IMG/VR virus record: IMGVR_UViG_3300044858_003017
DNA length: 64,000 nucleotides
Source: a virus
Strand: one strand, 5' to 3'
In this document: one piece after another, positions 1-64,000 of the stretch
Numbering within the stretch: the first letter of the stretch is position 1
How the letters are laid out: each line of letters starts with the position of its first letter
The notes under the pieces: generated by a model
Told to the model about the DNA's origin: nothing
Databases searched by the model: none
Seen by the model: only the letters and a program-made list of their open reading frames with translations
Translations under genes and position numbers: made by a program

Positions 1-673
1 TATCTATTGAATATACTGTAAAGTTAGTAAGAAATCCAGCACCGGTATTGTATGTAGTATCTCGAGTTCCGTCAGTATTAATACGCAAACTACCCGTTCC
101 TATTAACGAACCCGAGTATTGTGTTATTGTTGTACCCCCTACTAGTATTTTACCGTCACTTTGAATAGCTACGCAATTTGCAGTATTATTAAGTCCCGTA
201 CCTATATTAAATGTAGTATCATATGTTCCATCGGTGTTTAGTCGAACTATTCTATTTCTAATTGATCCAGAGTAAGTTGTAAAGGCTCCAACTGCTATGA
301 TTTTTCCATCAGATTGTACTCTCATATCATTTACTGCTGCGCCAAATCCAACTCCCGTATTAAATGTAGTATCTCGCGTACCGTTGGTGTTTACTCTAAC
401 CATGTTACCTACGGTTGATCCGCTGTATGAACTAAAACTCCCACCGAGTAATAGTTTACCATCGGATTGGGTAACCATGCAGTTTACAGTGGAGGAAGGT
501 CCGGTGCCCATATTAAATGTAGTATCAATAGAACCAGATAAATCGGTTCGAATAAGTCGACTGTAAATTGGTTGACGATATGTTGTAAAATTACCGGCTA
601 CATATAGGTAATCCAACAGAGCCGGTGTGATTCCAGGTATAAATTGTTGTATAAATGCAAAAGGTGTAAACAT
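1..673 (-). CDS. Partial beta-propeller (delta-60/DUF5122-like repeat) protein, runs off the left edge; probable fibre/receptor-binding protein
   Basis: Not in ORF track; manual translation from ATG at 673 gives MFTPFAFIQQ... with repeats of QSDGK(I/L)xxGG/GA-F..Y.G....R.N..GT.DTTFN.G.G. Confidence 0.75.
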   Translation of the reverse strand, partial: MFTPFAFIQQFIPGITPALLDYLYVAGNFTTYRQPIYSRLIRTDLSGSIDTTFNMGTGPSSTVNCMVTQSDGKLLLGGSFSSYSGSTVGNMVRVNTNGTRDTTFNTGVGFGAAVNDMRVQSDGKIIAVGAFTTYSGSIRNRIVRLNTDGTYDTTFNIGTGLNNTANCVAIQSDGKILVGGTTITQYSGSLIGTGSLRINTDGTRDTTYNTGAGFLTNFTVYSID

Positions 674-676
674 AAC

Positions 677-1510
677 TTATATCATATTTCTTACGGAACT
701 TACATAAACATTGGTTGAATCAAATGCAATCATTGTTACTATGTCAATGGCATTTGCTGCAGCCGTACCTGTATATAAAGAACCAGATGGTTGTTTTACT
801 AAAGAAGGAAATGTAACTGTTCCTGTACCTAAAGATCCTTGTGTTACTAATATGTTAACGGTTTGACCCGGGTTTATGTTTGTTGGATTAATATTTGTTC
901 CCGTACCATTCGCTAATGTTAGTGTGAAAAAATTGTTTGTCGATAAATTAACAGATGCAGTATTTCCAGAAATGGATAATGGTAAAACTTGTCCTCGCAA
1001 TGACCCGGTAATCTCAGTAGCACTATTAATTGATACTATGGTACCGGTATCTGTAATATTAGAGCTAGTTATATGTTCTCCTAAATCTCCACTAGAACCT
1101 TTAGTTATTCGATTTGTCTCAATAGTAATTTCATTGCCAATGTTGTTAAATGTTTGCGGTCCCATTATCAAAACGGAACTAGTTGTGGGACCGCCGTTGG
1201 TTTCGTGCACAAATATCCATTGATTGTTTTGCGAATCAAAAAGCAATGATCCTGATCTAAATGGAGTTGATCCAGAATCAACTACCTCAATACCACCATA
1301 TCGTAATGGGGTGGTTGTATTAAGTTTAATAACATTGGTACTAACATTGAATTGTGATGATGTTATGTATTGTATAGATGAGGTAACGGCATTTAAACTA
1401 GTTACATTTAATGTTCCATTAATGGTAAGATCTTGTGTAAGTGTTGGACCTACATATGATGCAGTTGCAGCTGTAAGTTTTAAACCATTTATTTGACTTA
1501 TATTTGCCAT
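677..1510 (-). CDS. Tail fibre/structural protein
   Basis: S/T/G-rich beta-type sequence; late motif at ~1521-1530; fibre-gene context. Confidence 0.6.
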   Translation of the reverse strand: MANISQINGLKLTAATASYVGPTLTQDLTINGTLNVTSLNAVTSSIQYITSSQFNVSTNVIKLNTTTPLRYGGIEVVDSGSTPFRSGSLLFDSQNNQWIFVHETNGGPTTSSVLIMGPQTFNNIGNEITIETNRITKGSSGDLGEHITSSNITDTGTIVSINSATEITGSLRGQVLPLSISGNTASVNLSTNNFFTLTLANGTGTNINPTNINPGQTVNILVTQGSLGTGTVTFPSLVKQPSGSLYTGTAAANAIDIVTMIAFDSTNVYVSSVRNMI

Positions 1511-1537
1511 AGGATCTTTTTAATAAATATAAACCGT

Positions 1538-3775
1538 TTATATTACGTACCATTCATTAGATGGTCTAAATTTCATTACCCAATATTCAGGAGTACCTGT
1601 GTTTTGATAATAAGCATGGCCTAAAATTCTAACATATTGTCCGGCAGTTGTAGGTACATTTGTTGACATTGTATTTCCTGCACTTTCTCTAATATATATT
1701 GGTAATCCATGGTCGATAAGTTGAACCGAAGGTGTATCAGTATACGTACCATCATTTACTGTAATCGATCCTTCTAATATTATTCTAGCTCCGCCGCCCG
1801 TCGAGGCACATATACCTAAAAGTTTAGAACAGTCTGCAGTTGCTTGGGTAACAGGATGCCATTTTCCGTCTGTTTCCAAATATACTAAATCAAATAGAGC
1901 CGCTGCCCCATCTAACTGTCCTGTTATTACTTCTCCTTCATAGTTAAATGTCGTTGCAGGTACATCTGAAAATGATTCTTGGGTGTTTGACCCAATAGAT
2001 TTTCTTAGATACGTAGAAGCGTCTATTTTGTAGTTATTAGTAATAGCATCCCAACTTAAAACATCAAATCCACTTTGATCAGCTAATAACCTACTACTCC
2101 AATCAATTGAATAATTAGTACCACTTGTATCATATGCTAGTCTATTTGCCCAGTCTATACTTTGAACTGATGTAGCGTCATATAATAACCTACTACCCCA
2201 AGCAATTGAATTAGCGGTACCTGTTGCATCAAATAAAGTCCTTCCACTCCAATTGACAGCAAATATACCCATATCATCAAATAACGTTCTACCATCAGCA
2301 TCAAAGCTGCTAGTACCCATTACATCGTATATAGCTCTAGAAAAATTACCTATAGATATGGCATTAACATAATTTAATCCATCAAATGTTTGAGTTGTAA
2401 ATGAACCAGTTACTCCCAATGAACCTGAAATTTGCGCATCACCATTGTATGGGAATGCAGGTGTACTTGGAGCATATGAAGCACTTAAAGCATTAGTTGC
2501 ATAAGAAGCAGTTCCAAGTAAGCTTCCCGTAAATGAAGTTGAATTTATTGATGTTAATCCCGTTAATGATGTTGCAGTGTCGCCTAAATCTATATTAGTC
2601 GATCCAATTGTGATGCTACTATTTGCTAACTGTGCATTTAATATACCTGCAGTTGCTGATAAATTAGATGTTGTTAATCCGGTAATAGTTCCGCCTAATA
2701 CGATTGTGCCTGCACCGGTAATCGGGCCGCCCGTTAAAGTAATTCCAGATACAGAACCTGACGTATCTACTGATGTTACTGTTCCTCCGCCGGCTGCTAA
2801 ATTGGTTGAAGCGCCGCCGCCACCTGTTGATATATCTAAATAAAATCCTCGAGCAGTACCCCCTTGTTCAAAAAATCTAAGTCTATTTTGAAATACATCA
2901 ACTGTTACACCACTACCTGTAAGAGATGTGTTAGTAGCAGCTTTTCCTAATAGAATTTCTCCACCCTCATCACCGACACCATAAAGTACGCTTAATGTTT
3001 GACCATTAAATGTTAAATTACCTTCGCCATTTAGTGTTCCGTTGCCATTAGCAGTTATTACTTGAGTATCTACGTCATTTGCAATAGCAGGTGCTATGTT
3101 TGCAGCTGTTGATGCAAATGATGAGCTTATTACATTTTGTATTGAAGATGTTGCAATTGGAATTGCTACGCCATTACTATTTCCAACCCAAGTAAAGCCT
3201 TGTTGTATGTTTGGAACTTCATTGTAATATGCTGGACCGTTAATTACACCTGATCCGTTCGATGCATGAGACTTTTCAACATTGCCTAATTTTTGTATTA
3301 ATACTCCAGATCCAGTTGGTCGAACATTTGTATATCCTCCACCTCCTGCAACATATATTGAATCGCCTGCTGCAAATGCAGATGTATTAACGTTGCCGAT
3401 ATATCCATTAATGAGACCAACACCTTCTGCGCCAGCTATTAATGTTTCTCCTGCAATTACACCTGCCGGCATTCGAGTTGGATCTGCAGCATCTGCTGGC
3501 CAAACTCCTGCAAGATTTCCAGATGTACCTGATCCCGTAATATAGCATGGGGTTCCTTTTGCAATAGTTATGCCAGAAACGTTTTTTATTACTATTGCAG
3601 TATTTTCTACAGGAGCAAATGAAAGATTACCAGCTCCATCTGTTATAATTACTTGACCTACAGTGCCATCTATATCAGGATAGTTTAGTCCGCTAGCGGT
3701 AAAATTAGAAGTTACATTTAATGAATTTAACGCAGCATCAGAGCCAGACGTTATGACTTTTTTCCATGAGGGCAT
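1538..3775 (-). CDS. Long tail-fibre-like protein
   Basis: 745 aa G/S/T-rich, internal S(I/V)xWxxRxLxD repeats, TASYA motifs; N-terminus paralogous to 4056..4883. Confidence 0.65.
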   Translation of the reverse strand: MPSWKKVITSGSDAALNSLNVTSNFTASGLNYPDIDGTVGQVIITDGAGNLSFAPVENTAIVIKNVSGITIAKGTPCYITGSGTSGNLAGVWPADAADPTRMPAGVIAGETLIAGAEGVGLINGYIGNVNTSAFAAGDSIYVAGGGGYTNVRPTGSGVLIQKLGNVEKSHASNGSGVINGPAYYNEVPNIQQGFTWVGNSNGVAIPIATSSIQNVISSSFASTAANIAPAIANDVDTQVITANGNGTLNGEGNLTFNGQTLSVLYGVGDEGGEILLGKAATNTSLTGSGVTVDVFQNRLRFFEQGGTARGFYLDISTGGGGASTNLAAGGGTVTSVDTSGSVSGITLTGGPITGAGTIVLGGTITGLTTSNLSATAGILNAQLANSSITIGSTNIDLGDTATSLTGLTSINSTSFTGSLLGTASYATNALSASYAPSTPAFPYNGDAQISGSLGVTGSFTTQTFDGLNYVNAISIGNFSRAIYDVMGTSSFDADGRTLFDDMGIFAVNWSGRTLFDATGTANSIAWGSRLLYDATSVQSIDWANRLAYDTSGTNYSIDWSSRLLADQSGFDVLSWDAITNNYKIDASTYLRKSIGSNTQESFSDVPATTFNYEGEVITGQLDGAAALFDLVYLETDGKWHPVTQATADCSKLLGICASTGGGARIILEGSITVNDGTYTDTPSVQLIDHGLPIYIRESAGNTMSTNVPTTAGQYVRILGHAYYQNTGTPEYWVMKFRPSNEWYVI

Positions 3776-3790
3776 AGTATATTCCTTTCG

Positions 3791-3852
3791 TGTTGCGGTT
3801 GGTTACATACACTTATGCCGTGCGTGTGCCCACTTCCTTGCGGCCTACAACA
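3791..3852 (-). ncRNA. Candidate structured cis-regulatory RNA in the 5' UTR of the fibre gene
   Basis: GC-rich island between late motif (3858-3866) and AAAGGA/ATG; closing stem UGUUGU(A)GG/CCGCAACA, CC-GCAA-GG GNRA hairpin, and an UGG..ACACGCAC/GUGUAUGU..CCA arm. Confidence 0.55.
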
Positions 3853-3865
3853 TTTATAATAAATA

Positions 3866-4042
3866 TCACTGTTTTAGATATTGCTCTTGTAGTTTCAATA
3901 TGATGTTATAAAATGTTTCTACATGTTCTCCGCGGATGGAAACATCTTTAAGTATTGTTAATAAAAATTCAATTTCTTGTTTTGTTAATTGAACGGTTGT
4001 TTCGGGGGCGGATTGTGATTTTAATTTGTCTAATATGCTCAT
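3866..4042 (-). CDS. Small hypothetical protein, 58 aa (possible fibre chaperone)
   Basis: Not in ORF track; MSILDKLKSQSAPETTVQLTKQEIEFLLTILKDVSIRGEHVETFYNIILKLQEQYLKQ*, fills the gap between co-oriented genes. Confidence 0.7.
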   Translation of the reverse strand: MSILDKLKSQSAPETTVQLTKQEIEFLLTILKDVSIRGEHVETFYNIILKLQEQYLKQ

Positions 4043-4055
4043 AACTTATTTAATT

Positions 4056-4883
4056 TTATACGTAAATGAAAATGTCTCCGGTGTTTGTATCAACGTGTAT
4101 CGTTCCTTGACCTGCACCAGATCCTCCATAGATTGGTGCTGCACTAGGAGCAACTGCACTAGTTTCTACCGCTCCAGCATATACTGCGGGAACAAAAGAA
4201 TTACCTGTTGAATTAAATGATGAAGTAAACCCCCAACGTGTTGTGCCACTATCATAACCATACAATTCGCCAATGTTTTGCGTACCTTGTTGTACTACAA
4301 TACCACCATCGCCCGTTGTATTAGACCCCGATGCAAACAATACAAAACGGTCGCCTACTAATAAATTTTGCGTGTTTTGAAATGATGCTGTACCTAATAC
4401 AACTAAATTACCCGTTAATGTTAATCCAACAAATGTAGGAGAGTCTCCCGTTTCTAAACCTAAATCTATAGTTGATCCAGCAACGCCGTTATTTGTAAGA
4501 AGTGCTTGACCTTGTCCAGGACTTGATAATACAGATGATGAAATTACCGTGCTACCCGCTAATATTTGTGCTTGTGTTACGGTACCACCTAACGCTGTTG
4601 CATTTCCAGCAATCGTTATGCTAGAATTGGTTAAACTTGCATTAGGAATTCCACCTAATGTAAACGTAATAGAATCAGCACCTGCATTACCTACAATGTT
4701 TAAACCTGCACCTGATGATGATGCAAATGTAAGCGTATCTGCGGAGCTATCTGCTAATACGTCAATTCCATTAATTGACATCGTTGCGAACGATCGAACC
4801 GATGATGGTGTTAAATATCCAGCATCATTATTTAATTGTGATATGTTACTACCCGATACTACTACTTTTTTCCAAGTTGCCAT
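4056..4883 (-). CDS. Tail fibre/structural protein
   Basis: MATWKKVVVSGS N-terminus shared with 1538..3775; late motif at ~4901-4909. Confidence 0.6.
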   Translation of the reverse strand: MATWKKVVVSGSNISQLNNDAGYLTPSSVRSFATMSINGIDVLADSSADTLTFASSSGAGLNIVGNAGADSITFTLGGIPNASLTNSSITIAGNATALGGTVTQAQILAGSTVISSSVLSSPGQGQALLTNNGVAGSTIDLGLETGDSPTFVGLTLTGNLVVLGTASFQNTQNLLVGDRFVLFASGSNTTGDGGIVVQQGTQNIGELYGYDSGTTRWGFTSSFNSTGNSFVPAVYAGAVETSAVAPSAAPIYGGSGAGQGTIHVDTNTGDIFIYV

Positions 4884-4914
4884 TTATTTTCCTATTTTAT
4901 TATAAATATATGCA

Positions 4915-5247
4915 TCAATCTAAACCTACAAAAAATGATCCAGACGTAAAATATATTCCGCCATTTGGTGCTGTGCCTGTTAGTTCTGCACTTTGTGTTG
5001 CTACTACGACGACACCACTTTGTGATACTGTTAATACGGGTTGATTGTTAAAATTTTTTATTAAAAATATATTGTTTACGTCACTTTTAATTTCCAATGA
5101 TCCAGTTATAACTGCACTACCGGAAAATGGAAACGTGCCTCCGCCGCCGCCGCCGTTTAAAGCAAATGATGCAGTTAATGCATAACTAGAAGAAATATTA
5201 AATAAAGATCCGGTTTGTAATTGTCCGGGCTTAAACTGCCTTGCCAT
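4915..5247 (-). CDS. Small structural protein
   Basis: Likely start MARQFKPGQ at 5247 (TAATG overlap); SGS/TGS/TAS rich. Confidence 0.55.
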   Translation of the reverse strand: MARQFKPGQLQTGSLFNISSSYALTASFALNGGGGGGTFPFSGSAVITGSLEIKSDVNNIFLIKNFNNQPVLTVSQSGVVVVATQSAELTGTAPNGGIYFTSGSFFVGLD

Positions 5248-6470
5248 TATGCCCATCTCCCTTTAACTACAATGACATCAGTTGCACTAAGTGTATATCC
5301 TAATTCTGTAGTATCAAAAACAATTGTTTGTGATGTAATGTCACTAGGCGTCCATGTATATACTATTTTATCAATATACTGACCATTGATAAATACATCA
5401 AATTCATTTTTAGATGCAACTGCAAAGGTAACCGGATTAACTGCTGCTAATGCCGGAATAGTTATCGTAGTTGCATTTGAATATGTTGCAATCTCTTCAG
5501 TTAATTCGGTTAAGTATGACATTACTTGTGCATTAATTGTTATAGCTCCAGATGGAGTATTAGCAACAACCTGTCCTCCAGAAAATATATTAGCTTGTTG
5601 TTGTAATATTGCAGTTGGTAATGCAATCGATTCAAATATATTTTGTTCAACATCGACTACTATATCAAACGTAACTCGTTTTACGGAATACATTTTTTTC
5701 AACGTTGATATTCTAGCTTCTTGACCAGAAAGTAAAGTTGCTTGCACCGTTAACGGTAATGTTGCACGAACCAAACGATCTTCGCCAACGGTATTTACGG
5801 TTTCGAATGATATTGATCCAATTGTTGTTGCAAATTTATTTGATTCATTTCCCCAAGCAAATCGGCTGTATGTAAATATTTGATCTACTAATTCATTAAG
5901 TTGTGTAGTAAAATCACACCAAACTAACATTTCATATTCAACAGTTACATATTTTGGGATATCAACAATCATTACTTGTTGTGATGATTGTGGTTGTTGA
6001 AGTGGTATTGGAAATAATTCATCTTCATAACGATTTTTTTCATTATATCTTTGTCGATATACAATTTGATTTCCAGCTTGTGGCCAATTGACATCCAATG
6101 TTTTAAATGAATCTCGTTCTGCTACCGAACTTCTTTTTAACATAATTAATGGTGACTGTAACATGCCTTTTTCATCGCGTAAATATCCTAGGCGCTGTAC
6201 ATTGTCCCACTTTTCACCATTTGCATAAATTACTGGTACTGATATAATAGTTTGTTGTGCTTTAATTTGCGGTTGAATTTCATTTTCAACATACCATTTA
6301 ATGGCATAATCTACATCATATAATGTTCTTTTTGGCGAACGAATTACGTCATCATCTCGTCGTGTTTGCATAGATCGATCTAAAACACGATCGCCTCGTA
6401 TACTTTCTACAATATCCAAACTTGGTTTGTTTGTTTTGCGATCGATATTTTTTTTATTCAGTCTAGGCAT
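5247..6470 (-). CDS. Tail completion/sheath stabiliser (T4 gp15-like) with C-terminal extension
   Basis: VPVIYANGEKW...RDEKGMLQSPLIM and P.YVTVEYEMLVW...QLNELVDQI motifs; follows neck genes. Confidence 0.6.
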   Translation of the reverse strand: MPRLNKKNIDRKTNKPSLDIVESIRGDRVLDRSMQTRRDDDVIRSPKRTLYDVDYAIKWYVENEIQPQIKAQQTIISVPVIYANGEKWDNVQRLGYLRDEKGMLQSPLIMLKRSSVAERDSFKTLDVNWPQAGNQIVYRQRYNEKNRYEDELFPIPLQQPQSSQQVMIVDIPKYVTVEYEMLVWCDFTTQLNELVDQIFTYSRFAWGNESNKFATTIGSISFETVNTVGEDRLVRATLPLTVQATLLSGQEARISTLKKMYSVKRVTFDIVVDVEQNIFESIALPTAILQQQANIFSGGQVVANTPSGAITINAQVMSYLTELTEEIATYSNATTITIPALAAVNPVTFAVASKNEFDVFINGQYIDKIVYTWTPSDITSQTIVFDTTELGYTLSATDVIVVKGRWA

Positions 6471-6994
6471 TAGATTCCTTTCCTAAATGCGGGAGATTGA
6501 TTACTACCCCCTCGACGTATATCGGTAATATTTTGTGGTGTTTGACGAGTTGTATGTGCATCACATAATACTGAAACACTATATCCATATGTATTTCCAT
6601 TTGGCCATGTATCTGGATTCTTACCTACAAAATATTGATTTGATTCTACATTATCAATTTCATAATATTCATTGTCCCAAAATATAATATCACCAACTTC
6701 GGGATACAATGTAACGGTTTCTAATAAATCTCGAGACAATGCAAATTGTGCCGTTCTAGTATATGAATGTCCATAATCATCCATTGTTGCTGATTTATTT
6801 TCTTTAGTTATAATGCAAGGCATTAAAATAGAATTGTAAAAGCTTTTTTGTTCAGATTCGCCATAAATATTTGAATCGCTTTGTTCTACAATTAATTTGT
6901 AATAAAGAATCTCAGTATCAATGATTGCATTAATTAATTCTGAATTAATTGCTGCTAAAAATTTTGCATCTCGTTGACTGCCAAAAAGTGCCAT
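6470..6994 (-). CDS. Neck/head-closure protein (T4 gp14-like)
   Basis: NIYGES and PEVGDIIFWDNEYYEI motifs; synteny after gp13-like gene. Confidence 0.65.
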   Translation of the reverse strand: MALFGSQRDAKFLAAINSELINAIIDTEILYYKLIVEQSDSNIYGESEQKSFYNSILMPCIITKENKSATMDDYGHSYTRTAQFALSRDLLETVTLYPEVGDIIFWDNEYYEIDNVESNQYFVGKNPDTWPNGNTYGYSVSVLCDAHTTRQTPQNITDIRRGGSNQSPAFRKGI

Positions 6995-7005
6995 GTAATT
7001 CCCCC

Positions 7006-8232
7006 TTATCCAACATAAATTTTTAATGGAACTTTTGCTAACATCTCATGCATTTGAGTCGATTCAGCATTTTGACGAGTCATCATGTTTTCTTTAGTTA
7101 ATTTATCTAAAAATTCTCGCAATTGCGTTATAAGCGTTTCTTTTTCAGATTGACCTTGTGATGTTAAATCACCTCCATTAAGTGTTACTTCACCATTTGG
7201 AATGGGAACACTACTGTATTTACCCCGTACAAATCCTAACATTTCTTTTGCAAGCGCCGTACCGTATTTAAAAATCCACGCACGCCCCATATCATTAATG
7301 TTACTGTATGTTTGATATGTATATGGTATATTTGATGCGTCACTTACAACATCGTTTAAAAGTGCTGTATTGCCAAATAATACGCTTTGATTGTCTTTAT
7401 CTTCTGTAACTATAAAATCTACATATACATTTTTAAAGTATGGTGTTGCTGAGCTTGATCCGGTTGGGGCAACTGGAACTGGCCAAAATTTAATATCATC
7501 TCCATGTAGCTCAAATGAATAGCTAGATTTTCTTACAGTATCATTAAATTCAATTGCTTGCAATCTAAATAAATCTGCATTAATTGGCATCATCATAAAT
7601 GATACTGACGGAGAAAATCCTCCAAAATCAAATGCATCGAGTAATTGTTGAGAACCTAAACCTGTTCCTACAAACGGGTCAAAGTATCTTACAATGGCAG
7701 GGGGTGGATTATGAAGTACTCGTTTTACTTCAATTGACCCTGATGATAATACTAATCCTAAAGATTTTGATATTGCGGTTATTAAATTATATGTTTGTTG
7801 TCCTGGCTCAACATCAATTCTTGCAGTTTTCCAAGATAATGTTCCTCCAGAATCTGCTTCAGTGCCATATGCTTTTGAAAGCTTAGTTATATATCCAAAT
7901 GAATTTCCAACTAATGCGCCGGTAAAACTTTCATCTGTTAAAAATGCAGATTCTGTTTTTATACCTAAAGTGTTAACTAAATTATTAACAATATTAACTT
8001 GATTAACTTGATTTGAATACTCAACAATTGCTGCTTCAAATGCCGTATAAAAATTAATATCTTGCAATTCTACATCCATGATTGGATATCCCAATGTTTG
8101 GGCAGCTAATTTGGCAAATTTGTCAGCATGTTGTTGAAACACAGCATCATTATCAAAAAATCCAAAAGGAGTATCACCGGGCTGAAATGAACTAGACCCG
8201 GGCCATATTGGTTTTTGAACGCTGTAATCCAT
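7006..8232 (-). CDS. Neck/head-tail adaptor (T4 gp13-like)
   Basis: LGYPIMDVEL N-terminal motif and WIFKYGTALAKEMLG..RGKY...PIPNGEVTLNG C-terminal motif. Confidence 0.75.
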   Translation of the reverse strand: MDYSVQKPIWPGSSSFQPGDTPFGFFDNDAVFQQHADKFAKLAAQTLGYPIMDVELQDINFYTAFEAAIVEYSNQVNQVNIVNNLVNTLGIKTESAFLTDESFTGALVGNSFGYITKLSKAYGTEADSGGTLSWKTARIDVEPGQQTYNLITAISKSLGLVLSSGSIEVKRVLHNPPPAIVRYFDPFVGTGLGSQQLLDAFDFGGFSPSVSFMMMPINADLFRLQAIEFNDTVRKSSYSFELHGDDIKFWPVPVAPTGSSSATPYFKNVYVDFIVTEDKDNQSVLFGNTALLNDVVSDASNIPYTYQTYSNINDMGRAWIFKYGTALAKEMLGFVRGKYSSVPIPNGEVTLNGGDLTSQGQSEKETLITQLREFLDKLTKENMMTRQNAESTQMHEMLAKVPLKIYVG

Positions 8233-8255
8233 TATGCTCCTTTTTTATATAAATA

Positions 8256-8921
8256 TCAATACGTTTCATTTAGAAGTTTTAAAATTTCATTTAATGATTC
8301 GTGACGATGATTATCTAATAATATAATTTCATTTACATATTGTGATTTTGTCAATTTAGGTACTTCGTGCACTGCTGAATCATTTGCAAACTTTAAATCT
8401 ATTTGATATCTATCACCCGTAAGTATCATGATACTATCTTTACCCAATCTAGAAACAACCATTTGAAGTTGTTGTTTAGTTAAGTTTTGAAATTCGTCTA
8501 CGATACAAACTGCATGATCAAATGTACGCCCTCGGAAGTGTGCTAATGAAACTAATTCAATATTTTCTTCTTTTTCCATTTTGTCTAATATTTCTGGTTT
8601 ATTATAAACCTTACGCATATTGCTACGCAATGGAACTAACCATGGATCCATTTTTTCTGCTAATGAACCAGGAAGAAATCCATTATCTTCATTTGATACG
8701 GTAGGACGTGTTATGATAATTTTATTAATTTGTCGTTTAAAAAACATATCTAATGCAACTTGAACTGCTAACAATGTTTTACCAGATCCAGCTTTGCCTA
8801 ATATAAAATTAAATGGAGTTTCTATAATTTTTGATTTTGCTTGTTTTTGTTCTTCTGATAATGTTATTGAAAATTTAATATCAGTTTTAGGTGGAGTTTT
8901 TTCCCGATTTTGTGTAGCCAT
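8256..8921 (-). CDS. phoH: PhoH-family ATPase
   Basis: GKAGSGKT, ITRP, GFLPG, RGRTF, DEFQN, SRLG, GD..QID, HRH motifs. Confidence 0.93.
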   Translation of the reverse strand: MATQNREKTPPKTDIKFSITLSEEQKQAKSKIIETPFNFILGKAGSGKTLLAVQVALDMFFKRQINKIIITRPTVSNEDNGFLPGSLAEKMDPWLVPLRSNMRKVYNKPEILDKMEKEENIELVSLAHFRGRTFDHAVCIVDEFQNLTKQQLQMVVSRLGKDSIMILTGDRYQIDLKFANDSAVHEVPKLTKSQYVNEIILLDNHRHESLNEILKLLNETY

Positions 8922-8936
8922 AACTAACCTTTTTAA

Positions 8937-9212
8937 TTAAAATAATTTTGTAAGCGTCGATTGTTGCAATGTCATATCCTTCAATGTTTCAATTTTACCT
9001 AAACACATTTTTCGTATAGCAAAAAATGTTTCTTTCGGCGGATATGGAGTCATAACTTTTATTTTAATTAATTCTTTATCCGGACCTAAGTCTCGTTCTA
9101 TATGTACCATTAAAACTAATCGTATAGCTCGAATCCGATCTAATACATCAATAAGACGACCTGCATATCGTATTTCTGCAAACATTTCGTATTTGTGTCT
9201 TTCTACTGCCAT
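8937..9212 (-). CDS. Hypothetical protein
   Basis: 91-aa ORF with own late motif at ~9226-9234. Confidence 0.65.
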   Translation of the reverse strand: MAVERHKYEMFAEIRYAGRLIDVLDRIRAIRLVLMVHIERDLGPDKELIKIKVMTPYPPKETFFAIRKMCLGKIETLKDMTLQQSTLTKLF

Positions 9213-9242
9213 ATTATCATTTTAATATAAATATACAACCAG

Positions 9243-9270
9243 TAAAAAAGGGTGACCGAAGCCACCCTTT
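9243..9270 (-). terminator. Intrinsic terminator after major capsid gene
   Basis: AAAGGGTGGC-TTCG-GTCACCC-TTTTTT on minus strand. Confidence 0.88.
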
Positions 9271-9321
9271 CTCTTTTAATTAGTTAATTCGTTAAATATA
9301 AAAGCTAATCGAAGTTAACTA

Positions 9322-10992
9322 TTAAAGCGTGTTAAGACCGTGAACGTATACTTTTCCGTAGAATTCAGGACGAACTACTTTCTTCGCGTAACGTGTCATA
9401 ACACCTTTACGTGGAGTGAAGTTCACTGGATCGTATACAAGCGGAGTCATAATCAACGGAATATATGGGCTAAATACAGCACCTGTTTCAAGGAACTGTG
9501 CACCACGGAATCCCATAAGGATTACATTCTCTAACATGTATGGGTTTTTGTATACTGTATAACGGTTGTTAATTGAACCAATTTTTTGAACACCAGCAGC
9601 AAATTCCATTTTAGTTCCATCTGTATCTGCAGCAAATCCTGGGATAGACTCAAGGATAGTTGCAACTGCAGGAGAAGTTACTAAGAAGTTAGCACCACCA
9701 CGTAATGTTTTTTGGTGAATTTTATTAGATACTTTTTGAAGTTTGGTACCTAAAGTTTGGAACCAACCACCTTGAGTGTTATAGAAACCATCACCAGCTA
9801 AACCAGGTGTTCCTGCGCCTACTTGAGTGAATCCAGTTCCATTCCAGATGTTGTTGTTTAATGCTGACCAATACTCAGTTGTTGGAGCTGCTGAAATCAA
9901 CATATCAAGGATTTCAAGATCGATTTCCATTGATACATATTCAGACAACATTGAAGTCAATTCAGCTTCGGCATCAATTGAGTGGTATGCATTTAAATCT
10001 TGAGCAAATTCAGGTGTCCAAACTGCTTTCAACTTACGTGTTTTAGCAACGATTGGTTCTGATTGCATTTCAAGGTTAATTTCTGGGATATCGATATCCG
10101 TACCATCATCAATACCTGTATTAGTTCCAGATCCTTTGAATGGATTTTTATCTTCAAAATCACCACGTGTAATATCGGTAGGTTGTTTGCTATAGTTCAA
10201 GCTAAAGTTAGATGCACTAATTGCAAGTTGAATAGCAGTAGCTTGAGTGGTTGTTACAACAAATGATGCAGTGTAATTACTGTCAATTGTTGAAAATGCT
10301 TGAATTGGGATAATTTCAGTACCAGTTGAACCAGAAGCAAATGTCCATGAACGTACTGCATATAAATCAGCATCAGTTGGAACATTAACGCTAACTAATT
10401 TATAGCTAGATAACGCAGTGGTAAAATTACCGTCAAAATTTACAGATCCAGAACCTGGAGCAGATCCTGTTGCCGCATTAGCACTTGACGCTACGGTAGT
10501 ATAAGGAATTGAATATCCAAAACGACCTGCACCATAAAGACCGCCAGCTGCATCACTACCAGTTGTAGTAACACCAAACATTGAATCTAATGCGTTAGGA
10601 TTTCCAAATGGATCACCTGTTCTGTTATTATTATCATCATTAAATCCTGGAACTGATGTACCATATTTGAAATCAAGATAGAAAATAAGACCTGATGGCA
10701 AATTCATTGGTTGAACTGAAACGAATTCTTTTGCTGCAAATTCAGCAAAAATACGACGTACCAATGGAAGTGCTACACCTGCCCACTCTTCTGAACCAGC
10801 TTGTGTACCTGTTCCAGATGATTCTTTTACTAATTGACGTGCTTGGTTTTCAAGCAATTGTGCCATTCCGGCTCTTTCGGTCTCACCACGAAGACCTTCT
10901 AATAGACCTGTTCTTTCCCACTTTGCAGATAAAGCTTTTGCATTGTTTCTTTGAACAAAGTCATTTGTTTGAAGTAAGTTTGAAATACTCAT
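9322..10992 (-). CDS. gp23: Major capsid protein (T4 gp23-like)
   Basis: LLENQA, LPLVRR, VSVQPMNLPSGLIFYLD, AKTRKLKAVWTPEFAQDLNAYH, PYIPL, FTPRKGVMTRYA; likely start MSISN at 10992 after AAAGGA. Confidence 0.96.
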   Translation of the reverse strand: MSISNLLQTNDFVQRNNAKALSAKWERTGLLEGLRGETERAGMAQLLENQARQLVKESSGTGTQAGSEEWAGVALPLVRRIFAEFAAKEFVSVQPMNLPSGLIFYLDFKYGTSVPGFNDDNNNRTGDPFGNPNALDSMFGVTTTGSDAAGGLYGAGRFGYSIPYTTVASSANAATGSAPGSGSVNFDGNFTTALSSYKLVSVNVPTDADLYAVRSWTFASGSTGTEIIPIQAFSTIDSNYTASFVVTTTQATAIQLAISASNFSLNYSKQPTDITRGDFEDKNPFKGSGTNTGIDDGTDIDIPEINLEMQSEPIVAKTRKLKAVWTPEFAQDLNAYHSIDAEAELTSMLSEYVSMEIDLEILDMLISAAPTTEYWSALNNNIWNGTGFTQVGAGTPGLAGDGFYNTQGGWFQTLGTKLQKVSNKIHQKTLRGGANFLVTSPAVATILESIPGFAADTDGTKMEFAAGVQKIGSINNRYTVYKNPYMLENVILMGFRGAQFLETGAVFSPYIPLIMTPLVYDPVNFTPRKGVMTRYAKKVVRPEFYGKVYVHGLNTL

Positions 10993-11024
10993 CGTTTTTC
11001 CTTTGTTTTTGTTTTTTTTTTGTT

Positions 11025-12158
11025 TTACAATAATCCTGCTAATTTTTTCCATCTGTTAGCTAATTCGAAGCCTTCAGATAAAACTTGTGTTGTTTCCACT
11101 CTAGGAGCGGTTGTTGTTGTCGGTCTTGAAGCATAAGATTCTTTAACCACTCGTTTTTTGGTAGGACGTTTAAAACTTTCAGCCAATGTAGCAAAAACTA
11201 ATTTTGCTTCACGTGTATTTGCTGCCCTATCAAAATTTTCGATAACTTTCATTTTTTGCGGTTCTGATAACTCAAAATTACGGAACAATTTGTTTGTGTA
11301 AAGAAGTTTTGCATTAAGTAAATTTACTTCATTGATAACTGATTGAAGATGTTTAACTGTGCGATATGCTTCTTTAAGTTCGTCTTCTTTAGCTGTCAAT
11401 TCATCTTCCATTGCTTCCATCATTTCATCTTTGTCTTCTTCAGACATAGTGTTTGGATTCATTTTCATTGATGTGTCTGCATCTTCTTCTTCACGCAAAA
11501 TTGCTTCAATAATTTCTTCTAATGCTGCATCAGACATTTCGTCGCCTTCGGTTGCCATTTCGTCTGAATCGCCCATCATGTCGTCTTCAGTCAATTTTCT
11601 TGAACCTTTGCCAATTTTTGAAGAAGTTAATTTTTTATACCCTTCCATAGGCATTCCCATATCATCTTCTTCTTCATCATAGCCTTCCATAGCCATTTCG
11701 TCTGATTCTAGATCGCCTTCTAACTCACGTAAGATTGATTCAATATTTAAATCATCGCCTTCGTTGTATTCAGCAGTCATTTCTTCATCAGATACTGGTT
11801 GTTCTTCAGCTGGCATTTCTTCTCCACCCATTTCATCACCTGCCATTCCTACTTGAAAAGAATAATCATTACCACCAACTGATGCTGATAATGTATCATC
11901 TGTCCAAGTAAAATCATCATCACCCTCTACTTCTGCACCTGCTTCCGCACCCATTGCGTCTGTTTCTGGACCAGCTACAGCACCTGCGTCTGTTGCTACT
12001 TCTTCGCCATCAATTTCGTTTTGCAATTCTTTTGCTAACATTGCTTCTACTCTTGGACGAAATGCTTCTTGTAAAGCAATTTTTGCGTTTGCTAAAGCAG
12101 TTTCTTTAACAGCTTTTGCATCAGCGATTGCCTCTTTTAGCAAATCTGATTTTGCCAT
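11025..12158 (-). CDS. Prohead scaffold/core protein (gp22-like)
   Basis: Very acidic, coiled-coil, many L/I/MxE sites, directly upstream of MCP; AAGGAG RBS. Confidence 0.8.
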   Translation of the reverse strand: MAKSDLLKEAIADAKAVKETALANAKIALQEAFRPRVEAMLAKELQNEIDGEEVATDAGAVAGPETDAMGAEAGAEVEGDDDFTWTDDTLSASVGGNDYSFQVGMAGDEMGGEEMPAEEQPVSDEEMTAEYNEGDDLNIESILRELEGDLESDEMAMEGYDEEEDDMGMPMEGYKKLTSSKIGKGSRKLTEDDMMGDSDEMATEGDEMSDAALEEIIEAILREEEDADTSMKMNPNTMSEEDKDEMMEAMEDELTAKEDELKEAYRTVKHLQSVINEVNLLNAKLLYTNKLFRNFELSEPQKMKVIENFDRAANTREAKLVFATLAESFKRPTKKRVVKESYASRPTTTTAPRVETTQVLSEGFELANRWKKLAGLL

Positions 12159-12191
12159 GTTTTCTCCTTAAATTTGTTTTTTTTTTGGAAA

Positions 12192-12274
12192 TAAGATTAT
12201 TTGAAATCTTAATAGAATATTTTATTTAATATAAACGCTATATAGAACGGATAGCGTATTCATACAATAAATAT
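12192..12274 (-). promoter_or_regulatory. Late promoter motif plus two-hairpin 5' UTR of the scaffold-MCP operon
   Basis: ATATTTATT at 12266-12274; inverted repeats ACGCTAT/ATAGCGT (12235-12257) and TAAGATT/AATCTTA (12192-12211). Confidence 0.55.
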
Positions 12275-12295
12275 AGGTATGTTTGAAAAAACAGT

Positions 12296-12326
12296 AAAAA
12301 AGTCCCAACTTTTATGTTAGGACTTT
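12296..12326 (-). terminator. Intrinsic terminator after bS21
   Basis: AAAGTCCTAAC-ATAAAA-GTTGGGAC-TTTTTT on minus strand. Confidence 0.8.
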
Positions 12327-12343
12327 AAATTTTCTTAAATTAA

Positions 12344-12583
12344 TTAAAATTTGTTTTGCAAATCTTGCATTTTTTGACTATACTTAGCCTTCGATATCAT
12401 GTCTCTACGTTTAACACTAGGTTTAGTAAAAGTACGATTATCTTTAACGTATTCTAATACGCCAGCATCTTTTACTTTACGTTTCCATGTTCTTAATGCA
12501 AAACTTAAATCTCGATTTACTACATTTATTGCAGTTGCATTGCCTGGTACAATGCTTTGGTGTTGTTTTTGTTTTTTGTTCAT
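12344..12583 (-). CDS. rpsU: Ribosomal protein bS21 (phage-encoded)
   Basis: DLSFALRTWKRKVKDAGVL...F.KPSVKRR matches bS21 ALRxFKRK...FxKPSxxRR; ~14-aa N-terminal extension. Confidence 0.88.
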   Translation of the reverse strand: MNKKQKQHQSIVPGNATAINVVNRDLSFALRTWKRKVKDAGVLEYVKDNRTFTKPSVKRRDMISKAKYSQKMQDLQNKF

Positions 12584-12592
12584 ATATAACTA

Positions 12593-13177
12593 TTAAATTT
12601 TTCTTTGTGGTTGTTTTGAAGCTTGTTGTTTAACATTAAATCTAAAATGTTTTAGTTCTGGTTTTTGTGCTAAATATCCTTGAAGCTTTTGTGATTCTAA
12701 TGCTGGATCTTGTCCTAATCGAAAATAAAAATATCCTATTTTGCCTGATGCAGAAATTGTTTTTTTAATTACGGTAAATCCTTTACGTTCAGCCCATTCT
12801 TGAATTTCTTTCGCAGTTTGCTGCGCAGTTGCTGGATCGCGAAGTACATATTCAATGCCGCCTCGATAATCTGTTAAATTGTTAACTAGTTGTGCCTCAT
12901 CTATATCTATTTCTTGAATAGCTTTTTTGCGTGCCATTCTTCGATTTTTTAAATATCGATCTGATTTGGTATTTTGTTTTCCATCATTATCAATATCTGC
13001 ATCTTCATGTCCAACTGCATCTAAATCTTCAGTAGTCATACCAGGTTTAACTAGTTTAACATTCATCCCTTTTTTTGCCATGGTTTCAGCTTGAGCAGGA
13101 TCATCGGTTTCGATTTTACCAGTTGCTTCAGTTAACCCAAAAAAATCGCGATACAATTTTTTAAATTTATTCATCAT
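12593..13177 (-). CDS. Hypothetical head-associated protein with DxDNDG motif
   Basis: VGHEDADIDNDG...SDRYLKNRR module bounded by xTE/IQE sites. Confidence 0.6.
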   Translation of the reverse strand: MMNKFKKLYRDFFGLTEATGKIETDDPAQAETMAKKGMNVKLVKPGMTTEDLDAVGHEDADIDNDGKQNTKSDRYLKNRRMARKKAIQEIDIDEAQLVNNLTDYRGGIEYVLRDPATAQQTAKEIQEWAERKGFTVIKKTISASGKIGYFYFRLGQDPALESQKLQGYLAQKPELKHFRFNVKQQASKQPQRKI

Positions 13178-13185
13178 GCACCTAT

Positions 13186-13214
13186 ATTATATTAAATTTT
13201 TTTATACTATCCAA
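13186..13214 (-). promoter_or_regulatory. TTGGAT-N17-TATAAT promoter upstream of 13177 and bS21
   Basis: Exact 17-nt spacer; same architecture at five other sites. Confidence 0.65.
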
Positions 13215-13215
13215 A

Positions 13216-13593
13216 TTATCCAACTTTAAAATAACGATTTAAACCTTGGCCAATATTTTCATATGCCATGCTTAAACGTTCTTGCAAACGAGCCATTTCC
13301 TTTGCAGTGTCTTCAAACATTCTATAATCTTCTTCAAGTCGTTTAAAGTTTTTCTTGTGTGCAATTTCATTAAACCAATCAGCATCTTCTGTAACTATGC
13401 GTTGTGCTTTTTCTACAATGTCTCTTACTCGCTCAGACAATTCATGTAAATCTGCCTTTCCATATACAGATTCTCCCATTGCTGTAAAATTTGCTACCGC
13501 TTCCGTAAATGCTTGTTTTTCTTCTTTCGATAACGGTTGTTGATGATCACCATTAATGGTTTCAATCAAATATTTAAGTGTGAATTGTTTCAT
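13216..13593 (-). CDS. Hypothetical head-module protein
   Basis: Helical 125 aa, TAATG-coupled to protease; leader ends LIE. Confidence 0.65.
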   Translation of the reverse strand: MKQFTLKYLIETINGDHQQPLSKEEKQAFTEAVANFTAMGESVYGKADLHELSERVRDIVEKAQRIVTEDADWFNEIAHKKNFKRLEEDYRMFEDTAKEMARLQERLSMAYENIGQGLNRYFKVG

Positions 13594-14225
13594 TATATTA
13601 TCCTACATTTACCATCTTCACATAAAATTGAAGTAATGATTTCGTTTGTTTTTACGTATTTATTTGTTGTTATATTTTTATTTACAGATTCATTCATGTG
13701 CGTAGGGCGCATAAAAGCCCCATGGGTTGAAGGATTAGATACGAAGTCCCAACATATCAATTCAAAATCTTCTTGAACTTCTACAGTGCCTTCACTTCGC
13801 AATTCTTTAACAGAACCCAATCCGCGCGATGAAATTCCCAAAGTAATTCCTGCTCTAAAAAGTTCTTTAAGAATCTTACCAGATGGTGTATCTAAAACTT
13901 GTACAGCTCCGTGCAAGTCATCGCCTTTCCACCAAATTCTTAAAACATTGTGAGAAACATTGTTTAAGTTTACAACAGATGATTCTGGATGATCTAATTC
14001 CCCCAATGCTCTATGTTGATTAATATATTCGGTTTGATAGCGTTGACATTCTCTTTCTAAAATATGTTTTGGATATATTCTACCATTTTGATTTTTAGAA
14101 CCAGCTCGTTGCAAAACACCTTGTACAACAAATCCTCCTGGTATTCCATATGTTGCACCATTTGATTCAGTTAATGAACCAACAGGTTTAAATGGAATAT
14201 ATTCTACTATTAGTTGTTTTGACAT
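13593..14225 (-). CDS. gp21: Prohead protease (T4 gp21-like)
   Basis: NQNGRIYP, ALGELDHP, VSH, TPSG, GISSRGLGS, DFVSNPS. Confidence 0.95.
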   Translation of the reverse strand: MSKQLIVEYIPFKPVGSLTESNGATYGIPGGFVVQGVLQRAGSKNQNGRIYPKHILERECQRYQTEYINQHRALGELDHPESSVVNLNNVSHNVLRIWWKGDDLHGAVQVLDTPSGKILKELFRAGITLGISSRGLGSVKELRSEGTVEVQEDFELICWDFVSNPSTHGAFMRPTHMNESVNKNITTNKYVKTNEIITSILCEDGKCRII

Positions 14226-14226
14226 T

Positions 14227-14892
14227 TTATTCTCCTAATGCTCTCACGCGCTCTGATATTTTAATTAATCTTTCTGAAATTTTTGATAATGCCGATTCTA
14301 CTGCAGAACCATATCCGTTACGAGCAACTCCAGATTCTGTTTTTAATTTAGATGCATAATTTACAGTGCGCTCAATTTCTTGTAATTGTCGTGCTACTTC
14401 TTTTATTGTATGTTTTATTTTTTGTTCAGGTGTTGATTTTGCATCTCCCGTTGAATATGCTCGATATGATTCAATAAGTTGTTCATACTTAGTATCCATC
14501 ATTTCAAAAACAGATGTTTTATTATTAGATGTGCGACGTGGTTTATTTGGCATATGTTTTGATGGATATTCATATGAATTATTATGCCAATCTTTATCAT
14601 CATCACTAAATGGAAATTTATCATTCATTACTTCTTCTTCTGATTCCGGATGTTGATATGTATCATCTTTCCAACGAAATGAAGGCGGAGTATTTACAGA
14701 TTCATATGTTTTATCTTTATTTTTCCACTTTCCTGGTTTAGCAAATGCAGCGGGTATATTATATCCAGCTACGCCACCAGTTGCAGATATTTCATCTAAT
14801 TCTTCTTCATTAGTTACATCTTGTGCATCCAAATCGATTGAATCATCTAATTCAATAAATTTTGATTCAATTTCTTTTAAAAATGATTTCAT
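14227..14892 (-). CDS. Hypothetical head protein
   Basis: LDE-ISATGGVAGYNIPAAF motif, C-terminal coiled coil; between portal and protease. Confidence 0.6.
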   Translation of the reverse strand: MKSFLKEIESKFIELDDSIDLDAQDVTNEEELDEISATGGVAGYNIPAAFAKPGKWKNKDKTYESVNTPPSFRWKDDTYQHPESEEEVMNDKFPFSDDDKDWHNNSYEYPSKHMPNKPRRTSNNKTSVFEMMDTKYEQLIESYRAYSTGDAKSTPEQKIKHTIKEVARQLQEIERTVNYASKLKTESGVARNGYGSAVESALSKISERLIKISERVRALGE

Positions 14893-15743
14893 TAATGAAC
14901 TCCTTTTAATTCTTTAATTAAATCAAAATATCGCAATAAAGAAAGTACATGTGATTCTTTAATTGATTTCATATTTTCTACAGTGCATAACATTTCAGAA
15001 AGTTTTTTAACTTTAATTTTTGTAGCTTTATCTGTAATCAAATTTGATTGTTCAGCCAATTGTTTTTTAATTGACGGAATAATTTTTTCTATATATTCGC
15101 GCAACGCAACCGTATCATTTACATTGGTAATATACTTGTTTAAAAGTTGTTTTTGTGATTCATCTAATCCAGAATATTTTTCATTAAACTTATCAACAAG
15201 CAATTTATACGTTATTAATCGTACATCTTTTGGTTGTGATTCAAACTGTTCAATAATTGGATCTTTATATTCTTTTTTTCGTTCTGCAATTAAGGTATTA
15301 TGTATAATAGCATTTTTGCATTCCATAATTTGTTTTGGATTATCGGTTTCATCATATTCAAACAACATGGAAACTGATGCTAATGTTTTATAATTAGAAA
15401 TATGAATTTTTGCCATATTTTCAAAAACAAATTTGTCTGAAATTTCTTTTACTAAATTATATTTTTGTCGTTTTAATATGCTCTGATTTAATTTACTATG
15501 AGTATTTTTTATACTACGTATATAATCTAATGCTTGTGCTTCACTTTTAAACTGATGTTCTTTTAGTAATGCATTATATAATTGCAATTCTTTTGATAAT
15601 TCCGTATTTTTACCAAAGTATTTTTTGATAATATCAACAGTTATTGTTTTATCAGAAGACAATGTTTCAGAAGTCAATTTTCGAACCAAAATCTCAAAAA
15701 GAAGACCGGTATTTTTATATTTCGAATGTTTGAGCTTTTTCAT
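14892..15743 (-). CDS. Head-module hypothetical protein
   Basis: KHSKYKNTGLLFEILVR N-terminus; late motif at 15770-15778. Confidence 0.65.
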   Translation of the reverse strand: MKKLKHSKYKNTGLLFEILVRKLTSETLSSDKTITVDIIKKYFGKNTELSKELQLYNALLKEHQFKSEAQALDYIRSIKNTHSKLNQSILKRQKYNLVKEISDKFVFENMAKIHISNYKTLASVSMLFEYDETDNPKQIMECKNAIIHNTLIAERKKEYKDPIIEQFESQPKDVRLITYKLLVDKFNEKYSGLDESQKQLLNKYITNVNDTVALREYIEKIIPSIKKQLAEQSNLITDKATKIKVKKLSEMLCTVENMKSIKESHVLSLLRYFDLIKELKGVH

Positions 15744-15786
15744 TAGTCCTTTTCAGTATTCGTTTTTTTAATAAATATGTTTAGTT

Positions 15787-17628
15787 TTATAAAATATTAG
15801 TTTCGTCCAACATAGTACCAGAATCTGAATTATCATCAATTGATTTAGATTTCAATGATTCTATTAATATTTTGGGTGATTTTGTTTTTAAATATTTTAA
15901 AATATCATGATTTTCTGCTGCAATGTTATTAACTGTTTTTGTTTTTACAAATGCCGGGTCTGGTTGGAATGCTGTTTTTTGATTTTCTGGACGAAATGCT
16001 TGATCTAATTCCTTTTTACCCGTAGGATCCCATCCAAATTCATTTTTATGTTGTCCAAATTTGATTCCTTCTTTTGGACGACCTCCTTGATCTTTTTCTT
16101 CTACCTCATCAGATGACATATGAATTGATGCTAAATCGTGTGGCGTGCCAAATGATACACCCGTTACAGCTGGATCATTTCCTTCTTGTTCAATTTGATT
16201 TTGACGGAATCTCAATTTAAGATCTTCAATAACATTGGTTCTTTCTTGCAACCATTGATCTTCTGACATATTAAATATAAACTCATATATGTATTTATCT
16301 GAAACTAATTTTGAATCTTTCATTGCAGTTGCAAGTGTCATCTTTTCAGTCATTAACGCAACTTTTTGTTGATCGTAAATAATTGATGGTGCTGTTAATT
16401 CTAATTCAAACCCAACTAAATCTTCACCTTCAAAACCTTGTGTATATAAATGTACAATTGCAATTTTATATAATTCCGATGTTACTATTTTTTGAATACG
16501 TTCAATTGTTCTAGCAAAACGAATATCCATTGATGCTAATGTTGTTTTGCCTTCTACTGCTTCTGCATATCCTAAAAATGGTTTAGGAATTTTAAGTGCA
16601 GCCATCATCTTATCTTTAATATAAGTAATATCATCCATTCCGGTAAAAGTCATACCAGGTAATGTATCAATTGCAGTAGTTGAATTGCCTCCGCGAACTG
16701 GTAAATAATAATCTTCTAACATGTTATTAAGATTAAATTTTAAATTGTAATTTCCAGTTTGTGGATCTACGTGTGGAATTTTTTTCATCTTATTGATAAT
16801 TTGTTCCATAAATGTATCTACTTCATTTGGCGGAATATTACCAATATCAATTTTAAAAATACGTTTTTCTGGAGCTCTCATGATGCGATGAATTAACATT
16901 GCATCCTCCATCATCATAAGTTTTTGAAATTCTTTTCGTGCACCTTCTAACATAGATCTACCATATGGTAAAAAATTAGAATCCGATAACATACGAAAAT
17001 GTGCTATTTCGTATACATCATATGTTGCTTGTTGATTTGCAACATGTTTAAATGAAATTTTATATTGGCCAGTTGCTTCATCATATTCTTCCCAACGTTC
17101 AATTTCATAACTAGAAAATGGTCTTGCATTGATAATTCCAATTTCATCAGCAATATCCAATTTCAAAAAGAAATCTCCATATTTTGTCATGTTACGAATC
17201 CAAGTCCATAGATTGAATTCAATATTCAAAATATCATAAAATAAATTATAAAGAATTTTTTGTATTTTAGTATTGTTCGTTTTAATAGTTAAAATATCTC
17301 CAAATTGATCTGCTAATGTAGATTCATCTGAATATATATCTAATGCCGAACTAATTATCGGATCGCGATCCATCATTTCATAATCAGCATAAAGCTGCAT
17401 ACGATTTTGATGCATATAATAGTTAGAATCATATCCACCCATACCTCCTACACGATGTTTGTTTGCACCATGCAATCTAGTATATCTATCAGCTACTTTA
17501 GTTTGATTTAAATTACCAACAGATTGCAATCTATTAGTATCTACTATCTTAAGTTTATCTTTACCGTATGCACGAACAATCACGTTCGTAGCAAAAAGAT
17601 TTTGTAATCGTTTTCTTAATGTTGGCAT
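15787..17628 (-). CDS. gp20: Portal protein (T4 gp20-like)
   Basis: YEMMD..PIISSALDIY, MEDAMLIHRIMRAPEKRIFKIDIGN, MLEDYYLPVRGG, IDTLPG, ALKIP. Confidence 0.96.
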   Translation of the reverse strand: MPTLRKRLQNLFATNVIVRAYGKDKLKIVDTNRLQSVGNLNQTKVADRYTRLHGANKHRVGGMGGYDSNYYMHQNRMQLYADYEMMDRDPIISSALDIYSDESTLADQFGDILTIKTNNTKIQKILYNLFYDILNIEFNLWTWIRNMTKYGDFFLKLDIADEIGIINARPFSSYEIERWEEYDEATGQYKISFKHVANQQATYDVYEIAHFRMLSDSNFLPYGRSMLEGARKEFQKLMMMEDAMLIHRIMRAPEKRIFKIDIGNIPPNEVDTFMEQIINKMKKIPHVDPQTGNYNLKFNLNNMLEDYYLPVRGGNSTTAIDTLPGMTFTGMDDITYIKDKMMAALKIPKPFLGYAEAVEGKTTLASMDIRFARTIERIQKIVTSELYKIAIVHLYTQGFEGEDLVGFELELTAPSIIYDQQKVALMTEKMTLATAMKDSKLVSDKYIYEFIFNMSEDQWLQERTNVIEDLKLRFRQNQIEQEGNDPAVTGVSFGTPHDLASIHMSSDEVEEKDQGGRPKEGIKFGQHKNEFGWDPTGKKELDQAFRPENQKTAFQPDPAFVKTKTVNNIAAENHDILKYLKTKSPKILIESLKSKSIDDNSDSGTMLDETNIL

Positions 17629-17676
17629 ATTTTTAACTATTTTAATATAAATATAACTAGTTGTAGAACTGCGATG

Positions 17677-19254
17677 TTAACGTATCAACCACGTTAAATC
17701 TTCATCATTGTGACCATTATTCCAAGTCCATCCATCAGCTGAATTTGAAGGTCGACCTGTATATATTTTAGTTTCTGTTTTTTGAAATTGTGAAAGTGCA
17801 CGTTTATGCAATTCAATTCCTTGTTGTCGCAATTTAAGCGATGTATCTCGTAACCATAATCCAATACAAAATGCCATAACGAGGTCATCATTATATCCAC
17901 CTTGTGATTGTGCTTTACCATTTAACCAAACAAATACAAATAATTCTTGTATTAATCGTTTAGAACGAATTACCGGAGTTCGTTCTCGCATATACATTTC
18001 AAGTGCTGATATCATTAATGGACGTGTACGTGAGGTTGTAGATACGCCAGGGACCATTTGAGTCTTATCCTTCATATCATAACCTTTTTTAAGTTGTACA
18101 TCTATATCAACATATCCATCATCTTTATATGTATAAAATAAATTTTCATATCCTCGGTCTAACGCCGGTTGTATTGCTGCCCAACCAATATTGGCATTTT
18201 CAATTGCTAGTAATGCATTGTTCCATTCTGTTGCAACTGACACAAGCATATTACCAAAATCCTTAGGTGGCATTTTTCCTTTGTATTCGGCAACTTGCGA
18301 TACATTTTCTACATCGATAACATGAAAAGTAGACCAGTCAGCACCATCACCTCGAGCGACGTCAGCTACTACTATATAATTTTTTTCATAGTTTGGATAT
18401 TCCCAAATCCAATAGCCGTTATCAAAGCCTCTACGTTCAATTGGTTCGCTACATTTATTTTCATAATCTAGCAGTATAGCCCCATCTATTACAGTATGAC
18501 CAGATGAAATAAAGTCGCAATCACATTCTTGTGCTGCACCTCGTTCTCCTAACAATTGAGTTTGTTCATCTCGCCATTGCTGATCGCGGTCTGGGTGTAC
18601 GGTCCAATGTAGTTTAATTGTATGAAATCCATTAATTTCTTGCTCAGCTTCTGACCATACCGAATGAAACCAATTACCAACACCATTTGGTGTAGACAAT
18701 ACGATAGCACCACCACCCGTTGATAATGTTGCTTGCGATGCTATCCAAATTTCTTCAATGTTTCGAATGAATGCGGCCTCATCTATAATTAGCAACGATA
18801 ATGCTTCTGAACGTGCTCCTGTGGTTGCGGATGAAACTGCTTTAATTTGTGAGCCATTTTTAAATTTTAAGGAAAGCTTATTATCTGCTTCAATATTTCC
18901 TTTTAACCAACTAGGTAAATTGTCATGCATTACCCGTACTTTTGTTACTAAGTTTTTTGCTACTTCTTGAGTTGTTGCAATAACAAGTACGTTAAAATCT
19001 TCTTTGAATAACATGCTCCAAAGAGCAAAGCCAGCTGATAATGTTGATATACCTAACTGACGAGACTTTAATATTACATTGTAACGATTATCTCGTAATT
19101 CAGTTAATGTATCTTCCTGGAAAGGATATAAATTAAATTTAATCTTACCACGTTTAGGATGTTGTATATAACAATATTGTCGCATAAAAAAAACAGGATC
19201 TTTAGCACACATCGTGTACTGCTGTTGTATAATCTGTTTTATATTTTGTGACAT
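17677..19254 (-). CDS. terL: Terminase large subunit (T4 gp17-like)
   Basis: KSRQLGIST Walker A, LIIDEAAF Walker B, STPNG, ADVARGDG.D, DDLVMA nuclease motif. Confidence 0.96.
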   Translation of the reverse strand: MSQNIKQIIQQQYTMCAKDPVFFMRQYCYIQHPKRGKIKFNLYPFQEDTLTELRDNRYNVILKSRQLGISTLSAGFALWSMLFKEDFNVLVIATTQEVAKNLVTKVRVMHDNLPSWLKGNIEADNKLSLKFKNGSQIKAVSSATTGARSEALSLLIIDEAAFIRNIEEIWIASQATLSTGGGAIVLSTPNGVGNWFHSVWSEAEQEINGFHTIKLHWTVHPDRDQQWRDEQTQLLGERGAAQECDCDFISSGHTVIDGAILLDYENKCSEPIERRGFDNGYWIWEYPNYEKNYIVVADVARGDGADWSTFHVIDVENVSQVAEYKGKMPPKDFGNMLVSVATEWNNALLAIENANIGWAAIQPALDRGYENLFYTYKDDGYVDIDVQLKKGYDMKDKTQMVPGVSTTSRTRPLMISALEMYMRERTPVIRSKRLIQELFVFVWLNGKAQSQGGYNDDLVMAFCIGLWLRDTSLKLRQQGIELHKRALSQFQKTETKIYTGRPSNSADGWTWNNGHNDEDLTWLIR

Positions 19255-19255
19255 A

Positions 19256-19636
19256 TTATTTTAAGATTTCATTGATTAATATTCCAGATCCTAATGTTGT
19301 AAGTATTCCTGCAGTAAACCATAATCCCTTTGCTTCATACCATTTTGGTTTAAGATATCGTTCTCTACGAATATATATTTCTACGTTTTCTTGCAATAGA
19401 GCAATTTGTTGATCTTTGTAACGTAATTGCAATGAATCTAATTTAATTAATTCGTCATGCTGTTTTGATAATGTAATATACTTATCAATCAATGCATTGT
19501 TAATTGAATCTAATGCATATAATGAATCTAATGTATATGAAATATCAACAATTTCTTGTTGCGTAAAACACGTATCAGGTTTTGTTTGTGTTAATGCAAA
19601 TACCGGGAATAACAATATAACTAATAACTGTTTCAT
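19256..19636 (-). CDS. Secreted coiled-coil protein with C-terminal TM helix (spanin-like candidate)
   Basis: Signal peptide MKQLLVILLFPVFALT/Q, coiled coil, hydrophobic C-terminus. Confidence 0.5.
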   Translation of the reverse strand: MKQLLVILLFPVFALTQTKPDTCFTQQEIVDISYTLDSLYALDSINNALIDKYITLSKQHDELIKLDSLQLRYKDQQIALLQENVEIYIRRERYLKPKWYEAKGLWFTAGILTTLGSGILINEILK

Positions 19637-19637
19637 A

Positions 19638-19973
19638 TTATTTTCTTGATTTACGTCCCCGACGTGTTTTGTTTAAAATATTTTGTTTTGCTTCTTCTAC
19701 AGGTTTTTCTTCTACTTGTAGTTCTTCTTTAGCTGTTTGCAATTCTTCAATTTCTGTTTTAGTTTCTTGAATTTCTTCTTTTATTTCAACACGCTGTTCT
19801 TCAATAACTTCAGTTTTGCCTTGAAGTTGATCAATTTGTTGATTATTATCATCAATTTTTTTATCTAATTTTGTAACTTTCTTTTTATTGAGTTTATCGC
19901 TTACAAAAATAGCAGCAATGATTGCTAAAATTACTCCGGCAATTATTGCCCAATATTTTTTAATTGTTTTCAT
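19638..19973 (-). CDS. Membrane-anchored coiled-coil protein (i-spanin-like candidate)
   Basis: N-terminal TM (YWAIIAGVILAIIAAIFV) then long coiled coil; start MKTIKK after GGAG. Confidence 0.5.
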   Translation of the reverse strand: MKTIKKYWAIIAGVILAIIAAIFVSDKLNKKKVTKLDKKIDDNNQQIDQLQGKTEVIEEQRVEIKEEIQETKTEIEELQTAKEELQVEEKPVEEAKQNILNKTRRGRKSRK

Positions 19974-20595
19974 CTGATTCTCCATTTAATCGTTTTATAA
20001 AATTTTCTTTGAATTTATCCCATTCTTTTTGTATTGTATTTTCAAATTCCTCAGGCGTCATTTTTGCTGACCAAGTTTCTGTAACGCCTTCACTATTACT
20101 TACAAATTTCATTGATTCGGTATATGCTTGTTTTAAGAGTTCAACATCTCGTTCTGCATCACGTAACCATGCTAATGCATTTTCATGAATTTTATTGCGT
20201 TCGTATTCTTCATATGTTCCGGTATTTTTTAATTCATGTTCCATTTCAATTACACAATCAAAACACATACCATGAATCTTTCTCATTTGTTGATCTAAAT
20301 GATGCGTACCAACACATGTGCATACGTCTTTTCTACAATTAGGAAATGCACGTAATTCATCTCTTATAGATTGAAAAATATCTGAATTTTTTGTTTTACG
20401 AATTCGAAAACCTTCACGCTGTTCTACAACATATACGTTTCCACTTGCATCAGTTTCTTCCCAAACATCACCAACTTCTCGATGTTCTGATTTGTTTTTT
20501 GCATCAGAAAACCCTACAGTTTTTTTGGTTTGAAACTTATGAGTGCCGTCCAACATTTGTTGAACAGCTTTAATGTTTTGTAACTTTTTTGACAT
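19960..20595 (-). CDS. Hypothetical protein with Cys motifs
   Basis: CRKDVCTC...HGMCFDC putative metal site. Confidence 0.65.
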   Translation of the reverse strand: MSKKLQNIKAVQQMLDGTHKFQTKKTVGFSDAKNKSEHREVGDVWEETDASGNVYVVEQREGFRIRKTKNSDIFQSIRDELRAFPNCRKDVCTCVGTHHLDQQMRKIHGMCFDCVIEMEHELKNTGTYEEYERNKIHENALAWLRDAERDVELLKQAYTESMKFVSNSEGVTETWSAKMTPEEFENTIQKEWDKFKENFIKRLNGESDENN

Positions 20596-20601
20596 GTAAC
20601 T

Positions 20602-21483
20602 TTATTTTTTATTTGTATGTTCTTGACCAAACTTTGCTAATTTTTTTGTAGTTGCAATTTTTATCATTTTATAAGTATTTGTAATATCAGCTGGGTCTAA
20701 ATCTTTTGTAGCTAAATTAAGAACTTTTAATATATCTTTAACTTTAGCTATATTTCCATCTCGTTTATTTAAATGTTTAACAAATCGATCAACATCTAAT
20801 GCTTGTTTTGTTTCTGGAGAAATTTCTTTTTCTGCTTCTTTTTCTGCATCTGGCTTAGCGGCAGCATCAGGTGCTGTAGCTTCTGGCGCTGGTGGTGCCG
20901 GTGTTGGAGCAGGTGGAGGTGTAGCAGGAGCTCCTGCAGGAGCAGGTGCGTCAGGTGCTGGTGCGTCTGCAGGCGGAGCATTCGGTGCTGGTGCTTCTGG
21001 CGCTGGCGCTTCAGGTGCTGGTGCTTCAGGTGCATCAGCTGGAGCAGGTTCGCCTTGCTCTTTTATTATTTTTGCAATTTTTCTGCGAACATATTCTCTA
21101 ACTAATCGTTCGTGTTGTTCGCGAGTCAAATTTTCAATTTTATCTTGTAATACATCTGCTGTTTCTTTTTCTTCAGTATCTTGTCGTTTTTTTAATCGTT
21201 TAGCAGCAGTCTTTGGATCATAATCGCCATCTTCAATATCTTTATATAAACGATCATCATCATTATATGTTGGATACATTTTACCGTCATCTTGCATTTG
21301 TTTGTCTCGCTTACGCAAAACATTATGTTGCATATCTCCAGTAGTTTTAGGATTCATTCCGCCTTTTTTATCATCTGCGGTATAATCTTTAAGATCTTTT
21401 CTTAGTTTTGGTTTTTGAGACTTCTCAAAATCTTTCGGTGTTTTATACTTGCTTTTATGTCGTTCAGCCATAATTCTTTCCAA
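20602..21483 (-). CDS. Hypothetical protein with Pro/Ala-rich linker
   Basis: IIKE-QGE then APEAP repeats; late motif at ~21489-21498. Confidence 0.65.
   Translation of the reverse strand: MERIMAERHKSKYKTPKDFEKSQKPKLRKDLKDYTADDKKGGMNPKTTGDMQHNVLRKRDKQMQDDGKMYPTYNDDDRLYKDIEDGDYDPKTAAKRLKKRQDTEEKETADVLQDKIENLTREQHERLVREYVRRKIAKIIKEQGEPAPADAPEAPAPEAPAPEAPAPNAPPADAPAPDAPAPAGAPATPPPAPTPAPPAPEATAPDAAAKPDAEKEAEKEISPETKQALDVDRFVKHLNKRDGNIAKVKDILKVLNLATKDLDPADITNTYKMIKIATTKKLAKFGQEHTNKK
20860..21050. repeat. Imperfect 15-bp tandem repeats encoding APEAP/APDAP
   Basis: Repeated TGG(T/C)GCT/GCTTC(A/T)GG units, locally GC-rich. Confidence 0.7.
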
Positions 21484-21499
21484 TTTTAATATAAATATA

Positions 21500-23551
21500 T
21501 CATCGTGCGTATTTCAATACTCCTAGTATCTGATTAACAGGTGCAAATGCTCCGGTAAGCTTGTATGTATTTCCGCCATATGTAAATACAACACCCTCCG
21601 AAGGAACAATTTGATCAAATCCACCTAATCGTTCAATGCGTTTAAGTTCTAATTCTAATTTTGCAACGGTTGATGGATTTGGATTGGTTTGCAATTCTCT
21701 AATAAGTTCAGCTAATTCTTGTTTAATTGTTTGTACTGTTTTTGATGGATTTGCTGCTAAGAAATTTTCTGCATTTTTTAATGCTACTGCTCCTAACCGT
21801 AAAAATAACGTTTCAAACGGTTCCATGTTTTGTTTGTAATATCGTTTGAATTCATTTTTGTCAAATTCTTGAACCCAATTTAAGAATTCTGGATTTGTAA
21901 TTTGTTTTTTAAGTGTGGTTATACTTTCCGACTTATCAAAGAACGCCCAACGATTTATTAATGCATTTAACACATTTTCTGGAATTTCATATCCCATTTT
22001 ATCAGCTTGTGTTTTAATAACATCTTGCCACCACGCTTTATGATACTCAGCTATTTGATCTGTTTCTTTTAAACCGAACTTAGATCTAAGTTGATCAATT
22101 TCATTAAAGAATGCAGCTTGTTGATCTTCAAAATTAGATATTTTACCAATTTTAATTTTTTGAGGTGGAATAAATGAAAATGTTTTTTGCATATGTGCAT
22201 TTGCATCTTGAATAATTTGTTGAACCATTGCACCACCGGTTAAATCTGTTTCGACTATATTGCCTTGTTCATCATATTCAACTAAATTATGAAATTGCAA
22301 ATGTGCTTTATCATATGATATAACATTTTTAGTTGCAGGATAAATAATTTCCATGTTTGCAAATACTCGACCATTTTTAAATATTTGTGCTAATCTATCT
22401 GCAGGTATACGTTGCAATGATTCTGTTAAATCTTCAGCACAAGCTTGATATGCATCTACTACTCGTTGATAATTTACTCCCGCTTCAGCTCCTTTTTCTG
22501 CTATAGCTTTTTGTTGTTTGCGTTGGAAATCAGCAATTAATTCTGCAGGAGTCATTGGATTAATAATAGTTCCTTTGCCGCGAGCAAATCCGGGTTGACC
22601 ATTTTTCCAAGTAACTTGAATGTTTTGACCATCGGTTTTTTCTGTAACTGCAGCTTCAATATCTAAACGCCCTTCTAATGCACGAGATACTATTTCTTTC
22701 ATATCATTAAAAGTTAATCCATGATCATCCCATGGGTGTGCCATATGTCCAGCTGCGCCACCTTCCATTAATTTTGCACCATATACAGTTTTTGGAAATT
22801 TATCAAAATCATATACAAATGATCTATCATCTTGTTTATCTAAAAATTTGTTTAATTTATTGATCTTATTTTTATGTCGACGTGTTTCTGCATTGTTCAT
22901 TGTAGCAGCAAACATTTCATCAACTTCTTCTTGTAATTGTTTTGCCCACCATTCTTTTGAAAACAATGCTTCTTGTAATCCCGTTGCAATTTGCCATGCA
23001 TTTTTTACAACTGCATCTTTAAATTGAGGATATGATGCACGAAATGTTTCATAATCTCGATCTGCAATTGATTGTCGTACCGTAGTTGCTGATATCGGCA
23101 TTCCGTTTGCATATGTTTCTGGATCTACATCAATACTTAATTCTGTTGCATCAATTCCCATTGGAATTTTACGTCCTTTTTTGTCACCAATCGTTGCATA
23201 TTTATCTACATTGGGTACAAAAGCTTTTGCTCTAACATAATCATCTCCTTTGGTAGATGCTGCCATTGCATAACGTCCTTTTGCATCAGATGGCAAATCA
23301 AACAAATATTCGTATGCTGCAACAATTGGTGAATTGTGTTGTGTAGGTTGAATAATGATATCAGGATTATCATTAAGTAAATTAAACATTTCAATGCTTT
23401 GTTCTCTAGTAATACCGTCTCTAGAATTTGGTCCAATTAATATTATTACTCGACCTACTTGCGGAGATTCTGCATATCGTTGTGCTAATGCTAAATGAGC
23501 TCCTGTTAATGGTTTAAATCCACCGGGAAATAAAACTGTTATTTTATTCAT
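21500..23551 (-). CDS. Fusion: cytidyltransferase-like (HIGH) domain plus KxDG ligase-like nucleotidyltransferase domain
   Basis: FPGGFKPLTGAH...ISATTVR N-domain; EGGAAGHMAHP, TEKTDGQN, EGVVF, YKLTG C-domain; start MNKIT after late motif. Confidence 0.65.
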   Translation of the reverse strand: MNKITVLFPGGFKPLTGAHLALAQRYAESPQVGRVIILIGPNSRDGITREQSIEMFNLLNDNPDIIIQPTQHNSPIVAAYEYLFDLPSDAKGRYAMAASTKGDDYVRAKAFVPNVDKYATIGDKKGRKIPMGIDATELSIDVDPETYANGMPISATTVRQSIADRDYETFRASYPQFKDAVVKNAWQIATGLQEALFSKEWWAKQLQEEVDEMFAATMNNAETRRHKNKINKLNKFLDKQDDRSFVYDFDKFPKTVYGAKLMEGGAAGHMAHPWDDHGLTFNDMKEIVSRALEGRLDIEAAVTEKTDGQNIQVTWKNGQPGFARGKGTIINPMTPAELIADFQRKQQKAIAEKGAEAGVNYQRVVDAYQACAEDLTESLQRIPADRLAQIFKNGRVFANMEIIYPATKNVISYDKAHLQFHNLVEYDEQGNIVETDLTGGAMVQQIIQDANAHMQKTFSFIPPQKIKIGKISNFEDQQAAFFNEIDQLRSKFGLKETDQIAEYHKAWWQDVIKTQADKMGYEIPENVLNALINRWAFFDKSESITTLKKQITNPEFLNWVQEFDKNEFKRYYKQNMEPFETLFLRLGAVALKNAENFLAANPSKTVQTIKQELAELIRELQTNPNPSTVAKLELELKRIERLGGFDQIVPSEGVVFTYGGNTYKLTGAFAPVNQILGVLKYAR

Positions 23552-23573
23552 TATGTTCCGTTTTATATAAATA

Positions 23574-26312
23574 TTATGATACCGGATTCGTTGGTGCAAT
23601 TATACTTCCGCCTACCGTTCTACTTGTTCTAAATACAAAGTTTTTTAATTTTAACGTGCCACTTAATGCTGCAGTTCCACCGGAGTATACTATAGATGTA
23701 TGTACTAATACATAATATCCTTGACGATTAGTTAATGTTAAGTCTGATATACTGCCGTACAATCCAGTAACAGCTCCCGATCTTTGTGAATTTTCTGGTA
23801 CCGTTGTTCCTGCTAAATTAATAGGTGATGTAAATGTGGATCCGCTATTAAAAATACCGTATGATGTAAGTCCCGTATAACTACCAGTTACTGCATTCAT
23901 TACAGTTGCGTATACATTAAATGATTTATTAGGTAATCCAATATTATCCGTACGGTCAATTTGCCATGTACATGACATTTGCATTCTCGTTTCGCCCGGC
24001 AATATGAATACATGAAATGACGGTCCAGATAAAACGGACCCGGTTGTAAATGTCGGTAAAGGAGAACTACCAGATATGTTAGCTAAGTTAAATGTATATT
24101 CAGATTGATCGAAATATACAACTCGTCCTATATTCAATCCATCTACAAATTCATTGTTAGAATCAAATAAAACTTCGCCATTTTGCACTGCAAGAAATGA
24201 TGATGCCGTTACATTTCCTTGTGCTGTTAAGTGGAAACCACTTGCAGAAATTTCAACATTTCCATTAGCACCGCTAATAAAAGTTGATGCAGGATTTCCA
24301 AAAAAGAATCTATTCGTACGAACATCTATTTCTGAATTAGCAGTTGCATATCTAAAATAACTTGAAGTATTTGCATAAAGTTCTAATCCAACGCCGCTAT
24401 ATGCTGCGCCGCCTTTTGTTCCTGCACTATTTGGCAGAGCCGAACCAGACCACAGTAAAAATCCAGGAAATCCTGCAGCAAATCCTTCATATCCTAATGA
24501 TCTAATAAAACCAGAATTAGGATATCCACTAATTGCAACGCCACTATTTAATGAATCAGCAACATATAAAGAACCAGTAAGCATTGAATAATCACCATCA
24601 ATATATCGATTGCCGCCTTGCCAATTTTTATCATAAACATATGATATTTGTTTGCTTTTTACTCCGGCTACATTGTAATATTCTGTTTTAAATGAAATTT
24701 GATTGTCAATTTTATGTGTAGTTTGAATTGGCGTTTTAATTCTTGTATAATTAGGAGAATATCCGGCATCATTATCTGTGGTAACGTGTATATCTGAAAC
24801 TTGCCATTCTCCTGATTCTACTACTAATAATAATACACCAGTACCATCAAAGTCTGCTTCAAAACTAAATATTTGATCATCAAATCTTTGATTTCCATAT
24901 GATGTTAATTCGCCAATTCGTTTACCAAATTTTACAGGAAATGATTGATTAAAATAATCGGTAGGATCTTGATAAAAGCTGCTACCAGATAAATATATTG
25001 ATAATTTTGCAGTAGCTGCAGAAATTGTTGTACCTAATGCATCTAAAGAAATTTTATATGAAGAATCTTTTAAAAAAATTCCTTGATATGATGAACTTAT
25101 TTGTGCAACCTGTACGGAGTTAGGAGCCGCAATATTAATTGAACTAGAAATTAACATTGCATTTGATAATGACGATGTAATCCATTGCAATGTAGTTGGA
25201 GTTATTTCAGACCCATTTTGATATGTATGAGGTTGCCAATATGTATTGATAACGCTTTGAGATGTAAATATTCCAATTGATTGATCTGGAAACAGTGATG
25301 ATGTACTAGAAATAAAAATTTCCGTATCTTCTAATTCAAAATCATTAACTAATTCCCAAGTACCAACTGTACCTTTATTGTTTGTAAAAACTTTAATGCG
25401 TGCAATATCTCCAGTTGCTGGTTGTAAATTTTCAATTTGTATGAGTGCAAATGATTGTGAATTTTCTGTTGGAACGTAAGTTGGCGTTGCTTCATATTTT
25501 ATAGAAAATGTAGATGCATCAAATGAATCATATGTGTGAATATATACGCTTTGGCTGCTAAATGCTGTATACTCTGTTTCTAATAATGCCAATGATGGCG
25601 ATAGTACCTTTGATATCTTAGAAACATACGCCGTTGTAGATATAGGATATGTAGCCGTAGGACGAGGATTAATTGGATTTGAAACTGTAATAGTACCGCC
25701 AGTCATATCTGCATCAAATTGTCCGCCGGTTATAGAAATTGCTGGTTGTTCATTATACGAAAAATATGTAATCGTGCCGGTACTATAAGTTGGAAATTGT
25801 GTGTTATTTGGATATATTCGATCTAATTGTACTCCAATTTGTTCTGAAACTAATACAGTTGGTAATGATTCAAAAATAATTTCAGATTCATTTGCTGTTA
25901 CTGGATTAACCGGACATGATCGAGTCCACCGTACGTTAGTTCTATTTTGCCAATCTGCAGTAACTTGTTGTCCTTCAATATTTACTGCTTCACCTGTAAT
26001 AATTACAGTACAATCACCCGGAGATGTTGTATCATAAACATATATTGCTATTACGCGAGATTTGTCTTGATCTAGATAATCTACTACTTCATGATAAATT
26101 GGATCGCCATTATAATCTAATATTTCAATTCCTAGTAAACTTCCAACTTTTAAATTTGTTGGATTTCCTTGAAACTTAAATAAATTTTTTCCTGCAGTTA
26201 AGCGTACTGGAAATTCTGTTATTTGAAAATAGTCAGGCGAAGTTGGTGATGTGTCTTCAAATAAAACAGGAATTAAATCTAATCCAGAATATATTGCTTC
26301 TTTGCGTTTCAT
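23574..26312 (-). CDS. Large virion structural (tail/baseplate) protein
   Basis: 912 aa beta-rich, SGS/TGS rich, late motif at 26331-26339. Confidence 0.55.
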   Translation of the reverse strand: MKRKEAIYSGLDLIPVLFEDTSPTSPDYFQITEFPVRLTAGKNLFKFQGNPTNLKVGSLLGIEILDYNGDPIYHEVVDYLDQDKSRVIAIYVYDTTSPGDCTVIITGEAVNIEGQQVTADWQNRTNVRWTRSCPVNPVTANESEIIFESLPTVLVSEQIGVQLDRIYPNNTQFPTYSTGTITYFSYNEQPAISITGGQFDADMTGGTITVSNPINPRPTATYPISTTAYVSKISKVLSPSLALLETEYTAFSSQSVYIHTYDSFDASTFSIKYEATPTYVPTENSQSFALIQIENLQPATGDIARIKVFTNNKGTVGTWELVNDFELEDTEIFISSTSSLFPDQSIGIFTSQSVINTYWQPHTYQNGSEITPTTLQWITSSLSNAMLISSSINIAAPNSVQVAQISSSYQGIFLKDSSYKISLDALGTTISAATAKLSIYLSGSSFYQDPTDYFNQSFPVKFGKRIGELTSYGNQRFDDQIFSFEADFDGTGVLLLVVESGEWQVSDIHVTTDNDAGYSPNYTRIKTPIQTTHKIDNQISFKTEYYNVAGVKSKQISYVYDKNWQGGNRYIDGDYSMLTGSLYVADSLNSGVAISGYPNSGFIRSLGYEGFAAGFPGFLLWSGSALPNSAGTKGGAAYSGVGLELYANTSSYFRYATANSEIDVRTNRFFFGNPASTFISGANGNVEISASGFHLTAQGNVTASSFLAVQNGEVLFDSNNEFVDGLNIGRVVYFDQSEYTFNLANISGSSPLPTFTTGSVLSGPSFHVFILPGETRMQMSCTWQIDRTDNIGLPNKSFNVYATVMNAVTGSYTGLTSYGIFNSGSTFTSPINLAGTTVPENSQRSGAVTGLYGSISDLTLTNRQGYYVLVHTSIVYSGGTAALSGTLKLKNFVFRTSRTVGGSIIAPTNPVS

Positions 26313-26338
26313 CGTGTGAAATATCTTTTATATAAATA

Positions 26339-29300
26339 TTACACATGATTAATCTTGCTAAATCCGTTTGTTTTATTTACTTCAATTAAGTTATCAACCA
26401 TATCGCGCATAGAATCAACATGCGAAATAATAATTGAGAAATCAAACTTAGTTCGGAAATAATCAAACAAATTTACAACTGATGAAATATGTTCTGCATC
26501 TAATGAACCCCAACCTTCGTCGATTGCAATAAAATTAGGACGAGGCAATGCCGAAACATTGATAAGTGCTATTCGAATTGCTAATGACGAAATAAAACGT
26601 TCCATACCAGACGTTAATTCCAACGGCCAATAGTTATCTTCATCATAAATGATATATCCGTTAATATTTTTGCCATCAGTATTTAATACCATGTTAAAAT
26701 CAACAATCTGATTAAGTACATTGTTTATTTCAGATTCAATTTTAGGAACAGCTTTTGAAATTAATTCATATGGAATGCCATCTCGCTTAACTGATTCTAA
26801 ATAATATCCATATGCTTTGTATTCAGTTTCTAATTGACGATAACGTTCTAATTGTTCTATTGCAGCACCTTTATTTGTTTTTGCAACTTCAATTGCACCA
26901 AAGAGTGATTTGATTTGTTCTTGTATGTTTTTTATTTGATCTGTACATGTTGCAATTTGTTGTTTACATTCATTGATTTGCGTATCAACATGTTGATTGT
27001 GTGTAATTGCTGTTTCATTTTTACGAAATGATTCTTGTCGTTCTACGGTAGTTTCTAATTCAGATTCTCGAGTTTGTAAATCGCTTTCTAATATTTGTAA
27101 CTGCAATTCATTTCGTTCTAATGTAATTTTTTTAGTTGCAATAGTATTTTTAAGTTTATTATACTGAGTTTCTAATTCAAATACTGGTTTTAATGATTGT
27201 AATTCTGTATTGAGATCTTCAATGCGTTGTTGCAAATCATTTAATATTGTTCTATCCGTTTCAATTGTATTTTGTGCTTCGATTGCATTTTGAACGAAAA
27301 CGTTAGATGTACAGTATTTGCAGTTTGGATCATATTCGTGAGACTCAAGATGTTTAATTTTTTCTTGTTTTCCATTTACGATTTCCTTTTGTTGTCGATA
27401 TTTTTGTAAAAGTGTGTTAACTGAATGTTCTATTTTTGCGTATTGTGTTGTTTTTGATGTAATATCATTAACATCGAATTGAGTCAATTGTTCTTCTTGA
27501 GTTTCAATTTCTGCAGTTAATGTTTCTAGGTCTTGTTCTGCCGTTTCAATGTCTTGTTGAATTGATTCAATTGTAGCAATTAAATCTCGTTCTTGTCGTT
27601 GCAATTCATTGATATTTGGACCATCATATGTAGTTGGAAGTTTTGTTTCAATCAACGAAACAATTTGTTCTTGTAGATTGTTTCTAGTTTCTTGTTGAGC
27701 ATCTTCTTGTTGTTCTAATGAAATAATATTGTCTTGGTTTTCTGAAATAACTGAATCAGCTTGCACAATAATTTCAGCAAAATCTGTTTTCTTATAATCC
27801 TTTAAACGTCCTGATGTTTCTTTAATTTCATCTGCCGCTAACTGATAAAGTTGTTCAAATACTGTAATATCTAAAAATTGTGATAATAAGTCTTTGCGTT
27901 CTTTTTGTGATTTTTCAATAAAATTGTTGTTGTCAGCTTGAAGTGAAAATGCAGTTAAAATAAAATCATCATATGTGCCTAAATATCTACGAATATTTTT
28001 ATTTGTTTCACTGCGTTCTTCTCCGTTTAAATTTTCTGAATCGGTATAAAATTCTACATCAACTTTAACGTGTGTCTCTTTCTTTTTATTTTGAGTACCT
28101 CGTCGTTCTATGGTATACATGACACCATTCATTTCAAAACGAAATACACCACGGAACCATGTTTTTTTGTTATTTAAAACTTCATTTGCTTTGCTTGTTT
28201 TGCTACATTTATCAAATATAGTATAAGTAATTGCATCAAGCAAACTAGATTTTCCAGATGTATTTGCAGCAAATAAACCACATACATCAGATAAGTTTTC
28301 AAAATTTAAAACATTGCCTTCGCCATATGAAAACATGTTGTCAAATTCAAATGATACGGGATGCCATGTTGTATGACGTATTGATTCTACTGCAGGTAAT
28401 TTTGAATTAATTGTGCGGTTGATATGTCGAATAGCATCGACTTCTTCTGCAGTTGCTTGTGGAAAATTTGAATCAATATAATCTGCCAATAAGGTGTTTT
28501 GATATTCAACGTCGCGTACGTTTCCAATAGCTAAACTAGATGACGTTGCGATTGCAGCACTACCAATTGTTCTTTGAATTGTAATGTCTTCTACATCATA
28601 TTTTTTACGAATTGCAGCAATAAGTTTTTTCATATCTGCTGCACTCGTTTCATTAAATTTAATACGAACTCGAGGACGTTGTGGCATCCGAGCTGGTGCA
28701 TTAATGATTGCAGCTCCTTGAGTTTCTATAGTTACATAACCATATTCATTGTGTATTTCGTGAAACTCTGCACTGCGTTGTTCCACGTCCCAAACCAATA
28801 TTCCATGGATTAATGCTTCGCCATGATTTTGTTGAATCAATGAACCAGGATATGCAACTGTCTTCGCAGCATCTAAGAATTGTGCCGGCTTATGTATATC
28901 ACCTAATAACGTAATGTCATGTCCTTCAAACAAATCAACACCTACATGTTCATTTGATATTTGATATCCAATATCAGTTTTAGCAGTATTAACAGCACCA
29001 TGGTGTAATGCAATTTTGTATGAAGCGTCAAAATCTTTTGCTCGAATGTAATCAGCAGGTGTTTTATCAACTGCCATATGATTCCATGTTATGCCGCCGA
29101 ATTCAAACAAACCATTATCTTTAATAAAATGAATGTTTGGATTTTTAATAACATCTAATACTGGAGATATTGCATCAATCCTGTGCATGTTATTTAGATT
29201 CATATCATGATTACCTAAAATAACAATTGTAGGAATTGTAAATCCGTTAAAGAAATCTACAAGCATTTGAACTAGTTCCGGAGACATATCTAATTTGCTA

Positions 29301-29485
29301 TGCACAATATCACCGGTAACTACAGCAACGCTATTTCCTGTTGCATGCGTTTCAATATGATCAAATAATGTTTTAAATACTTGTCGGTATTCTCGATGCC
29401 GTTTCAATGTACGTATGTGTACATCGGAGATATGAAAAATTTTGTCAATTTTTTCTAAAGGAGAATCTATTCGTTTTATGTCCAT
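26339..29485 (-). CDS. Fused Mre11/SbcD nuclease and Rad50/SbcC ATPase (T4 gp47+gp46-like)
   Basis: SDVH, TGD, GNHD, HHG, LGDIH, YPGS; ANTSGKSS Walker A, CKYC zinc hook, TSGMERF signature, IAIDEG Walker B, IISH. Confidence 0.92.
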   Translation of the reverse strand: MDIKRIDSPLEKIDKIFHISDVHIRTLKRHREYRQVFKTLFDHIETHATGNSVAVVTGDIVHSKLDMSPELVQMLVDFFNGFTIPTIVILGNHDMNLNNMHRIDAISPVLDVIKNPNIHFIKDNGLFEFGGITWNHMAVDKTPADYIRAKDFDASYKIALHHGAVNTAKTDIGYQISNEHVGVDLFEGHDITLLGDIHKPAQFLDAAKTVAYPGSLIQQNHGEALIHGILVWDVEQRSAEFHEIHNEYGYVTIETQGAAIINAPARMPQRPRVRIKFNETSAADMKKLIAAIRKKYDVEDITIQRTIGSAAIATSSSLAIGNVRDVEYQNTLLADYIDSNFPQATAEEVDAIRHINRTINSKLPAVESIRHTTWHPVSFEFDNMFSYGEGNVLNFENLSDVCGLFAANTSGKSSLLDAITYTIFDKCSKTSKANEVLNNKKTWFRGVFRFEMNGVMYTIERRGTQNKKKETHVKVDVEFYTDSENLNGEERSETNKNIRRYLGTYDDFILTAFSLQADNNNFIEKSQKERKDLLSQFLDITVFEQLYQLAADEIKETSGRLKDYKKTDFAEIIVQADSVISENQDNIISLEQQEDAQQETRNNLQEQIVSLIETKLPTTYDGPNINELQRQERDLIATIESIQQDIETAEQDLETLTAEIETQEEQLTQFDVNDITSKTTQYAKIEHSVNTLLQKYRQQKEIVNGKQEKIKHLESHEYDPNCKYCTSNVFVQNAIEAQNTIETDRTILNDLQQRIEDLNTELQSLKPVFELETQYNKLKNTIATKKITLERNELQLQILESDLQTRESELETTVERQESFRKNETAITHNQHVDTQINECKQQIATCTDQIKNIQEQIKSLFGAIEVAKTNKGAAIEQLERYRQLETEYKAYGYYLESVKRDGIPYELISKAVPKIESEINNVLNQIVDFNMVLNTDGKNINGYIIYDEDNYWPLELTSGMERFISSLAIRIALINVSALPRPNFIAIDEGWGSLDAEHISSVVNLFDYFRTKFDFSIIISHVDSMRDMVDNLIEVNKTNGFSKINHV

Positions 29486-30417
29486 AACATGTCCATTTTA
29501 AGTGCCATGATGCGCTCAAAAGTTAATATATCAGTATTGTTGATAATTTCTGTAATTTGTTCAAAACCTAATTCCGATGCATCTGCATCTTCTAGTCGTA
29601 TAAAATAAACATTTAAGCCTTCTGCCATGAAACGTTCTGCAATTTGTATTGCATTTCGAAGTGCATCAGCATCCAAACAAATATAGATATCACGTACTCG
29701 TTTTTCAATGATTTTCTTTTGCAATGCTGGTTGAATGATTTTACCAAACAATGGAATTGCATTGCGTTTAATTGCAATTGCATCAAATGAACCTTCACAA
29801 AGAATAATTGGCTGTGACCAATTTATTGTTAAATCAAATCCAATAATGTCTTTTGAAATTTTAGGATTCTTATGTTTTTGTTTATCTGCTCGATAATACG
29901 CTCTTGATACAAAATAATTCAATTGTCCCGCATCATCATAACTAGGAATAATTATTTTGCCAGAATATTCACCTTGTTCACAATACCCAATTCGATACTT
30001 TAAAATATCCAACATAGTTACTCCACGTTGTTTTAAATAATGAATTGCATTTCTATAATCAGGTGTTGTTTTTGCAATCCATAATGGAGCATAATGTTCT
30101 GGCAATGCGATTGCAGTAACTGTTTTTGTTTCAGTGGTATTGCGATATCGAGATGATTCGATTATTTTTGCTAGCTGTTCAAACCGTTCTTTAGGCAATC
30201 CCATTTGTTTAAACAAACTAGATATAGTGCGGCCTTTTTTATCAGATATCCAACAATGCCATGGATTTTCTCCGGCGTGGTTAGTATTGATATCAATTTC
30301 TAATTTAGGCTTGTAATGTGAAGTAAACGGAGAAAAGAATGCAATATTATTACCTGAAGTAGATTTACCTTTACCTAAAACAGATTCTAATAATTGTAAC
30401 AGTTTAAGATTCTTCAC
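29476..30417 (-). CDS. DNA primase (DnaG/TOPRIM type)
   Basis: WHCW zinc-finger region, YLKQRG, IIIPSY, LCEGSFDA, CLDADA. Confidence 0.85.
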   Translation of the reverse strand: MKNLKLLQLLESVLGKGKSTSGNNIAFFSPFTSHYKPKLEIDINTNHAGENPWHCWISDKKGRTISSLFKQMGLPKERFEQLAKIIESSRYRNTTETKTVTAIALPEHYAPLWIAKTTPDYRNAIHYLKQRGVTMLDILKYRIGYCEQGEYSGKIIIPSYDDAGQLNYFVSRAYYRADKQKHKNPKISKDIIGFDLTINWSQPIILCEGSFDAIAIKRNAIPLFGKIIQPALQKKIIEKRVRDIYICLDADALRNAIQIAERFMAEGLNVYFIRLEDADASELGFEQITEIINNTDILTFERIMALKMDMLWT

Positions 30418-30423
30418 AATTAT

Positions 30424-30452
30424 AATATAAAGAAATTCTGTAAGGAATCCAA
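30424..30452 (-). promoter_or_regulatory. TTGGAT-N17-TATATT promoter of primase and Mre11-Rad50
   Basis: Exact 17-nt spacer; motif class seen six times. Confidence 0.65.
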
Positions 30453-30597
30453 TTAATTATTAATTAATAATATATTAGTTAAGCACATACATTTCATTAC
30501 TGGCTTAACGATTGAATCAATAAATTCTTCAATCTATTAATAAAATAAATTTCATTAATTTTCATGAATATATTATTTTTTTTTCAAAAAACAAACC

Positions 30598-31080
30598 TTA
30601 TTTAAAGAAACGTTTAACATCGACCGCTTCTTCGCCTCGTTTTATGCATTCTGCCATCCATTCTGCAGGAATTTCTTTTTTCGCAACATACACAATTCCT
30701 AACTTACGAGCATATGCTTCATATGTAGTTGGAGATGTTTTTGACAATTTTTGATTCGGATTTTGAAACACCATTCTTATATCAATTCCAGGATTTGACT
30801 GCAATACATGTTTCATTTTAGTACGATCTGCAGTAGTCCAACGTCCTTTTGTTTCAATATACATGGTTGCGCCATTGCGTTTTATAAACACAAAATCAGG
30901 CGTATATTTTGCTTTGCGTTCTGGAACTACGTAATTTAATGTTTCAGTTTCATAACGCAATTCATACTCTGTTTGTTTAATTTGTTCTGATATAGTTAAT
31001 TCTAATCCCGATTTATAACCATGTTTAAGAGCGTTTGCTCGTTTAGAATTTCCAGAACTATGAAAATGATTTCGTCTCAT
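30598..31080 (-). CDS. T7 endonuclease I-like Holliday junction resolvase
   Basis: GYKSGLE, YE, YTPDF, IETKGRW..ADR.K, DIRMVF, IPAEW. Confidence 0.9.
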   Translation of the reverse strand: MRRNHFHSSGNSKRANALKHGYKSGLELTISEQIKQTEYELRYETETLNYVVPERKAKYTPDFVFIKRNGATMYIETKGRWTTADRTKMKHVLQSNPGIDIRMVFQNPNQKLSKTSPTTYEAYARKLGIVYVAKKEIPAEWMAECIKRGEEAVDVKRFFK

Positions 31081-31102
31081 ATTATAACTTTTTTATTTTA
31101 AT

Positions 31103-31639
31103 TTACCAATCAACCATAACCATTTTATCGTTCCATAACATAATATTATCTGATCGAAAATCTAGATCTAGATCAAATTCTTTTATATTTAATTTTTCAA
31201 CATCCGATTGTAATGCAGTTAAAAAATTATCCATTAATGGATCTATAGTATCCGTTTCTTGAATAAAATCAAAGATAGAAACTTCTCCGCCTTTTTCTCT
31301 AGCAAACGAATAAAAATCATCCATGAACATATCAATTACTTTACGTAAACGATCCGGCAATTCAGATGCATTTGCCATTATATACATATTTTTTCCATCA
31401 ACATAATATACCGGAATAAACGTTGTAAATTCAGTATATCGATTTACGATAATATTTGCAACTTTATATTCATCCTGTTCTTGCGTAATTTTAAAAGTTT
31501 TATCTTCGCCATCAATTTCATAAACACGACCATTATCACCAGCACCAATTAATCGAAATTGTTTGTTTTGTATCTTATCTAAACAACGTTGAATATCAGA
31601 TTGCGATAATTCTTTAAGTAAATTTTTTAAACGTATCAT
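31103..31639 (-). CDS. Protein-kinase-fold protein with MIRLKNLLKE leader
   Basis: IGAGDNGRVY Gly-loop, FKIT, DFRSDNIM catalytic loop, MVD. Confidence 0.65.
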   Translation of the reverse strand: MIRLKNLLKELSQSDIQRCLDKIQNKQFRLIGAGDNGRVYEIDGEDKTFKITQEQDEYKVANIIVNRYTEFTTFIPVYYVDGKNMYIMANASELPDRLRKVIDMFMDDFYSFAREKGGEVSIFDFIQETDTIDPLMDNFLTALQSDVEKLNIKEFDLDLDFRSDNIMLWNDKMVMVDW

Positions 31640-33327
31640 TTTGCAAATCCTGGATTAGAAAATAAAATATTTCGATCTAAATCTAAACGTATTAAAAAAT
31701 TTAAATCTACATCATCTCGTTTTTTTATTGGTTGTGCTAATTTTCCAATAGCTAATAATTGACCATTAGCATTATACAATCCAATTGTAGTAATATAAGG
31801 TGTAAAATTGCTACCTGTTACGAAACTTTGATATGTATAATTATCATCTTTAGTTAGTGTAACATTTGTAGACAAATTAAATTCTCCCGCGTCTATTCTA
31901 ACTAATGCACTTAGTTCGTGAATTGTTTTGGTACTTTTATATGATGCAGTAAAGGACGCATTTAATAAATTTTGAAAACGATAATCGGGACTAGAAAATA
32001 CAACTAAACCCTGAGCAGGCATCACGGTACCAACATTTCTAGTTTGTAACATAGTACCACCTTCCGATCTATCAGCTAAATAACCAATTTCTGTACTTGT
32101 CAATGCTTTATTAAAAATTCGTATTTCATCTAGTTTTCCAATGTAATTAGAATCATGCAACAAATTCTTTATATCGGTAGGATACCCTGCATTAAATATT
32201 TGGCTTCCTGAAATTGAAAATCCGCCTATCTTTAACGGATCATTATTATCAATTCGAATCGATGCAGATAACGGATTAGTTGTTGGTTGTAATAATGTAC
32301 TAGATTGTGATGCTACTAATGTTCCGTTAGTATAAAGTTGAATAGCACTACCAGATTTTTGAAAAAGTATATGAGTCCAACTATTAGAAATAGATGCAGT
32401 AACACGTAAAGTTGGGTAGCCCAATTGTAAGTTAACACCCGGAATGTCAGGATAAATAACGTCACGATTCCCACCAACTGTACATACAATACTTGGACTA
32501 GTTCCTACAGCAACAATCTCAAATGGCCATTGTTTTTGATGTATAGATGTTCGTTTACTAAGTAAAATTTGCGGTTTAAAAACATTGGTATCTGATGCAC
32601 TAACAAAAAATGATATTGCATAATCATGATCTCGATCATATAATCCATCTAATATACGATCAATTGACCCCGATCCGTTAAAATTTGCAGCATACCCAAT
32701 ACTTCGTTGTTGTCCCGTAGTAGTAGGTATTCCCGAAACATATGTAACTCCTGACGTATTATACGGCGTACGTGATATATCAAAATATTCATTAAATCCT
32801 TCATAAAATACAGAACCTGATACGATTGCTGCCGTATTAAAACTTGTATCATAAATATTTTCATATGAATCTGAAGCAAATGATCCAGATACTGAAGAAG
32901 TAAACGTAAATGATGTAGATTTTATTCGTTCGCCAATTTTAACTTGTGGAATTGATAAAACTGAAGCTGATTGAAATAATGCTTTTTTTGTTTTTGTTAT
33001 ATTAGGCGGACCATATGTAATAAACGGTTCATTTTTATATCGATAAAATAAATGATTGAGTGAATAATAAATAACTGTTTGCAAACTTCCGTCAATATTA
33101 GCAGCATCATTATATGTTAATTCAGTATCTAGTATTGGCAACGTGTCTGTATAAATTGCAGTTAATGGTAATGCACTAGAAGTAACACTTCCTGATGTAA
33201 TAGTCCAATTTTTATATACTTGAAATGAATTCATAGCTATATCCGTAGGATCAACTTTTTTTAAAGTTGTCGGATATAATCCATCGTACGTAAAAAAATT
33301 ATCTATGCCTATTCTTGTTTGTTCCAT
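31636..33327 (-). CDS. Baseplate/tail protein with LamG-like domain
   Basis: WTHI...LYTNG...GKLDEIRIFNKALT; C-terminal YITTIGLYN...LLAIGKLAQPIKK shared with 33386..34573. Confidence 0.7.
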   Translation of the reverse strand: MEQTRIGIDNFFTYDGLYPTTLKKVDPTDIAMNSFQVYKNWTITSGSVTSSALPLTAIYTDTLPILDTELTYNDAANIDGSLQTVIYYSLNHLFYRYKNEPFITYGPPNITKTKKALFQSASVLSIPQVKIGERIKSTSFTFTSSVSGSFASDSYENIYDTSFNTAAIVSGSVFYEGFNEYFDISRTPYNTSGVTYVSGIPTTTGQQRSIGYAANFNGSGSIDRILDGLYDRDHDYAISFFVSASDTNVFKPQILLSKRTSIHQKQWPFEIVAVGTSPSIVCTVGGNRDVIYPDIPGVNLQLGYPTLRVTASISNSWTHILFQKSGSAIQLYTNGTLVASQSSTLLQPTTNPLSASIRIDNNDPLKIGGFSISGSQIFNAGYPTDIKNLLHDSNYIGKLDEIRIFNKALTSTEIGYLADRSEGGTMLQTRNVGTVMPAQGLVVFSSPDYRFQNLLNASFTASYKSTKTIHELSALVRIDAGEFNLSTNVTLTKDDNYTYQSFVTGSNFTPYITTIGLYNANGQLLAIGKLAQPIKKRDDVDLNFLIRLDLDRNILFSNPGFAK

Positions 33328-33332
33328 ACAGT

Positions 33333-33368
33333 AAAAACCCTGCTACATTTAATATAAATATAACAGGG
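33333..33368 (-). terminator. Terminator-like hairpin containing the late promoter motif
   Basis: CCCTGTTATATTTA-TAT-TAAATGTAGCAGGG-TTTTT, 5 nt before the ATG at 33327. Confidence 0.6.
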
Positions 33369-33385
33369 CTTAAATCAGTGTTGAT

Positions 33386-34573
33386 TTAGAAATCTAATTT
33401 AACTCGTATAAGAGCTTCTCGCTGAAATGATTTTAATAATGGTTTAGAAAGTTTTGCTACTGCTAACAATTCTTGATTATCATTATAAAGACCAATTGTA
33501 GTAATATATGTTTTAGGATCGCCAATAAATGTAGTTTGAGATAATTGTCCATTGGAACCACTAGTAAACGATGGATTATTTGAAAAATTATATTCACCGT
33601 TTTTAACTCTTACGAAATAATTTGTACTAGTTACATTTTCTGAATTTCGTGCTAAGAATCCATATGCATCTCCCGTGCTAGGATTAGTTAATACAGAACT
33701 GCCTGATATTGAATGAAACAATGCAAAATGATTATTTCCTTCTGAACTTGAACCTGTATTTGTTTGGAAATTCAATTGTTGATCTAACATCTTTCCATCT
33801 AATATCAATGTACCAAATGCTGGATATGCCAATCCGTAATATACTGGCGCTGATGGATTGTAAACACCATCGTTGATAGAACCTGATACAATATTGTAAA
33901 CTTGTCCAGAATCTCCAACCGTTGGATTTGAAATTGATGAATCATCGATTAATGTGATTACTCTAGACCCCGAAACATTTACACTACCCGTTGCATTAGT
34001 AGGTCTAGAACCAGAAATTGTACGTAATGGAATTTCAAAATTTCCAGCATCTAATCGTTCTCGTAAACGATTACGTTTAAAGTTAACAACATAGATATAA
34101 TCAGTACTTCCAGAACCAGCTGTTGTAAATCTAGAATCTGTAGGATTAAGTAATAATTGTCGGTATTGTGAATAAATTGCTTTTGATGGAGAATCTTCTA
34201 ACTGTCCTTGAGAATCTGATCCACTACCTAAAGCATGACCGAATGCTAAAGAAAATTGTGTTGCTGCGCCATCTGCGCTAGGAGTTTCTTGATAAACATC
34301 AACATAATATCTACGTTGTGCCGTAGTTTCTGCAGATGATGTAAAAAACGTAGTCAAACTAGCAATATTATCACTCCATAATCCAGCTGTAACAGTTTCG
34401 GTTTGATTTCCAACGACATCATTTGCTGCATCAAATCTAGTAAATGTTCTACCTGTAATATTTTGTGCTGCTTGATTTAATTGTGCAAGTAATGCATTAT
34501 TTCCCAAATTTGTAAATTCTTGATTTTGTCCTATTCTAGGTTGTTGTTTTAATCGTTTAATTAATTCTTTCAT
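33386..34573 (-). CDS. Baseplate/tail structural protein
   Basis: C-terminal YITTIGLYNDNQELLAVAKLSKPLLK. Confidence 0.65.
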   Translation of the reverse strand: MKELIKRLKQQPRIGQNQEFTNLGNNALLAQLNQAAQNITGRTFTRFDAANDVVGNQTETVTAGLWSDNIASLTTFFTSSAETTAQRRYYVDVYQETPSADGAATQFSLAFGHALGSGSDSQGQLEDSPSKAIYSQYRQLLLNPTDSRFTTAGSGSTDYIYVVNFKRNRLRERLDAGNFEIPLRTISGSRPTNATGSVNVSGSRVITLIDDSSISNPTVGDSGQVYNIVSGSINDGVYNPSAPVYYGLAYPAFGTLILDGKMLDQQLNFQTNTGSSSEGNNHFALFHSISGSSVLTNPSTGDAYGFLARNSENVTSTNYFVRVKNGEYNFSNNPSFTSGSNGQLSQTTFIGDPKTYITTIGLYNDNQELLAVAKLSKPLLKSFQREALIRVKLDF

Positions 34574-34595
34574 ATTAATATTTTCCTTTTATGCG

Positions 34596-35240
34596 TTAGT
34601 TAACTACTTTTTTAACGGTTAACTGAATAGTAACGCTACCTCCTGTTTCATTACCAATAATAGTAATAGTCGCAGTTTTATCAGTAACAAATACTGATTT
34701 TGCAACTACTCTAAATTGGAATCCTACTGCAGACACACTAGTTGCATCTGAATTATCACCAATAAATCCAGGAGCGGTAGGAGCTGCTGTTGCATTAGCC
34801 AATGGTGTAGATACTTGTAAATCTGCAATTGAATTGTCTGATAATATTGCCGTATATCCCAATGTACTATTGCCACTGATAATATTAGCAGTATTAGGTG
34901 CAATAACTGAAGATGCGCCTGGTGTTTGTAATATTATCGTAGTATTTCCTACATTAATTTTAGGTAAGTATACAGTATTTTTAGGCAATGATATCAATCG
35001 ATATTTCAATGCCTGCGTTTCATCCGGAATAGCTTCTGTAATTGGCATATTTTCAATAATAGTGCCATAATATGATGTACCAAGTGGATGATCTGGATTC
35101 CATAATGAATAATCAACTTCATCATCTCCAACTGCAAATTGTGTAATGTTAAATGCATTTCCGCCCTGAGCTAAAAGTTCACGACCTTTTAAAGTTAAAA
35201 TTGCATCAACTGTAATTGTAGAATTATCTAAATATCCCAT
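34596..35240 (-). CDS. Baseplate structural protein
   Basis: MGYLDN..ITVDAILT.KGRELLA...ITQFAVGDDEVDY; late motif at ~35258-35266. Confidence 0.65.
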   Translation of the reverse strand: MGYLDNSTITVDAILTLKGRELLAQGGNAFNITQFAVGDDEVDYSLWNPDHPLGTSYYGTIIENMPITEAIPDETQALKYRLISLPKNTVYLPKINVGNTTIILQTPGASSVIAPNTANIISGNSTLGYTAILSDNSIADLQVSTPLANATAAPTAPGFIGDNSDATSVSAVGFQFRVVAKSVFVTDKTATITIIGNETGGSVTIQLTVKKVVN

Positions 35241-35284
35241 AATATTTTTACCTTTATTATAAATATTACATATTAAAAAAATGG

Positions 35285-38200
35285 TTAATTTGTATTGCTA
35301 CTTTTTCCTGTAGACTTTTTACCTGGATTTTTTTTGTTTGTTATAACTAAATTACCTTCTTGTCCTAGTTGTTGATATACCAATTGATTTGGATTTGATA
35401 AACTCCATTGTACAACCGGACCGCCGTCTACTGATTCGGTTGATGGGGCATTAAATCCTGGACCAGTAATCTTACATCCAGCATATCGATGATTTTCAAT
35501 TCCGCGTGGTAAATAGTCTTGTACTTGTGCAAAACTCCCGGTAAATACTAAAGGAGACGTAATTGCATAACTGCTAGTACCATAAGATCCGGTACCATAA
35601 TACCCTATAGGTCCAGAACTTGTTATAGCTAACACCGTACCCGATACAAATCTATATTCCGATGTTACACTCGATGTAATTGCTGGAAACGAAACTTCAC
35701 TACGCCAATATGGAGTAGAACTAGTATAATATGTGCTACCAGAGTATGTTAAATATTGATAACTATATGTCGTGCCATTATATTTCTGAGCAATTGATGC
35801 TGTTAAATATCCTTGTAGTTGATCATCATCAGTTCCAGATAATGTCATTATTTTACCATCAATTGATCCTGTATATTGAACATAATATGCAGACGCAGTT
35901 GGCAACGTACTAGCTAATTGTGCATTATATGTATCATTTGTTTTTTGTAGGATTGGTAATATTGTATCTTTATTTCGTTCTAATATATTCGGTTGTACTA
36001 AAACACCTGTAATTTTTTCAACACGTGCTGGCAGTAATTGTTCCAATTGTTTAAAGAATGATAAATCAAACAACGTAAACATTGAAATATACGAATTAAA
36101 ATCATTTTTATCGGTATATTTTTTCCAATATTTTTGAGACTCAACAATTAATTCAGGATATCCATATGGATTCGTATTACCCGGATCTCCGATATAATCA
36201 TCTAAATTAGTAAATCCTAATTGTGCAATGATATCTTCATCAATCATTGTTTGTGGAGAAAAGTATACTCCTATTTTTTTACTGTCTAATGGAGCTTTAT
36301 CAAATTGACTTCGTTCTGCTCTACTCGTAGGACTCAAAGTTCCAACTAACTCATTATTTTCTAATCGTATTTTGTTATCATCAAGTGTACTACCACCTAA
36401 TGAAATTGCGTCATAATAATATGTTTCTTCAATTGAATCATATGGTGTTGCTAATGACCAACCAGAAAATGATGCGGATATGTTTGACGGTTTTGGTTCA
36501 ACCCCAGTTAAACTACCCGTTAAATTATGATTTATATTTTGTGTTAATGGCAATCTAAAAACTAATTCTGTGTATGAATCAATATTCCCATTATATGCAG
36601 CAGGAGCTTTAACGTGATTATTAAATGCTTCATCATTTAAACTAGATGACCACAATCTAAGTTCTTGTAATTGTCCAACTAATCTATTAGCACCAGTCGA
36701 TGTTCCGCCCAATGTCAATGTGCCAGATCCTGCAAATGAAGCTGTTGCCGATGCAGAAGCTGCTGCTACAATCGATCCATATTTAGATTTCTTAGTTACG
36801 ATATCTAAATTAGTTCCATTCGTTCGTAAAACTAAATTAAGCCAATTGCCATCAAACAATTCAATTTGATTTGAACTAGTTCCATTTATTCGTACAACAC
36901 CCTTATTCCCACTAGTAAAATTTAAAGTTACTGTATTTGAACCTATTGTAAATAAATTCATAGTACTAGGTATCGTAGGATATTTTACAACATCGGCCGT
37001 TCTAAATCTAAGTTCTACAGCATTTATTGATTGCGAATAATTAACTGTTACAGTACCTGCAGAACTACCACTTAAATCTAATGCATAATCAAAATTTAAT
37101 TTTTCATATATTGGCGCTCGTTCTAAACGAGGACCGCCATATTCATTAATACTAATTAAAGATTGTGGAATACCATAACAAGATAACAATGCTTGAATAC
37201 TTCTTTTAGTACCTTTAGATTTTAATAACAACGGCAAGTTATTGATAATTCTACGCCATACTGTATATGTTATATCCATTGCCGGAACAGAAGGATCGCC
37301 AACCGTATTTGACCCGGTCAATGGTGCACCAGCTTCTGATGTTCCTAGTACATATTGCCAAAGATTTTTATCCTGATTTCCATTAGTTAAATTCCAACCA
37401 AATTGTTTTGCTACTGAATATAACAATTCATTTGGCATACCTAATTTAGGATTTTCTTCTCGTTTATTAATACGAGACATATGATTGATATATGTATATA
37501 ATATATCATAATGATGTCCTAACATATTAACAAATGTAATCATATCAATGTTATTATCATCAATTCTTTGATATGATGGAATATTTCGATATAATGAATT
37601 TATGTTAAATCTATCGTATATATTTGCATATTCATATGATGAACTATACCATGCAATAAATTGAGAACTAGTTGTTGGTGCATTAATATATGGATATGTT
37701 GAGTTTAATTTAGGCACTGGAGTTATGTAACTACCAGTTAATCTAGCAACTATTGGCTGTTCTAATGGAATATTAAATGTTGTTAATATTGACGACGATT
37801 GATTATACAAATATTGTTCAAATCCATCAAATCCTCCAATTAAACTAGTTATTTGATTTTGATATGAAGCAGCATCTGTTTGTGCAGCAATACCATTAGT
37901 TAAAGCTAACGATGCACTTTGTTGAGCATAATATTCTAGTAATTCTAATTTGTATTTAAAATTGTCTAATCTATCAGTTGCTGTACTATAAAAAACAAAG
38001 TTATTAAAATCTGAATAATCAATATTTAGTTTCATTCCCGACAAACTTCCGGAGAAATATGCATCGATAATTTGTTGAGATGTTGATAATGAAGATCCTA
38101 ATAAATCGGTCCAAGTTTTGAATCCAGTTTCTGCAGATGTATTATATGAATAATTTGCTTGCCAATTTGGTCCTGATAAAACATTTGTTGTAGGAAGTGC

Positions 38201-38911
38201 AACTGCTGGATTAATAACAACGTTGTCTACATATGGTTGTTTTTGTTCTTCAACAATCCAACATTTAAACCCTTCCTGAATATCTTCAGACAATGGTTCA
38301 TATAATTTAATATATAATCCGCCTTTGGCTTCTACTGCATTGATAATAGTAGCAGTATTATTTCTGCTAAAATTTAACAACAATGTTTTATAAACAGGTC
38401 CAGTACGTAAACTAGTTAAATTTATAGTTTGTATAAAATTAGTTATTTGTTGTAAATATCCAGAACTAGTTGGATCCGTTGGTTGCAGTCTAATCTCTGT
38501 TCGATCTGGAGAAATTTCTTGAATTTTTAAATACTGTAAATCGTAATTCCCAATTAAATTTTTAAAAAAGTTAACTACGAATCTAAACTGTCCAGCTGAT
38601 ATTTTTAATTGATTTTGTAATTGTGCATATAAATCAATAGCTAATGGCTGAGTAGTAAATGATATAATATTATTACCATCATAATATTGTGGAATACTTC
38701 CTACAGCAGGAACATTGTGATTTGCCGTAATCCATGTTTGATCTAAATATACATGTAATTCAACCCGATCGGTATCATCTCGTTGTATGATATCAGTATT
38801 AAACGTTACGTTTGTTCGAAAATCGGAAACATCAGATGCAGTATATCGTTCAGCTGATAAAGATTGGGATGCAATTAATATTTGTTCGATATTTTTATAC
38901 TGCGTTAACAT
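35285..38911 (-). CDS. Large baseplate wedge-like protein
   Basis: 1208 aa; LLKSKGTKRSIQALLSCYG motif; LamG-like segment LQELRLW. Confidence 0.65.
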   Translation of the reverse strand: MLTQYKNIEQILIASQSLSAERYTASDVSDFRTNVTFNTDIIQRDDTDRVELHVYLDQTWITANHNVPAVGSIPQYYDGNNIISFTTQPLAIDLYAQLQNQLKISAGQFRFVVNFFKNLIGNYDLQYLKIQEISPDRTEIRLQPTDPTSSGYLQQITNFIQTINLTSLRTGPVYKTLLLNFSRNNTATIINAVEAKGGLYIKLYEPLSEDIQEGFKCWIVEEQKQPYVDNVVINPAVALPTTNVLSGPNWQANYSYNTSAETGFKTWTDLLGSSLSTSQQIIDAYFSGSLSGMKLNIDYSDFNNFVFYSTATDRLDNFKYKLELLEYYAQQSASLALTNGIAAQTDAASYQNQITSLIGGFDGFEQYLYNQSSSILTTFNIPLEQPIVARLTGSYITPVPKLNSTYPYINAPTTSSQFIAWYSSSYEYANIYDRFNINSLYRNIPSYQRIDDNNIDMITFVNMLGHHYDILYTYINHMSRINKREENPKLGMPNELLYSVAKQFGWNLTNGNQDKNLWQYVLGTSEAGAPLTGSNTVGDPSVPAMDITYTVWRRIINNLPLLLKSKGTKRSIQALLSCYGIPQSLISINEYGGPRLERAPIYEKLNFDYALDLSGSSAGTVTVNYSQSINAVELRFRTADVVKYPTIPSTMNLFTIGSNTVTLNFTSGNKGVVRINGTSSNQIELFDGNWLNLVLRTNGTNLDIVTKKSKYGSIVAAASASATASFAGSGTLTLGGTSTGANRLVGQLQELRLWSSSLNDEAFNNHVKAPAAYNGNIDSYTELVFRLPLTQNINHNLTGSLTGVEPKPSNISASFSGWSLATPYDSIEETYYYDAISLGGSTLDDNKIRLENNELVGTLSPTSRAERSQFDKAPLDSKKIGVYFSPQTMIDEDIIAQLGFTNLDDYIGDPGNTNPYGYPELIVESQKYWKKYTDKNDFNSYISMFTLFDLSFFKQLEQLLPARVEKITGVLVQPNILERNKDTILPILQKTNDTYNAQLASTLPTASAYYVQYTGSIDGKIMTLSGTDDDQLQGYLTASIAQKYNGTTYSYQYLTYSGSTYYTSSTPYWRSEVSFPAITSSVTSEYRFVSGTVLAITSSGPIGYYGTGSYGTSSYAITSPLVFTGSFAQVQDYLPRGIENHRYAGCKITGPGFNAPSTESVDGGPVVQWSLSNPNQLVYQQLGQEGNLVITNKKNPGKKSTGKSSNTN

Positions 38912-38919
38912 ATTTTATA

Positions 38920-40137
38920 TTATCCTGCGTTTGACCCACTTACTAATAAATTATTCCACTCATCTACAACTTTATCTGCATTTGTTACAGACCAATATGA
39001 TGTATCAGCATTTATCGTATGAAATTTAAATTCTTCATTTATATTACAAACTGCAGTTATACCAAAAACATCGCCTTGCGTAAATGATGAATTTGGAATA
39101 GTAACATCAATATATAAATCTTGAACACCATATTGTCCTATACGTCCCGGCGATGCTTGTTGTATTTGATCTAAATAATTATCTAATTGCGTTAATAATG
39201 TAGATCTTAAATTAGGTCGTAGTATATCAATTTGATTATTAGTATTAATTAAATTAGATCTGCTTGCTGGTTCAAGTCCATTTAACGGATCATCTTGTAA
39301 AACATTTTTTAAACTATCAATAAATGTTGATGACAATATTATTGAATTAATGGGCGATGAACTATCAGAAATCAATATAAATGTTGCCTTAACTTCTGCA
39401 TCGGATGCATTTGTTTGTCCTAACGTGCAATATTCGTTTGCATTTATTATGATATCGTTTATTAATTGTACAAATGCTTCTTGTTGCTGTGTATTTTCAA
39501 AATTTGAATTATAAAATGGGCCTAAATACGTACGGTTTGAACCATCTTGAGTTGTAGTTTTTCCAATATAAAAAAATGCAGTTCCAATATCAGCAGAATT
39601 TGGCGTATCAAAACGATGTTGCAATTTAATTCTAAATCTAAGATTCGCACCAGAATTTTTTATTTCTTTGTTGATAAAATATCTATTTATTTTCTGAGTA
39701 GGATTTCCATCAACTAATTCATCCATTAATATACCAGAAGGAGTTGCAATTTGTATTCTTCTAGATTCCGTTGGTTTATATCTTGAATAAACGGGATCAA
39801 TTAAAATATCATCTAAATTTATCGGAGCTGGTTCAAAACTACCTGTAGCAAAAATGATTGCAGGGAAACTAAAATATTGAAATCTAGTTTGTACAGTGTT
39901 TAAAAAACTTTGTTTATTAATCTGCCTAGCGGTTGGTTCAATAATAAGTAACGGATTATCAATACTATTTTCAGTTATAATAATATTTCCTGCAGAGTCT
40001 CTTGGTATAATTGCAGTATTATTTGAAACTGCAGTTAAGCCATTTTGTAAATAAAATGATGCAGGTGACGCAACTACGAATTCTTCAGAATTTGGATCTT
40101 TACCTGGGCTACCTGCTAAATCTTGTTGTTTTGCCAT
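38920..40137 (-). CDS. Putative structural protein
   Basis: 405 aa, translationally coupled within baseplate block. Confidence 0.5.
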   Translation of the reverse strand: MAKQQDLAGSPGKDPNSEEFVVASPASFYLQNGLTAVSNNTAIIPRDSAGNIIITENSIDNPLLIIEPTARQINKQSFLNTVQTRFQYFSFPAIIFATGSFEPAPINLDDILIDPVYSRYKPTESRRIQIATPSGILMDELVDGNPTQKINRYFINKEIKNSGANLRFRIKLQHRFDTPNSADIGTAFFYIGKTTTQDGSNRTYLGPFYNSNFENTQQQEAFVQLINDIIINANEYCTLGQTNASDAEVKATFILISDSSSPINSIILSSTFIDSLKNVLQDDPLNGLEPASRSNLINTNNQIDILRPNLRSTLLTQLDNYLDQIQQASPGRIGQYGVQDLYIDVTIPNSSFTQGDVFGITAVCNINEEFKFHTINADTSYWSVTNADKVVDEWNNLLVSGSNAG

Positions 40138-41333
40138 TATCTAACTACTTTAAAATAAATTTGGTCATCGATATACTGCTGTGTAAATCCATCTGTTATC
40201 ATGAATTCTAAACGATAATATCGTTCTGGCATAAAACCATTCATATCCATGTAAATGTAATTACTAGTATTATCGCAACTTACTTTATTATAAATATTAT
40301 CAAACGGAATTATGTATTCGTCCGTTGCAGCATCTAATACTGCATAATATGTAGTAGTTGGTAATTTTTGTACGGTTTGTGTAGGAAATAAATTTGTTGG
40401 AGATTTTATAGGATACTTATCTCGCGCATAAATTCTAAGCTTAATTATTTCGGTATCTTTATATTCTGGTTTTAATTTTGAATATATTAAAAATGATTCT
40501 AAATCAACATCATCTAATGTAGAAGCATATTCCGAATTATCGAAATACATGATCAATCTAGGAACATATACAGTATGCGTATCTCTACTAAAAAATCGAA
40601 TATAACCACTTACATTAGCATCAGACTCATCTGGATCGGAAAATTTTAATATGAATCCGTTATTTTCTATAGTATGTCCGCCGCTTCCACTAATCCATAA
40701 ATCGATTGCATCAGTTACATCCATGTAGATGTCAGTTGGACGATAAGAAAAAGATTCATTTTCTTCTAAACCAGGTTGATGAAAAAATACTTGATTAAAA
40801 CTAGATGTATTAAAAAATCCACTACCCGATTGCCACAACCAACTTCCGCCATATCCAGAACCAGATATATATAATGATGAATTGTTTACTTGAATTTGTT
40901 GAGAACTAGAAATCCATAAACTTCCAGATGTATTATCTAATGACCATGAAGCATATGGCGTTGCCCATTGTGCGCCATCTTTAATAATTGGCGACGCACC
41001 TAAATAACCTGTACCATTTATCCACGGCTGTCCTACAATTTTTGCATCAATTGTATATTCACTTGGCAAATTTTTTGCATGAGTTGTAAATAACTGTAAA
41101 ATAAATTTGCATGAACTTAACGGCACTGAATATGTTGACAATACTTGTTGAATCTCACTCATATCAAATTTAATCAATGATCTAGATTTTAACAAAGTAC
41201 TGCCATCCGTACTTAAACGTTTACCAATTTCTAATACTTCATCTAGTCCGGTATTCGTAAGACTAGTAGCGCTACTAGTAGTAGCTCCTTCATATAATGT
41301 AGCATCAGATTGTGCATAAAATATTCTAAACAT
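40137..41333 (-). CDS. Baseplate-region structural protein
   Basis: DATLYE...NTGLDEVLEI...SRSLIKFD...FFSRDTHTVYVPRL. Confidence 0.6.
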   Translation of the reverse strand: MFRIFYAQSDATLYEGATTSSATSLTNTGLDEVLEIGKRLSTDGSTLLKSRSLIKFDMSEIQQVLSTYSVPLSSCKFILQLFTTHAKNLPSEYTIDAKIVGQPWINGTGYLGASPIIKDGAQWATPYASWSLDNTSGSLWISSSQQIQVNNSSLYISGSGYGGSWLWQSGSGFFNTSSFNQVFFHQPGLEENESFSYRPTDIYMDVTDAIDLWISGSGGHTIENNGFILKFSDPDESDANVSGYIRFFSRDTHTVYVPRLIMYFDNSEYASTLDDVDLESFLIYSKLKPEYKDTEIIKLRIYARDKYPIKSPTNLFPTQTVQKLPTTTYYAVLDAATDEYIIPFDNIYNKVSCDNTSNYIYMDMNGFMPERYYRLEFMITDGFTQQYIDDQIYFKVVR

Positions 41334-41340
41334 AATTGCC

Positions 41341-41802
41341 TTAACTTCCAGAGCCTGTACTAATCATTAAATAACTGCCACTTCTCCATAATTGATTTAC
41401 AACTCCCGGATTTGTAGTAGGTAACGATGCTGTATACATAAATACGGTTCCTTGTGTAATAAATGTGCTAGAAACATTTACATAATTAAATGAACCGGTT
41501 GTCGTTTGTGATATAGATCCAGTTACATATGATGAAGTTGTTGCATATGATGCAGAAACTGCATTACGGACATATGATGCCGTAACAGCATATGAAGAAC
41601 TAACAGCATTCAATACATATGACGCAGTAGTAGCAGTTCCGGTTAATGTACCAATAATACTTCCTGTTATGTTTAATGAACCGGATATAGAAACCGATTC
41701 AATTACATTACCAGTAAATACATCGTATAAATCTTTAACAAAACTAGCAGAAATTAATCCACCAGCAACAATTTGCGAACGATTTGTATTCAATACGCCC
41801 AT
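41341..41802 (-). CDS. Small fibre-like protein with (T/S)ASY repeats
   Basis: TASYVLNAVSSSYAVTASYVRNAVSASYATTSSYV; late motif ~41819-41827. Confidence 0.6.
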   Translation of the reverse strand: MGVLNTNRSQIVAGGLISASFVKDLYDVFTGNVIESVSISGSLNITGSIIGTLTGTATTASYVLNAVSSSYAVTASYVRNAVSASYATTSSYVTGSISQTTTGSFNYVNVSSTFITQGTVFMYTASLPTTNPGVVNQLWRSGSYLMISTGSGS

Positions 41803-41834
41803 TATGATCCTTTTTACATATAAATATCAAAGGA

Positions 41835-43718
41835 TTAATAATTTACAACTCTACCTCGAATATCTTGATTAGGAAATTTAATTTCAAAAATACTAGGATC
41901 CAATGATGGATATATTACACCATTTTTTGTAGCAGTATCAATATCATAAATATTTCCAGAATAATTTAATGTAGTATCAAATAAATTTGTAATTTGTATG
42001 TTAATAATATTTTGAACGCCTTGAACGTTTGCCAAAACATTCATGATATCTGATTTAACAATTGGTTGATTAATTTGCCAAACATCTGGATCGAAATATA
42101 TTTTTAATGTGTCTATACATTTTAACAATACTTCATTGCTGTTATAATTAGATAAAACTGAAATTTCAAACTCAACGCCAATATTAATAATAAAAGCATC
42201 TTTGATATTTATAGCATCTGTTAAAATTCTATAATAATTCAAATATGTTTTTAAATTTTCTTTGATTGCTTGATTTAATTGTGTTAGTTGTTTAGATGAA
42301 TTATAACCTAAAACATACATATTCAATGCTAAAGGATTTGGAACTCGTCTATCAATTAACTCTTGTTGAACAATTTGATCGTCTGGTACAATATATGTTT
42401 TTGATACACTACCAAATTTTGGTGGCATCGAATATGCACGTATTATGTAGTCTTCTCTAGTTACAGAACGATTTTGTGTTGCAAAATTAGCTAATGCGTG
42501 ATTTTTAATGTCTTGTATTGTTTCTACATTTTTTGCACCAACTGCAGGCGTTTCATTATTTACCGATACAGAATTTTTTGCAAAGTTAACCATACTTGCA
42601 TTATTAGTAGAATTTATATCTTGTACATATTCAATTGATTTAATGTTAGTTAACGTATTTGCAGCAACATTTTCATCAATTCCTGTGCTAGTAGTATATG
42701 TTACTGTTAATGTTGTATTTGCTGGTGCTTGTCCATATGTTCTAGTATATAAAAAATTAGATGGGTCGATGTCAACATCAATTGCACGACGAAATCCAGC
42801 TAATCCATTTCCAACATTATCTGGATTAGGAACAATTTCTTCATCGTTATTACTAGAAATACCAGCACCAAATTGTAATTCCATTTTGTTATCGCTACGC
42901 AATCTTGTTATAAATCGTTTTGCAGCTCTTCGAAGTTTTAATAAACTAGGCGCAGCATCTCGATATGCGTATAATGTAGGATCATTTTCTGCAATATTAG
43001 GTACAGATTCAAAAATTGTATCTTGAGCTAAATATGGTACTTCATACCAAGCATCACCATCTGATTCTACAACCGATACTATTTCGACTACATTTGTATC
43101 AGGCAATACAATCTTATCATATGGAATTGGAGTAGTAAATGTATATGTTGCAGTAACAACATTTCCTGATACTGCCCTTACTTGTTTTTTTAACAAATAA
43201 TATATTGGATCATTTGTAACTGTATTTGTTTGGAACACGGTTACCGTGGTTGGATTATTACTAGAAGAAAATGCAAAATCAACAGACTCCAATGTGCGAA
43301 ATTCAACGTTGCCTGTTTGTTGTTTTACTTGCATGCCTGGTTTAATTGATAATGCATAATTAAAATCAGGTCTAGTATTTGATCCAGAGCTTATAGCAGG
43401 TACTAATTGAAATACATCTAAATCAACATATGCCGGTATTGCATTTTTTGGTTTATATCCTAACGCTCTTGCTAAATCATATACATTTGCTCGTTCGGTA
43501 GCTTGTTCTAATAACGATTCTTTTAAATTAGTATCAGCATAGTATGACAAAACATCGCCAACATATGCAGATAATTCCAAGAACAACATACCAGGAGATG
43601 ATTCATTAAAATCAGTATAGGTTTGTGGAAAGTATTGTTTTGTAAAATCAATTAGATTTTTTCTAAATTGACCAAAATCTTTTCCTAAATATGATACATC
43701 TCGTTTTTTTAGTTCCAT
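41835..43718 (-). CDS. Baseplate wedge protein (T4 gp6-like)
   Basis: YLGKDF..FR.NL, DFNESSPGM, AYVGDVLSYY, LGYKP, QFGAG, QNRSVTREDY. Confidence 0.88.
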   Translation of the reverse strand: MELKKRDVSYLGKDFGQFRKNLIDFTKQYFPQTYTDFNESSPGMLFLELSAYVGDVLSYYADTNLKESLLEQATERANVYDLARALGYKPKNAIPAYVDLDVFQLVPAISSGSNTRPDFNYALSIKPGMQVKQQTGNVEFRTLESVDFAFSSSNNPTTVTVFQTNTVTNDPIYYLLKKQVRAVSGNVVTATYTFTTPIPYDKIVLPDTNVVEIVSVVESDGDAWYEVPYLAQDTIFESVPNIAENDPTLYAYRDAAPSLLKLRRAAKRFITRLRSDNKMELQFGAGISSNNDEEIVPNPDNVGNGLAGFRRAIDVDIDPSNFLYTRTYGQAPANTTLTVTYTTSTGIDENVAANTLTNIKSIEYVQDINSTNNASMVNFAKNSVSVNNETPAVGAKNVETIQDIKNHALANFATQNRSVTREDYIIRAYSMPPKFGSVSKTYIVPDDQIVQQELIDRRVPNPLALNMYVLGYNSSKQLTQLNQAIKENLKTYLNYYRILTDAINIKDAFIINIGVEFEISVLSNYNSNEVLLKCIDTLKIYFDPDVWQINQPIVKSDIMNVLANVQGVQNIINIQITNLFDTTLNYSGNIYDIDTATKNGVIYPSLDPSIFEIKFPNQDIRGRVVNY

Positions 43719-43719
43719 G

Positions 43720-44163
43720 TTAATCTATCCGTAATATTCCATTTTCAGCTGCAAATATTACTATAGTATTAGTTTCAATCGATCCAAAGACTGAAAACTC
43801 TATAGTAATTTTTACGGTATGTTCTGGTATAATTTCACTTGAATTTATGTTTATGTCTAACGTTTCAATTGTTAAATACGGTAACCAATATGAAACTGCA
43901 GTTCGTATTATATCATTTATGTCATTAATTAAATAATCAGTCATTGGTTGAAATAATACATTTAATAAATTACAACCAAATTCTGGATGATATAATCGTT
44001 CGCCTTTTCTTGTTAACAATAAATTACGAAAATTATCTCGGGCTTGTTGCGTACTAGTATAATTTGTTGTAAAAATACCAACTCCATTAAACGTGGCCTT
44101 AATACCTAATGGTATAGGATTTGCTGATGGTATATCAATATTGGTATCTATTACATACGCCAT
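43720..44163 (-). CDS. Baseplate wedge/sheath initiator (gp25-like)
   Basis: NLLLTRKGERLYHPEFGCNL..LF. Confidence 0.9.
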   Translation of the reverse strand: MAYVIDTNIDIPSANPIPLGIKATFNGVGIFTTNYTSTQQARDNFRNLLLTRKGERLYHPEFGCNLLNVLFQPMTDYLINDINDIIRTAVSYWLPYLTIETLDININSSEIIPEHTVKITIEFSVFGSIETNTIVIFAAENGILRID

Positions 44164-44696
44164 TATCTACCTTTTTTATTGTTAATTGCTTTCATTAAAG
44201 CCGAATAATCTCGAGTCATTGCTTGTTGTACTTCTTGCGGAACTTCAAACGTTTTGCCTGTTTCTGGATCTTCCATAACCTTAGGAGCAGCAGGTGCCAT
44301 TCCCATTGCTTCTTTCATATTTTGTCGCATTGCTCCAAAATTAGCTGCATCGCGCGATGTCATTCTAATTTCTTCCATTCCTTCGTTCATAATATCTTTA
44401 AAACTGTTCATAGCCATAGGTTGTTGTTCTACCAAAGCATCAGTTTCATTTAAAATATCTGCCCAACGATTTTCAGTAAAAAGTACTTTTTGTTTTTTTA
44501 CTGATTCGTTAACCTTTTTAGGTTCAACTCGTATTACTTTATCTGAATCTATTTTAACAGATTTTGCTATACTTTTAAGATCTGCCATTTCTACAATTGT
44601 AGATTGTAATCCTTCTCGAAGAATTTCAGTTAATTCCTCCTTTATAACTTCACGTACGGCAACTTTAAGTGCTTTTACTAATGTTTTTGAATCCAT
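44163..44696 (-). CDS. Hypothetical protein
   Basis: AVREVIKEEL, ILNET, RDYSALMKA; late motif 44710-44718. Confidence 0.65.
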   Translation of the reverse strand: MDSKTLVKALKVAVREVIKEELTEILREGLQSTIVEMADLKSIAKSVKIDSDKVIRVEPKKVNESVKKQKVLFTENRWADILNETDALVEQQPMAMNSFKDIMNEGMEEIRMTSRDAANFGAMRQNMKEAMGMAPAAPKVMEDPETGKTFEVPQEVQQAMTRDYSALMKAINNKKGR

Positions 44697-44723
44697 ATGA
44701 ATACTTTTATATAAATATTAGGT

Positions 44724-45536
44724 TTAATAATTTATACCACGTGGCCATTCTGTTCTTATGACTTTTGGACCATAAATAATTCGATTAACAGTATCAATAA
44801 AATAATCTCCTGGTTTTCCTAGGTCTGATTGCGGTGCGGCTTTGCCTTCATAAACTTTACTAGGAGCTTCTTGTAATGATGCTAATAAATCTTGTTGTTG
44901 TTCTACTAAATTTTGAATAGTGTCATTTCGTTCTATTAAATCAGAATCAGATACATTGGCCGTATTATAAAATTCAGTTTCAGTATCTTGTAAATTAGTT
45001 GGCGTTAATTCATTTGGCAATTCGTATTGTGTTTGTTCTGTATCGCAAACTGTAGATAATGTATCTAATGAATTATTTAATGGTAAACTAATACCAACTA
45101 ATGCTCCTTTTAAAATTTCTGGAATTTGTGCCAATTGATTAATTGCCTGTACAGAATTAGCAATCGTCATGTTTTGTACCGCTAATAATTCTGCTGCAAT
45201 TATTGCAGGTGCAGTAACTGGATTAAGTAATTGTGCAGCTTTAATTGCCTGCGCCGTAGTTACTGCTGCTTGTAATCCTGAGACAACTGGTTGAATTTTG
45301 CTTGGTAACTGTTGCAACTTAGTTATTGAATCTAACACGTTTGCTAAATCTTCTTTTGCTTGTTTTGTTTTAGGATCATCGCAACCAGTTGTTTCTGAAA
45401 TTTTGTTTGTTGATTCTAATAAATTATTAATATCGGATACTAATTTAGAAACTTGAGTATTAACTTGATTCATTAATAAACTAACACCCTTTGCTGGCAA
45501 TGCTGGTATTTTGTCTAATGGTGGTGTAACTGGCAT
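44724..45536 (-). CDS. Baseplate-region hypothetical protein
   Basis: Helical N-part; C-terminal GKPGDYFID...YGPK motif. Confidence 0.55.
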   Translation of the reverse strand: MPVTPPLDKIPALPAKGVSLLMNQVNTQVSKLVSDINNLLESTNKISETTGCDDPKTKQAKEDLANVLDSITKLQQLPSKIQPVVSGLQAAVTTAQAIKAAQLLNPVTAPAIIAAELLAVQNMTIANSVQAINQLAQIPEILKGALVGISLPLNNSLDTLSTVCDTEQTQYELPNELTPTNLQDTETEFYNTANVSDSDLIERNDTIQNLVEQQQDLLASLQEAPSKVYEGKAAPQSDLGKPGDYFIDTVNRIIYGPKVIRTEWPRGINY

Positions 45537-45538
45537 AC

Positions 45539-46573
45539 TTATCCTTTACGTATAAAATAATTTGTACTTAATAGTGAATTTAATTTTGTTCTAGCAGATG
45601 CAATTCCGGCCGTATTAATAAATTGACTAGTAATGCCAGCTGTGCCTACGGTACCCGAACTCAATGTCGATAAGATATCGTTTAATATCTCATACAGAAC
45701 TTTTCCGTGCGGTATTGGTTCGCCGGCAGCATCGTTACCCATATAAATTTTAGGTGCATTTAACACAATCGCCTTAGGCGAATCGATAACTGCAATGTCT
45801 GTTTTTGCAGTTAAAATAATTCTATCTGCAGATCCTAATAATTGAGACTTATTAAAATTTGATTCAGATTTAAATTTAGTTAATGGTTGTTTTTTAGAAT
45901 TTATACCTAAATAAAAATTAGGAAGTTTTTGCGTAGTTGTTAAATATATTGATGCTGGATCTTGTTTTATATCTTCAACTACAAATTGTTTATTGTTTTT
46001 ATTTTTTTGTCCGTTAGAAATAATTGTAATTGGATCACCCACATTATCGCCAATCCAAGTTGAATTTAGTAATCCTGGTTGTGATGTTACAGTACTACCT
46101 ATACGTATTGAATTGCCAAATCGTCCTTCAATAATTAAATCACCCTCATATGGTTGCAATGGCGATATAGACATCGGTTTAAAAACATTACCTGGTTTAA
46201 TTTCGCGGGCTTGTTCTTCGGATATTGTCGAGCCATAAGATATTCCAGGAACTAAATTTGCATTTACTGAAGATTGAATCGAATATGGATTCAAATAATA
46301 CCATTCAATGTTAGTGCCATCCAATGTAGTTTCTTGACTATATGCTCGAAAAATTAAAACATGTTCTCCAATTAACGGAATTTGTTTAAAATTCATATTA
46401 AATGGTCTACACGTATAAACATCAAATTGTTTGGTAAATCTATTAATAACTCGAACTTGAATCGTAAACAATTTGTTTGTAGTCGACACAGAACCGGATG
46501 CAATATATTTTAATGTATTGTCATACCCCGTTACAACTTCGCCAACCAAAAACAGAATGCTATCTTCATTCAT
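45539..46573 (-). CDS. Baseplate hub/spike protein (gp5-like)
   Basis: PLIGEHVLI OB-fold motif, YY, EGDLIIEGRFGNSIRIGS, beta-repeat tail. Confidence 0.65.
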   Translation of the reverse strand: MNEDSILFLVGEVVTGYDNTLKYIASGSVSTTNKLFTIQVRVINRFTKQFDVYTCRPFNMNFKQIPLIGEHVLIFRAYSQETTLDGTNIEWYYLNPYSIQSSVNANLVPGISYGSTISEEQAREIKPGNVFKPMSISPLQPYEGDLIIEGRFGNSIRIGSTVTSQPGLLNSTWIGDNVGDPITIISNGQKNKNNKQFVVEDIKQDPASIYLTTTQKLPNFYLGINSKKQPLTKFKSESNFNKSQLLGSADRIILTAKTDIAVIDSPKAIVLNAPKIYMGNDAAGEPIPHGKVLYEILNDILSTLSSGTVGTAGITSQFINTAGIASARTKLNSLLSTNYFIRKG

Positions 46574-46997
46574 TGTTTTCCTTTTGCGATTTATTCATTG
46601 ACTCAATGCGTTGTTTTAACGCAGCAGATTCTTGTTCAATTGAATCTAATTCATCGGTTAATTCTGAAGATAATGTTTGTTCAGCAACACGTAGTAATTG
46701 TTGTTTTTCTTCTTCACTTAACAAACTATCAGCACCTGATATTGTTTGCTTGGTTGAAATGTATCGTTGTACGATTGCAGTTAGTTTAACTAAATGGTCA
46801 TCATTTTTAACTGCAACGTCTAAATATTCTTTAATTAATGGCACAATGATAGTAGCATCCGATGCATTTTTAATTAACGGTTGCAATTGTGCAATAAGCT
46901 GATTTATTTGTCGATCTTTCTTTTTTGAATTGTGATATACATCGGACATTAAGTCAGCAAAGGTGGTTCCTTTGAATAATTCATCATTTTTGTCCAT
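46566..46997 (-). CDS. Hypothetical protein
   Basis: 143 aa, IVPLIKEYLDVAVKNDDHLVKL; late motif 47014-47022. Confidence 0.65.
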   Translation of the reverse strand: MDKNDELFKGTTFADLMSDVYHNSKKKDRQINQLIAQLQPLIKNASDATIIVPLIKEYLDVAVKNDDHLVKLTAIVQRYISTKQTISGADSLLSEEEKQQLLRVAEQTLSSELTDELDSIEQESAALKQRIESMNKSQKENNE

Positions 46998-47021
46998 ACA
47001 TAAAACCCTTTAAAATAAATA

Positions 47022-47717
47022 TCAAAAAGGCAATTTTATGAAGTTTGTTTGTTCATACTGTTTAAATTTGTCATCATAAATTTGCTTAAGTACTTTTACA
47101 ACGCGAGTAATATTAGTAGTTTCTAATCCAGATCGTTCGCGGATAAGTATATACAATGCCTTTTTATTGAATTCCGCAATATTTTCTCGAGTTTCAAAAA
47201 TATGTAATACTGAGTCTGCTACATGAATGTCGGTTGAATTTGAAAAAATATAATTTAAATTTTCAAAACAAAAATCAACATACGCATCCATAAATTCTTG
47301 TAGCGTTTCGCGCATTTCATCGTTATGTATTTCTGTAATAACATTGCGTTGTTCATCAACATCAATTTCTAATGCATCGGACTTTAATTTATTATAACCT
47401 TTTTGATTTTCTGCAATCAAATAATTAAATGATGTTCTAGTATAATATGAATATGCTTTTCCTGACAATGGATTAAATTTATCTAATCGAGCAGTTAAAT
47501 ATGTAACTAAATCGGTTTGTAAATCTCGAAATGACGAATCAATATAATCAGGCTTAACCTTATTAATAATATTTTCAGTTAGTTTCATGAATGCCGGATA
47601 AATGAATCTACGATAAATTTTTTCTCGTTGTGCTACATGATTAGATTTATTATATGCGGATATTGCAATGTCTGTTATTTTCGTAAAATATGATTTACTT
47701 TTTTTCTTCCTGACCAT
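47022..47717 (-). CDS. Late-transcription sigma factor (T4 gp55-like)
   Basis: YFT...IYPAFMKLTENII...KFNPLSGKAYSYYTR..FNYLI resembles sigma region 2 of gp55-type factors. Confidence 0.65.
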   Translation of the reverse strand: MVRKKKSKSYFTKITDIAISAYNKSNHVAQREKIYRRFIYPAFMKLTENIINKVKPDYIDSSFRDLQTDLVTYLTARLDKFNPLSGKAYSYYTRTSFNYLIAENQKGYNKLKSDALEIDVDEQRNVITEIHNDEMRETLQEFMDAYVDFCFENLNYIFSNSTDIHVADSVLHIFETRENIAEFNKKALYILIRERSGLETTNITRVVKVLKQIYDDKFKQYEQTNFIKLPF

Positions 47718-48012
47718 CAAATTGTTCCTTAAGATTTGTAATTACTTCATTTAATAAAGCAAATGTAGTACCTGCCTCATCCTCCGATTCAAATGCACCC
47801 AAATGATCAAGCTTTTTCATAGTTTCATATGCATCAACTATTTTTCCATACATGAATTCATTTGTTAATTCCAATGAACGTACATAGTCATCTGTTTGTT
47901 CTTGAATATCGCCAACTATTCCAGCAAGGAACCATACGCGATATCCTAAATATATGCTAACACCGAGTAGCAATATTGTTGTTATGATAAAAAATAACAT
48001 GTTATTCTCCAT
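47695..48012 (-). CDS. Membrane-anchored hypothetical protein
   Basis: N-terminal TM; GAFESEDEAG motif. Confidence 0.65.
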   Translation of the reverse strand: MENNMLFFIITTILLLGVSIYLGYRVWFLAGIVGDIQEQTDDYVRSLELTNEFMYGKIVDAYETMKKLDHLGAFESEDEAGTTFALLNEVITNLKEQFDGQEEKK

Positions 48013-48778
48013 TAAATGCTTTGAAAATATCCGTTAATGTTCGTTCAACATCTGGATTATTTTCAGCTAGATTTTTTAATCCCGTAGATTTTTGTGCTCT
48101 GCTTTTTTCTGAAACTGGTTTGGGAGTAACTTTATCTTTATTTCTCCAACGCTCAAATTCAATTTGTGCTGCCATATGATCTGCATGATGCAAAATGATA
48201 GGTAAATTTGTTTTTAATTTGGCTTGTGCTGAGCGAGCAACATAATAAGGCTTATTTGCATCATCATACATTCCATCATGAATTTTAATTGCCTGATATT
48301 CATTCCAAGACATTTTAACATCATATTCTTGTAGCAACCAAATTGAAAGGTCTGGTACCATAGTGAATGGAATATTTTCATTATGGCGATACAATTTGTT
48401 TTGATTTTTGCGATGCCAATCTGAAGTTTCTACTTGATATACTTCATTACCTTCGCCTGGAAATCCTACTTTACCTAAATCGTGATGCATTGCAGCAAAC
48501 ATTAATTCTTCCAAGGTATATCCGGACATATCTGCACCCGATGATTGCCATGTTGCATATAACGTTTTAGCACAATCCATTACGCGAAGTACGTGATCTA
48601 CATACCCTCCGGCAAATGCATTATGAAAATGTGCAATGGATGAAGCCGGCATCATAACAATGCGATCTTCTAATTCATCATACATTTTATGTAATTGTGC
48701 TGTTCTTGTTGGAAAGAATGTGTCAATTTCTTTGCGAAACTGTTCCCAGTTTGATTTGATTTTTTCTGCTTGTAACAT
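48002..48778 (-). CDS. HD-domain phosphohydrolase
   Basis: PAS...HNAFAGGYVDH, HHDLGK, HDG, HHAD. Confidence 0.85.
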   Translation of the reverse strand: MLQAEKIKSNWEQFRKEIDTFFPTRTAQLHKMYDELEDRIVMMPASSIAHFHNAFAGGYVDHVLRVMDCAKTLYATWQSSGADMSGYTLEELMFAAMHHDLGKVGFPGEGNEVYQVETSDWHRKNQNKLYRHNENIPFTMVPDLSIWLLQEYDVKMSWNEYQAIKIHDGMYDDANKPYYVARSAQAKLKTNLPIILHHADHMAAQIEFERWRNKDKVTPKPVSEKSRAQKSTGLKNLAENNPDVERTLTDIFKAFNGE

Positions 48779-48794
48779 AACTTATTATATTGAT

Positions 48795-48983
48795 TTATTT
48801 TCGTATTTCCAATACTTGTCCATTAACAAGCTTTGACACACATTTATAACATGTAACGGCCGTTGCATTTACATCTACTTTTTGACAAATTTCATCGCAA
48901 TATTTGCATTGTAACTTTTTAAAGCCCTTAGGAGTAGGACTACTTTTTATTTTTCTCATTTGTTTTGGATTAACCGCGATCAA
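48795..48983 (-). CDS. Small zinc-ribbon protein
   Basis: CKYC...CYKC. Confidence 0.6.
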   Translation of the reverse strand: MIAVNPKQMRKIKSSPTPKGFKKLQCKYCDEICQKVDVNATAVTCYKCVSKLVNGQVLEIRK

Positions 48984-49161
48984 TAAAATAACGTGCTTCT
49001 TCTAATTTTTTAATTGCACGAGCTAAATTGTCTAATGTTGAATTTTTATCAATTTTACCTTCGGTAATTGCTTTACCTACATTTCTAACAATTTCTTTTG
49101 CATCTTCTACATTGTCAATAACATTGCTTTTGTACTTATACTTTGGATCATAACTTGGCAT
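48970..49161 (-). CDS. Hypothetical protein
   Basis: 63 aa; late motif ~49198-49206. Confidence 0.6.
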   Translation of the reverse strand: MPSYDPKYKYKSNVIDNVEDAKEIVRNVGKAITEGKIDKNSTLDNLARAIKKLEEARYFIDRG

Positions 49162-49207
49162 AATTTTACCTTTTATTTAATTATTAATATTATATATAAT
49201 AAATATA

Positions 49208-50233
49208 TTATTCTAAAATTAATTGAGTATTTTTACAATATTCAAAATTTAAATTGGTCAATGCTAATTCTTTTGCTTTTGCTTCAACCATAACATCAAG
49301 ATCAGCTACACCATACGTGTCTGGAAGCCGTGTAATATAATCGGCATGAGCCTGCTCCTTGATCTTGGTAAACTCCTTGTATTGTTTGTGAAAGGTAGGC
49401 CAATTGGGCAAGTCGGCAATGTCAATACCATGATGTTCAAACATACGCTCAATAAGAATCTGTGCTTCGCGTCGCCGGGACTCGCTGTAATGGGTACATT
49501 GAGTAACACCATGACGCTGCCAAGTCTCACGAGCCATAAAGAATGCTTCTTGTTCGGTCAGGTCACCGGTATTGAAAGTGTGATGCCAATAATCAAATGT
49601 AATCGGTATAGCAATCTCGGCATGTAACATTTCATACAACTCACGCACCGAATACATAGATGCCTTATCATCATTCTCAATAACCAAACGCGCCTTGCAA
49701 GAATCTGATAAACGATCATAGTTATGCAACCACCGTGCAATAGTACCAGGCTTATCATTGTAAGTAGCACCAACATGAATATTGATCTTGTTCTCAAAGC
49801 TAGGTGCAAAGCCCATCATATCAAAGAGCTCGGAATGCCGTTCGAGGCCAATAATAGAATTATCAACAACTACCGCATCGGGGCTACCAAGAATATGAAA
49901 TGGACCAGGATGCGTTGTAATGCGATGACCATGTGCCTTTGCATAATCACCTGCGGCACGAAGATGCTGAGCAATAAGATCGATGTCGGGCAAATCTTCA
50001 AGACGATAATGATTCCAACGCGGAAACAACTCGGAGCCTAAACGAAACAATCGTATACCATGTGCTTCATTCCATTGCAGAATAGTTAATAAATCACGAG
50101 CATTGGCAAGTGCAATATCAGATGCAAGCCGTAAGCCACCTAGTTTGAATTTGCGATCAATCATGGCACGTCCGGTACGAATACCTTGGGCGGATAACTC
50201 CATGTTGATACAAGCATAACCGAAACGAATCAT
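49208..50233 (-). CDS. uvsE: UV-damage endonuclease
   Basis: GYACIN, FRLGSELFP, HPG, NIHVG, ENDD, FDYWHH, HYSES, AHAD, MVEAKAKELA. Confidence 0.93.
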   Translation of the reverse strand: MIRFGYACINMELSAQGIRTGRAMIDRKFKLGGLRLASDIALANARDLLTILQWNEAHGIRLFRLGSELFPRWNHYRLEDLPDIDLIAQHLRAAGDYAKAHGHRITTHPGPFHILGSPDAVVVDNSIIGLERHSELFDMMGFAPSFENKINIHVGATYNDKPGTIARWLHNYDRLSDSCKARLVIENDDKASMYSVRELYEMLHAEIAIPITFDYWHHTFNTGDLTEQEAFFMARETWQRHGVTQCTHYSESRRREAQILIERMFEHHGIDIADLPNWPTFHKQYKEFTKIKEQAHADYITRLPDTYGVADLDVMVEAKAKELALTNLNFEYCKNTQLILE

Positions 50234-50247
50234 ATATGTTTTATTTT

Positions 50248-50308
50248 ATATTATGTAAAAAAAGTGAAAAATCCAAATAACATTATTTTTTTTTGCGTGA
50301 TATTTATA
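50248..50308. promoter_or_regulatory. Divergent promoter block: TTGGAT-N17-TAATAT (minus, uvsE) and late ATATTTATA (plus)
   Basis: 50248-50276 and 50300-50308; block repeated at 51383-51445. Confidence 0.65.
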
Positions 50309-50323
50309 TGTAGTAAAAAGGAT

Positions 50324-50845
50324 ATGATGATTAAATTAAAAAATTTATTAGCAGAAAACATGTTTCGATTTGGAACCAAAAATATTTCTGAATCGGCAGT
50401 ACGACAAAAATTAACAGAAGATTCAAATAGAAATATATTAATACTAACAATCTATTTGCCGCAACGATTAAATCCTACAACAAAACAATTAGAAGATGTA
50501 AAAGTTGGAACATGCAAATACGTATCTGTTGCTAGCAAATCGCCAGATGATACAACAGGTAAAGGTCTTACGACCGATGAATATGCAGGAATCAAAGGCC
50601 TTTTTATTAATGGAATTAGTGCAACACAAGTTACGAGTAAAAAAGATCCGTCGACGGGTAATATCTCAGGTACATTTACATTGACTGACAAAATTTATGA
50701 TTATTTAAAAGATTTTGTAGGGAAGCCAGCATCGGTTAAACAATCAGTGTATGGAAATGTTACTTTAGCCACCGGTGGTACTGAAGTTAAATATGCATCA
50801 TGGACTGTAGCAAAATATACAATACAAACTACAGCACCAAAATAA
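50324..50845 (+). CDS. Putative capsid-cargo protein (LLAENMxRFxTKN leader)
   Basis: Start MMIKLKNLLAE after late motif and AAAAGGA; leader shared with 51495..52811. Confidence 0.65.
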   Translation: MMIKLKNLLAENMFRFGTKNISESAVRQKLTEDSNRNILILTIYLPQRLNPTTKQLEDVKVGTCKYVSVASKSPDDTTGKGLTTDEYAGIKGLFINGISATQVTSKKDPSTGNISGTFTLTDKIYDYLKDFVGKPASVKQSVYGNVTLATGGTEVKYASWTVAKYTIQTTAPK

Positions 50846-50863
50846 TAAAACAAATAAACACAT

Positions 50864-50888
50864 AATGGGGGCCGAAGCCCCCATTTTT
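50864..50888. terminator. Terminator between convergent genes
   Basis: AATGGGGGC-CGAA-GCCCCCATT-TTT. Confidence 0.85.
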
Positions 50889-50889
50889 A

Positions 50890-51354
50890 CTAATTATTAA
50901 TATTAATTTTTACGCCAAGTGGCCATTGTATAACACGTTCATAAAATCCGCCTTCTAGATCATATACAAATGTATACATAAATATATTGCTTTCTACATC
51001 TAGCCAAATTTCGGTTTCGTTGGCACCATCTTGCAGTTTGACAACATACTCCCAATGATCAAATTCTGTTTTATATTGTGGCGTTAATTGTTCCATTGCA
51101 ATGATTGCCGCTTTGCCGGTTAATTCGTTTGCATAATATACGCGAACTTCCATGAGTTCAAAATCCATAACATAATGTGCATCTGTATCTTCATATGACA
51201 TTGTATCTGGACTATAAATTGCACTATCTAACGGAACTCGTGAAAATGTATGCGATTCAATAAATTTTGAAAAATATACATCAACAGACTTTGGTAAATC
51301 TTGTGCAAATGCTACATTACATAACAAACTGGCAACAATCAATAAACGTTTCAT
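50890..51354 (-). CDS. Secreted/periplasmic protein
   Basis: Signal peptide MKRLLIVASLLCNVAFA/Q; acidic beta-rich mature part. Confidence 0.7.
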   Translation of the reverse strand: MKRLLIVASLLCNVAFAQDLPKSVDVYFSKFIESHTFSRVPLDSAIYSPDTMSYEDTDAHYVMDFELMEVRVYYANELTGKAAIIAMEQLTPQYKTEFDHWEYVVKLQDGANETEIWLDVESNIFMYTFVYDLEGGFYERVIQWPLGVKININN

Positions 51355-51382
51355 AACTGGTTAATTTTTTAATTATATTTGT

Positions 51383-51445
51383 ATAATATGAAAATGTTTG
51401 CATGAATCCAAATATATTATTTTTTTTTTTTGATCGATATTTATT
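51383..51445. promoter_or_regulatory. Second divergent promoter block: TTGGAT-N17-TATTAT (minus) and late ATATTTATT (plus)
   Basis: Near copy of 50248-50308. Confidence 0.65.
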
Positions 51446-51494
51446 ATTGTAACATTGAAATATATATATTAGAAACCATAAAGGAATAAAAAAC

Positions 51495-52811
51495 ATGAAT
51501 TTAGAACGTTTATTAGCCGAAAACATGATTCGGTTTAACACAAAAAATTTGAATGAACATCAAATTAGAAAATTATTAAATGAACAATTGTCAGTTAGTG
51601 GAACCCCAACTTCAGGCCTTCCGGTAATTAACCAGTTTGCAAATGATTCGTCACTTTGGGGCCCAGGGTTTACGGGAGCATATAATACAACTAAAGCGCT
51701 TTTAACTAGAAACAAAGTACCGTTTGCCGTAGGCACCGATTTGGCGGCAGCTTGGATTCAAATAATTACCAATATAAACAATAACCCAGGAACTGGCAAG
51801 GCTAAGTCAATAGAAGATTTTAAAAACTTTATGGAGTTAAATACAACTCCGCCGGCTTTTACATCTAACGAAATTCAATTAAATGAATCTCCAGATGTAA
51901 AAGGAAAAGTATTAACTTCGGGCATTATAACAAAAACAAGCAAAACTGGCGAACAGCCAGGTGAAGCTTCAGATATTAATGATATTGTACAATTTTGTAA
52001 TGATTATAATTTAAATGATATGGTCAAAGGTATTACATCACTTAAGACATTGATAAAGTTTAATGTTATACAGATAGTACCGTATTCAACGAAGAACAAA
52101 TATATTATCAATGCAGCTCAGAACTTTGTGGCTGGAGATACAAGATCAACGCCGGGAGCTGGTAGTTTAATAGTTGAACCTAACGAAATGAACAATCCAT
52201 GCATATATTCGTTAACAAAGTATGAAGCAGCAGCCGCTCAGTCCGTAGGAAAACAAATAACAACAATTACAGTTACTCCAGGACCAGTAGTTCCAATTGA
52301 TGCAACAGATGCATTTGAAGTATTAAAAACACAGTTATCTACTAAAGGAACAGAAGATATTACAACTGCAGTTGCAGGATTATCCAAATTGGGAAAAATA
52401 ACAGGCGTGTCAATCGAATCTGCTGCGTCATTTGATGAGCCGGTTAAATTAGATAATGCTGGATTTGCAAAGCAATTAGGTTTACAACCAAATCAAGTAC
52501 CGGCAGATCCAACTAAAGATGCGGAGGGTGAAGTAAAAGATCCAATGTCAGGAGGAAATGCATTTTTAGCATATCAACGAGGTCAAGCATTAAAAAATTT
52601 AATTACTAATTTGATTCCAGGTGTTACCCCTACCGTAACTGCAAAGGTTGCAAAAGGCGGGGCTGCAGCTCGATATGCAAAAGTTAACATAACAGTACAA
52701 AAACCTGATGGTACAACAGAAATTACTTCGGATGATTTAAATACACAAGGCATTGGAAGTAAAACTACTAGTGGCGAAGGTACATTTAAAATATATCGAT
52801 ACGATTTTTAA
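51495..52811 (+). CDS. Putative capsid-cargo protein with C-terminal OmpA-like domain
   Basis: LLAENMIRFNTKNLNE leader; F...K..L....I...VSIESAAS...NAFLAYQRGQALKNLI...RYAKVNI resembles OmpA_C. Confidence 0.6.
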   Translation: MNLERLLAENMIRFNTKNLNEHQIRKLLNEQLSVSGTPTSGLPVINQFANDSSLWGPGFTGAYNTTKALLTRNKVPFAVGTDLAAAWIQIITNINNNPGTGKAKSIEDFKNFMELNTTPPAFTSNEIQLNESPDVKGKVLTSGIITKTSKTGEQPGEASDINDIVQFCNDYNLNDMVKGITSLKTLIKFNVIQIVPYSTKNKYIINAAQNFVAGDTRSTPGAGSLIVEPNEMNNPCIYSLTKYEAAAAQSVGKQITTITVTPGPVVPIDATDAFEVLKTQLSTKGTEDITTAVAGLSKLGKITGVSIESAASFDEPVKLDNAGFAKQLGLQPNQVPADPTKDAEGEVKDPMSGGNAFLAYQRGQALKNLITNLIPGVTPTVTAKVAKGGAAARYAKVNITVQKPDGTTEITSDDLNTQGIGSKTTSGEGTFKIYRYDF

Positions 52812-52832
52812 TTGTATAGATTTTAATTAAAT

Positions 52833-52860
52833 AATAGGGTGAAGAAATTCACCCTATTTT
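52833..52860. terminator. Terminator between convergent genes
   Basis: AATAGGGTGAA-GAAA-TTCACCCTATT-TT. Confidence 0.85.
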
Positions 52861-52861
52861 A

Positions 52862-53437
52862 CTATCCTTTATAAGGCCTTTCCAATTGTTTATATGGATC
52901 TTTATAAAATCCTAAATGAAAAATACAATATACGTTTTTATATGTTCCGTAGTCTAAAATATTAATTGAAATGGCACCAAACTTATTTAAAATAATATTT
53001 AAATTAACGCCAGATATTTCTATTCTAGAATTAGTATTCGTTGCAGTTAAAATGGGGGCTTTCATTGTCTTGTGATGCCATTCTGAATGAATCCATTGTT
53101 GTATACACGAATCAATAATCATTTTATATAGATCTTGAGTAACATCTTGACGAATTCCACATACTCCCACAATTAATTCAGTCCCAGGCATATAATTAAT
53201 TCTATGACCCCATAGTCCGTTATCAGCTAAATAATCATTTTGCGTTTTGGCAGTTACATAATAATTTTCTTCCCAAACATATGAAGCTTCGCCTAAACTA
53301 TTTCTATATGCATTTACTGAATCAAATATTTGTTTAGCTAATTGTTTATCTGCATAATACGATTGGCATTTACCAACTTTAATTTGTGCATTTACGAAAA
53401 ATGCTACTAAGACAAATAACAATGCCAACTTTTTCAT
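52862..53437 (-). CDS. Secreted CAP/SCP-domain-like protein
   Basis: Signal peptide ...FFVNA/Q; IFDSVNAYRNSLG, QWIHSEWH. Confidence 0.7.
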   Translation of the reverse strand: MKKLALLFVLVAFFVNAQIKVGKCQSYYADKQLAKQIFDSVNAYRNSLGEASYVWEENYYVTAKTQNDYLADNGLWGHRINYMPGTELIVGVCGIRQDVTQDLYKMIIDSCIQQWIHSEWHHKTMKAPILTATNTNSRIEISGVNLNIILNKFGAISINILDYGTYKNVYCIFHLGFYKDPYKQLERPYKG

Positions 53438-53470
53438 AACTTAAATCTTTAACTGGTTAATTATATTACA

Positions 53471-53499
53471 ATAATATGAAATATATATTTAATATCCAA
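53471..53499 (-). promoter_or_regulatory. TTGGAT-N17-TATTAT promoter
   Basis: Exact 17-nt spacer upstream of CAP-like gene. Confidence 0.65.
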
Positions 53500-53506
53500 C
53501 CTGTTA

Positions 53507-54067
53507 TCAATCTTTTTTTATGAATCCATTCAAGAAATCTCGCTGACGTTGGATTGCATCTTCGAGTTTAGAATCTCCTCGTTTTTTTCTAGCTCCTGTA
53601 TTATTTCCATTAGCGCTAGATTTAACAGCATCTTTTCTCGTATTGTTAGATCGGGTTGATTTGATTGCTTTAGAATTTGATGTAGATATGCGTTTGCTAC
53701 TGTCAGACTTGCTTCTGCTTTCATCTTCTGTCCTTCGGGTGTCTGTAAAAAGCTCTGTATATGTGCTTGAATGTCCGGTTTGGATGCGTGTCCTGATTTC
53801 ATCTTGTCCAATAGATCTTGTTTCATCGACATCGATGCATCCTGTTGTATACGCAGTTTTATGCCCTTTGATTGAAATGCCGCACGGATACCTTGTATCA
53901 TTCGATTCAACCATGTATTGAACGCCCCAACCCGTTTCTTTAGTGTGTTTAACATAACCATATTTTTTTGCACCTAACCAAGTAAAGAATACTGCATCGC
54001 CCGTTTTAAATTGTGATTTGCTAAACTGTTTGATGATAGCATCTGGTGCTGTTTGTTTTTTTGCCAT
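53507..54067 (-). CDS. Hypothetical protein (SH3/KOW-like N-terminus, basic disordered C-terminus)
   Basis: FKTGDAVFF..LG.KKYG.V...Y.V. Confidence 0.6.
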   Translation of the reverse strand: MAKKQTAPDAIIKQFSKSQFKTGDAVFFTWLGAKKYGYVKHTKETGWGVQYMVESNDTRYPCGISIKGHKTAYTTGCIDVDETRSIGQDEIRTRIQTGHSSTYTELFTDTRRTEDESRSKSDSSKRISTSNSKAIKSTRSNNTRKDAVKSSANGNNTGARKKRGDSKLEDAIQRQRDFLNGFIKKD

Positions 54068-54073
54068 TTAATT

Positions 54074-54538
54074 TTAATTAAGACACATTGAACTTGTGTA
54101 ATTGATAATGCGGAATACCCGAATATAACGAGTTGTTTTGTCTTTTCGAAACATTTTTTCCGTTGCCAAGTCTCGTTGTAACATGTATCCAGATTCAATA
54201 AATTTGTCTTTTACGTGTCGCAATGCTTTGAGACTATTTGATTCAATCATGATGTTTTCATCATCAATCATTACATCAACAAAATCAATATTGCTATCTG
54301 CAGGTAATGCCGTTTCTTTTATATCAATTTCTTCGACGTGCATAGGCAATGAATTGTTATATTGTTCCAATTCATCTTTAACGTCTTTAAAGAATGCAGA
54401 CAAATCCATGATACCTGTCTGCTTCGTTGTTGAATCATATGTATCAAACAACCATCTCAATTGTTCTGATACATGCATTGTCTTGATAATTGAATATTCA
54501 GCTTTTGTTACAAATATTTTATTGAAGATTGTTGCCAT
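54074..54538 (-). CDS. Hypothetical protein
   Basis: Likely start MATIFNK after GGAGG. Confidence 0.6.
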   Translation of the reverse strand: MATIFNKIFVTKAEYSIIKTMHVSEQLRWLFDTYDSTTKQTGIMDLSAFFKDVKDELEQYNNSLPMHVEEIDIKETALPADSNIDFVDVMIDDENIMIESNSLKALRHVKDKFIESGYMLQRDLATEKMFRKDKTTRYIRVFRIINYTSSMCLN

Positions 54539-54710
54539 GGTTCCTCCTTTTTTGTTTGATAACAAATAACCGATCAATTTCATCTGCGGGTAACTGTTTT
54601 ATGATTGCAATTTTTTCTCGAGCATCTTCAACTCCTGTAGCCGTTACGCTACCAATGATTTCTTGAGCTGAATCAATCTTAAAAAAATATACCCACGTTG
54701 TGTTACGCAT
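54519..54710 (-). CDS. Small hypothetical protein
   Basis: 63 aa in run of co-oriented genes. Confidence 0.55.
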   Translation of the reverse strand: MRNTTWVYFFKIDSAQEIIGSVTATGVEDAREKIAIIKQLPADEIDRLFVIKQKRRNHGNNLQ

Positions 54711-54722
54711 GATGCAATTTTA

Positions 54723-55115
54723 TTATAAATATAAACCTAATGCATAAGCCCGCATAGCTGTTGTTTCAGCTTCATGCAATGTTTCAATCAATTTTGATAA
54801 TTCATGTTGAGTTAATGAATACTGATTATTTTTAATAGAAACTGAAATTGGATAATCTTTAGGTTGCCGCAGTATTTTAGCCTCATTATATTGTTCTTGC
54901 AGCTGCTTAGGTAAAGATATCAAATCTTTGTAACGCAGTGTAATACGTTGTTTAAATAACTCTAAATGACCCATAGAAGTATTCATTGGATCTTCTTTAA
55001 ATGTGTCATTTATTATTTGTTCATGAAATACAAAGTCCATGTCTGCCCATGCATCTCCATATCGTTGTCTTTGTTTGTCCCCAATTGCCCATGGGTGATT
55101 AATACTGTTGTACAT
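54723..55115 (-). CDS. Hypothetical protein
   Basis: 130 aa in operon. Confidence 0.6.
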   Translation of the reverse strand: MYNSINHPWAIGDKQRQRYGDAWADMDFVFHEQIINDTFKEDPMNTSMGHLELFKQRITLRYKDLISLPKQLQEQYNEAKILRQPKDYPISVSIKNNQYSLTQHELSKLIETLHEAETTAMRAYALGLYL

Positions 55116-55120
55116 ATAAT

Positions 55121-55411
55121 TTATTTTTTTGTGTTATGAATTCTATTTGCAATTCGTTCTAAACTTTGTAATTTTTTATGTTCGGATATCATTGCCTTTA
55201 AGGGATGCGTGCGATTGATGCTTTGTTCTACTTGCACAAATTGCGATATAACGCGCCACGCATCATCTTCAGTTTCGCAACCCGGTATCATGAATATATC
55301 ATGCAAACTCACATCATCGTGCACAATATAGTATGCATCATCATAATCCACTATCGCAACGCATCCAGGATATCGTTTTTGTACTCGTTTTTTCAAACTT
55401 TCTATCGACAT
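55121..55411 (-). CDS. Hypothetical protein
   Basis: ~96 aa in operon. Confidence 0.55.
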   Translation of the reverse strand: MSIESLKKRVQKRYPGCVAIVDYDDAYYIVHDDVSLHDIFMIPGCETEDDAWRVISQFVQVEQSINRTHPLKAMISEHKKLQSLERIANRIHNTKK

Positions 55412-55414
55412 CAA

Positions 55415-55690
55415 TTATGCTTTAGTAATTGGTAATAATTCATCCGCAATTAATTGCTTATACGGTATCGTCGTTTTAATTTGATCGGTATCGCACAACA
55501 TGGTTGTTAATTGCTTGTTAAGATATGTTGAATGTTTTGAATTTGTAGTAATTATACAAGCTGCAGATCGATTTTCTAACAGCACATCATAAACGACTGC
55601 TTTATTAATTAAGTATCGATCTAATACTACTCCTACATGATTTACTTCATCTCGAGTAACAATCACGGTTTGTCCTGGTCGATATGACAT
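55415..55690 (-). CDS. Hypothetical protein (KOW/SH3-like)
   Basis: YRPGQTVIV...VGVV...YDVLLE. Confidence 0.6.
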   Translation of the reverse strand: MSYRPGQTVIVTRDEVNHVGVVLDRYLINKAVVYDVLLENRSAACIITTNSKHSTYLNKQLTTMLCDTDQIKTTIPYKQLIADELLPITKA

Positions 55691-55899
55691 TATTCGATAA
55701 TTTTAATGATTTTACTTGCCGAAACTGATTTAACTTCGAAATCAAATGTATAACCTTTGAAATCTTCAACTACTTTAGCTTCTGCTTCAGTAACTGAAAG
55801 TGCTTCTACAAGATACGTTTCGGTCGTTTTCTTTTCTTTTGGACCTTTCGGTGTATCAACCGTGTCAATTAATTGAACTTTTGCTGTGTAATACGACAT
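55690..55899 (-). CDS. DUF4494-like protein
   Basis: KKTTETYLVEALSVTEAEAKV resembles Bacteroidota DUF4494 (KKVTExYLVDALSFTEAEAR). Confidence 0.75.
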   Translation of the reverse strand: MSYYTAKVQLIDTVDTPKGPKEKKTTETYLVEALSVTEAEAKVVEDFKGYTFDFEVKSVSASKIIKIIE

Positions 55900-55932
55900 T
55901 TTTTATTTTTTAAAAATTTATAACTTATTATT

Positions 55933-55961
55933 AATATAATAAAATAGATTGAAATATCCAA
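55933..55961 (-). promoter_or_regulatory. TTGGAT-N17-TATATT promoter for 55899-53507 operon
   Basis: Exact 17-nt spacer. Confidence 0.65.
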
Positions 55962-55963
55962 AT

Positions 55964-56800
55964 TTATTTTTTATCTAGATATTTTTGTAAACGTTTTTGT
56001 TTTTTATGCATTTCATACGATTTAGCAATTTGTTTATCAGTTAAATCAAAATTAATAGACAAATTATCTAAAATATCAGCAATTAAACGTTGTTTTTCAC
56101 TAGCAGTTTTACGTTTTTTTGATAAAACTGTAATTAATTGTTCTAAATGTTTAACATATTGTTTAGGTAACTGTTTAAGCATCCTAGAATCTTTAACATA
56201 TACATCTGTTGTATGAGATTTTGTTTTAGATTCCATGATATTTTGCTTGTGAATCAATTGTTTTGCAAGTTTTGCAGATTCTGACAATATATCACCATAC
56301 CGTACTACCCAAGCAACTTCCGGTGGCGGTGGCGGAGTTTCTCCACCTGCTGCAGGTGCACCAGATGCATTAGGCCCGCCTTCTACTTTTTCTTTATCTT
56401 TTGCACCTAATCCTTTTACATCATCGAGAGAAAGTTGCAATTCGATAGTATAGTCATCATTGCGACCCCATCCAGTATATGGAACAATTTTAATAATTTT
56501 ATCACGAAGTAATTTTAATAAAATTCCTGGGGTCAGATTAAAATCTTTTCCACTTCTAGCAATAAATTCTCGTACACCAACATCAGATATTGAATATAAA
56601 ATACCTAAATGTTCTGATCCATATGCATCAAATTTTCCTAGAAATTTTTCTTCTGCCGGTGTGAATGGAGAATCTTGTGCAGATGATGCAGCTGCATCTG
56701 TTTCTAATGATGTTTTTTTAGCATCTCCAGCTGGTGGAGCTTGTTCTAACATCATTTGTTTTAATGTATTAAAAATGATATGTTGTTGTTTTGAATTCAT
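55964..56800 (-). CDS. Hypothetical late protein
   Basis: MLE-Q, LSE and IME sites, Pro-rich linker. Confidence 0.6.
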   Translation of the reverse strand: MNSKQQHIIFNTLKQMMLEQAPPAGDAKKTSLETDAAASSAQDSPFTPAEEKFLGKFDAYGSEHLGILYSISDVGVREFIARSGKDFNLTPGILLKLLRDKIIKIVPYTGWGRNDDYTIELQLSLDDVKGLGAKDKEKVEGGPNASGAPAAGGETPPPPPEVAWVVRYGDILSESAKLAKQLIHKQNIMESKTKSHTTDVYVKDSRMLKQLPKQYVKHLEQLITVLSKKRKTASEKQRLIADILDNLSINFDLTDKQIAKSYEMHKKQKRLQKYLDKK

Positions 56801-56985
56801 TCGCCTTTAGATTCTGCTAATTGAGTTGAACGATATTTACTTGCTAATTTTTTAATTTCGTTGATTGATTTTCTAGCTCTTACGCCAGCAGCTTTAACGC
56901 CTTTGTCTGCAAACCGTTCATGATTTTCTTTGAATGCCAACCAATGTTGTTCAATTTGATCAAATATTTCTTGTGATGTTGTCAT
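56797..56985 (-). CDS. Histone H1-like (Hc1-type) small basic protein
   Basis: KGVKAAGVRARKSINEIKKLASKYR resembles the GNKAAGxRARK motif; late motif 57003-57011. Confidence 0.75.
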   Translation of the reverse strand: MTTSQEIFDQIEQHWLAFKENHERFADKGVKAAGVRARKSINEIKKLASKYRSTQLAESKGE

Positions 56986-57015
56986 GTTAACCTTTTATTT
57001 ATTATAAATATCAAT

Positions 57016-57225
57016 TCAAACAAAACGATCCATAAATGTATGTATGTTTTCATTTTGTATTTTTAATTTTCCATAATCAGATAGTTCAATAATCACATCT
57101 TCGTTTTCTTGCCATACCTGCATTATATGATTGCGATTAACGAATCGTAATTCTGGCTGTGCTTTTTCATGTTTTCCTTGTAATTCAATTACATGTAGAG
57201 CTAAGAATTCCGTTCGTTTTTCCAT
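57016..57225 (-). CDS. Small hypothetical protein
   Basis: 69 aa in operon. Confidence 0.55.
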   Translation of the reverse strand: MEKRTEFLALHVIELQGKHEKAQPELRFVNRNHIMQVWQENEDVIIELSDYGKLKIQNENIHTFMDRFV

Positions 57226-57801
57226 CTAGTCACCTGTCCAACCAAAATTAAATGGATCTTTACTTGGTTTAGTTTCTCCGCTGCCCATTCCTCCGGTATA
57301 TGCGGTAATAGGAACAGCCATTCGTTGTGTTTCAATATTCAAATCCATCATCTTAGCAGAATTATCTCGAGCGTATTGCATTAATGCCATTTTCATGGAT
57401 TCGGCATCTGTAGATGTTGAACCAATTTTCTTTGCAATAAAGTCTTGTAGTTGTTTGGTATTTTTAAATCGATCTTTATCAAATATAATTTCTAAAATAC
57501 CACGAGCATATGTCATTGCACTTTTATCTACGTCTTTAGCATAATCTGCAGTATATCTAGAAATATCAATTCGATTTGTAATAGCATCAGGAATTTGTAA
57601 CCAATCTGTTTCTGCATATTCGTCAGCAAAATCCGGACCCATTTCATCATCGATGCTAGATAATAATTCTTCGCGTTGTGTTACAGTTAATCGTTTCCAA
57701 ATATCAGCTTCATTGTATTCTCGAAGAATACGACGAGCGCGCGTTATTTCTTCTTTAAGAATACGCATATGGTTTGGGTTTAAATAATCAAAAATTTTCA
57801 T
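57226..57801 (-). CDS. Hypothetical protein
   Basis: 191 aa; ILRE/YNE sites. Confidence 0.6.
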   Translation of the reverse strand: MKIFDYLNPNHMRILKEEITRARRILREYNEADIWKRLTVTQREELLSSIDDEMGPDFADEYAETDWLQIPDAITNRIDISRYTADYAKDVDKSAMTYARGILEIIFDKDRFKNTKQLQDFIAKKIGSTSTDAESMKMALMQYARDNSAKMMDLNIETQRMAVPITAYTGGMGSGETKPSKDPFNFGWTGD

Positions 57802-58172
57802 GATAGATTTTCCAATTTATATATTGTTGTGTAAATTAAATCTTTAAATGTATCCAATTGATTGATAATGTTTGTATCTTCTTTTGGAATTTTTGCATAT
57901 GCTCGTTCTACAAACGTTGATATGGCTTTAAAATATTTAATAGCAGAATCTGTAGTATATTCATCAAATCGTTCAGCTGGCTCATACCCTTTAACGATTC
58001 CATATTTTCCTTGATATGCTTCAACTAATGCATCAACCATATCAGGAATTGCATCATAATATGCATTTAATGCTATATGTGCAGCATATGACCCAACACC
58101 AGTTGTTTGCCAATGAAATATGTGTGCTTGATCTCGAGATGCCATTAATGTAGAAATTAATTTTTCAAACAT
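57798..58172 (-). CDS. Ferritin/Dps-like protein (DUF5856-like)
   Basis: QAHIFHWQT..SYAAH.AL..YYD....D.LVEAYQGKYG; YKL..L. Confidence 0.8.
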   Translation of the reverse strand: MFEKLISTLMASRDQAHIFHWQTTGVGSYAAHIALNAYYDAIPDMVDALVEAYQGKYGIVKGYEPAERFDEYTTDSAIKYFKAISTFVERAYAKIPKEDTNIINQLDTFKDLIYTTIYKLENLS

Positions 58173-58191
58173 TTTTTCCTTTTTTATATAA

Positions 58192-60036
58192 TTATATTTT
58201 TTTTACTCCAACATGTATATGATTTTCATGATCACCCTCAGGTGTACGCCAACCAAATTGATAACGATATCCATTTTTATTAATATTTATCCATTTTCCT
58301 GGTTTATATTCTGGATGTCCCATCCAATCCATCAAATGTGCAAATAATTCGTCACCTCGTTTATAATTTTCTTCATTTGGCGTACCAGTAGCTAAATCGA
58401 CTGCATATGCATCGTTATTACCTTCCCAATGATCTGATGTATTTCCTGAATTTGTTTTTACTTTGCTTCGTTTTTGTGAAGATATGATATTTTTGCCCAT
58501 AAATTCTTTTGCAACTTTGGCAACTTCTAAAGCTCGTCCCATCGAACCGCCCCAATCCCCATCAGTTCCACCGGTAACAACTTTTCCAGAATCAACATCG
58601 CCAATTGGAAATCCATATGTTTGTGCAGCATACGCTCCGCCAGATGCTATAGCACCCATAACGCCAGGAATAACGCTTTTTACAGACTTTACAGCTTTGC
58701 CCCATAATGACGTATTTTCTGTATCATCGCTAGATTTTTCACCTTCGATATTATTAGGATCATATGAATTAGCATATTGTTCAGCGTAATCCATTCTTTT
58801 TTTACTTATGACTGCAGGACGTTCAAATTTTCTAGCAAATTGTTCTGCTGCATCTCTCGGATCCGTTGTAGATTTTAAAAATGATACTAATGTTTTAAAT
58901 CTAGAAGTTAATTCATCCCATAAATATTCCAATTGCATATCAATATCATTCACAGGTTTACCAACAGATTTTGCATGAGCAAATAATGCAGTTTTGTTAG
59001 TTGCATGCCATTGCACTAAACCATATGAAGTTCCTTTATCTCCCTCTGCACCTGGATTAAAATTTGATTCAACGCGCATATTGCCAACAATTCCAGCTGC
59101 ACCCGCTACGGTTAATCCATTATCAATAAAAAATTTCATGATATTTTGCCACTTACCTGGTTCTGCCTTCGGAAGATCAGATTCATCATCTGATGTTGAT
59201 ATTGTTGATTTCTTTTGTTTAATAATATTCAATGCAGACAATGTTTTTGACGTAATTGTACCTGTAGCTATTAAATTAAATTTTTTCTGAAAACGCTTTA
59301 ATGATTGTTTTGTAGTACTACCTATAGTACCCGATTCAATTTCTTCTGGATTAATATGATATCCCAAATCCTCCAATTGTTTTTGTACATTTACAATTGA
59401 TGAATTTGTTTTATTTTTTGTATCATCATCTGTATCTAAAAGTTTTTCTATGTCTTGACGTTTAACATCAAATTCTTTTAATATGTATTGGAGTAAAATT
59501 TTTGCAGCTTTTGAATGACCTTGTGAACTTAAATTAATTCCATTTTTCGCAAAATATATATCTGAGTTCATAATGCGGTCAATATCAAGTACAAAATCAG
59601 CGTTCGACTGCCGAATCCAATCATTGATATCATCATACATTGATTGTCTAGTTTCTAACTTATCATCTTTCAACTTAGTAAATTCAAGAGTAGGTAGTGT
59701 ATTTAATACAATAGGTACATTTACTTGATTGGCTCGTTGAATTGCAATTTCTAAATTTTCAATTGTTATGTATGAAGATACTTCTTCATGTCCATTACAA
59801 TATAAAACTACTAAATTAAATGTATCATTAACATTGGATTCTAATGAATCTAATAATTGTTCTGAATTTGCATTTGTTTCAAACACCTCATCTTCAGCAA
59901 CAATAATTCCAGACTTAGCTAATTTTTTATTAAAAGCCCACGGCTCAGAAAGATCTTCATCTCCAACAAATAAAACATTGATTGTTTTATCGGTAGGCGA
60001 ATCATTATCTTCTAACAACAATTTTAAACGAATCAT
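58192..60036 (-). CDS. Multidomain cell-wall hydrolase: degenerate SGNH-like, PG-binding, phage tail lysozyme, M15-like peptidase
   Basis: VQKQLEDLGY..G.IG..T..SLKRFQ; AAGIVGNMRVESNFNP..GD.GTSYGLVQW; SDH..G..AVD...HENHIHVG; start MIRLKLLLE. Confidence 0.75.
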   Translation of the reverse strand: MIRLKLLLEDNDSPTDKTINVLFVGDEDLSEPWAFNKKLAKSGIIVAEDEVFETNANSEQLLDSLESNVNDTFNLVVLYCNGHEEVSSYITIENLEIAIQRANQVNVPIVLNTLPTLEFTKLKDDKLETRQSMYDDINDWIRQSNADFVLDIDRIMNSDIYFAKNGINLSSQGHSKAAKILLQYILKEFDVKRQDIEKLLDTDDDTKNKTNSSIVNVQKQLEDLGYHINPEEIESGTIGSTTKQSLKRFQKKFNLIATGTITSKTLSALNIIKQKKSTISTSDDESDLPKAEPGKWQNIMKFFIDNGLTVAGAAGIVGNMRVESNFNPGAEGDKGTSYGLVQWHATNKTALFAHAKSVGKPVNDIDMQLEYLWDELTSRFKTLVSFLKSTTDPRDAAEQFARKFERPAVISKKRMDYAEQYANSYDPNNIEGEKSSDDTENTSLWGKAVKSVKSVIPGVMGAIASGGAYAAQTYGFPIGDVDSGKVVTGGTDGDWGGSMGRALEVAKVAKEFMGKNIISSQKRSKVKTNSGNTSDHWEGNNDAYAVDLATGTPNEENYKRGDELFAHLMDWMGHPEYKPGKWININKNGYRYQFGWRTPEGDHENHIHVGVKKI

Positions 60037-60179
60037 TTTCCTTGTCCACAATACGATTTAACGTAATTTTTACTTGTTTTACTAGTACTATTTTTGCTTT
60101 TTGCATGAACACCAGGACGTTTAACACGAGGTTTACGTACATGCATGCTCGTAGCACTAATCTTTGCTTTTGCTGCCAT
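60033..60179 (-). CDS. Small basic protein, 48 aa
   Basis: Not in ORF track; MAAKAKISATSMHVRKPRVKRPGVHAKSKNSTSKTSKNYVKSYCGQGK*; AGGAG RBS; ATGA overlap with next gene. Confidence 0.75.
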   Translation of the reverse strand: MAAKAKISATSMHVRKPRVKRPGVHAKSKNSTSKTSKNYVKSYCGQGK

Positions 60180-60270
60180 TGTATACTCCTATTATCATTT
60201 CATAAACCGAATATAACCCAGCAACAACTATTGCAATGCTACCTTGTATAAATGCAAATAACCTATTCAT
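60157..60270 (-). CDS. Possible 37-aa single-TM peptide
   Basis: Not in ORF track; MNRLFAFIQGSIAIVVAGLYSVYEMIIGVYNGSKSKD*, ATG directly after late motif. Confidence 0.4.
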   Translation of the reverse strand: MNRLFAFIQGSIAIVVAGLYSVYEMIIGVYNGSKSKD

Positions 60271-60302
60271 ATTAATAAATATTGCTAATACGTTTTTACA
60301 GT

Positions 60303-60328
60303 AAAAAAGTGCGCCATAAGACGCACTC
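60303..60328 (-). terminator. Intrinsic terminator
   Basis: GAGTGCGTC-TTAT-GGCGCAC-TTTTTT. Confidence 0.8.
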
Positions 60329-60380
60329 TTCAACATTTGCCTCGAAATGTTTTGCCTAAGGTAGCAGGCATCGTCAATAA

Positions 60381-61478
60381 TTATTGTTTAGTAAATATGA
60401 TTCGCAACATATTCCATTTAATAGAAATGTTTTGATTTTTTTCTAAAGCTTGTTTAATTTTGTTGGTTTGCATTTTATCAAATTCAATTGTATAATTAAC
60501 CATTTTAATAACTGGCAAATCTGCTTCAATTGCCAAATTAGGTTTATTAGAAATTTCATCAAACGTTAAATCAAATTTAGATCTGCCAATCATTTTATTT
60601 ATTGGTTCGAACGAACTACCAACTTCATATTCTAATTTATAAACTGCAGTTTTATTTGTTTTCTTGTTATAAACTCGTACGGTTGAATCTGATTTTTTCT
60701 TGATAACAATATTATCTAATACTGCTGATTCGTTTAATTGATTTTTACGATTTTCTAATATCCAATCTTGTCCTAAAAGATTGCCATTAACTCGATTCCA
60801 AAATGATTCAGTCATTGCATCTTTTGGAGTATCATATGCAGCATCATATGTTTCTACACCAGTTGCATTGAATCCAAACGCATGCGTTTCATCATCGCCA
60901 TATTCATCCAATGATGCCATATCATCTACGCCTTCTTTTACATCTTCCCCTGGTTCATACCATTTGCCATCACCATCGCTATCTTGCCAACGTGGTTCTG
61001 ATGTACCTGACTTCGACGGTTTACCATATCCCGCAGATCCGGTTTTATCTTCACGCTTAGCACGTTTCAATTCACGTCCTTTTTCACCCATTTGTTTTCT
61101 AAGTTGCTTTTCGCGTTCTGGACTTAAATTAGAATCTTTATAATACTGATGTTTAAGATCGGCAATCTCTTTTTCCAATTTAGCAATCTTAGCTTTAACA
61201 GCATCAGCTGAGCCAAAATATTTAGAAAATTTTGTTTTAGCAGTTTTTTGATCTATGTCAGATAATTGATTGTATATGTTTGTTAATTTAGTTTTATCAT
61301 AAACATGATTATCTCGTTCATGTTGTTTAACTGCATATTCTAAATCACTTAGTGATTTTTCTGATTCAGATAAATTAGTTCTATGAGTTGCAATTGCATC
61401 CTTAAGGGTAGGCAAAGATCCATCTGCCTTACGTTCCCAGGCATATCCTTCTAATAAAATATCTTTAAGTTTTTTCAT
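60381..61478 (-). CDS. Modular putative capsid-cargo protein
   Basis: MKKLKDILLE leader, many LxE-type sites, WQDSDGDGKWYEPGEDV motif. Confidence 0.65.
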   Translation of the reverse strand: MKKLKDILLEGYAWERKADGSLPTLKDAIATHRTNLSESEKSLSDLEYAVKQHERDNHVYDKTKLTNIYNQLSDIDQKTAKTKFSKYFGSADAVKAKIAKLEKEIADLKHQYYKDSNLSPEREKQLRKQMGEKGRELKRAKREDKTGSAGYGKPSKSGTSEPRWQDSDGDGKWYEPGEDVKEGVDDMASLDEYGDDETHAFGFNATGVETYDAAYDTPKDAMTESFWNRVNGNLLGQDWILENRKNQLNESAVLDNIVIKKKSDSTVRVYNKKTNKTAVYKLEYEVGSSFEPINKMIGRSKFDLTFDEISNKPNLAIEADLPVIKMVNYTIEFDKMQTNKIKQALEKNQNISIKWNMLRIIFTKQ

Positions 61479-61515
61479 CGTTATCCAATTTTATTAATAA
61501 ATATCATGTAGTTGT

Positions 61516-62382
61516 TTATTCTGCTGATGCATACGTTCCATTAGGCAATTTTACAGCTACACCATCTCGAACCAATGCATCCCAAACCTTAGCGGCATCT
61601 GCAGATTGATAATCATCTGAATATAGACGTTTACCTTGGCTTTGCAATTTGCGAATCATGAAACGGTATAATCCTTTGCCAATACCTTGATTGCGAAAAC
61701 GATCATATAAAACGGTTTCTTTAACTTTATATCCATCCTGCACGGGACGTAAACGGAATGCACCCATACGTTCCGAATCATAATAAGGAACAAATACTAA
61801 TAGTCCGTTTACTTCCATGTTTTTAATTTTGATTTTGCTAGTATCAATAGTATCGGCAACACCAGTAGCATCAGCCGTACTTTTTCTAACCAACCACAAT
61901 TTATCACGTTCCATTAATATTGTATAACCAGCAGACATAATTTCCGCTGCATGTGCATCTAGCAATGCTTTATATATACGTGTCTTTTGTTGAGTCCTAG
62001 ATTGAGTTGTATCATACCCTGCAACATCAACAGCTGTTGGAGCATATATACGGATAAATGATAACAATGCTTCCTTAGACGTTGCCATTAAACGCATATA
62101 GTTTAGTTGTCCTGCACTACTACTTCGTTCATGGGATACTGTCCAATCCGTACCACCCCAGCCCGTATCATGTGCAGGAGTCATAAAAGCAAATACATAT
62201 TCTTTTCTATCTGGAGATTGATATCCCGTATCTTTCGCAAACGTAAATGTTACGGGAACTCTATCACAATATACAGTATCTTCATATGCACCATTTCCAG
62301 CATCTGCCCAAGTAAATGAATTGGCATATGGAGTTACGCCACTCAAAGAAATTTCTTGAAGAATATGTTTTAGTTGTATCAT
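61516..62382 (-). CDS. Leader, unknown domain and GNAT acetyltransferase-like domain
   Basis: MIQLKHILQE; FRNQGIGKGLY acetyl-CoA motif A; SDDYQSADAAKVWDAL. Confidence 0.7.
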   Translation of the reverse strand: MIQLKHILQEISLSGVTPYANSFTWADAGNGAYEDTVYCDRVPVTFTFAKDTGYQSPDRKEYVFAFMTPAHDTGWGGTDWTVSHERSSSAGQLNYMRLMATSKEALLSFIRIYAPTAVDVAGYDTTQSRTQQKTRIYKALLDAHAAEIMSAGYTILMERDKLWLVRKSTADATGVADTIDTSKIKIKNMEVNGLLVFVPYYDSERMGAFRLRPVQDGYKVKETVLYDRFRNQGIGKGLYRFMIRKLQSQGKRLYSDDYQSADAAKVWDALVRDGVAVKLPNGTYASAE

Positions 62383-62720
62383 GATTTTTTAATGAATGTA
62401 ATAGTAGTAGGAAACTCAGTGAGTTCAATTTCTGATTCTCCGTCTTTGATTGCATTAATCAATTTATTGAGTTTAGCTAAGCTTAATTTTTGTTTTTGGT
62501 CTTGATTAGTCGATACAAAGTATTTACCATCTTCTTTGTATACGGCAGTTATGCCAACGTCACCGGAATAAACCAACGGAATATCAATTTTAACTTTGTA
62601 TCGCGCGGTATTACCACCCCACGAAGCCTCAACCGGTCCACCCGATTGCGTATTCACGGCTCGCAAGGTAACGCCATTAATGTTAATTGATTCAGTCAAT
62701 AAAGATTTTAATCGTATCAT
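62379..62720 (-). CDS. Putative capsid-cargo protein
   Basis: MIRLKSLLTE leader directly after late motif. Confidence 0.65.
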   Translation of the reverse strand: MIRLKSLLTESININGVTLRAVNTQSGGPVEASWGGNTARYKVKIDIPLVYSGDVGITAVYKEDGKYFVSTNQDQKQKLSLAKLNKLINAIKDGESEIELTEFPTTITFIKKS

Positions 62721-62783
62721 ATTAATAAATATAGTACGTTAGTAATAGTACGCCCGTTAAATAAAAAATGAAAAGAAGCGTTC

Positions 62784-62830
62784 CTTTCAGGCCCGCTCTC
62801 AAACCAAGAACGCTTTCAGGCCCGCTCTCA
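62784..62830. repeat. 18-bp direct repeat CTTTCAGGCCCGCTCTCA x2 overlapping a terminator-like stem
   Basis: Copies at 62784-62801 and 62813-62830; AAGCGTTC/GAACGCTT inverted repeat with T-run on minus strand. Confidence 0.75.
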
Positions 62831-62838
62831 CACCGAGC

Positions 62839-63339
62839 TTATCGTCGACCCGTAGCTATGTTAGCTCGGACCAACCATAAACCAGAACTCGTATCAAGAA
62901 CCCGATATCCCGCGACGGTGATGCGAGACATATTATCAGCTAACAAGGCACGATATATACGAGTCTTTTGAGCATCCTTGCGAACATTGGCAGTATCAGA
63001 ACCCGTTATGTCGATTGATGCGGGTTGCCATTGTGTTGCAAAATCAATGAGGGCTTCCGTCACCGTTGACATAAGGCGCAGGTAATTTACTTGTCCCGCC
63101 GCCGCGCTTTTGTCGTGCGCCACGGTAACATCTTTGCCGTCTTGGGTAGGCGTCAGTATGGCAAACGCCCATTGTTGATGTCCTTGGTACACCATTGCTA
63201 GCGTGATGCGATGTCCATCTGCTTGGAATACCGTTTCTCGAGATTCTCCATCTGTTGTGCGCGACCAAGTAAATTGTGTGACGTATGGGGCAACTCCGCC
63301 TAAAGTAATTTCCGTAACGAGCTGTCGTAATCGTATCAT
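62839..63339 (-). CDS. Putative capsid-cargo protein, paralog of N-domain of 61516..62382
   Basis: MIRLRQLVTE; shared AGQ.NY.RLM.T..EAL and QKTRIY.ALL...AGY...LWLVR. Confidence 0.7.
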   Translation of the reverse strand: MIRLRQLVTEITLGGVAPYVTQFTWSRTTDGESRETVFQADGHRITLAMVYQGHQQWAFAILTPTQDGKDVTVAHDKSAAAGQVNYLRLMSTVTEALIDFATQWQPASIDITGSDTANVRKDAQKTRIYRALLADNMSRITVAGYRVLDTSSGLWLVRANIATGRR

Positions 63340-63384
63340 ATTAATAAATATGGTTTCCCGGGAATCCTGGAAACGATGCGGCCG

Positions 63385-63819
63385 TTATCCTCGTACGTAT
63401 GGTTTTAATAAAGACTCAATAGTAGTTTGTTTTGATGCATCCCAATCTGCAGCATATATGGTAGAATCTACCATATCGCCTACTGATGCTTTGATACCGG
63501 TACCGTAAACCCGCGCAAACACTTTGTTGTTTTGAGGTGCATTCTCATCTATTACAATTGCAATTTCTACTTGATGAGTTAATGTTTGTGGAAATTTGGC
63601 TTTCCATCCTTCCCCATATGACCATGTCTCTGAAATTTCAGATTTTGATCGATCGTCTAACGTTGGCCTAGATTTTCGACTTTGCAATTCGAGCTTGTGC
63701 ATTTTAGCGTATTTGCGTGCCCATTCAACTAATTTGATGCCTTGATCTGCTGCAGCATCGTCACCTTGGTTTTGCTCTGCTAAATATCGTTTCCAGAGTG
63801 TTAAGTAAGCTTGTTCCAT
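63385..63819 (-). CDS. Hypothetical late protein
   Basis: WKRYLAE-Q leader; late motif 63852-63861. Confidence 0.6.
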   Translation of the reverse strand: MEQAYLTLWKRYLAEQNQGDDAAADQGIKLVEWARKYAKMHKLELQSRKSRPTLDDRSKSEISETWSYGEGWKAKFPQTLTHQVEIAIVIDENAPQNNKVFARVYGTGIKASVGDMVDSTIYAADWDASKQTTIESLLKPYVRG

Positions 63820-64000
63820 GTTTAGATATATCCTTTAATATATTATACTATTAATAAATATATGACACCGTCATATTCAATATAGAGCACCTATATAGCA
63901 AAATTTTTACCCGTGCGAGAAAAACATATATAACCATCCTCATCTAGATGGGGGTGCCCTACCCCTTTAACGAAACCCTCCCCACCCCCCTTGATCACCC

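Follow-up and report, generated by a model that had tools for sequence, protein, structure and literature searches.

Does the 91-nt gap at positions 3776–3866 of this phage DNA encode a structured RNA, and what might such an RNA do for the fibre gene that follows it? The gap separates a 58-aa ORF (3866–4042) from a 745-aa ORF whose product begins MPSWKKV (1538–3775), and all genes around it lie on the minus strand of the window, by which we mean the whole 64,000-nucleotide stretch of DNA analysed here. The initial annotation, made from the sequence alone, had singled out a GC-rich segment between a late-promoter-like motif and an AAAGGA word, read it as a compact three-way junction with a GNRA-capped arm, and suggested a riboswitch-like or protein-binding element tuning one of two paralogous fibres. 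The RNA words it quoted are found exactly on the minus strand of 3776–3866. The segment is GC-rich as described, with 54% G+C compared with approximately 33% for the window, and AAAGGA, a weak SD-like word, lies at 3783–3788 in an unpaired linker. The three-way junction is recovered both by ViennaRNA folding and by the covariation of the family described below.

In the predicted fold, a closing stem (P0), a short GNRA-capped arm (P1) and a long arm (P2) meet at a junction whose connecting strands are 0, 3 (AAG) and 1 (A) nt long. The 5′ strand of P0 (3844–3852) consists of UGUUGU, a bulged A and GG, and pairs with 3791–3798; its 3′ strand, CC-GCAACA, follows the single junction A (3791–3799 together). 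P1 is the mini-hairpin CC-GCAA-GG (3836–3843), after which comes the junction strand AAG (3833–3835), invariant in the alignment. P2 (3800–3832) is built from a UGG/CCA base helix, conserved G-U and C-G pairs, an AA bulge on the 3′ side, a variable upper stem and the 9-nt loop ACGGCAUAA. Within this loop, GGCAUA (3814–3819) is complementary to the start site of the fibre gene. The energy of the fold for this one sequence (-18.8 kcal/mol) is no better than chance (z -0.48; 60 of 200 shuffles fold as well). Because the single-sequence statistics are not significant, we dropped them as evidence. That the element is more than chance follows instead from comparison with homologues, approximately 100 distinct sequences, in which the base pairs covary.

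Homologues were collected by two routes. Scanning IMG/VR for a pattern of the two core words gave at least 117 loci. Among the matches listed, at least 55 sit 14–35 nt before a start of the form ATG-CCN-NNN-TGG-AAR, and at least 57 are real copies of the element; all of these lie ahead of an MPxW(K/R)K gene, from which two are separated by a homing endonuclease gene. An independent fetch from IMG/VR, using the first 200 residues of the fibre, found the element in 80 of 80 loci. The pattern and fibre N-terminus fetches together yielded approximately 100 distinct leader sequences, roughly 55–70 nt in length, with 12–24 nt between the end of the element and the AUG. Bacterial genomes, scanned with the pattern, contain one real copy among at least 120 matches listed, the other 119 being chance matches. 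Its contig, 15 kb long and assigned to a Pelagibacter MAG, may itself be phage, since the copy precedes an MPxWK start. Five phage records of 95–160 kb, including the complete genome of the Flavobacterium phage immuto, carry one copy each. No extra copy is present in approximately 0.9 Mb of flanking phage DNA, and the core is not repeated elsewhere in the window. The family is thus found once per phage genome, between a gene for a small helical hairpin and a fibre gene of the MPxWKK type, and it is abundant in lake and marine viromes. In one metatranscriptome (share 0.07, contigs only), no contig covers 3368–4148.

The 745-aa protein encoded downstream belongs to no Pfam family and has no PHROGs name; its first 59 residues are 74.6% identical to a 'putative tail fiber-like protein' of Flavobacterium phage vB_FspM_immuto, the nearest cultured relative. 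Among cultured phages, the fibre N-terminus is shared at E 1e-3 by the immuto isolates only. Their leader and that of the window have GGAAGUGGGC ... UAACCAAYCG in common, while the hairpin between these words differs and is still self-complementary. Across the family, the MPxWKK N-terminus is the sole part of the downstream protein that is conserved together with the RNA, and the C-terminal parts of the fibres are unrelated. As the initial annotation had proposed, the element is tied to one of two paralogous fibre genes in the window: the paralogue (4056–4883), whose product begins MAxWKKV, has only the late-promoter-like motif ATATTTAT upstream and lacks the RNA. The two proteins share the WKKV N-terminus, and the paralogue starts with AUG-GCA rather than AUG-CCN.

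To assess the structure we aligned 37 homologues with MAFFT, all from subtypes other than that of the window; the alignment was not fitted to any structure. In it, 95.2% of the cells pair, compared with 27–49% when the partners are slid by 1–3 columns, and 12 of the 19 pairs have changed on both sides. The covariation score is 0.313, compared with 0.138 in shuffles, and none of 500 shuffles reaches 0.313. Six of the eight P0 pairs have changed on both sides across the family; in one form, P0 is AUUAU-U-GG with CC-AUAAU. P1 varies in length and sequence with a constant CC/GG closure, and its loop is often GNRA. Around these variable, covarying stems, GG-AAG-UGGGC and GU-AA-CCA-A-CC are family invariants, approximately 20 junction and bulge nucleotides in all, and the window sequence has them too. 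A second set of 52 distinct sequences, aligned by model and so leaning towards the structure, unlike the MAFFT alignment, gives the same picture. In this set, A-U is replaced by G-C in P0 in 25 of 52 sequences, GG/CC by GA/UC in 11 and UGG/CCA by UAG/CUA in 14. Aligning the leaders of MPxWKK orthologues, a check put forward with the original proposal, therefore showed them to be both conserved and covarying. The covariance model R1, built from the copies of other phages with the window sequence outside the seed, was run over the 64-kb window with filters off, and the only credible match is 3789–3853 on the minus strand (46.9 bits, E 1.3e-12, full model 1–56). We regard it as virtually certain that 3789–3853 is a real, conserved structured RNA.

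The G-U pairs indicate which molecule folds. One G-U pair in P2 is kept in 46 of the 52 model-aligned sequences and is A-U in the other six, and P0 contains U-G in 18. Because conserved G-U pairs exist only on the sense strand, the fold belongs to an RNA rather than to a DNA cruciform or an antisense transcript. This bears on a different explanation, in which the element would be a DNA-level target for recombination or homing, placed where an exchangeable fibre cassette has its conserved 5′ border, and would have no function as RNA. Several observations fit such a site. In two contigs a homing endonuclease gene, HNH in one and GIY-YIG in the other, has inserted precisely at the point between RNA and fibre ORF; the fibre C-termini show no relationship, in contrast to the conserved leader and N-terminus; and many lake-water metagenomes contain the window, with contigs of numerous other phages piling up exactly on 3794–3864. 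A DNA site bound by protein, however, would conserve sequence and not pairing, whereas the stems covary in a manner that keeps pairing, and the conserved G-U would be an A-C mismatch on the other strand. We therefore find this explanation extremely improbable as an account of the element. Even so, the element lies at a conserved border of exchangeable fibre cassettes and at a point, likewise conserved, where homing endonucleases insert.

The position of the element in the transcript was considered next to its promoter-like motif. The motif ATATTTAT (3859–3866) overlaps the last base of the stop codon of the upstream ORF and ends 6 nt before P0. The window has 36 copies of this motif, 31 of them on the coding strand, where 21 ± 4 are expected, and they are often located just ahead of ORF starts. 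Approximately 70 of 102 unique family members have a TAT(T/G)TAT word that ends 11–18 nt before the GG of P0 (mode 13), or approximately 4–6 nt before the stem, which would place the start of the transcript at the foot of the closing stem. Judging from these words, it is plausible that the element forms the 5′ end of a late transcript made from the motif 6 nt upstream. In 25 of the 102 members, no promoter-like word is present within 60 nt; in these, the stop codon of the upstream ORF abuts P0 in a polycistronic unit.

A structure at the very start of a late message could shield it from RNases that depend on the 5′ end, or mark it for processing, and leave initiation unaffected. The close spacing of the promoter-like word and P0 in approximately 70% of unique members would suit such a role, but the 25 members that follow directly on a stop codon would not. 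A simple protective hairpin, moreover, needs no invariant junction of approximately 20 nt, and the complementarity to the start codon described below would be left unexplained. We consider this role quite improbable. Alternatively, the nascent RNA might bind RNA polymerase and carry it through terminators of the fibre operon, as does the HK022 put RNA, a cis-acting two-arm RNA of approximately 65 nt just downstream of a phage promoter. The element is similar in size (approximately 60 nt), has two hairpin arms and lies just downstream of a promoter-like motif, and its would-be partner, RNA polymerase, is conserved from one host phylum to another. Its sequence is unlike that of put, however, and it has no Rfam match. 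Unlike put, the fibre-leader element is tied to a start codon, always ending 12–24 nt before it, and is complementary to it, features that a transcription element would not need. There is also no terminator-like site nearby for such an RNA to act on: between 3500 and 4300 of the window we found none, and no U run follows any stem, which also agrees with the original statement that the element itself is not a terminator. An antiterminator of the put type is thus very unlikely.

We asked whether the element belongs to a known class of RNA. Searching Rfam 15 at E 10, which had been suggested as a check of novelty, gave no match on the element, SRP included, when either 1.8 kb or 101 nt was scanned; the element thus matches no catalogued RNA family. 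The resemblance to c-di-GMP-II riboswitches and to SRP had been described as loose, fitting neither fully, and this was borne out. In the c-di-GMP-II consensus, which we take to be UGGGCAC and AACC.ACC flanking a hairpin and used as a lead only, the arrangement is that of the element. The A and the C after UGGGC, however, are covarying stem positions in the fibre-leader family and are not conserved, and the element occupies 56 model positions compared with 84 for c-di-GMP-II. The corresponding model, RF01786 (gathering threshold 53.5 bits), has no match at E 10 in the 1.8 kb or the 101 nt of the window and, in the immuto genome, matches only an unrelated site off the element (E 0.9). We found no paper in which the core words of the element appear in an RNA context, and the text of a virome-wide survey of structured RNAs (PMC10690425) makes no mention of tail, Flavobacterium, Bacteroid- or riboswitch.

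Phages commonly carry small ribozymes, and a self-cleaving RNA could cut the polycistronic late mRNA upstream of the fibre gene. The three-way junction, the invariant core, the variable stems and the frequent GNRA arm give the element a hammerhead-like outline. No hammerhead, twister, twister-sister, pistol, hatchet or HDV-like model matches it, however; its junction strands are 0, 3 and 1 nt long, and it has no CUGAUGA box. A ribozyme is hardly credible here. Mimicry of a tRNA by the CAUAA loop was also considered and rejected: ARAGORN reports 0 tRNA genes in 3500–4100, and the loop has a G where tRNAs have U33. An SD-like reading of AAGGAAGUG and a complementarity of CCAACC to 16S rRNA, both examined by eye, were likewise set aside, as each runs into a central mismatch or a buried ribosomal helix.

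The complementarity between the element and the start of the fibre gene is one observation that points to translation. In the window, the P2 loop ACGGCAUAA faces UAUGCC(GU) with 6 bp; the fibre start codon and its flanks, UAUGCC, are read directly at 3771–3776, and the duplex with GGCAUA is computed at -8.7 kcal/mol. Four relatives, in which the second codon is CCG, reach 8 bp. A second subtype uses the loop of the other arm, with (UU)UGGCA of P1 facing UGCCA(AA) over 5–7 bp, and in a third, common subtype GGCA lies at the border of the P2 stem and loop, with GG in the stem rather than in the loop. With GGCA located on P1 in some phages and on P2 in others, a flexible strand further downstream is a likelier partner than a tertiary site in a fixed position.

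We quantified the complementarity with exact words. Of 83 unique elements, 60 contain 4 nt or more that perfectly complement positions -2 to +6, compared with 22.6 ± 3.8 (maximum 35) for shuffled targets, and 34 contain 5 nt or more, compared with 4.6 ± 2.0; these counts are not phylogenetically independent, and two lineages supply most of the longer matches. With GC-matched coding windows as the target, 35% of elements have a complement of at least 4 nt. In the remaining 23 of the 83, the complement to the start is shorter than 4 nt. GGCA itself occurs in 44 of 83 unique hairpin pairs, whereas its permutations occur in 0–15, and an offset scan of the complementarity peaks at AUGCC. An energy-based scan of hairpin-to-mRNA duplexes has its minimum at the start site, with similar lows at the GC-richer positions +33 to +39; because these lows show the scan to be confounded by G+C, we relied on the exact-word tests instead. 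The AUG and the CC that follows are fixed by the protein and so cannot covary, and the flanking positions match only sometimes. Pairing with the start would explain why the paralogue that bears the element begins with AUG-CCN and the other with AUG-GCA.

When 40 nt of coding sequence are added to the window's leader, the minimum-energy fold gives up the junction for a helix of 12 bp that P2 forms with the start region (-24.6 kcal/mol, compared with -12.9 kcal/mol for the junction fold), and this helix is not conserved in the closest relatives. Pseudoknot-free folds of the leader with 30 nt added show pairing between start and element in a minority of cases only.

The relation of the element to ribosome binding differs among the phages that carry it. 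SD-like words precede only 26% of the long ORFs in the window; the corresponding value is 62% in SD-rich contigs and 5% and 11% in Bacteroidota-like ones. In the SD-rich contigs, the 3′ strand of P0, AUAAGG, overlaps the SD sequence AAGGAG, and the stop codon of the upstream ORF abuts P0. The near-invariance of the junction among phages that differ so much in SD usage suggests that its partner is universal or else supplied by the phage.

Taking these observations together, we lean somewhat towards cis-acting control of the translation of the fibre message, a reading that embraces both a riboswitch and a protein operator as special cases. From the sequences we infer that the element acts on translation, that the folded form would be the off state and that an effector exists. 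The folded junction would be the closed state of a gate: once it forms, the GGCA-type word of one arm would pair with the start site, in the window GGCAUA with UAUGCC, and in lineages that use SD sequences the 3′ strand of P0 would also cover the first SD bases. The near-invariant junction (GG / AAG / UGGGC ... GU-AA-CCA / A / CC) would be the site at which a putative effector sets how often the gate opens. Candidate effectors are a small molecule, a phage protein or the ribosome itself, for example one finishing the upstream ORF in those members whose P0 directly adjoins the stop codon of that ORF. A junction so nearly invariant implies a specific partner, making the element a candidate for a new class of ligand- or protein-sensing RNA, and the gene to which it is attached is one that decides host recognition. 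To our knowledge, control of virion genes by structured leader RNAs is rare, and for tail fibres no such RNA has been catalogued.

If the effector of the gate were a small molecule, the junction would be an aptamer, and the ligand would stabilise P0 and the junction and thereby shut or open the fibre start. The anatomy is that of an aptamer, with variable, covarying stems around approximately 20 invariant junction and bulge nucleotides. The overlap of P0 with the SD in SD-using lineages resembles that of P1 in translational off-switches, and the sharply differing SD use across the family suggests hosts with different initiation regimes, which favours a universal effector. Closest in outline among known RNAs is the glutamine-I riboswitch (glnA RNA, RF01739), which occurs in aquatic microbes and controls translation through a ligand-dependent long-range contact. 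Both are three-way junctions of approximately 60 nt with a closing stem, a GNRA arm, a purine-rich junction strand and a second arm. In the crystallised glutamine-I RNA the junction strand is GGAAGUAAGG, compared with GGAAGUGGGC or GGAAGUAGGC in the fibre-leader family, and an E-loop forms between GAAGUAA and UGAAGC (PMC5393176).

The likeness to glutamine-I ends there. Where glnA RNA has its E-loop, the fibre-leader RNA has a covarying Watson-Crick helix (UGG/CCA to UAG/CUA, 14 of 52); the 3′ junction strands are unrelated; and the downstream genes are a tail fibre in one case and nitrogen metabolism in the other. RF01739 (gathering threshold 35 bits) has no match at E 10 in 101 nt of the window or in the five element-bearing phage records. 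More generally, no Rfam aptamer model matches the element, even at E 10 on 101 nt, and RF01786 as well as RF01739 misses it in the related phage records. The gene context suggests no ligand; a metabolic gene is never associated, and the fibre is the only gene downstream. Among the at least 120 bacterial matches listed, no copy is seen before a bacterial gene, the one real copy preceding an MPxWK start. On balance we think a small-molecule riboswitch unlikely. Slightly less likely still is a more specific form of this idea, an orphan phage riboswitch in which the junction binds a host metabolite or signalling nucleotide and sets the amount of one of two alternative fibres. Were it true, the phage would sense the condition of the cell it infects, and its progeny would be altered in their receptor-binding make-up; the same aptamer would work in phages of sharply different SD use and probably different host initiation regimes.

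If, on the other hand, a phage protein sets the gate, the element would be a translational operator, the protein binding the junction to open or close the start. There is precedent in the Mu com/mom, T4 gene 32 and RegA systems, in which a structured leader or intercistronic RNA hides the start of a late gene; in Mu, the small regulator gene com directly precedes the structured RNA in which the mom start is hidden. A gene in the corresponding place is present here. The 58-aa ORF (3866–4042, minus strand) lies immediately upstream of the element, and a small ORF of 50–105 aa with a shared core, roughly L-[TS]-x-x-E-[IL]-x-F-[LI]-L ... [IF]-x-G ... K-L, is directly upstream in nearly all of the approximately 100 unique loci, so that the triad of small gene, RNA and fibre gene is kept in nearly all of them. 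In the window this gene is single-copy, and its product is confidently predicted to be a helix-loop-helix hairpin (pLDDT 84.8). The upstream protein is one candidate binder; another is surplus fibre protein, acting through the MPxWKK N-terminus that alone is conserved along with the RNA.

The small protein of the window is slightly acidic, its basic residues numbering 7 and its acidic ones 8, and resembles no known RNA-binding fold; it has no Pfam, PHROG or named homologue, and its PDB matches are generic helical hairpins only. The likeness to Mu com/mom is one of gene order, without relationship in sequence or fold: Com is a zinc-finger protein, whereas the hairpin here bears no sign of RNA binding. 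As for the fibre protein, the paralogue has the WKKV N-terminus without the RNA. An operator bound by a phage protein is therefore, in our view, a rather doubtful special case of translational control, and the small protein may equally be a chaperone or an adaptor of the fibre. For the broader reading, control of fibre translation by the leader, the element is a small, well-defined test object of approximately 60 nt, available in culture through Flavobacterium phage immuto and suited to the study of how late-gene translation is tuned in phages of SD-poor Bacteroidota.

In the lake-water metagenome contigs, the summed depth rises five- to six-fold on the leader RNA only (window 3794-3864), and loose contig ends at 3776 and 3850/3857 continue into other leader variants. 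To judge from these assemblies, the stretch is common to many co-occurring phages. Among the matches listed from the bacterial-genome collection, the only real copy is L231, on a 14,947 bp contig (NZIO01000021.1) binned as a Candidatus Pelagibacter MAG, where a strong Shine-Dalgarno (SD) word, AGGAGG, lies 5' of the MPNWKK start. The contig may belong to a phage and have reached the Pelagibacter bin by carry-over.

In nearly all loci, the gene directly 5' of the leader RNA encodes an uncharacterised small protein of 50-105 aa, whose conserved core is approximately E-[IL]-x-F-[LI]-L ... [IF]-x-G ... K-L. In the window the gene occupies 3866-4042 (minus strand); in L001 the family is encoded at 4761-4985 and 5059-5241 (both minus). 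Flavobacterium phage immuto carries two such genes in tandem. Structure prediction gives a helical hairpin (pLDDT 84.8) for the protein; the family has no Pfam family, named homologue or PDB match beyond generic helical hairpins. The word ATATTTAT occurs 36 times in the whole window against 21 ± 4 expected, with 31 of the 36 copies on the coding (minus) strand, often directly 5' of ORF starts (for example 1523, 3859, 4902, 8249 and 9227). It looks like the late promoter word of the phage.

No promoter-like word precedes the element in the contigs of one architectural class, in which the P1 arm is long with a UGGCA loop and the P2 arm is short (L014, L017, L020, L031, L044, L047, L051, L064, L093, L098, L101, L102, L107, L116 and L117). 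In these contigs the stop codon of the upstream ORF adjoins the closing stem, P0, and an SD-like word precedes 62% of long ORFs, compared with 5% in another class, 11% in immuto and 26% in the window. Together, these features suggest that the hosts have a different initiation regime and that translation may be coupled to the upstream ORF.

On the downstream side, two loci have a free-standing homing endonuclease gene placed exactly where the leader RNA would otherwise be followed by the MPxW(K/R)K fibre ORF: an HNH gene of 81 aa (L012:1550-1861) and a GIY-YIG gene of 241 aa (L095:10522-11315). The HNH ORF begins with AUGCCAAAU, that is, it has captured the fibre start, and its 3' end overlaps the start of the fibre ORF proper.

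In the window and L145, AUAUAC, directly 5' of the AUG (window 3777-3782), has a complement in the 3' strand of P2, GUGUAU (3807-3812). This lengthens to 12 bp the proposed pairing of the P2 loop with the fibre start codon (GGCAUA with UAUGCC in the window). The 12-bp pairing is not conserved among the closest relatives; its predicted fold excludes the junction, at -24.6 versus -12.9 kcal/mol for the junction fold.

What the first reader, a model, noticed from the sequence alone, without database searches (positions are those of the whole stretch)
50234..53499. Duplicated convergent cassette: late putative cargo protein paired with an earlier-expressed secreted protein
Seen: the only two credible plus-strand genes form a twice-repeated unit: late motif, gene with LLAENMxRFxTKNxxE leader, terminator, convergent signal-peptide gene, TTGGAT-N17 promoter. 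The divergent promoter blocks are near copies (ATCCAAATA..ATTATTTTTTTTT..GATATTTAT at 50271 and 51406) and both secreted genes have TTAACCAGTTA upstream, yet gene bodies are unrelated between units. The second cargo has an OmpA-like peptidoglycan-binding region; partners are an acidic secreted protein and a CAP-like protein. Inference: polymorphic pairs where a virion-delivered envelope protein is matched by a periplasmic partner made early in infection, as in effector-immunity or lock-and-key superinfection exclusion. I do not recognise this as a described system.
Basis: partly seen in the sequence, partly recalled or inferred. Interest (0 to 1): 0.8.

Follow-up and report, generated by a model that had tools for sequence, protein, structure and literature searches.

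The report
Phage cargo genes paired with secreted partners
An uncultured T4-like phage of Bacteroidota carries two gene pairs, each joining a late virion "cargo" protein (with a removable head-targeting leader) to an early exported protein; the same pairs recur in distant phages, which points to an undescribed matched system, perhaps one that blocks a second infection.

Summary
At 50234-53499 the only two credible plus-strand genes each have a late-type promoter motif, a shared N-terminal leader and a hairpin terminator. Each faces a convergent signal-peptide gene with an early-type promoter.

The leader (LLAENMxRFGTKNLxE) heads more than 1,200 protein clusters with mostly unrelated bodies. 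It always ends in [LIVM]-x-E, the cleavage rule of T4-type prohead proteases, and the phage encodes such a protease (Peptidase_S77). I read it as a capsid-targeting propeptide, as in the T4 internal proteins (about 0.7).

Both pairs are conserved modules.
- **Module L:** the cargo2 family (OmpA-like peptidoglycan-binding C-terminus) with a secreted CAP-domain protein. It occurs in two to three phage lineages.
- **Module S:** cargo1-like small beta-sandwich proteins with an SP154/SP140-family secreted protein. It occurs in two lineages.

The lineages use different leaders and have different flanking genes, so the two gene types do not assort independently.

The effector/antidote or superinfection-exclusion reading is the most economical but is untested. 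The nearest precedents are T4 gp5-Spackle and T5 pb5-Llp. The one complex prediction gave no answer. Leader-bearing genes at other loci have no secreted partner.

The leader itself was already flagged elsewhere in this scan on the same genome (e1-5828835). Novelty: a new variant of a known kind.

The parts
49208..50233 (-). UvdE UV-endonuclease gene, the conserved left flank of the variable locus
   Evidence: Pfam UvdE, E 1.3e-58. It holds the same flank position in about 14 related phages.
50262..50307 (.). Divergent promoter block 1. It holds TTGGAT (50271-50276, minus strand, serving UvdE), a T-run, and the late-type motif GATATTTAT (50299-50307, plus strand).
50324..50845 (+). cargo1, 173 aa. 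Residues 1-32 are the leader or propeptide (50324-50419). The predicted mature protein starts at D33 and is a small beta-sandwich.
   Evidence: Leader. L30-x-E32 is conserved (E32 invariant, L30 in 90% or more) at the leader/body junction, even in homologues with other leader types. AF2 pLDDT is 69.5, with only generic Ig-like matches.
50864..50885 (.). GC-rich hairpin between the convergent genes, a probable two-way terminator
50890..51354 (-). SP154, a small acidic exported protein. The signal peptide probably ends at AFA|QD. It belongs to the SP154/SP140/SP138 family.
   Evidence: Translation; mature pI 4.27; hhalign against the SP140 family gives probability 88.5%, E 2.7e-6.
51354..51444 (.). 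Divergent promoter block 2. It holds TTAACCAGTTA (51354-51364, minus), TTGGAT (51406-51411, minus), a T-run, and GATATTTAT (51436-51444, plus).
51495..52811 (+). cargo2, 438 aa. Residues 1-30 are the leader (51495-51584). Then come a helical N-domain and a beta middle domain. The C-terminal OmpA/MotB-like peptidoglycan-binding domain covers about residues 283-438 (52341-52808).
   Evidence: 52 homologues. L28 is nearly invariant and E30 invariant; D314, N355, L358 and R362 are invariant. AF2 pLDDT is 81.7. Foldseek PDB hits are SiiA, OmpA, TssL, MotB and Pal PG-binding domains, best E 6.5e-4.
52833..52858 (.). Hairpin between the convergent genes, a probable two-way terminator
52862..53437 (-). 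SP191, an exported CAP/SCP-domain protein. The signal peptide probably ends at VNA|QI.
   Evidence: Pfam CAP, E 7.6e-5, above the cut-off. Five of its 16 homologues carry precomputed PF00188, and several share contigs (by longest-contig length) with cargo2 homologues. Partners of the long leader proteins in related phages score CAP down to E 1e-13.
53438..53499 (-). Promoter and 5' leader of SP191: TTGGAT (53494-53499), a -10-like AT-rich box, and TTAACCAGTTA (53450-53460)
53507..54067 (-). Conserved right-flank gene (186 aa, unknown function)
   Evidence: Same position in related phages; no Pfam or PHROG hit.
13593..14225 (-). T4 gp21-type prohead core serine protease, the presumed enzyme that removes the leaders
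   Evidence: Pfam Peptidase_S77, E 1.6e-32. It is present in the related genomes that carry leader genes.

Best explanation
The region is a hypervariable locus of a T4-like-head myovirus of Bacteroidota. It holds two conserved two-gene modules.

**The late gene.** In each module the plus-strand gene makes a protein with an N-terminal propeptide of about 30 residues.
- I read this propeptide as a capsid-targeting signal. It would load the protein into the prohead and then be cut off by the phage's gp21-type (Peptidase_S77) protease after [L/I]-x-E.
- The predicted final cuts are after E32 in cargo1 and after E30 in cargo2.
- The mature proteins would travel in the virion and leave it at infection. 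cargo2 would then bind peptidoglycan through its OmpA-like domain.

**The early gene.** The convergent minus-strand gene has a host-type (TTG...-10) promoter. It makes a Sec-exported periplasmic protein: a CAP-domain protein for cargo2 and a small acidic protein for cargo1.

**How the two would meet.** One partner is made early and exported. The other is made late and stays in the cytoplasm or the virion. The simplest meeting point is the periplasm of an already infected cell, when a second phage delivers its cargo. The exported protein would then bind and neutralise the matching cargo, giving superinfection exclusion or protection from lysis from without.

**Shown:** the anatomy, the leader family, the [LIVM]-x-E rule, the protease gene, the folds, and the conserved pairing.

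**Inferred:** packaging, cleavage, delivery, early timing, and any binding or exclusion.

**Sub-odds:**
- leader is a cleaved head-targeting propeptide: about 0.7
- the pairs are functionally coupled: about 0.6
- the coupling is exclusion or neutralisation: about 0.4
For: **Leader family**
- A degenerate DNA scan of IMG/VR gave 56 loci, nearly all true N-terminal leaders.
- They yield 51 unique proteins in at least 31 unrelated body clusters.
- A profile search of 1.84 billion representatives found 1,207 clusters at E<=1e-3; among the 150 best listed the match is nearly always at residues 1-35.
- The invariant residues use many synonymous codons (Arg uses all six), so selection acts on the peptide, not the DNA.

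**Cleavage logic**
- All 51 of 51 leaders have [LIVM]-x-E within 18 residues after RF, against a background of 0.24 within 25 residues. The 15 that lack the canonical KNLxE all have a downstream substitute.
- The same holds for 146 of 146 in the profile-search hits, though the search profile itself includes the KNLxE position, so only the 5 compensated exceptions add weight.
- Body homologues with other leader types keep L-x-E at the junction: E32 invariant and L30 nearly so in cargo1, E30 invariant and L28 nearly so in cargo2.
- Peptidase_S77 is encoded in the window and in the related genomes.
- The MCP keeps a [VI]-x-E|[AS] site across three lineages.
- T4, phiKZ and SPN3US proteases all cut after Glu. 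T4 capsid-targeting sequences are 10-20 aa propeptides (PMC5694885).
- T4 internal proteins are diverse and share only the capsid-targeting sequence (PMC3012670).

**Late expression**
- ATATTTAT lies upstream of 35 of 50 leader genes, mostly 20-50 nt from the start, and upstream of genes in the structural part of the window.

**Pairing**
- The layout UvdE< [LEAD> SP<] x1-2 occurs in about 14 phages.
- Long leader proteins pair with CAP proteins and short ones with other secreted proteins.
- A cargo2 homologue (E 2e-36) with a different leader faces a CAP protein in another lineage with different flanking genes.
- Cargo1-like bodies face SP140/SP138-family proteins in a jumbo-phage lineage.
- Units with similar leader-protein bodies also have similar secreted partners. 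The 2x2 table is 7/2/8/103, Fisher p 3e-6, not corrected for phylogeny.

**Envelope target**
- cargo2 has an OmpA-like fold.
- The few Pfam hits among 130 leader proteins are LysM, Lcl_C and Fib_succ_major, apart from one marginal Snapin_Pallidin match.
- A 614-aa window protein with the short leader carries Phage_lysozyme2 plus PG_binding_1.

**Precedents**
- T4 Spackle, an early periplasmic protein, inhibits virion gp5 lysozyme (PMC7677548).
- The T5 Llp gene is adjacent to the pb5 gene (PMC9586334).
Against: - There are no proteomic, expression or binding data. The phage is uncultured, and no phage in INPHARED carries the leader.
- Most leader-bearing genes lie elsewhere in the genomes, on the majority strand and without a secreted neighbour. 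An antidote is therefore not a general need of leader cargo.
- In the jumbo-phage lineage the hot spot holds 1-3 secreted genes against 1-2 leader genes, and the SP140 family faces several cargo body types.
- Charge complementarity, seen in both window pairs, is not general (rho -0.07).
- T4-type internal proteins go to the cytoplasm with the DNA. A head-packaged protein that acts in the periplasm of a myovirus host would be unusual.
- Glycan- and PG-binding bodies would also fit proteins on the outside of the virion.
- The conserved adjacency could stem partly from tight linkage inside a cassette.
Confidence: 0.42

Rival explanations
1. **Linked but non-interacting accessory genes.** The locus is a recombination hot spot. 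Late leader-protein genes and early secreted-protein genes accumulate there side by side. They face each other only because the two temporal classes are kept on opposite strands. Conserved cassette ends cause them to be exchanged together. One end is the promoter block plus leader codons. The other is the promoter, the TTAACCAnTTAAA element and the signal-peptide codons.
For: - The number of units is variable and their order can be swapped.
- The promoter blocks are near copies and the leader codons are shared.
- Counts are not 1:1 in the jumbo lineage.
- Leader genes elsewhere have no partner.
- The T4 internal-protein locus is a known plastic region whose genes share only the capsid-targeting sequence (PMC3012670).
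Against: - The same family-to-family pairing (cargo2 family with CAP; cargo1-like with SP154/SP140-like) recurs in lineages with other leader types, other flanking genes and only 31-34% identity. Chance co-location in a hot spot does not predict this.
- In L010 the unit order is swapped but the pairs stay intact.
Confidence: 0.25
2. **Receptor-masking pairs of the T5 Llp/pb5 type.** The leader proteins are adhesin-like virion proteins that bind envelope glycans or peptidoglycan. The leader would be an assembly or attachment signal, or it would be removed before display. The early exported partners modify or mask the host structure that these proteins bind, rather than binding the cargo itself. 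This would stop progeny and superinfecting phages from wasting themselves on infected cells and debris.
For: - The bodies look like binding modules: Ig-like beta-sandwich, OmpA-like, and LysM or lectin-like.
- The T5 Llp gene is adjacent to the pb5 gene. Llp is made early and protects against adsorption to infected cells and lysis fragments (PMC9586334).
Against: - The strict [LIVM]-x-E rule at the leader/body junction points to processing inside the prohead.
- Peptidoglycan is not exposed on a Gram-negative surface.
- No tail-fibre or receptor-binding fold was found.
Confidence: 0.15
3. **Joint role at cell exit.** The peptidoglycan-binding late protein and the periplasmic partner cooperate during lysis or release, for example in envelope disruption or in anchoring debris. 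They would not act at entry.
For: One partner is late and binds peptidoglycan, and the other is already in the periplasm. The two would meet once the inner membrane is breached.
Against: - The locus is far from the lysis genes.
- The leader with its protease sites is unexplained under this reading.
- The partners belong to opposite temporal classes.
Confidence: 0.05

Closest known systems
T4 internal proteins IPI/IPII/IPIII and Alt with their capsid-targeting sequence (CTS), processed by the gp21 prohead protease
   Same: - A short conserved N-terminal leader sits on otherwise unrelated, fast-evolving proteins.
- The genes are late.
- The leader ends in L/I-x-E.
- The phage has a gp21-family (S77) protease and a Gp23-type capsid.
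- The genes lie in plastic regions (PMC3012670, PMC5694885).
- The first 10 residues, MIKLKNLLAE, match in length and style the short leaders on other window proteins.
   Different: - The leader here is 20-32 aa with an extra invariant core (LAENMxRF..KNL) and up to three cut sites.
- The family is far larger, with more than 1,200 clusters.
- Several bodies bind peptidoglycan or glycans, whereas T4 IPI inhibits a cytoplasmic restriction endonuclease (PMC3012670).
- No sequence similarity to the T4 CTS was shown.
- Packaging and cleavage are untested.
T4 Spackle (gp61.3) against the gp5 tail lysozyme
   Same: An early, signal-peptide-bearing periplasmic phage protein neutralises a virion-delivered, peptidoglycan-directed protein of a superinfecting phage (PMC7677548, PMC7650644).
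   Different: - From my own knowledge, not checked here: the sp gene and gene 5 are not adjacent in T4.
- gp5 is a tail-spike enzyme (PMC7677548, PMC7650644), and I know of no report that it carries a capsid-targeting propeptide.
- The partners here are a CAP-domain protein and a small acidic protein with no likeness to Spackle.
- No inhibition has been shown.
T5 Llp lipoprotein next to the receptor-binding protein pb5 (oad); Cor of T1/phi80
   Same: The gene for an early exported protein lies directly beside the gene of the late virion protein whose action it blocks. It protects infected cells and progeny (PMC9586334).
   Different: - Llp acts on the host receptor FhuA, not on the virion protein.
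- Llp is a lipoprotein, whereas the proteins here have SPase-I-type signals.
- pb5 is a tail-tip protein without a propeptide.
Polymorphic toxin/effector-immunity cassettes of bacteria (conserved trafficking N-terminus, variable body, adjacent immunity gene)
   Same: A conserved N-terminal delivery module sits on variable bodies, with an adjacent small partner gene, in hypervariable loci.
   Different: - No toxin domain was found.
- The partner is exported and convergent rather than co-transcribed.
- Most leader proteins have no partner.

Membership tests
T4-type capsid-targeted (CTS) head proteins | Short N-terminal propeptide shared by unrelated late proteins | tested here: met
T4-type capsid-targeted (CTS) head proteins | Propeptide ends at a prohead-protease site (hydrophobic-x-Glu), and the phage encodes a gp21-family protease | tested here: met
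   [LIVM]-x-E is present in 51 of 51 and 146 of 146 leaders, with compensating sites where the canonical one is missing. The junction L-x-E is conserved, with E invariant. Peptidase_S77 is encoded.
T4-type capsid-targeted (CTS) head proteins | The protein is found inside the capsid and the propeptide is removed in the mature virion | not testable with these tools
   This needs virion mass spectrometry. No cultured phage in INPHARED carries the leader.
OmpA/MotB-like peptidoglycan-binding domain (cargo2 C-terminus) | Beta-alpha-beta-alpha-beta-beta fold resembling solved OmpA-C, MotB or Pal domains | tested here: met
   The top Foldseek PDB hits are nearly all PG-binding domains: SiiA, OmpA, TssL, MotB, Pal and TagL. 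Probabilities are mostly 0.8-1.0, TM by target is mostly 0.45-0.59, and the best E is 6.5e-4.
OmpA/MotB-like peptidoglycan-binding domain (cargo2 C-terminus) | Conserved Asp, and an N-x-x-L-x-x-x-R motif that contacts the peptide stem | tested here: inconclusive
   D314, N355, L358 and R362 are invariant, with OmpA-like spacing for N..L..R. However, a 40-residue insert separates D314 from N355, and Pfam OmpA gives no hit.
CAP/SCP/PR-1 superfamily (SP191) | Match to PF00188 above the curated cut-off | tested here: met
   24.0 bits against a cut-off of 21.1. Partners in related phages score 27-53 bits.
Superinfection-exclusion pair (Spackle/gp5 or Llp/pb5 type) | Early expression and export of the blocking protein | tested here: inconclusive
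   Signal peptides with the Bacteroidota-type A|Q site are present. The promoter is TTGGA-N17-19 plus an AT-rich -10, of the kind also seen at UvdE. There are no transcript data.
Superinfection-exclusion pair (Spackle/gp5 or Llp/pb5 type) | The blocking protein binds or inactivates the virion protein or its target and excludes a second infection | not testable with these tools
   This needs binding and infection assays.
Conserved gene-pair module (functional linkage by neighbourhood) | The same two families stay adjacent in divergent genomes with different contexts | tested here: met
   Module L. Module S.

The most novel reading that the evidence does not exclude
T4-like phages of Bacteroidota run a modular delivery system. 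A universal, protease-removable leader loads hundreds of different proteins into the capsid. A subset of these cargo proteins acts on the cell envelope. Each of that subset is matched by a cognate periplasmic antidote made early in infection. This would amount to polymorphic effector-immunity pairs that decide which phage wins when several attack one cell.
Probability: 0.3. Interest if true: 0.8.

Novelty: new variant of a known kind. Interest (0 to 1): 0.68.

Why it matters
**Scale of the leader family.** If the leader is a capsid-targeting propeptide, then more than 1,200 protein clusters of unknown function become candidate virion-delivered proteins. The T4 internal-protein principle would then extend to a large environmental phage group.

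**A usable tag.** The leader would also be a defined tag for loading foreign proteins into such capsids, as was done with the T4 capsid-targeting sequence.

**A new exclusion pair.** The conserved pairing with exported CAP-domain and small acidic proteins would add a class of phage exclusion or antidote pairs. It would also give bacterial and phage CAP-domain proteins, whose function is largely unknown, a testable partner.

**Directly testable.** The predictions are concrete:
- cleavage after E32 in cargo1 and E30 in cargo2
- presence of the mature proteins in virions
- binding of each cargo to its cognate secreted partner

Tried and rejected
**Complex prediction.** Mature cargo2 (33-438) with mature SP191 (19-191), each with its alignment, gave no answer: score 0.00, controls not run. 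This is neither for nor against binding.

**Searches with no result**
- DNA and protein searches of INPHARED phages with the region, with cargo2 and with a canonical leader found no match.
- Pfam and PHROGs gave nothing for cargo1, cargo2 or SP154.
- A literature search for the string LLAENM found no paper.
- Viral-contig relatives of SP154 by single sequence: none.

**Weak or uninformative fold and profile results**
- The ESM Atlas for SP154 returned only unnamed Bacteroidota clusters.
- For cargo1, Foldseek and VIA-align gave only generic Ig-like matches (Z at most 6.1).
- hhalign of the cargo2 family against the 500-aa and 400-aa leader-protein families gave probability 8-18%. However, a BFVD hit to an uncharacterised 514-aa phage protein (E 1.3e-10) hints at a shared architecture.

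**Ideas tested and dropped**
- Charge complementarity between partners holds for both window pairs but not across 16 units.
- The leader as a DNA- or RNA-level element: rejected because the invariant residues use many synonymous codons.
- The leader as a Sec, Tat or T9SS signal: rejected because it is amphipathic and charged, has no hydrophobic core, and T9SS needs an N-terminal Sec signal.
- The 69-aa ORF at 51317-51541 (minus strand) that looks like a signal-peptide gene is an artefact lying across the promoter block.

Full report
**Setting.** The window is part of an uncultured myovirus with a T4-type head module.
- The major capsid protein is of the Gp23 family (PF07068; 57% identical to Flavobacterium phage vB_FspM_immuto).
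- It also encodes a portal, a large terminase and a baseplate wedge protein.
- A gp21-type prohead core protease (Peptidase_S77) lies at 13593-14225.
- There is no tRNA gene and no whole genome is held.
- Almost every gene is on the minus strand.

**Check of the observation.** The only plus-strand ORFs that do not lie inside longer minus-strand genes are 50324-50845 (cargo1, 173 aa) and 51495-52811 (cargo2, 438 aa).
- Both begin with M..L..LLAENMxRFxTKNxxE. A six-frame search finds this motif nowhere else in the window.
- Each is preceded by GATATTTAT. This motif occurs 9 times in the window against 3.35 expected. Eight of the nine lie upstream of genes on the coding strand, including the head-tail adaptor homologue and genes beside the baseplate wedge homologue.
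- Each is followed by a GC-rich hairpin (50864-50885 and 52833-52858).
- Each hairpin is followed by a convergent gene with a classic signal peptide. These are SP154 (50890-51354; mature pI 4.3) and SP191 (52862-53437; CAP PF00188 above the cut-off).
- The two intergenic blocks are near copies.
- TTAACCAGTTA is exact only in front of the two secreted genes.

Two corrections are needed. The minus-strand promoter of the first block serves UvdE, not a secreted gene. The TTGGAT-N17 promoter type also occurs at 55961, 30452 and 13214, so it is the phage's general non-late promoter.

**The leader is a very large family.**
- A degenerate DNA pattern for LLAENMxRF found 56 loci in IMG/VR. Nearly all are N-terminal leaders followed by TKNLxE.
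- The 51 unique proteins fall into at least 31 unrelated body clusters.
- A profile of 46 leaders (A2) hit 1,207 clusters at E<=1e-3 among 1.84 billion representatives. Among the 150 best listed the match is almost always at residues 1-35.
- Near-complete relatives carry three to five leader genes scattered over the genome.
- The invariant residues (L, A, E, N, R, F) use many synonymous codons. Arg uses all six, so selection acts on the peptide.
- Neither Pfam nor the literature search knows the motif.

**What the leader is.** Three lines of evidence point to a propeptide removed by the prohead protease.
1. Every leader ends in [LIVM]-x-E.
   - In the IMG/VR set this holds for 51 of 51 within 18 residues, against a background of 0.24 within 25 residues. 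The 15 leaders without the canonical KNLxE all have a substitute a little further on.
   - In the profile-search set it holds for 146 of 146. That profile includes the KNLxE position, so only the 5 compensated exceptions add independent weight.
2. Homologues of the cargo1 and cargo2 bodies sometimes carry quite different leaders.
   - Examples are MKKIIRLTExDLxRIVKRVIxE, MKxFIISEQEKQRILEMHQ..YLME, MNRSYSKIRHIQEANLMLESRR..HLLME and MKRIKLFEAWVxxQALNE.
   - L-x-E at the junction is nevertheless conserved: E32 is invariant and L30 nearly so in cargo1, and E30 is invariant and L28 nearly so in cargo2.
3. The genomes that carry such genes encode Peptidase_S77 wherever they are complete enough to judge. 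The capsid protein keeps a [VI]-x-E|[AS] site at the expected maturation point in three lineages.

This matches what is known from other phages. The T4, phiKZ and SPN3US proteases all cut after Glu. T4 capsid-targeting sequences are 10-20-residue propeptides. Extra sites within propeptides are common (PMC5694885). The T-even internal proteins are a diverse set that shares only the targeting sequence (PMC3012670).

The late-type motif ATATTTAT precedes 35 of 50 leader genes. I confirmed five of them by pattern search, at 31639, 60036, 62382, 62720 and 63339. The protein at 60036 carries Phage_lysozyme2 plus PG_binding_1. The first 10-11 residues of cargo1 fit this short leader, so the long leader looks like an extension of it.

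**The proteins.**
- **cargo2.** It has 52 homologues without annotation. The AlphaFold model is good (pLDDT 81.7). Its C-terminal domain, about residues 283-438, matches solved peptidoglycan-binding domains (SiiA, OmpA, TssL, MotB, Pal, TagL). D314, N355, L358 and R362 are invariant in OmpA-like spacing, but Pfam OmpA does not score.
- **cargo1.** It folds as a small beta-sandwich with only generic Ig-like matches.
- **Other leader proteins.** Of 130 tested, four had a Pfam hit: LysM, Lcl_C and Fib_succ_major, which are glycan or wall binders, plus one marginal Snapin_Pallidin match.

**The pairing is conserved.**
- In about 14 related phages the same interval between UvdE and a conserved 186-194-aa gene holds one or two units of [leader gene >, signal-peptide gene <].
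- Long leader proteins (334-625 aa) are always followed by a secreted CAP-domain protein, with Pfam E down to 1e-13. Short ones are followed by other secreted proteins.
- In L010 the unit order is swapped but the pairs stay intact.
- Units with similar leader-protein bodies also have similar secreted partners. The 2x2 table is 7/2/8/103, Fisher p 3e-6, not corrected for phylogeny.

Both modules also recur outside this clade, which is the stronger argument.
- **Module L.** A third lineage has different flanking genes and a different leader. Its 405-407-aa proteins match the cargo2 profile over the whole body (E 2e-36 and 4e-31). They again face a CAP protein that is 31-34% identical to SP191.
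- **Module S.** In a jumbo-phage lineage (contig of 272 kb, with its own S77 protease) cargo1-like bodies carry two other leader types. They face SP140/SP138-family secreted proteins.
  - The SP154-like proteins relate to the SP140 family by profile comparison (probability 88.5%, E 2.7e-6).
  - The cargo1 profile reaches the small bodies of that lineage, with E from 5.9e-27 to 0.013 in a 16-sequence set.
- L088 and L089 repeat the window's layout with two and three units.

**Limits.**
- Leader genes at other loci lie on the majority strand and have no secreted neighbour.
- In the jumbo lineage the hot spot holds 1-3 secreted genes against 1-2 leader genes, and SP140 faces several body subtypes.
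- Charge complementarity is not general.
- The single complex prediction gave no answer.
- Early timing of the secreted genes is inferred only from their promoter type and strand. The promoter is TTGGA-N17-19 plus an AT-rich -10, as at UvdE, and several secreted genes share a TTAACCAnTTAAA element.

**Most likely mechanism.** I read both modules as a late, head-packaged, protease-matured protein that acts in the envelope, matched by an early periplasmic protein.
- One partner is exported early. The other is made late and stays in the cytoplasm or the virion.
- The simplest place for them to meet is the periplasm of an already infected cell that is hit by a second phage.
- This is the logic of T4 Spackle against gp5 (PMC7677548) and, in gene arrangement, of T5 Llp next to pb5 (PMC9586334).

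My odds are about 0.7 that the leader is a cleaved head-targeting propeptide, about 0.6 that the pairs are functionally coupled, and about 0.4 that the coupling is exclusion or neutralisation. The rivals are linked but non-interacting cassette genes (0.25), receptor masking for adhesin-like virion proteins (0.15) and a joint role at lysis (0.05).

**Novelty.** The principles are known: a targeting propeptide on diverse cargo, and an early exported protein that blocks a virion protein. New here are the size and form of the leader family, its occurrence in T4-like phages of Bacteroidota, and the conserved convergent pairing of OmpA-like cargo with CAP-domain proteins and of small beta-sandwich cargo with small acidic secreted proteins. 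I found no paper describing them. The leader itself was noted independently elsewhere in this scan on the same genome (e1-5828835, e1-5828823, e1-5828815).

Noticed in passing
window 31103-31639(-), 58192-60036(-), 60381-61478(-), 61516-62382(-), 62379-62720(-), 62839-63339(-): Five proteins start with a 10-aa MIxLKxLLxE-type leader (MIRLKNLLKE, MIRLKLLLE, MIQLKHILQE, MIRLKSLLTE, MIRLRQLVTE), found by pattern search. A sixth, at 61478 (MKKLKDILLE), is listed by note e1-5828835 but did not match my pattern. The 614-aa protein carries Phage_lysozyme2 plus PG_binding_1. They look like further capsid-targeted cargo with the short form of the leader.
   Followed up: partly
window 51354-51364 and 53450-53460 (-); also L003, L005, L007, L013, L048 upstream of secreted genes: A conserved TTAACCAnTTAAA element lies between the -10 box and the start codon of many secreted-protein genes of the locus. 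It may be a 5'-UTR or operator element.
   Followed up: partly
L072-L081, L091-L093; P0039, P0046, P0075-P0081: At least four other N-terminal leader types end in L/I-x-E and sit on the same or related bodies. They are MKKIIRLTExDLxRIVKRVIxE, MKxFIISEQEKQRILEMHQ..YLME, MNRSYSKIRHIQEANLMLESRR..HLLME and MKRIKLFEAWVxxQALNE. Leaders seem to be exchangeable between phage lineages.
   Followed up: partly
L075-L081 (for example L079:273-2315): In the jumbo-phage lineage the secreted/cargo hot spot lies directly beside a 679-aa ClpA/ClpB-like AAA+ gene. The S77 protease lies about 12 kb away on the same contig.
   Followed up: no
L033:6542-7153: The secreted partner of a 296-aa leader protein is a DUF2927 protein (E 2.6e-27), a different partner family at the same locus.
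   Followed up: no
window 9322-11052(-): The Gp23-type capsid protein is long (576 aa). The Pfam Gp23 match starts only at residue 227, so there is an extended or inserted N-terminal half. A conserved [VI]-x-E|[AS] site near residue 77 (LVKE|S) is the likely maturation cut.
   Followed up: partly
BFVD entry A0A6J5PZN2 (514 aa, uncultured Caudovirales): This is the best viral structural match to cargo2 (E 1.3e-10 over 493 columns, 15% identity). It suggests that the roughly 500-aa leader proteins share the cargo2 architecture despite having no detectable sequence similarity.
   Followed up: no
window 51317-51541(-): A 74-aa ORF (69 aa from its first ATG) with a hydrophobic N-terminus lies across the promoter block and the start of cargo2. 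It is almost certainly not a gene.
   Followed up: yes
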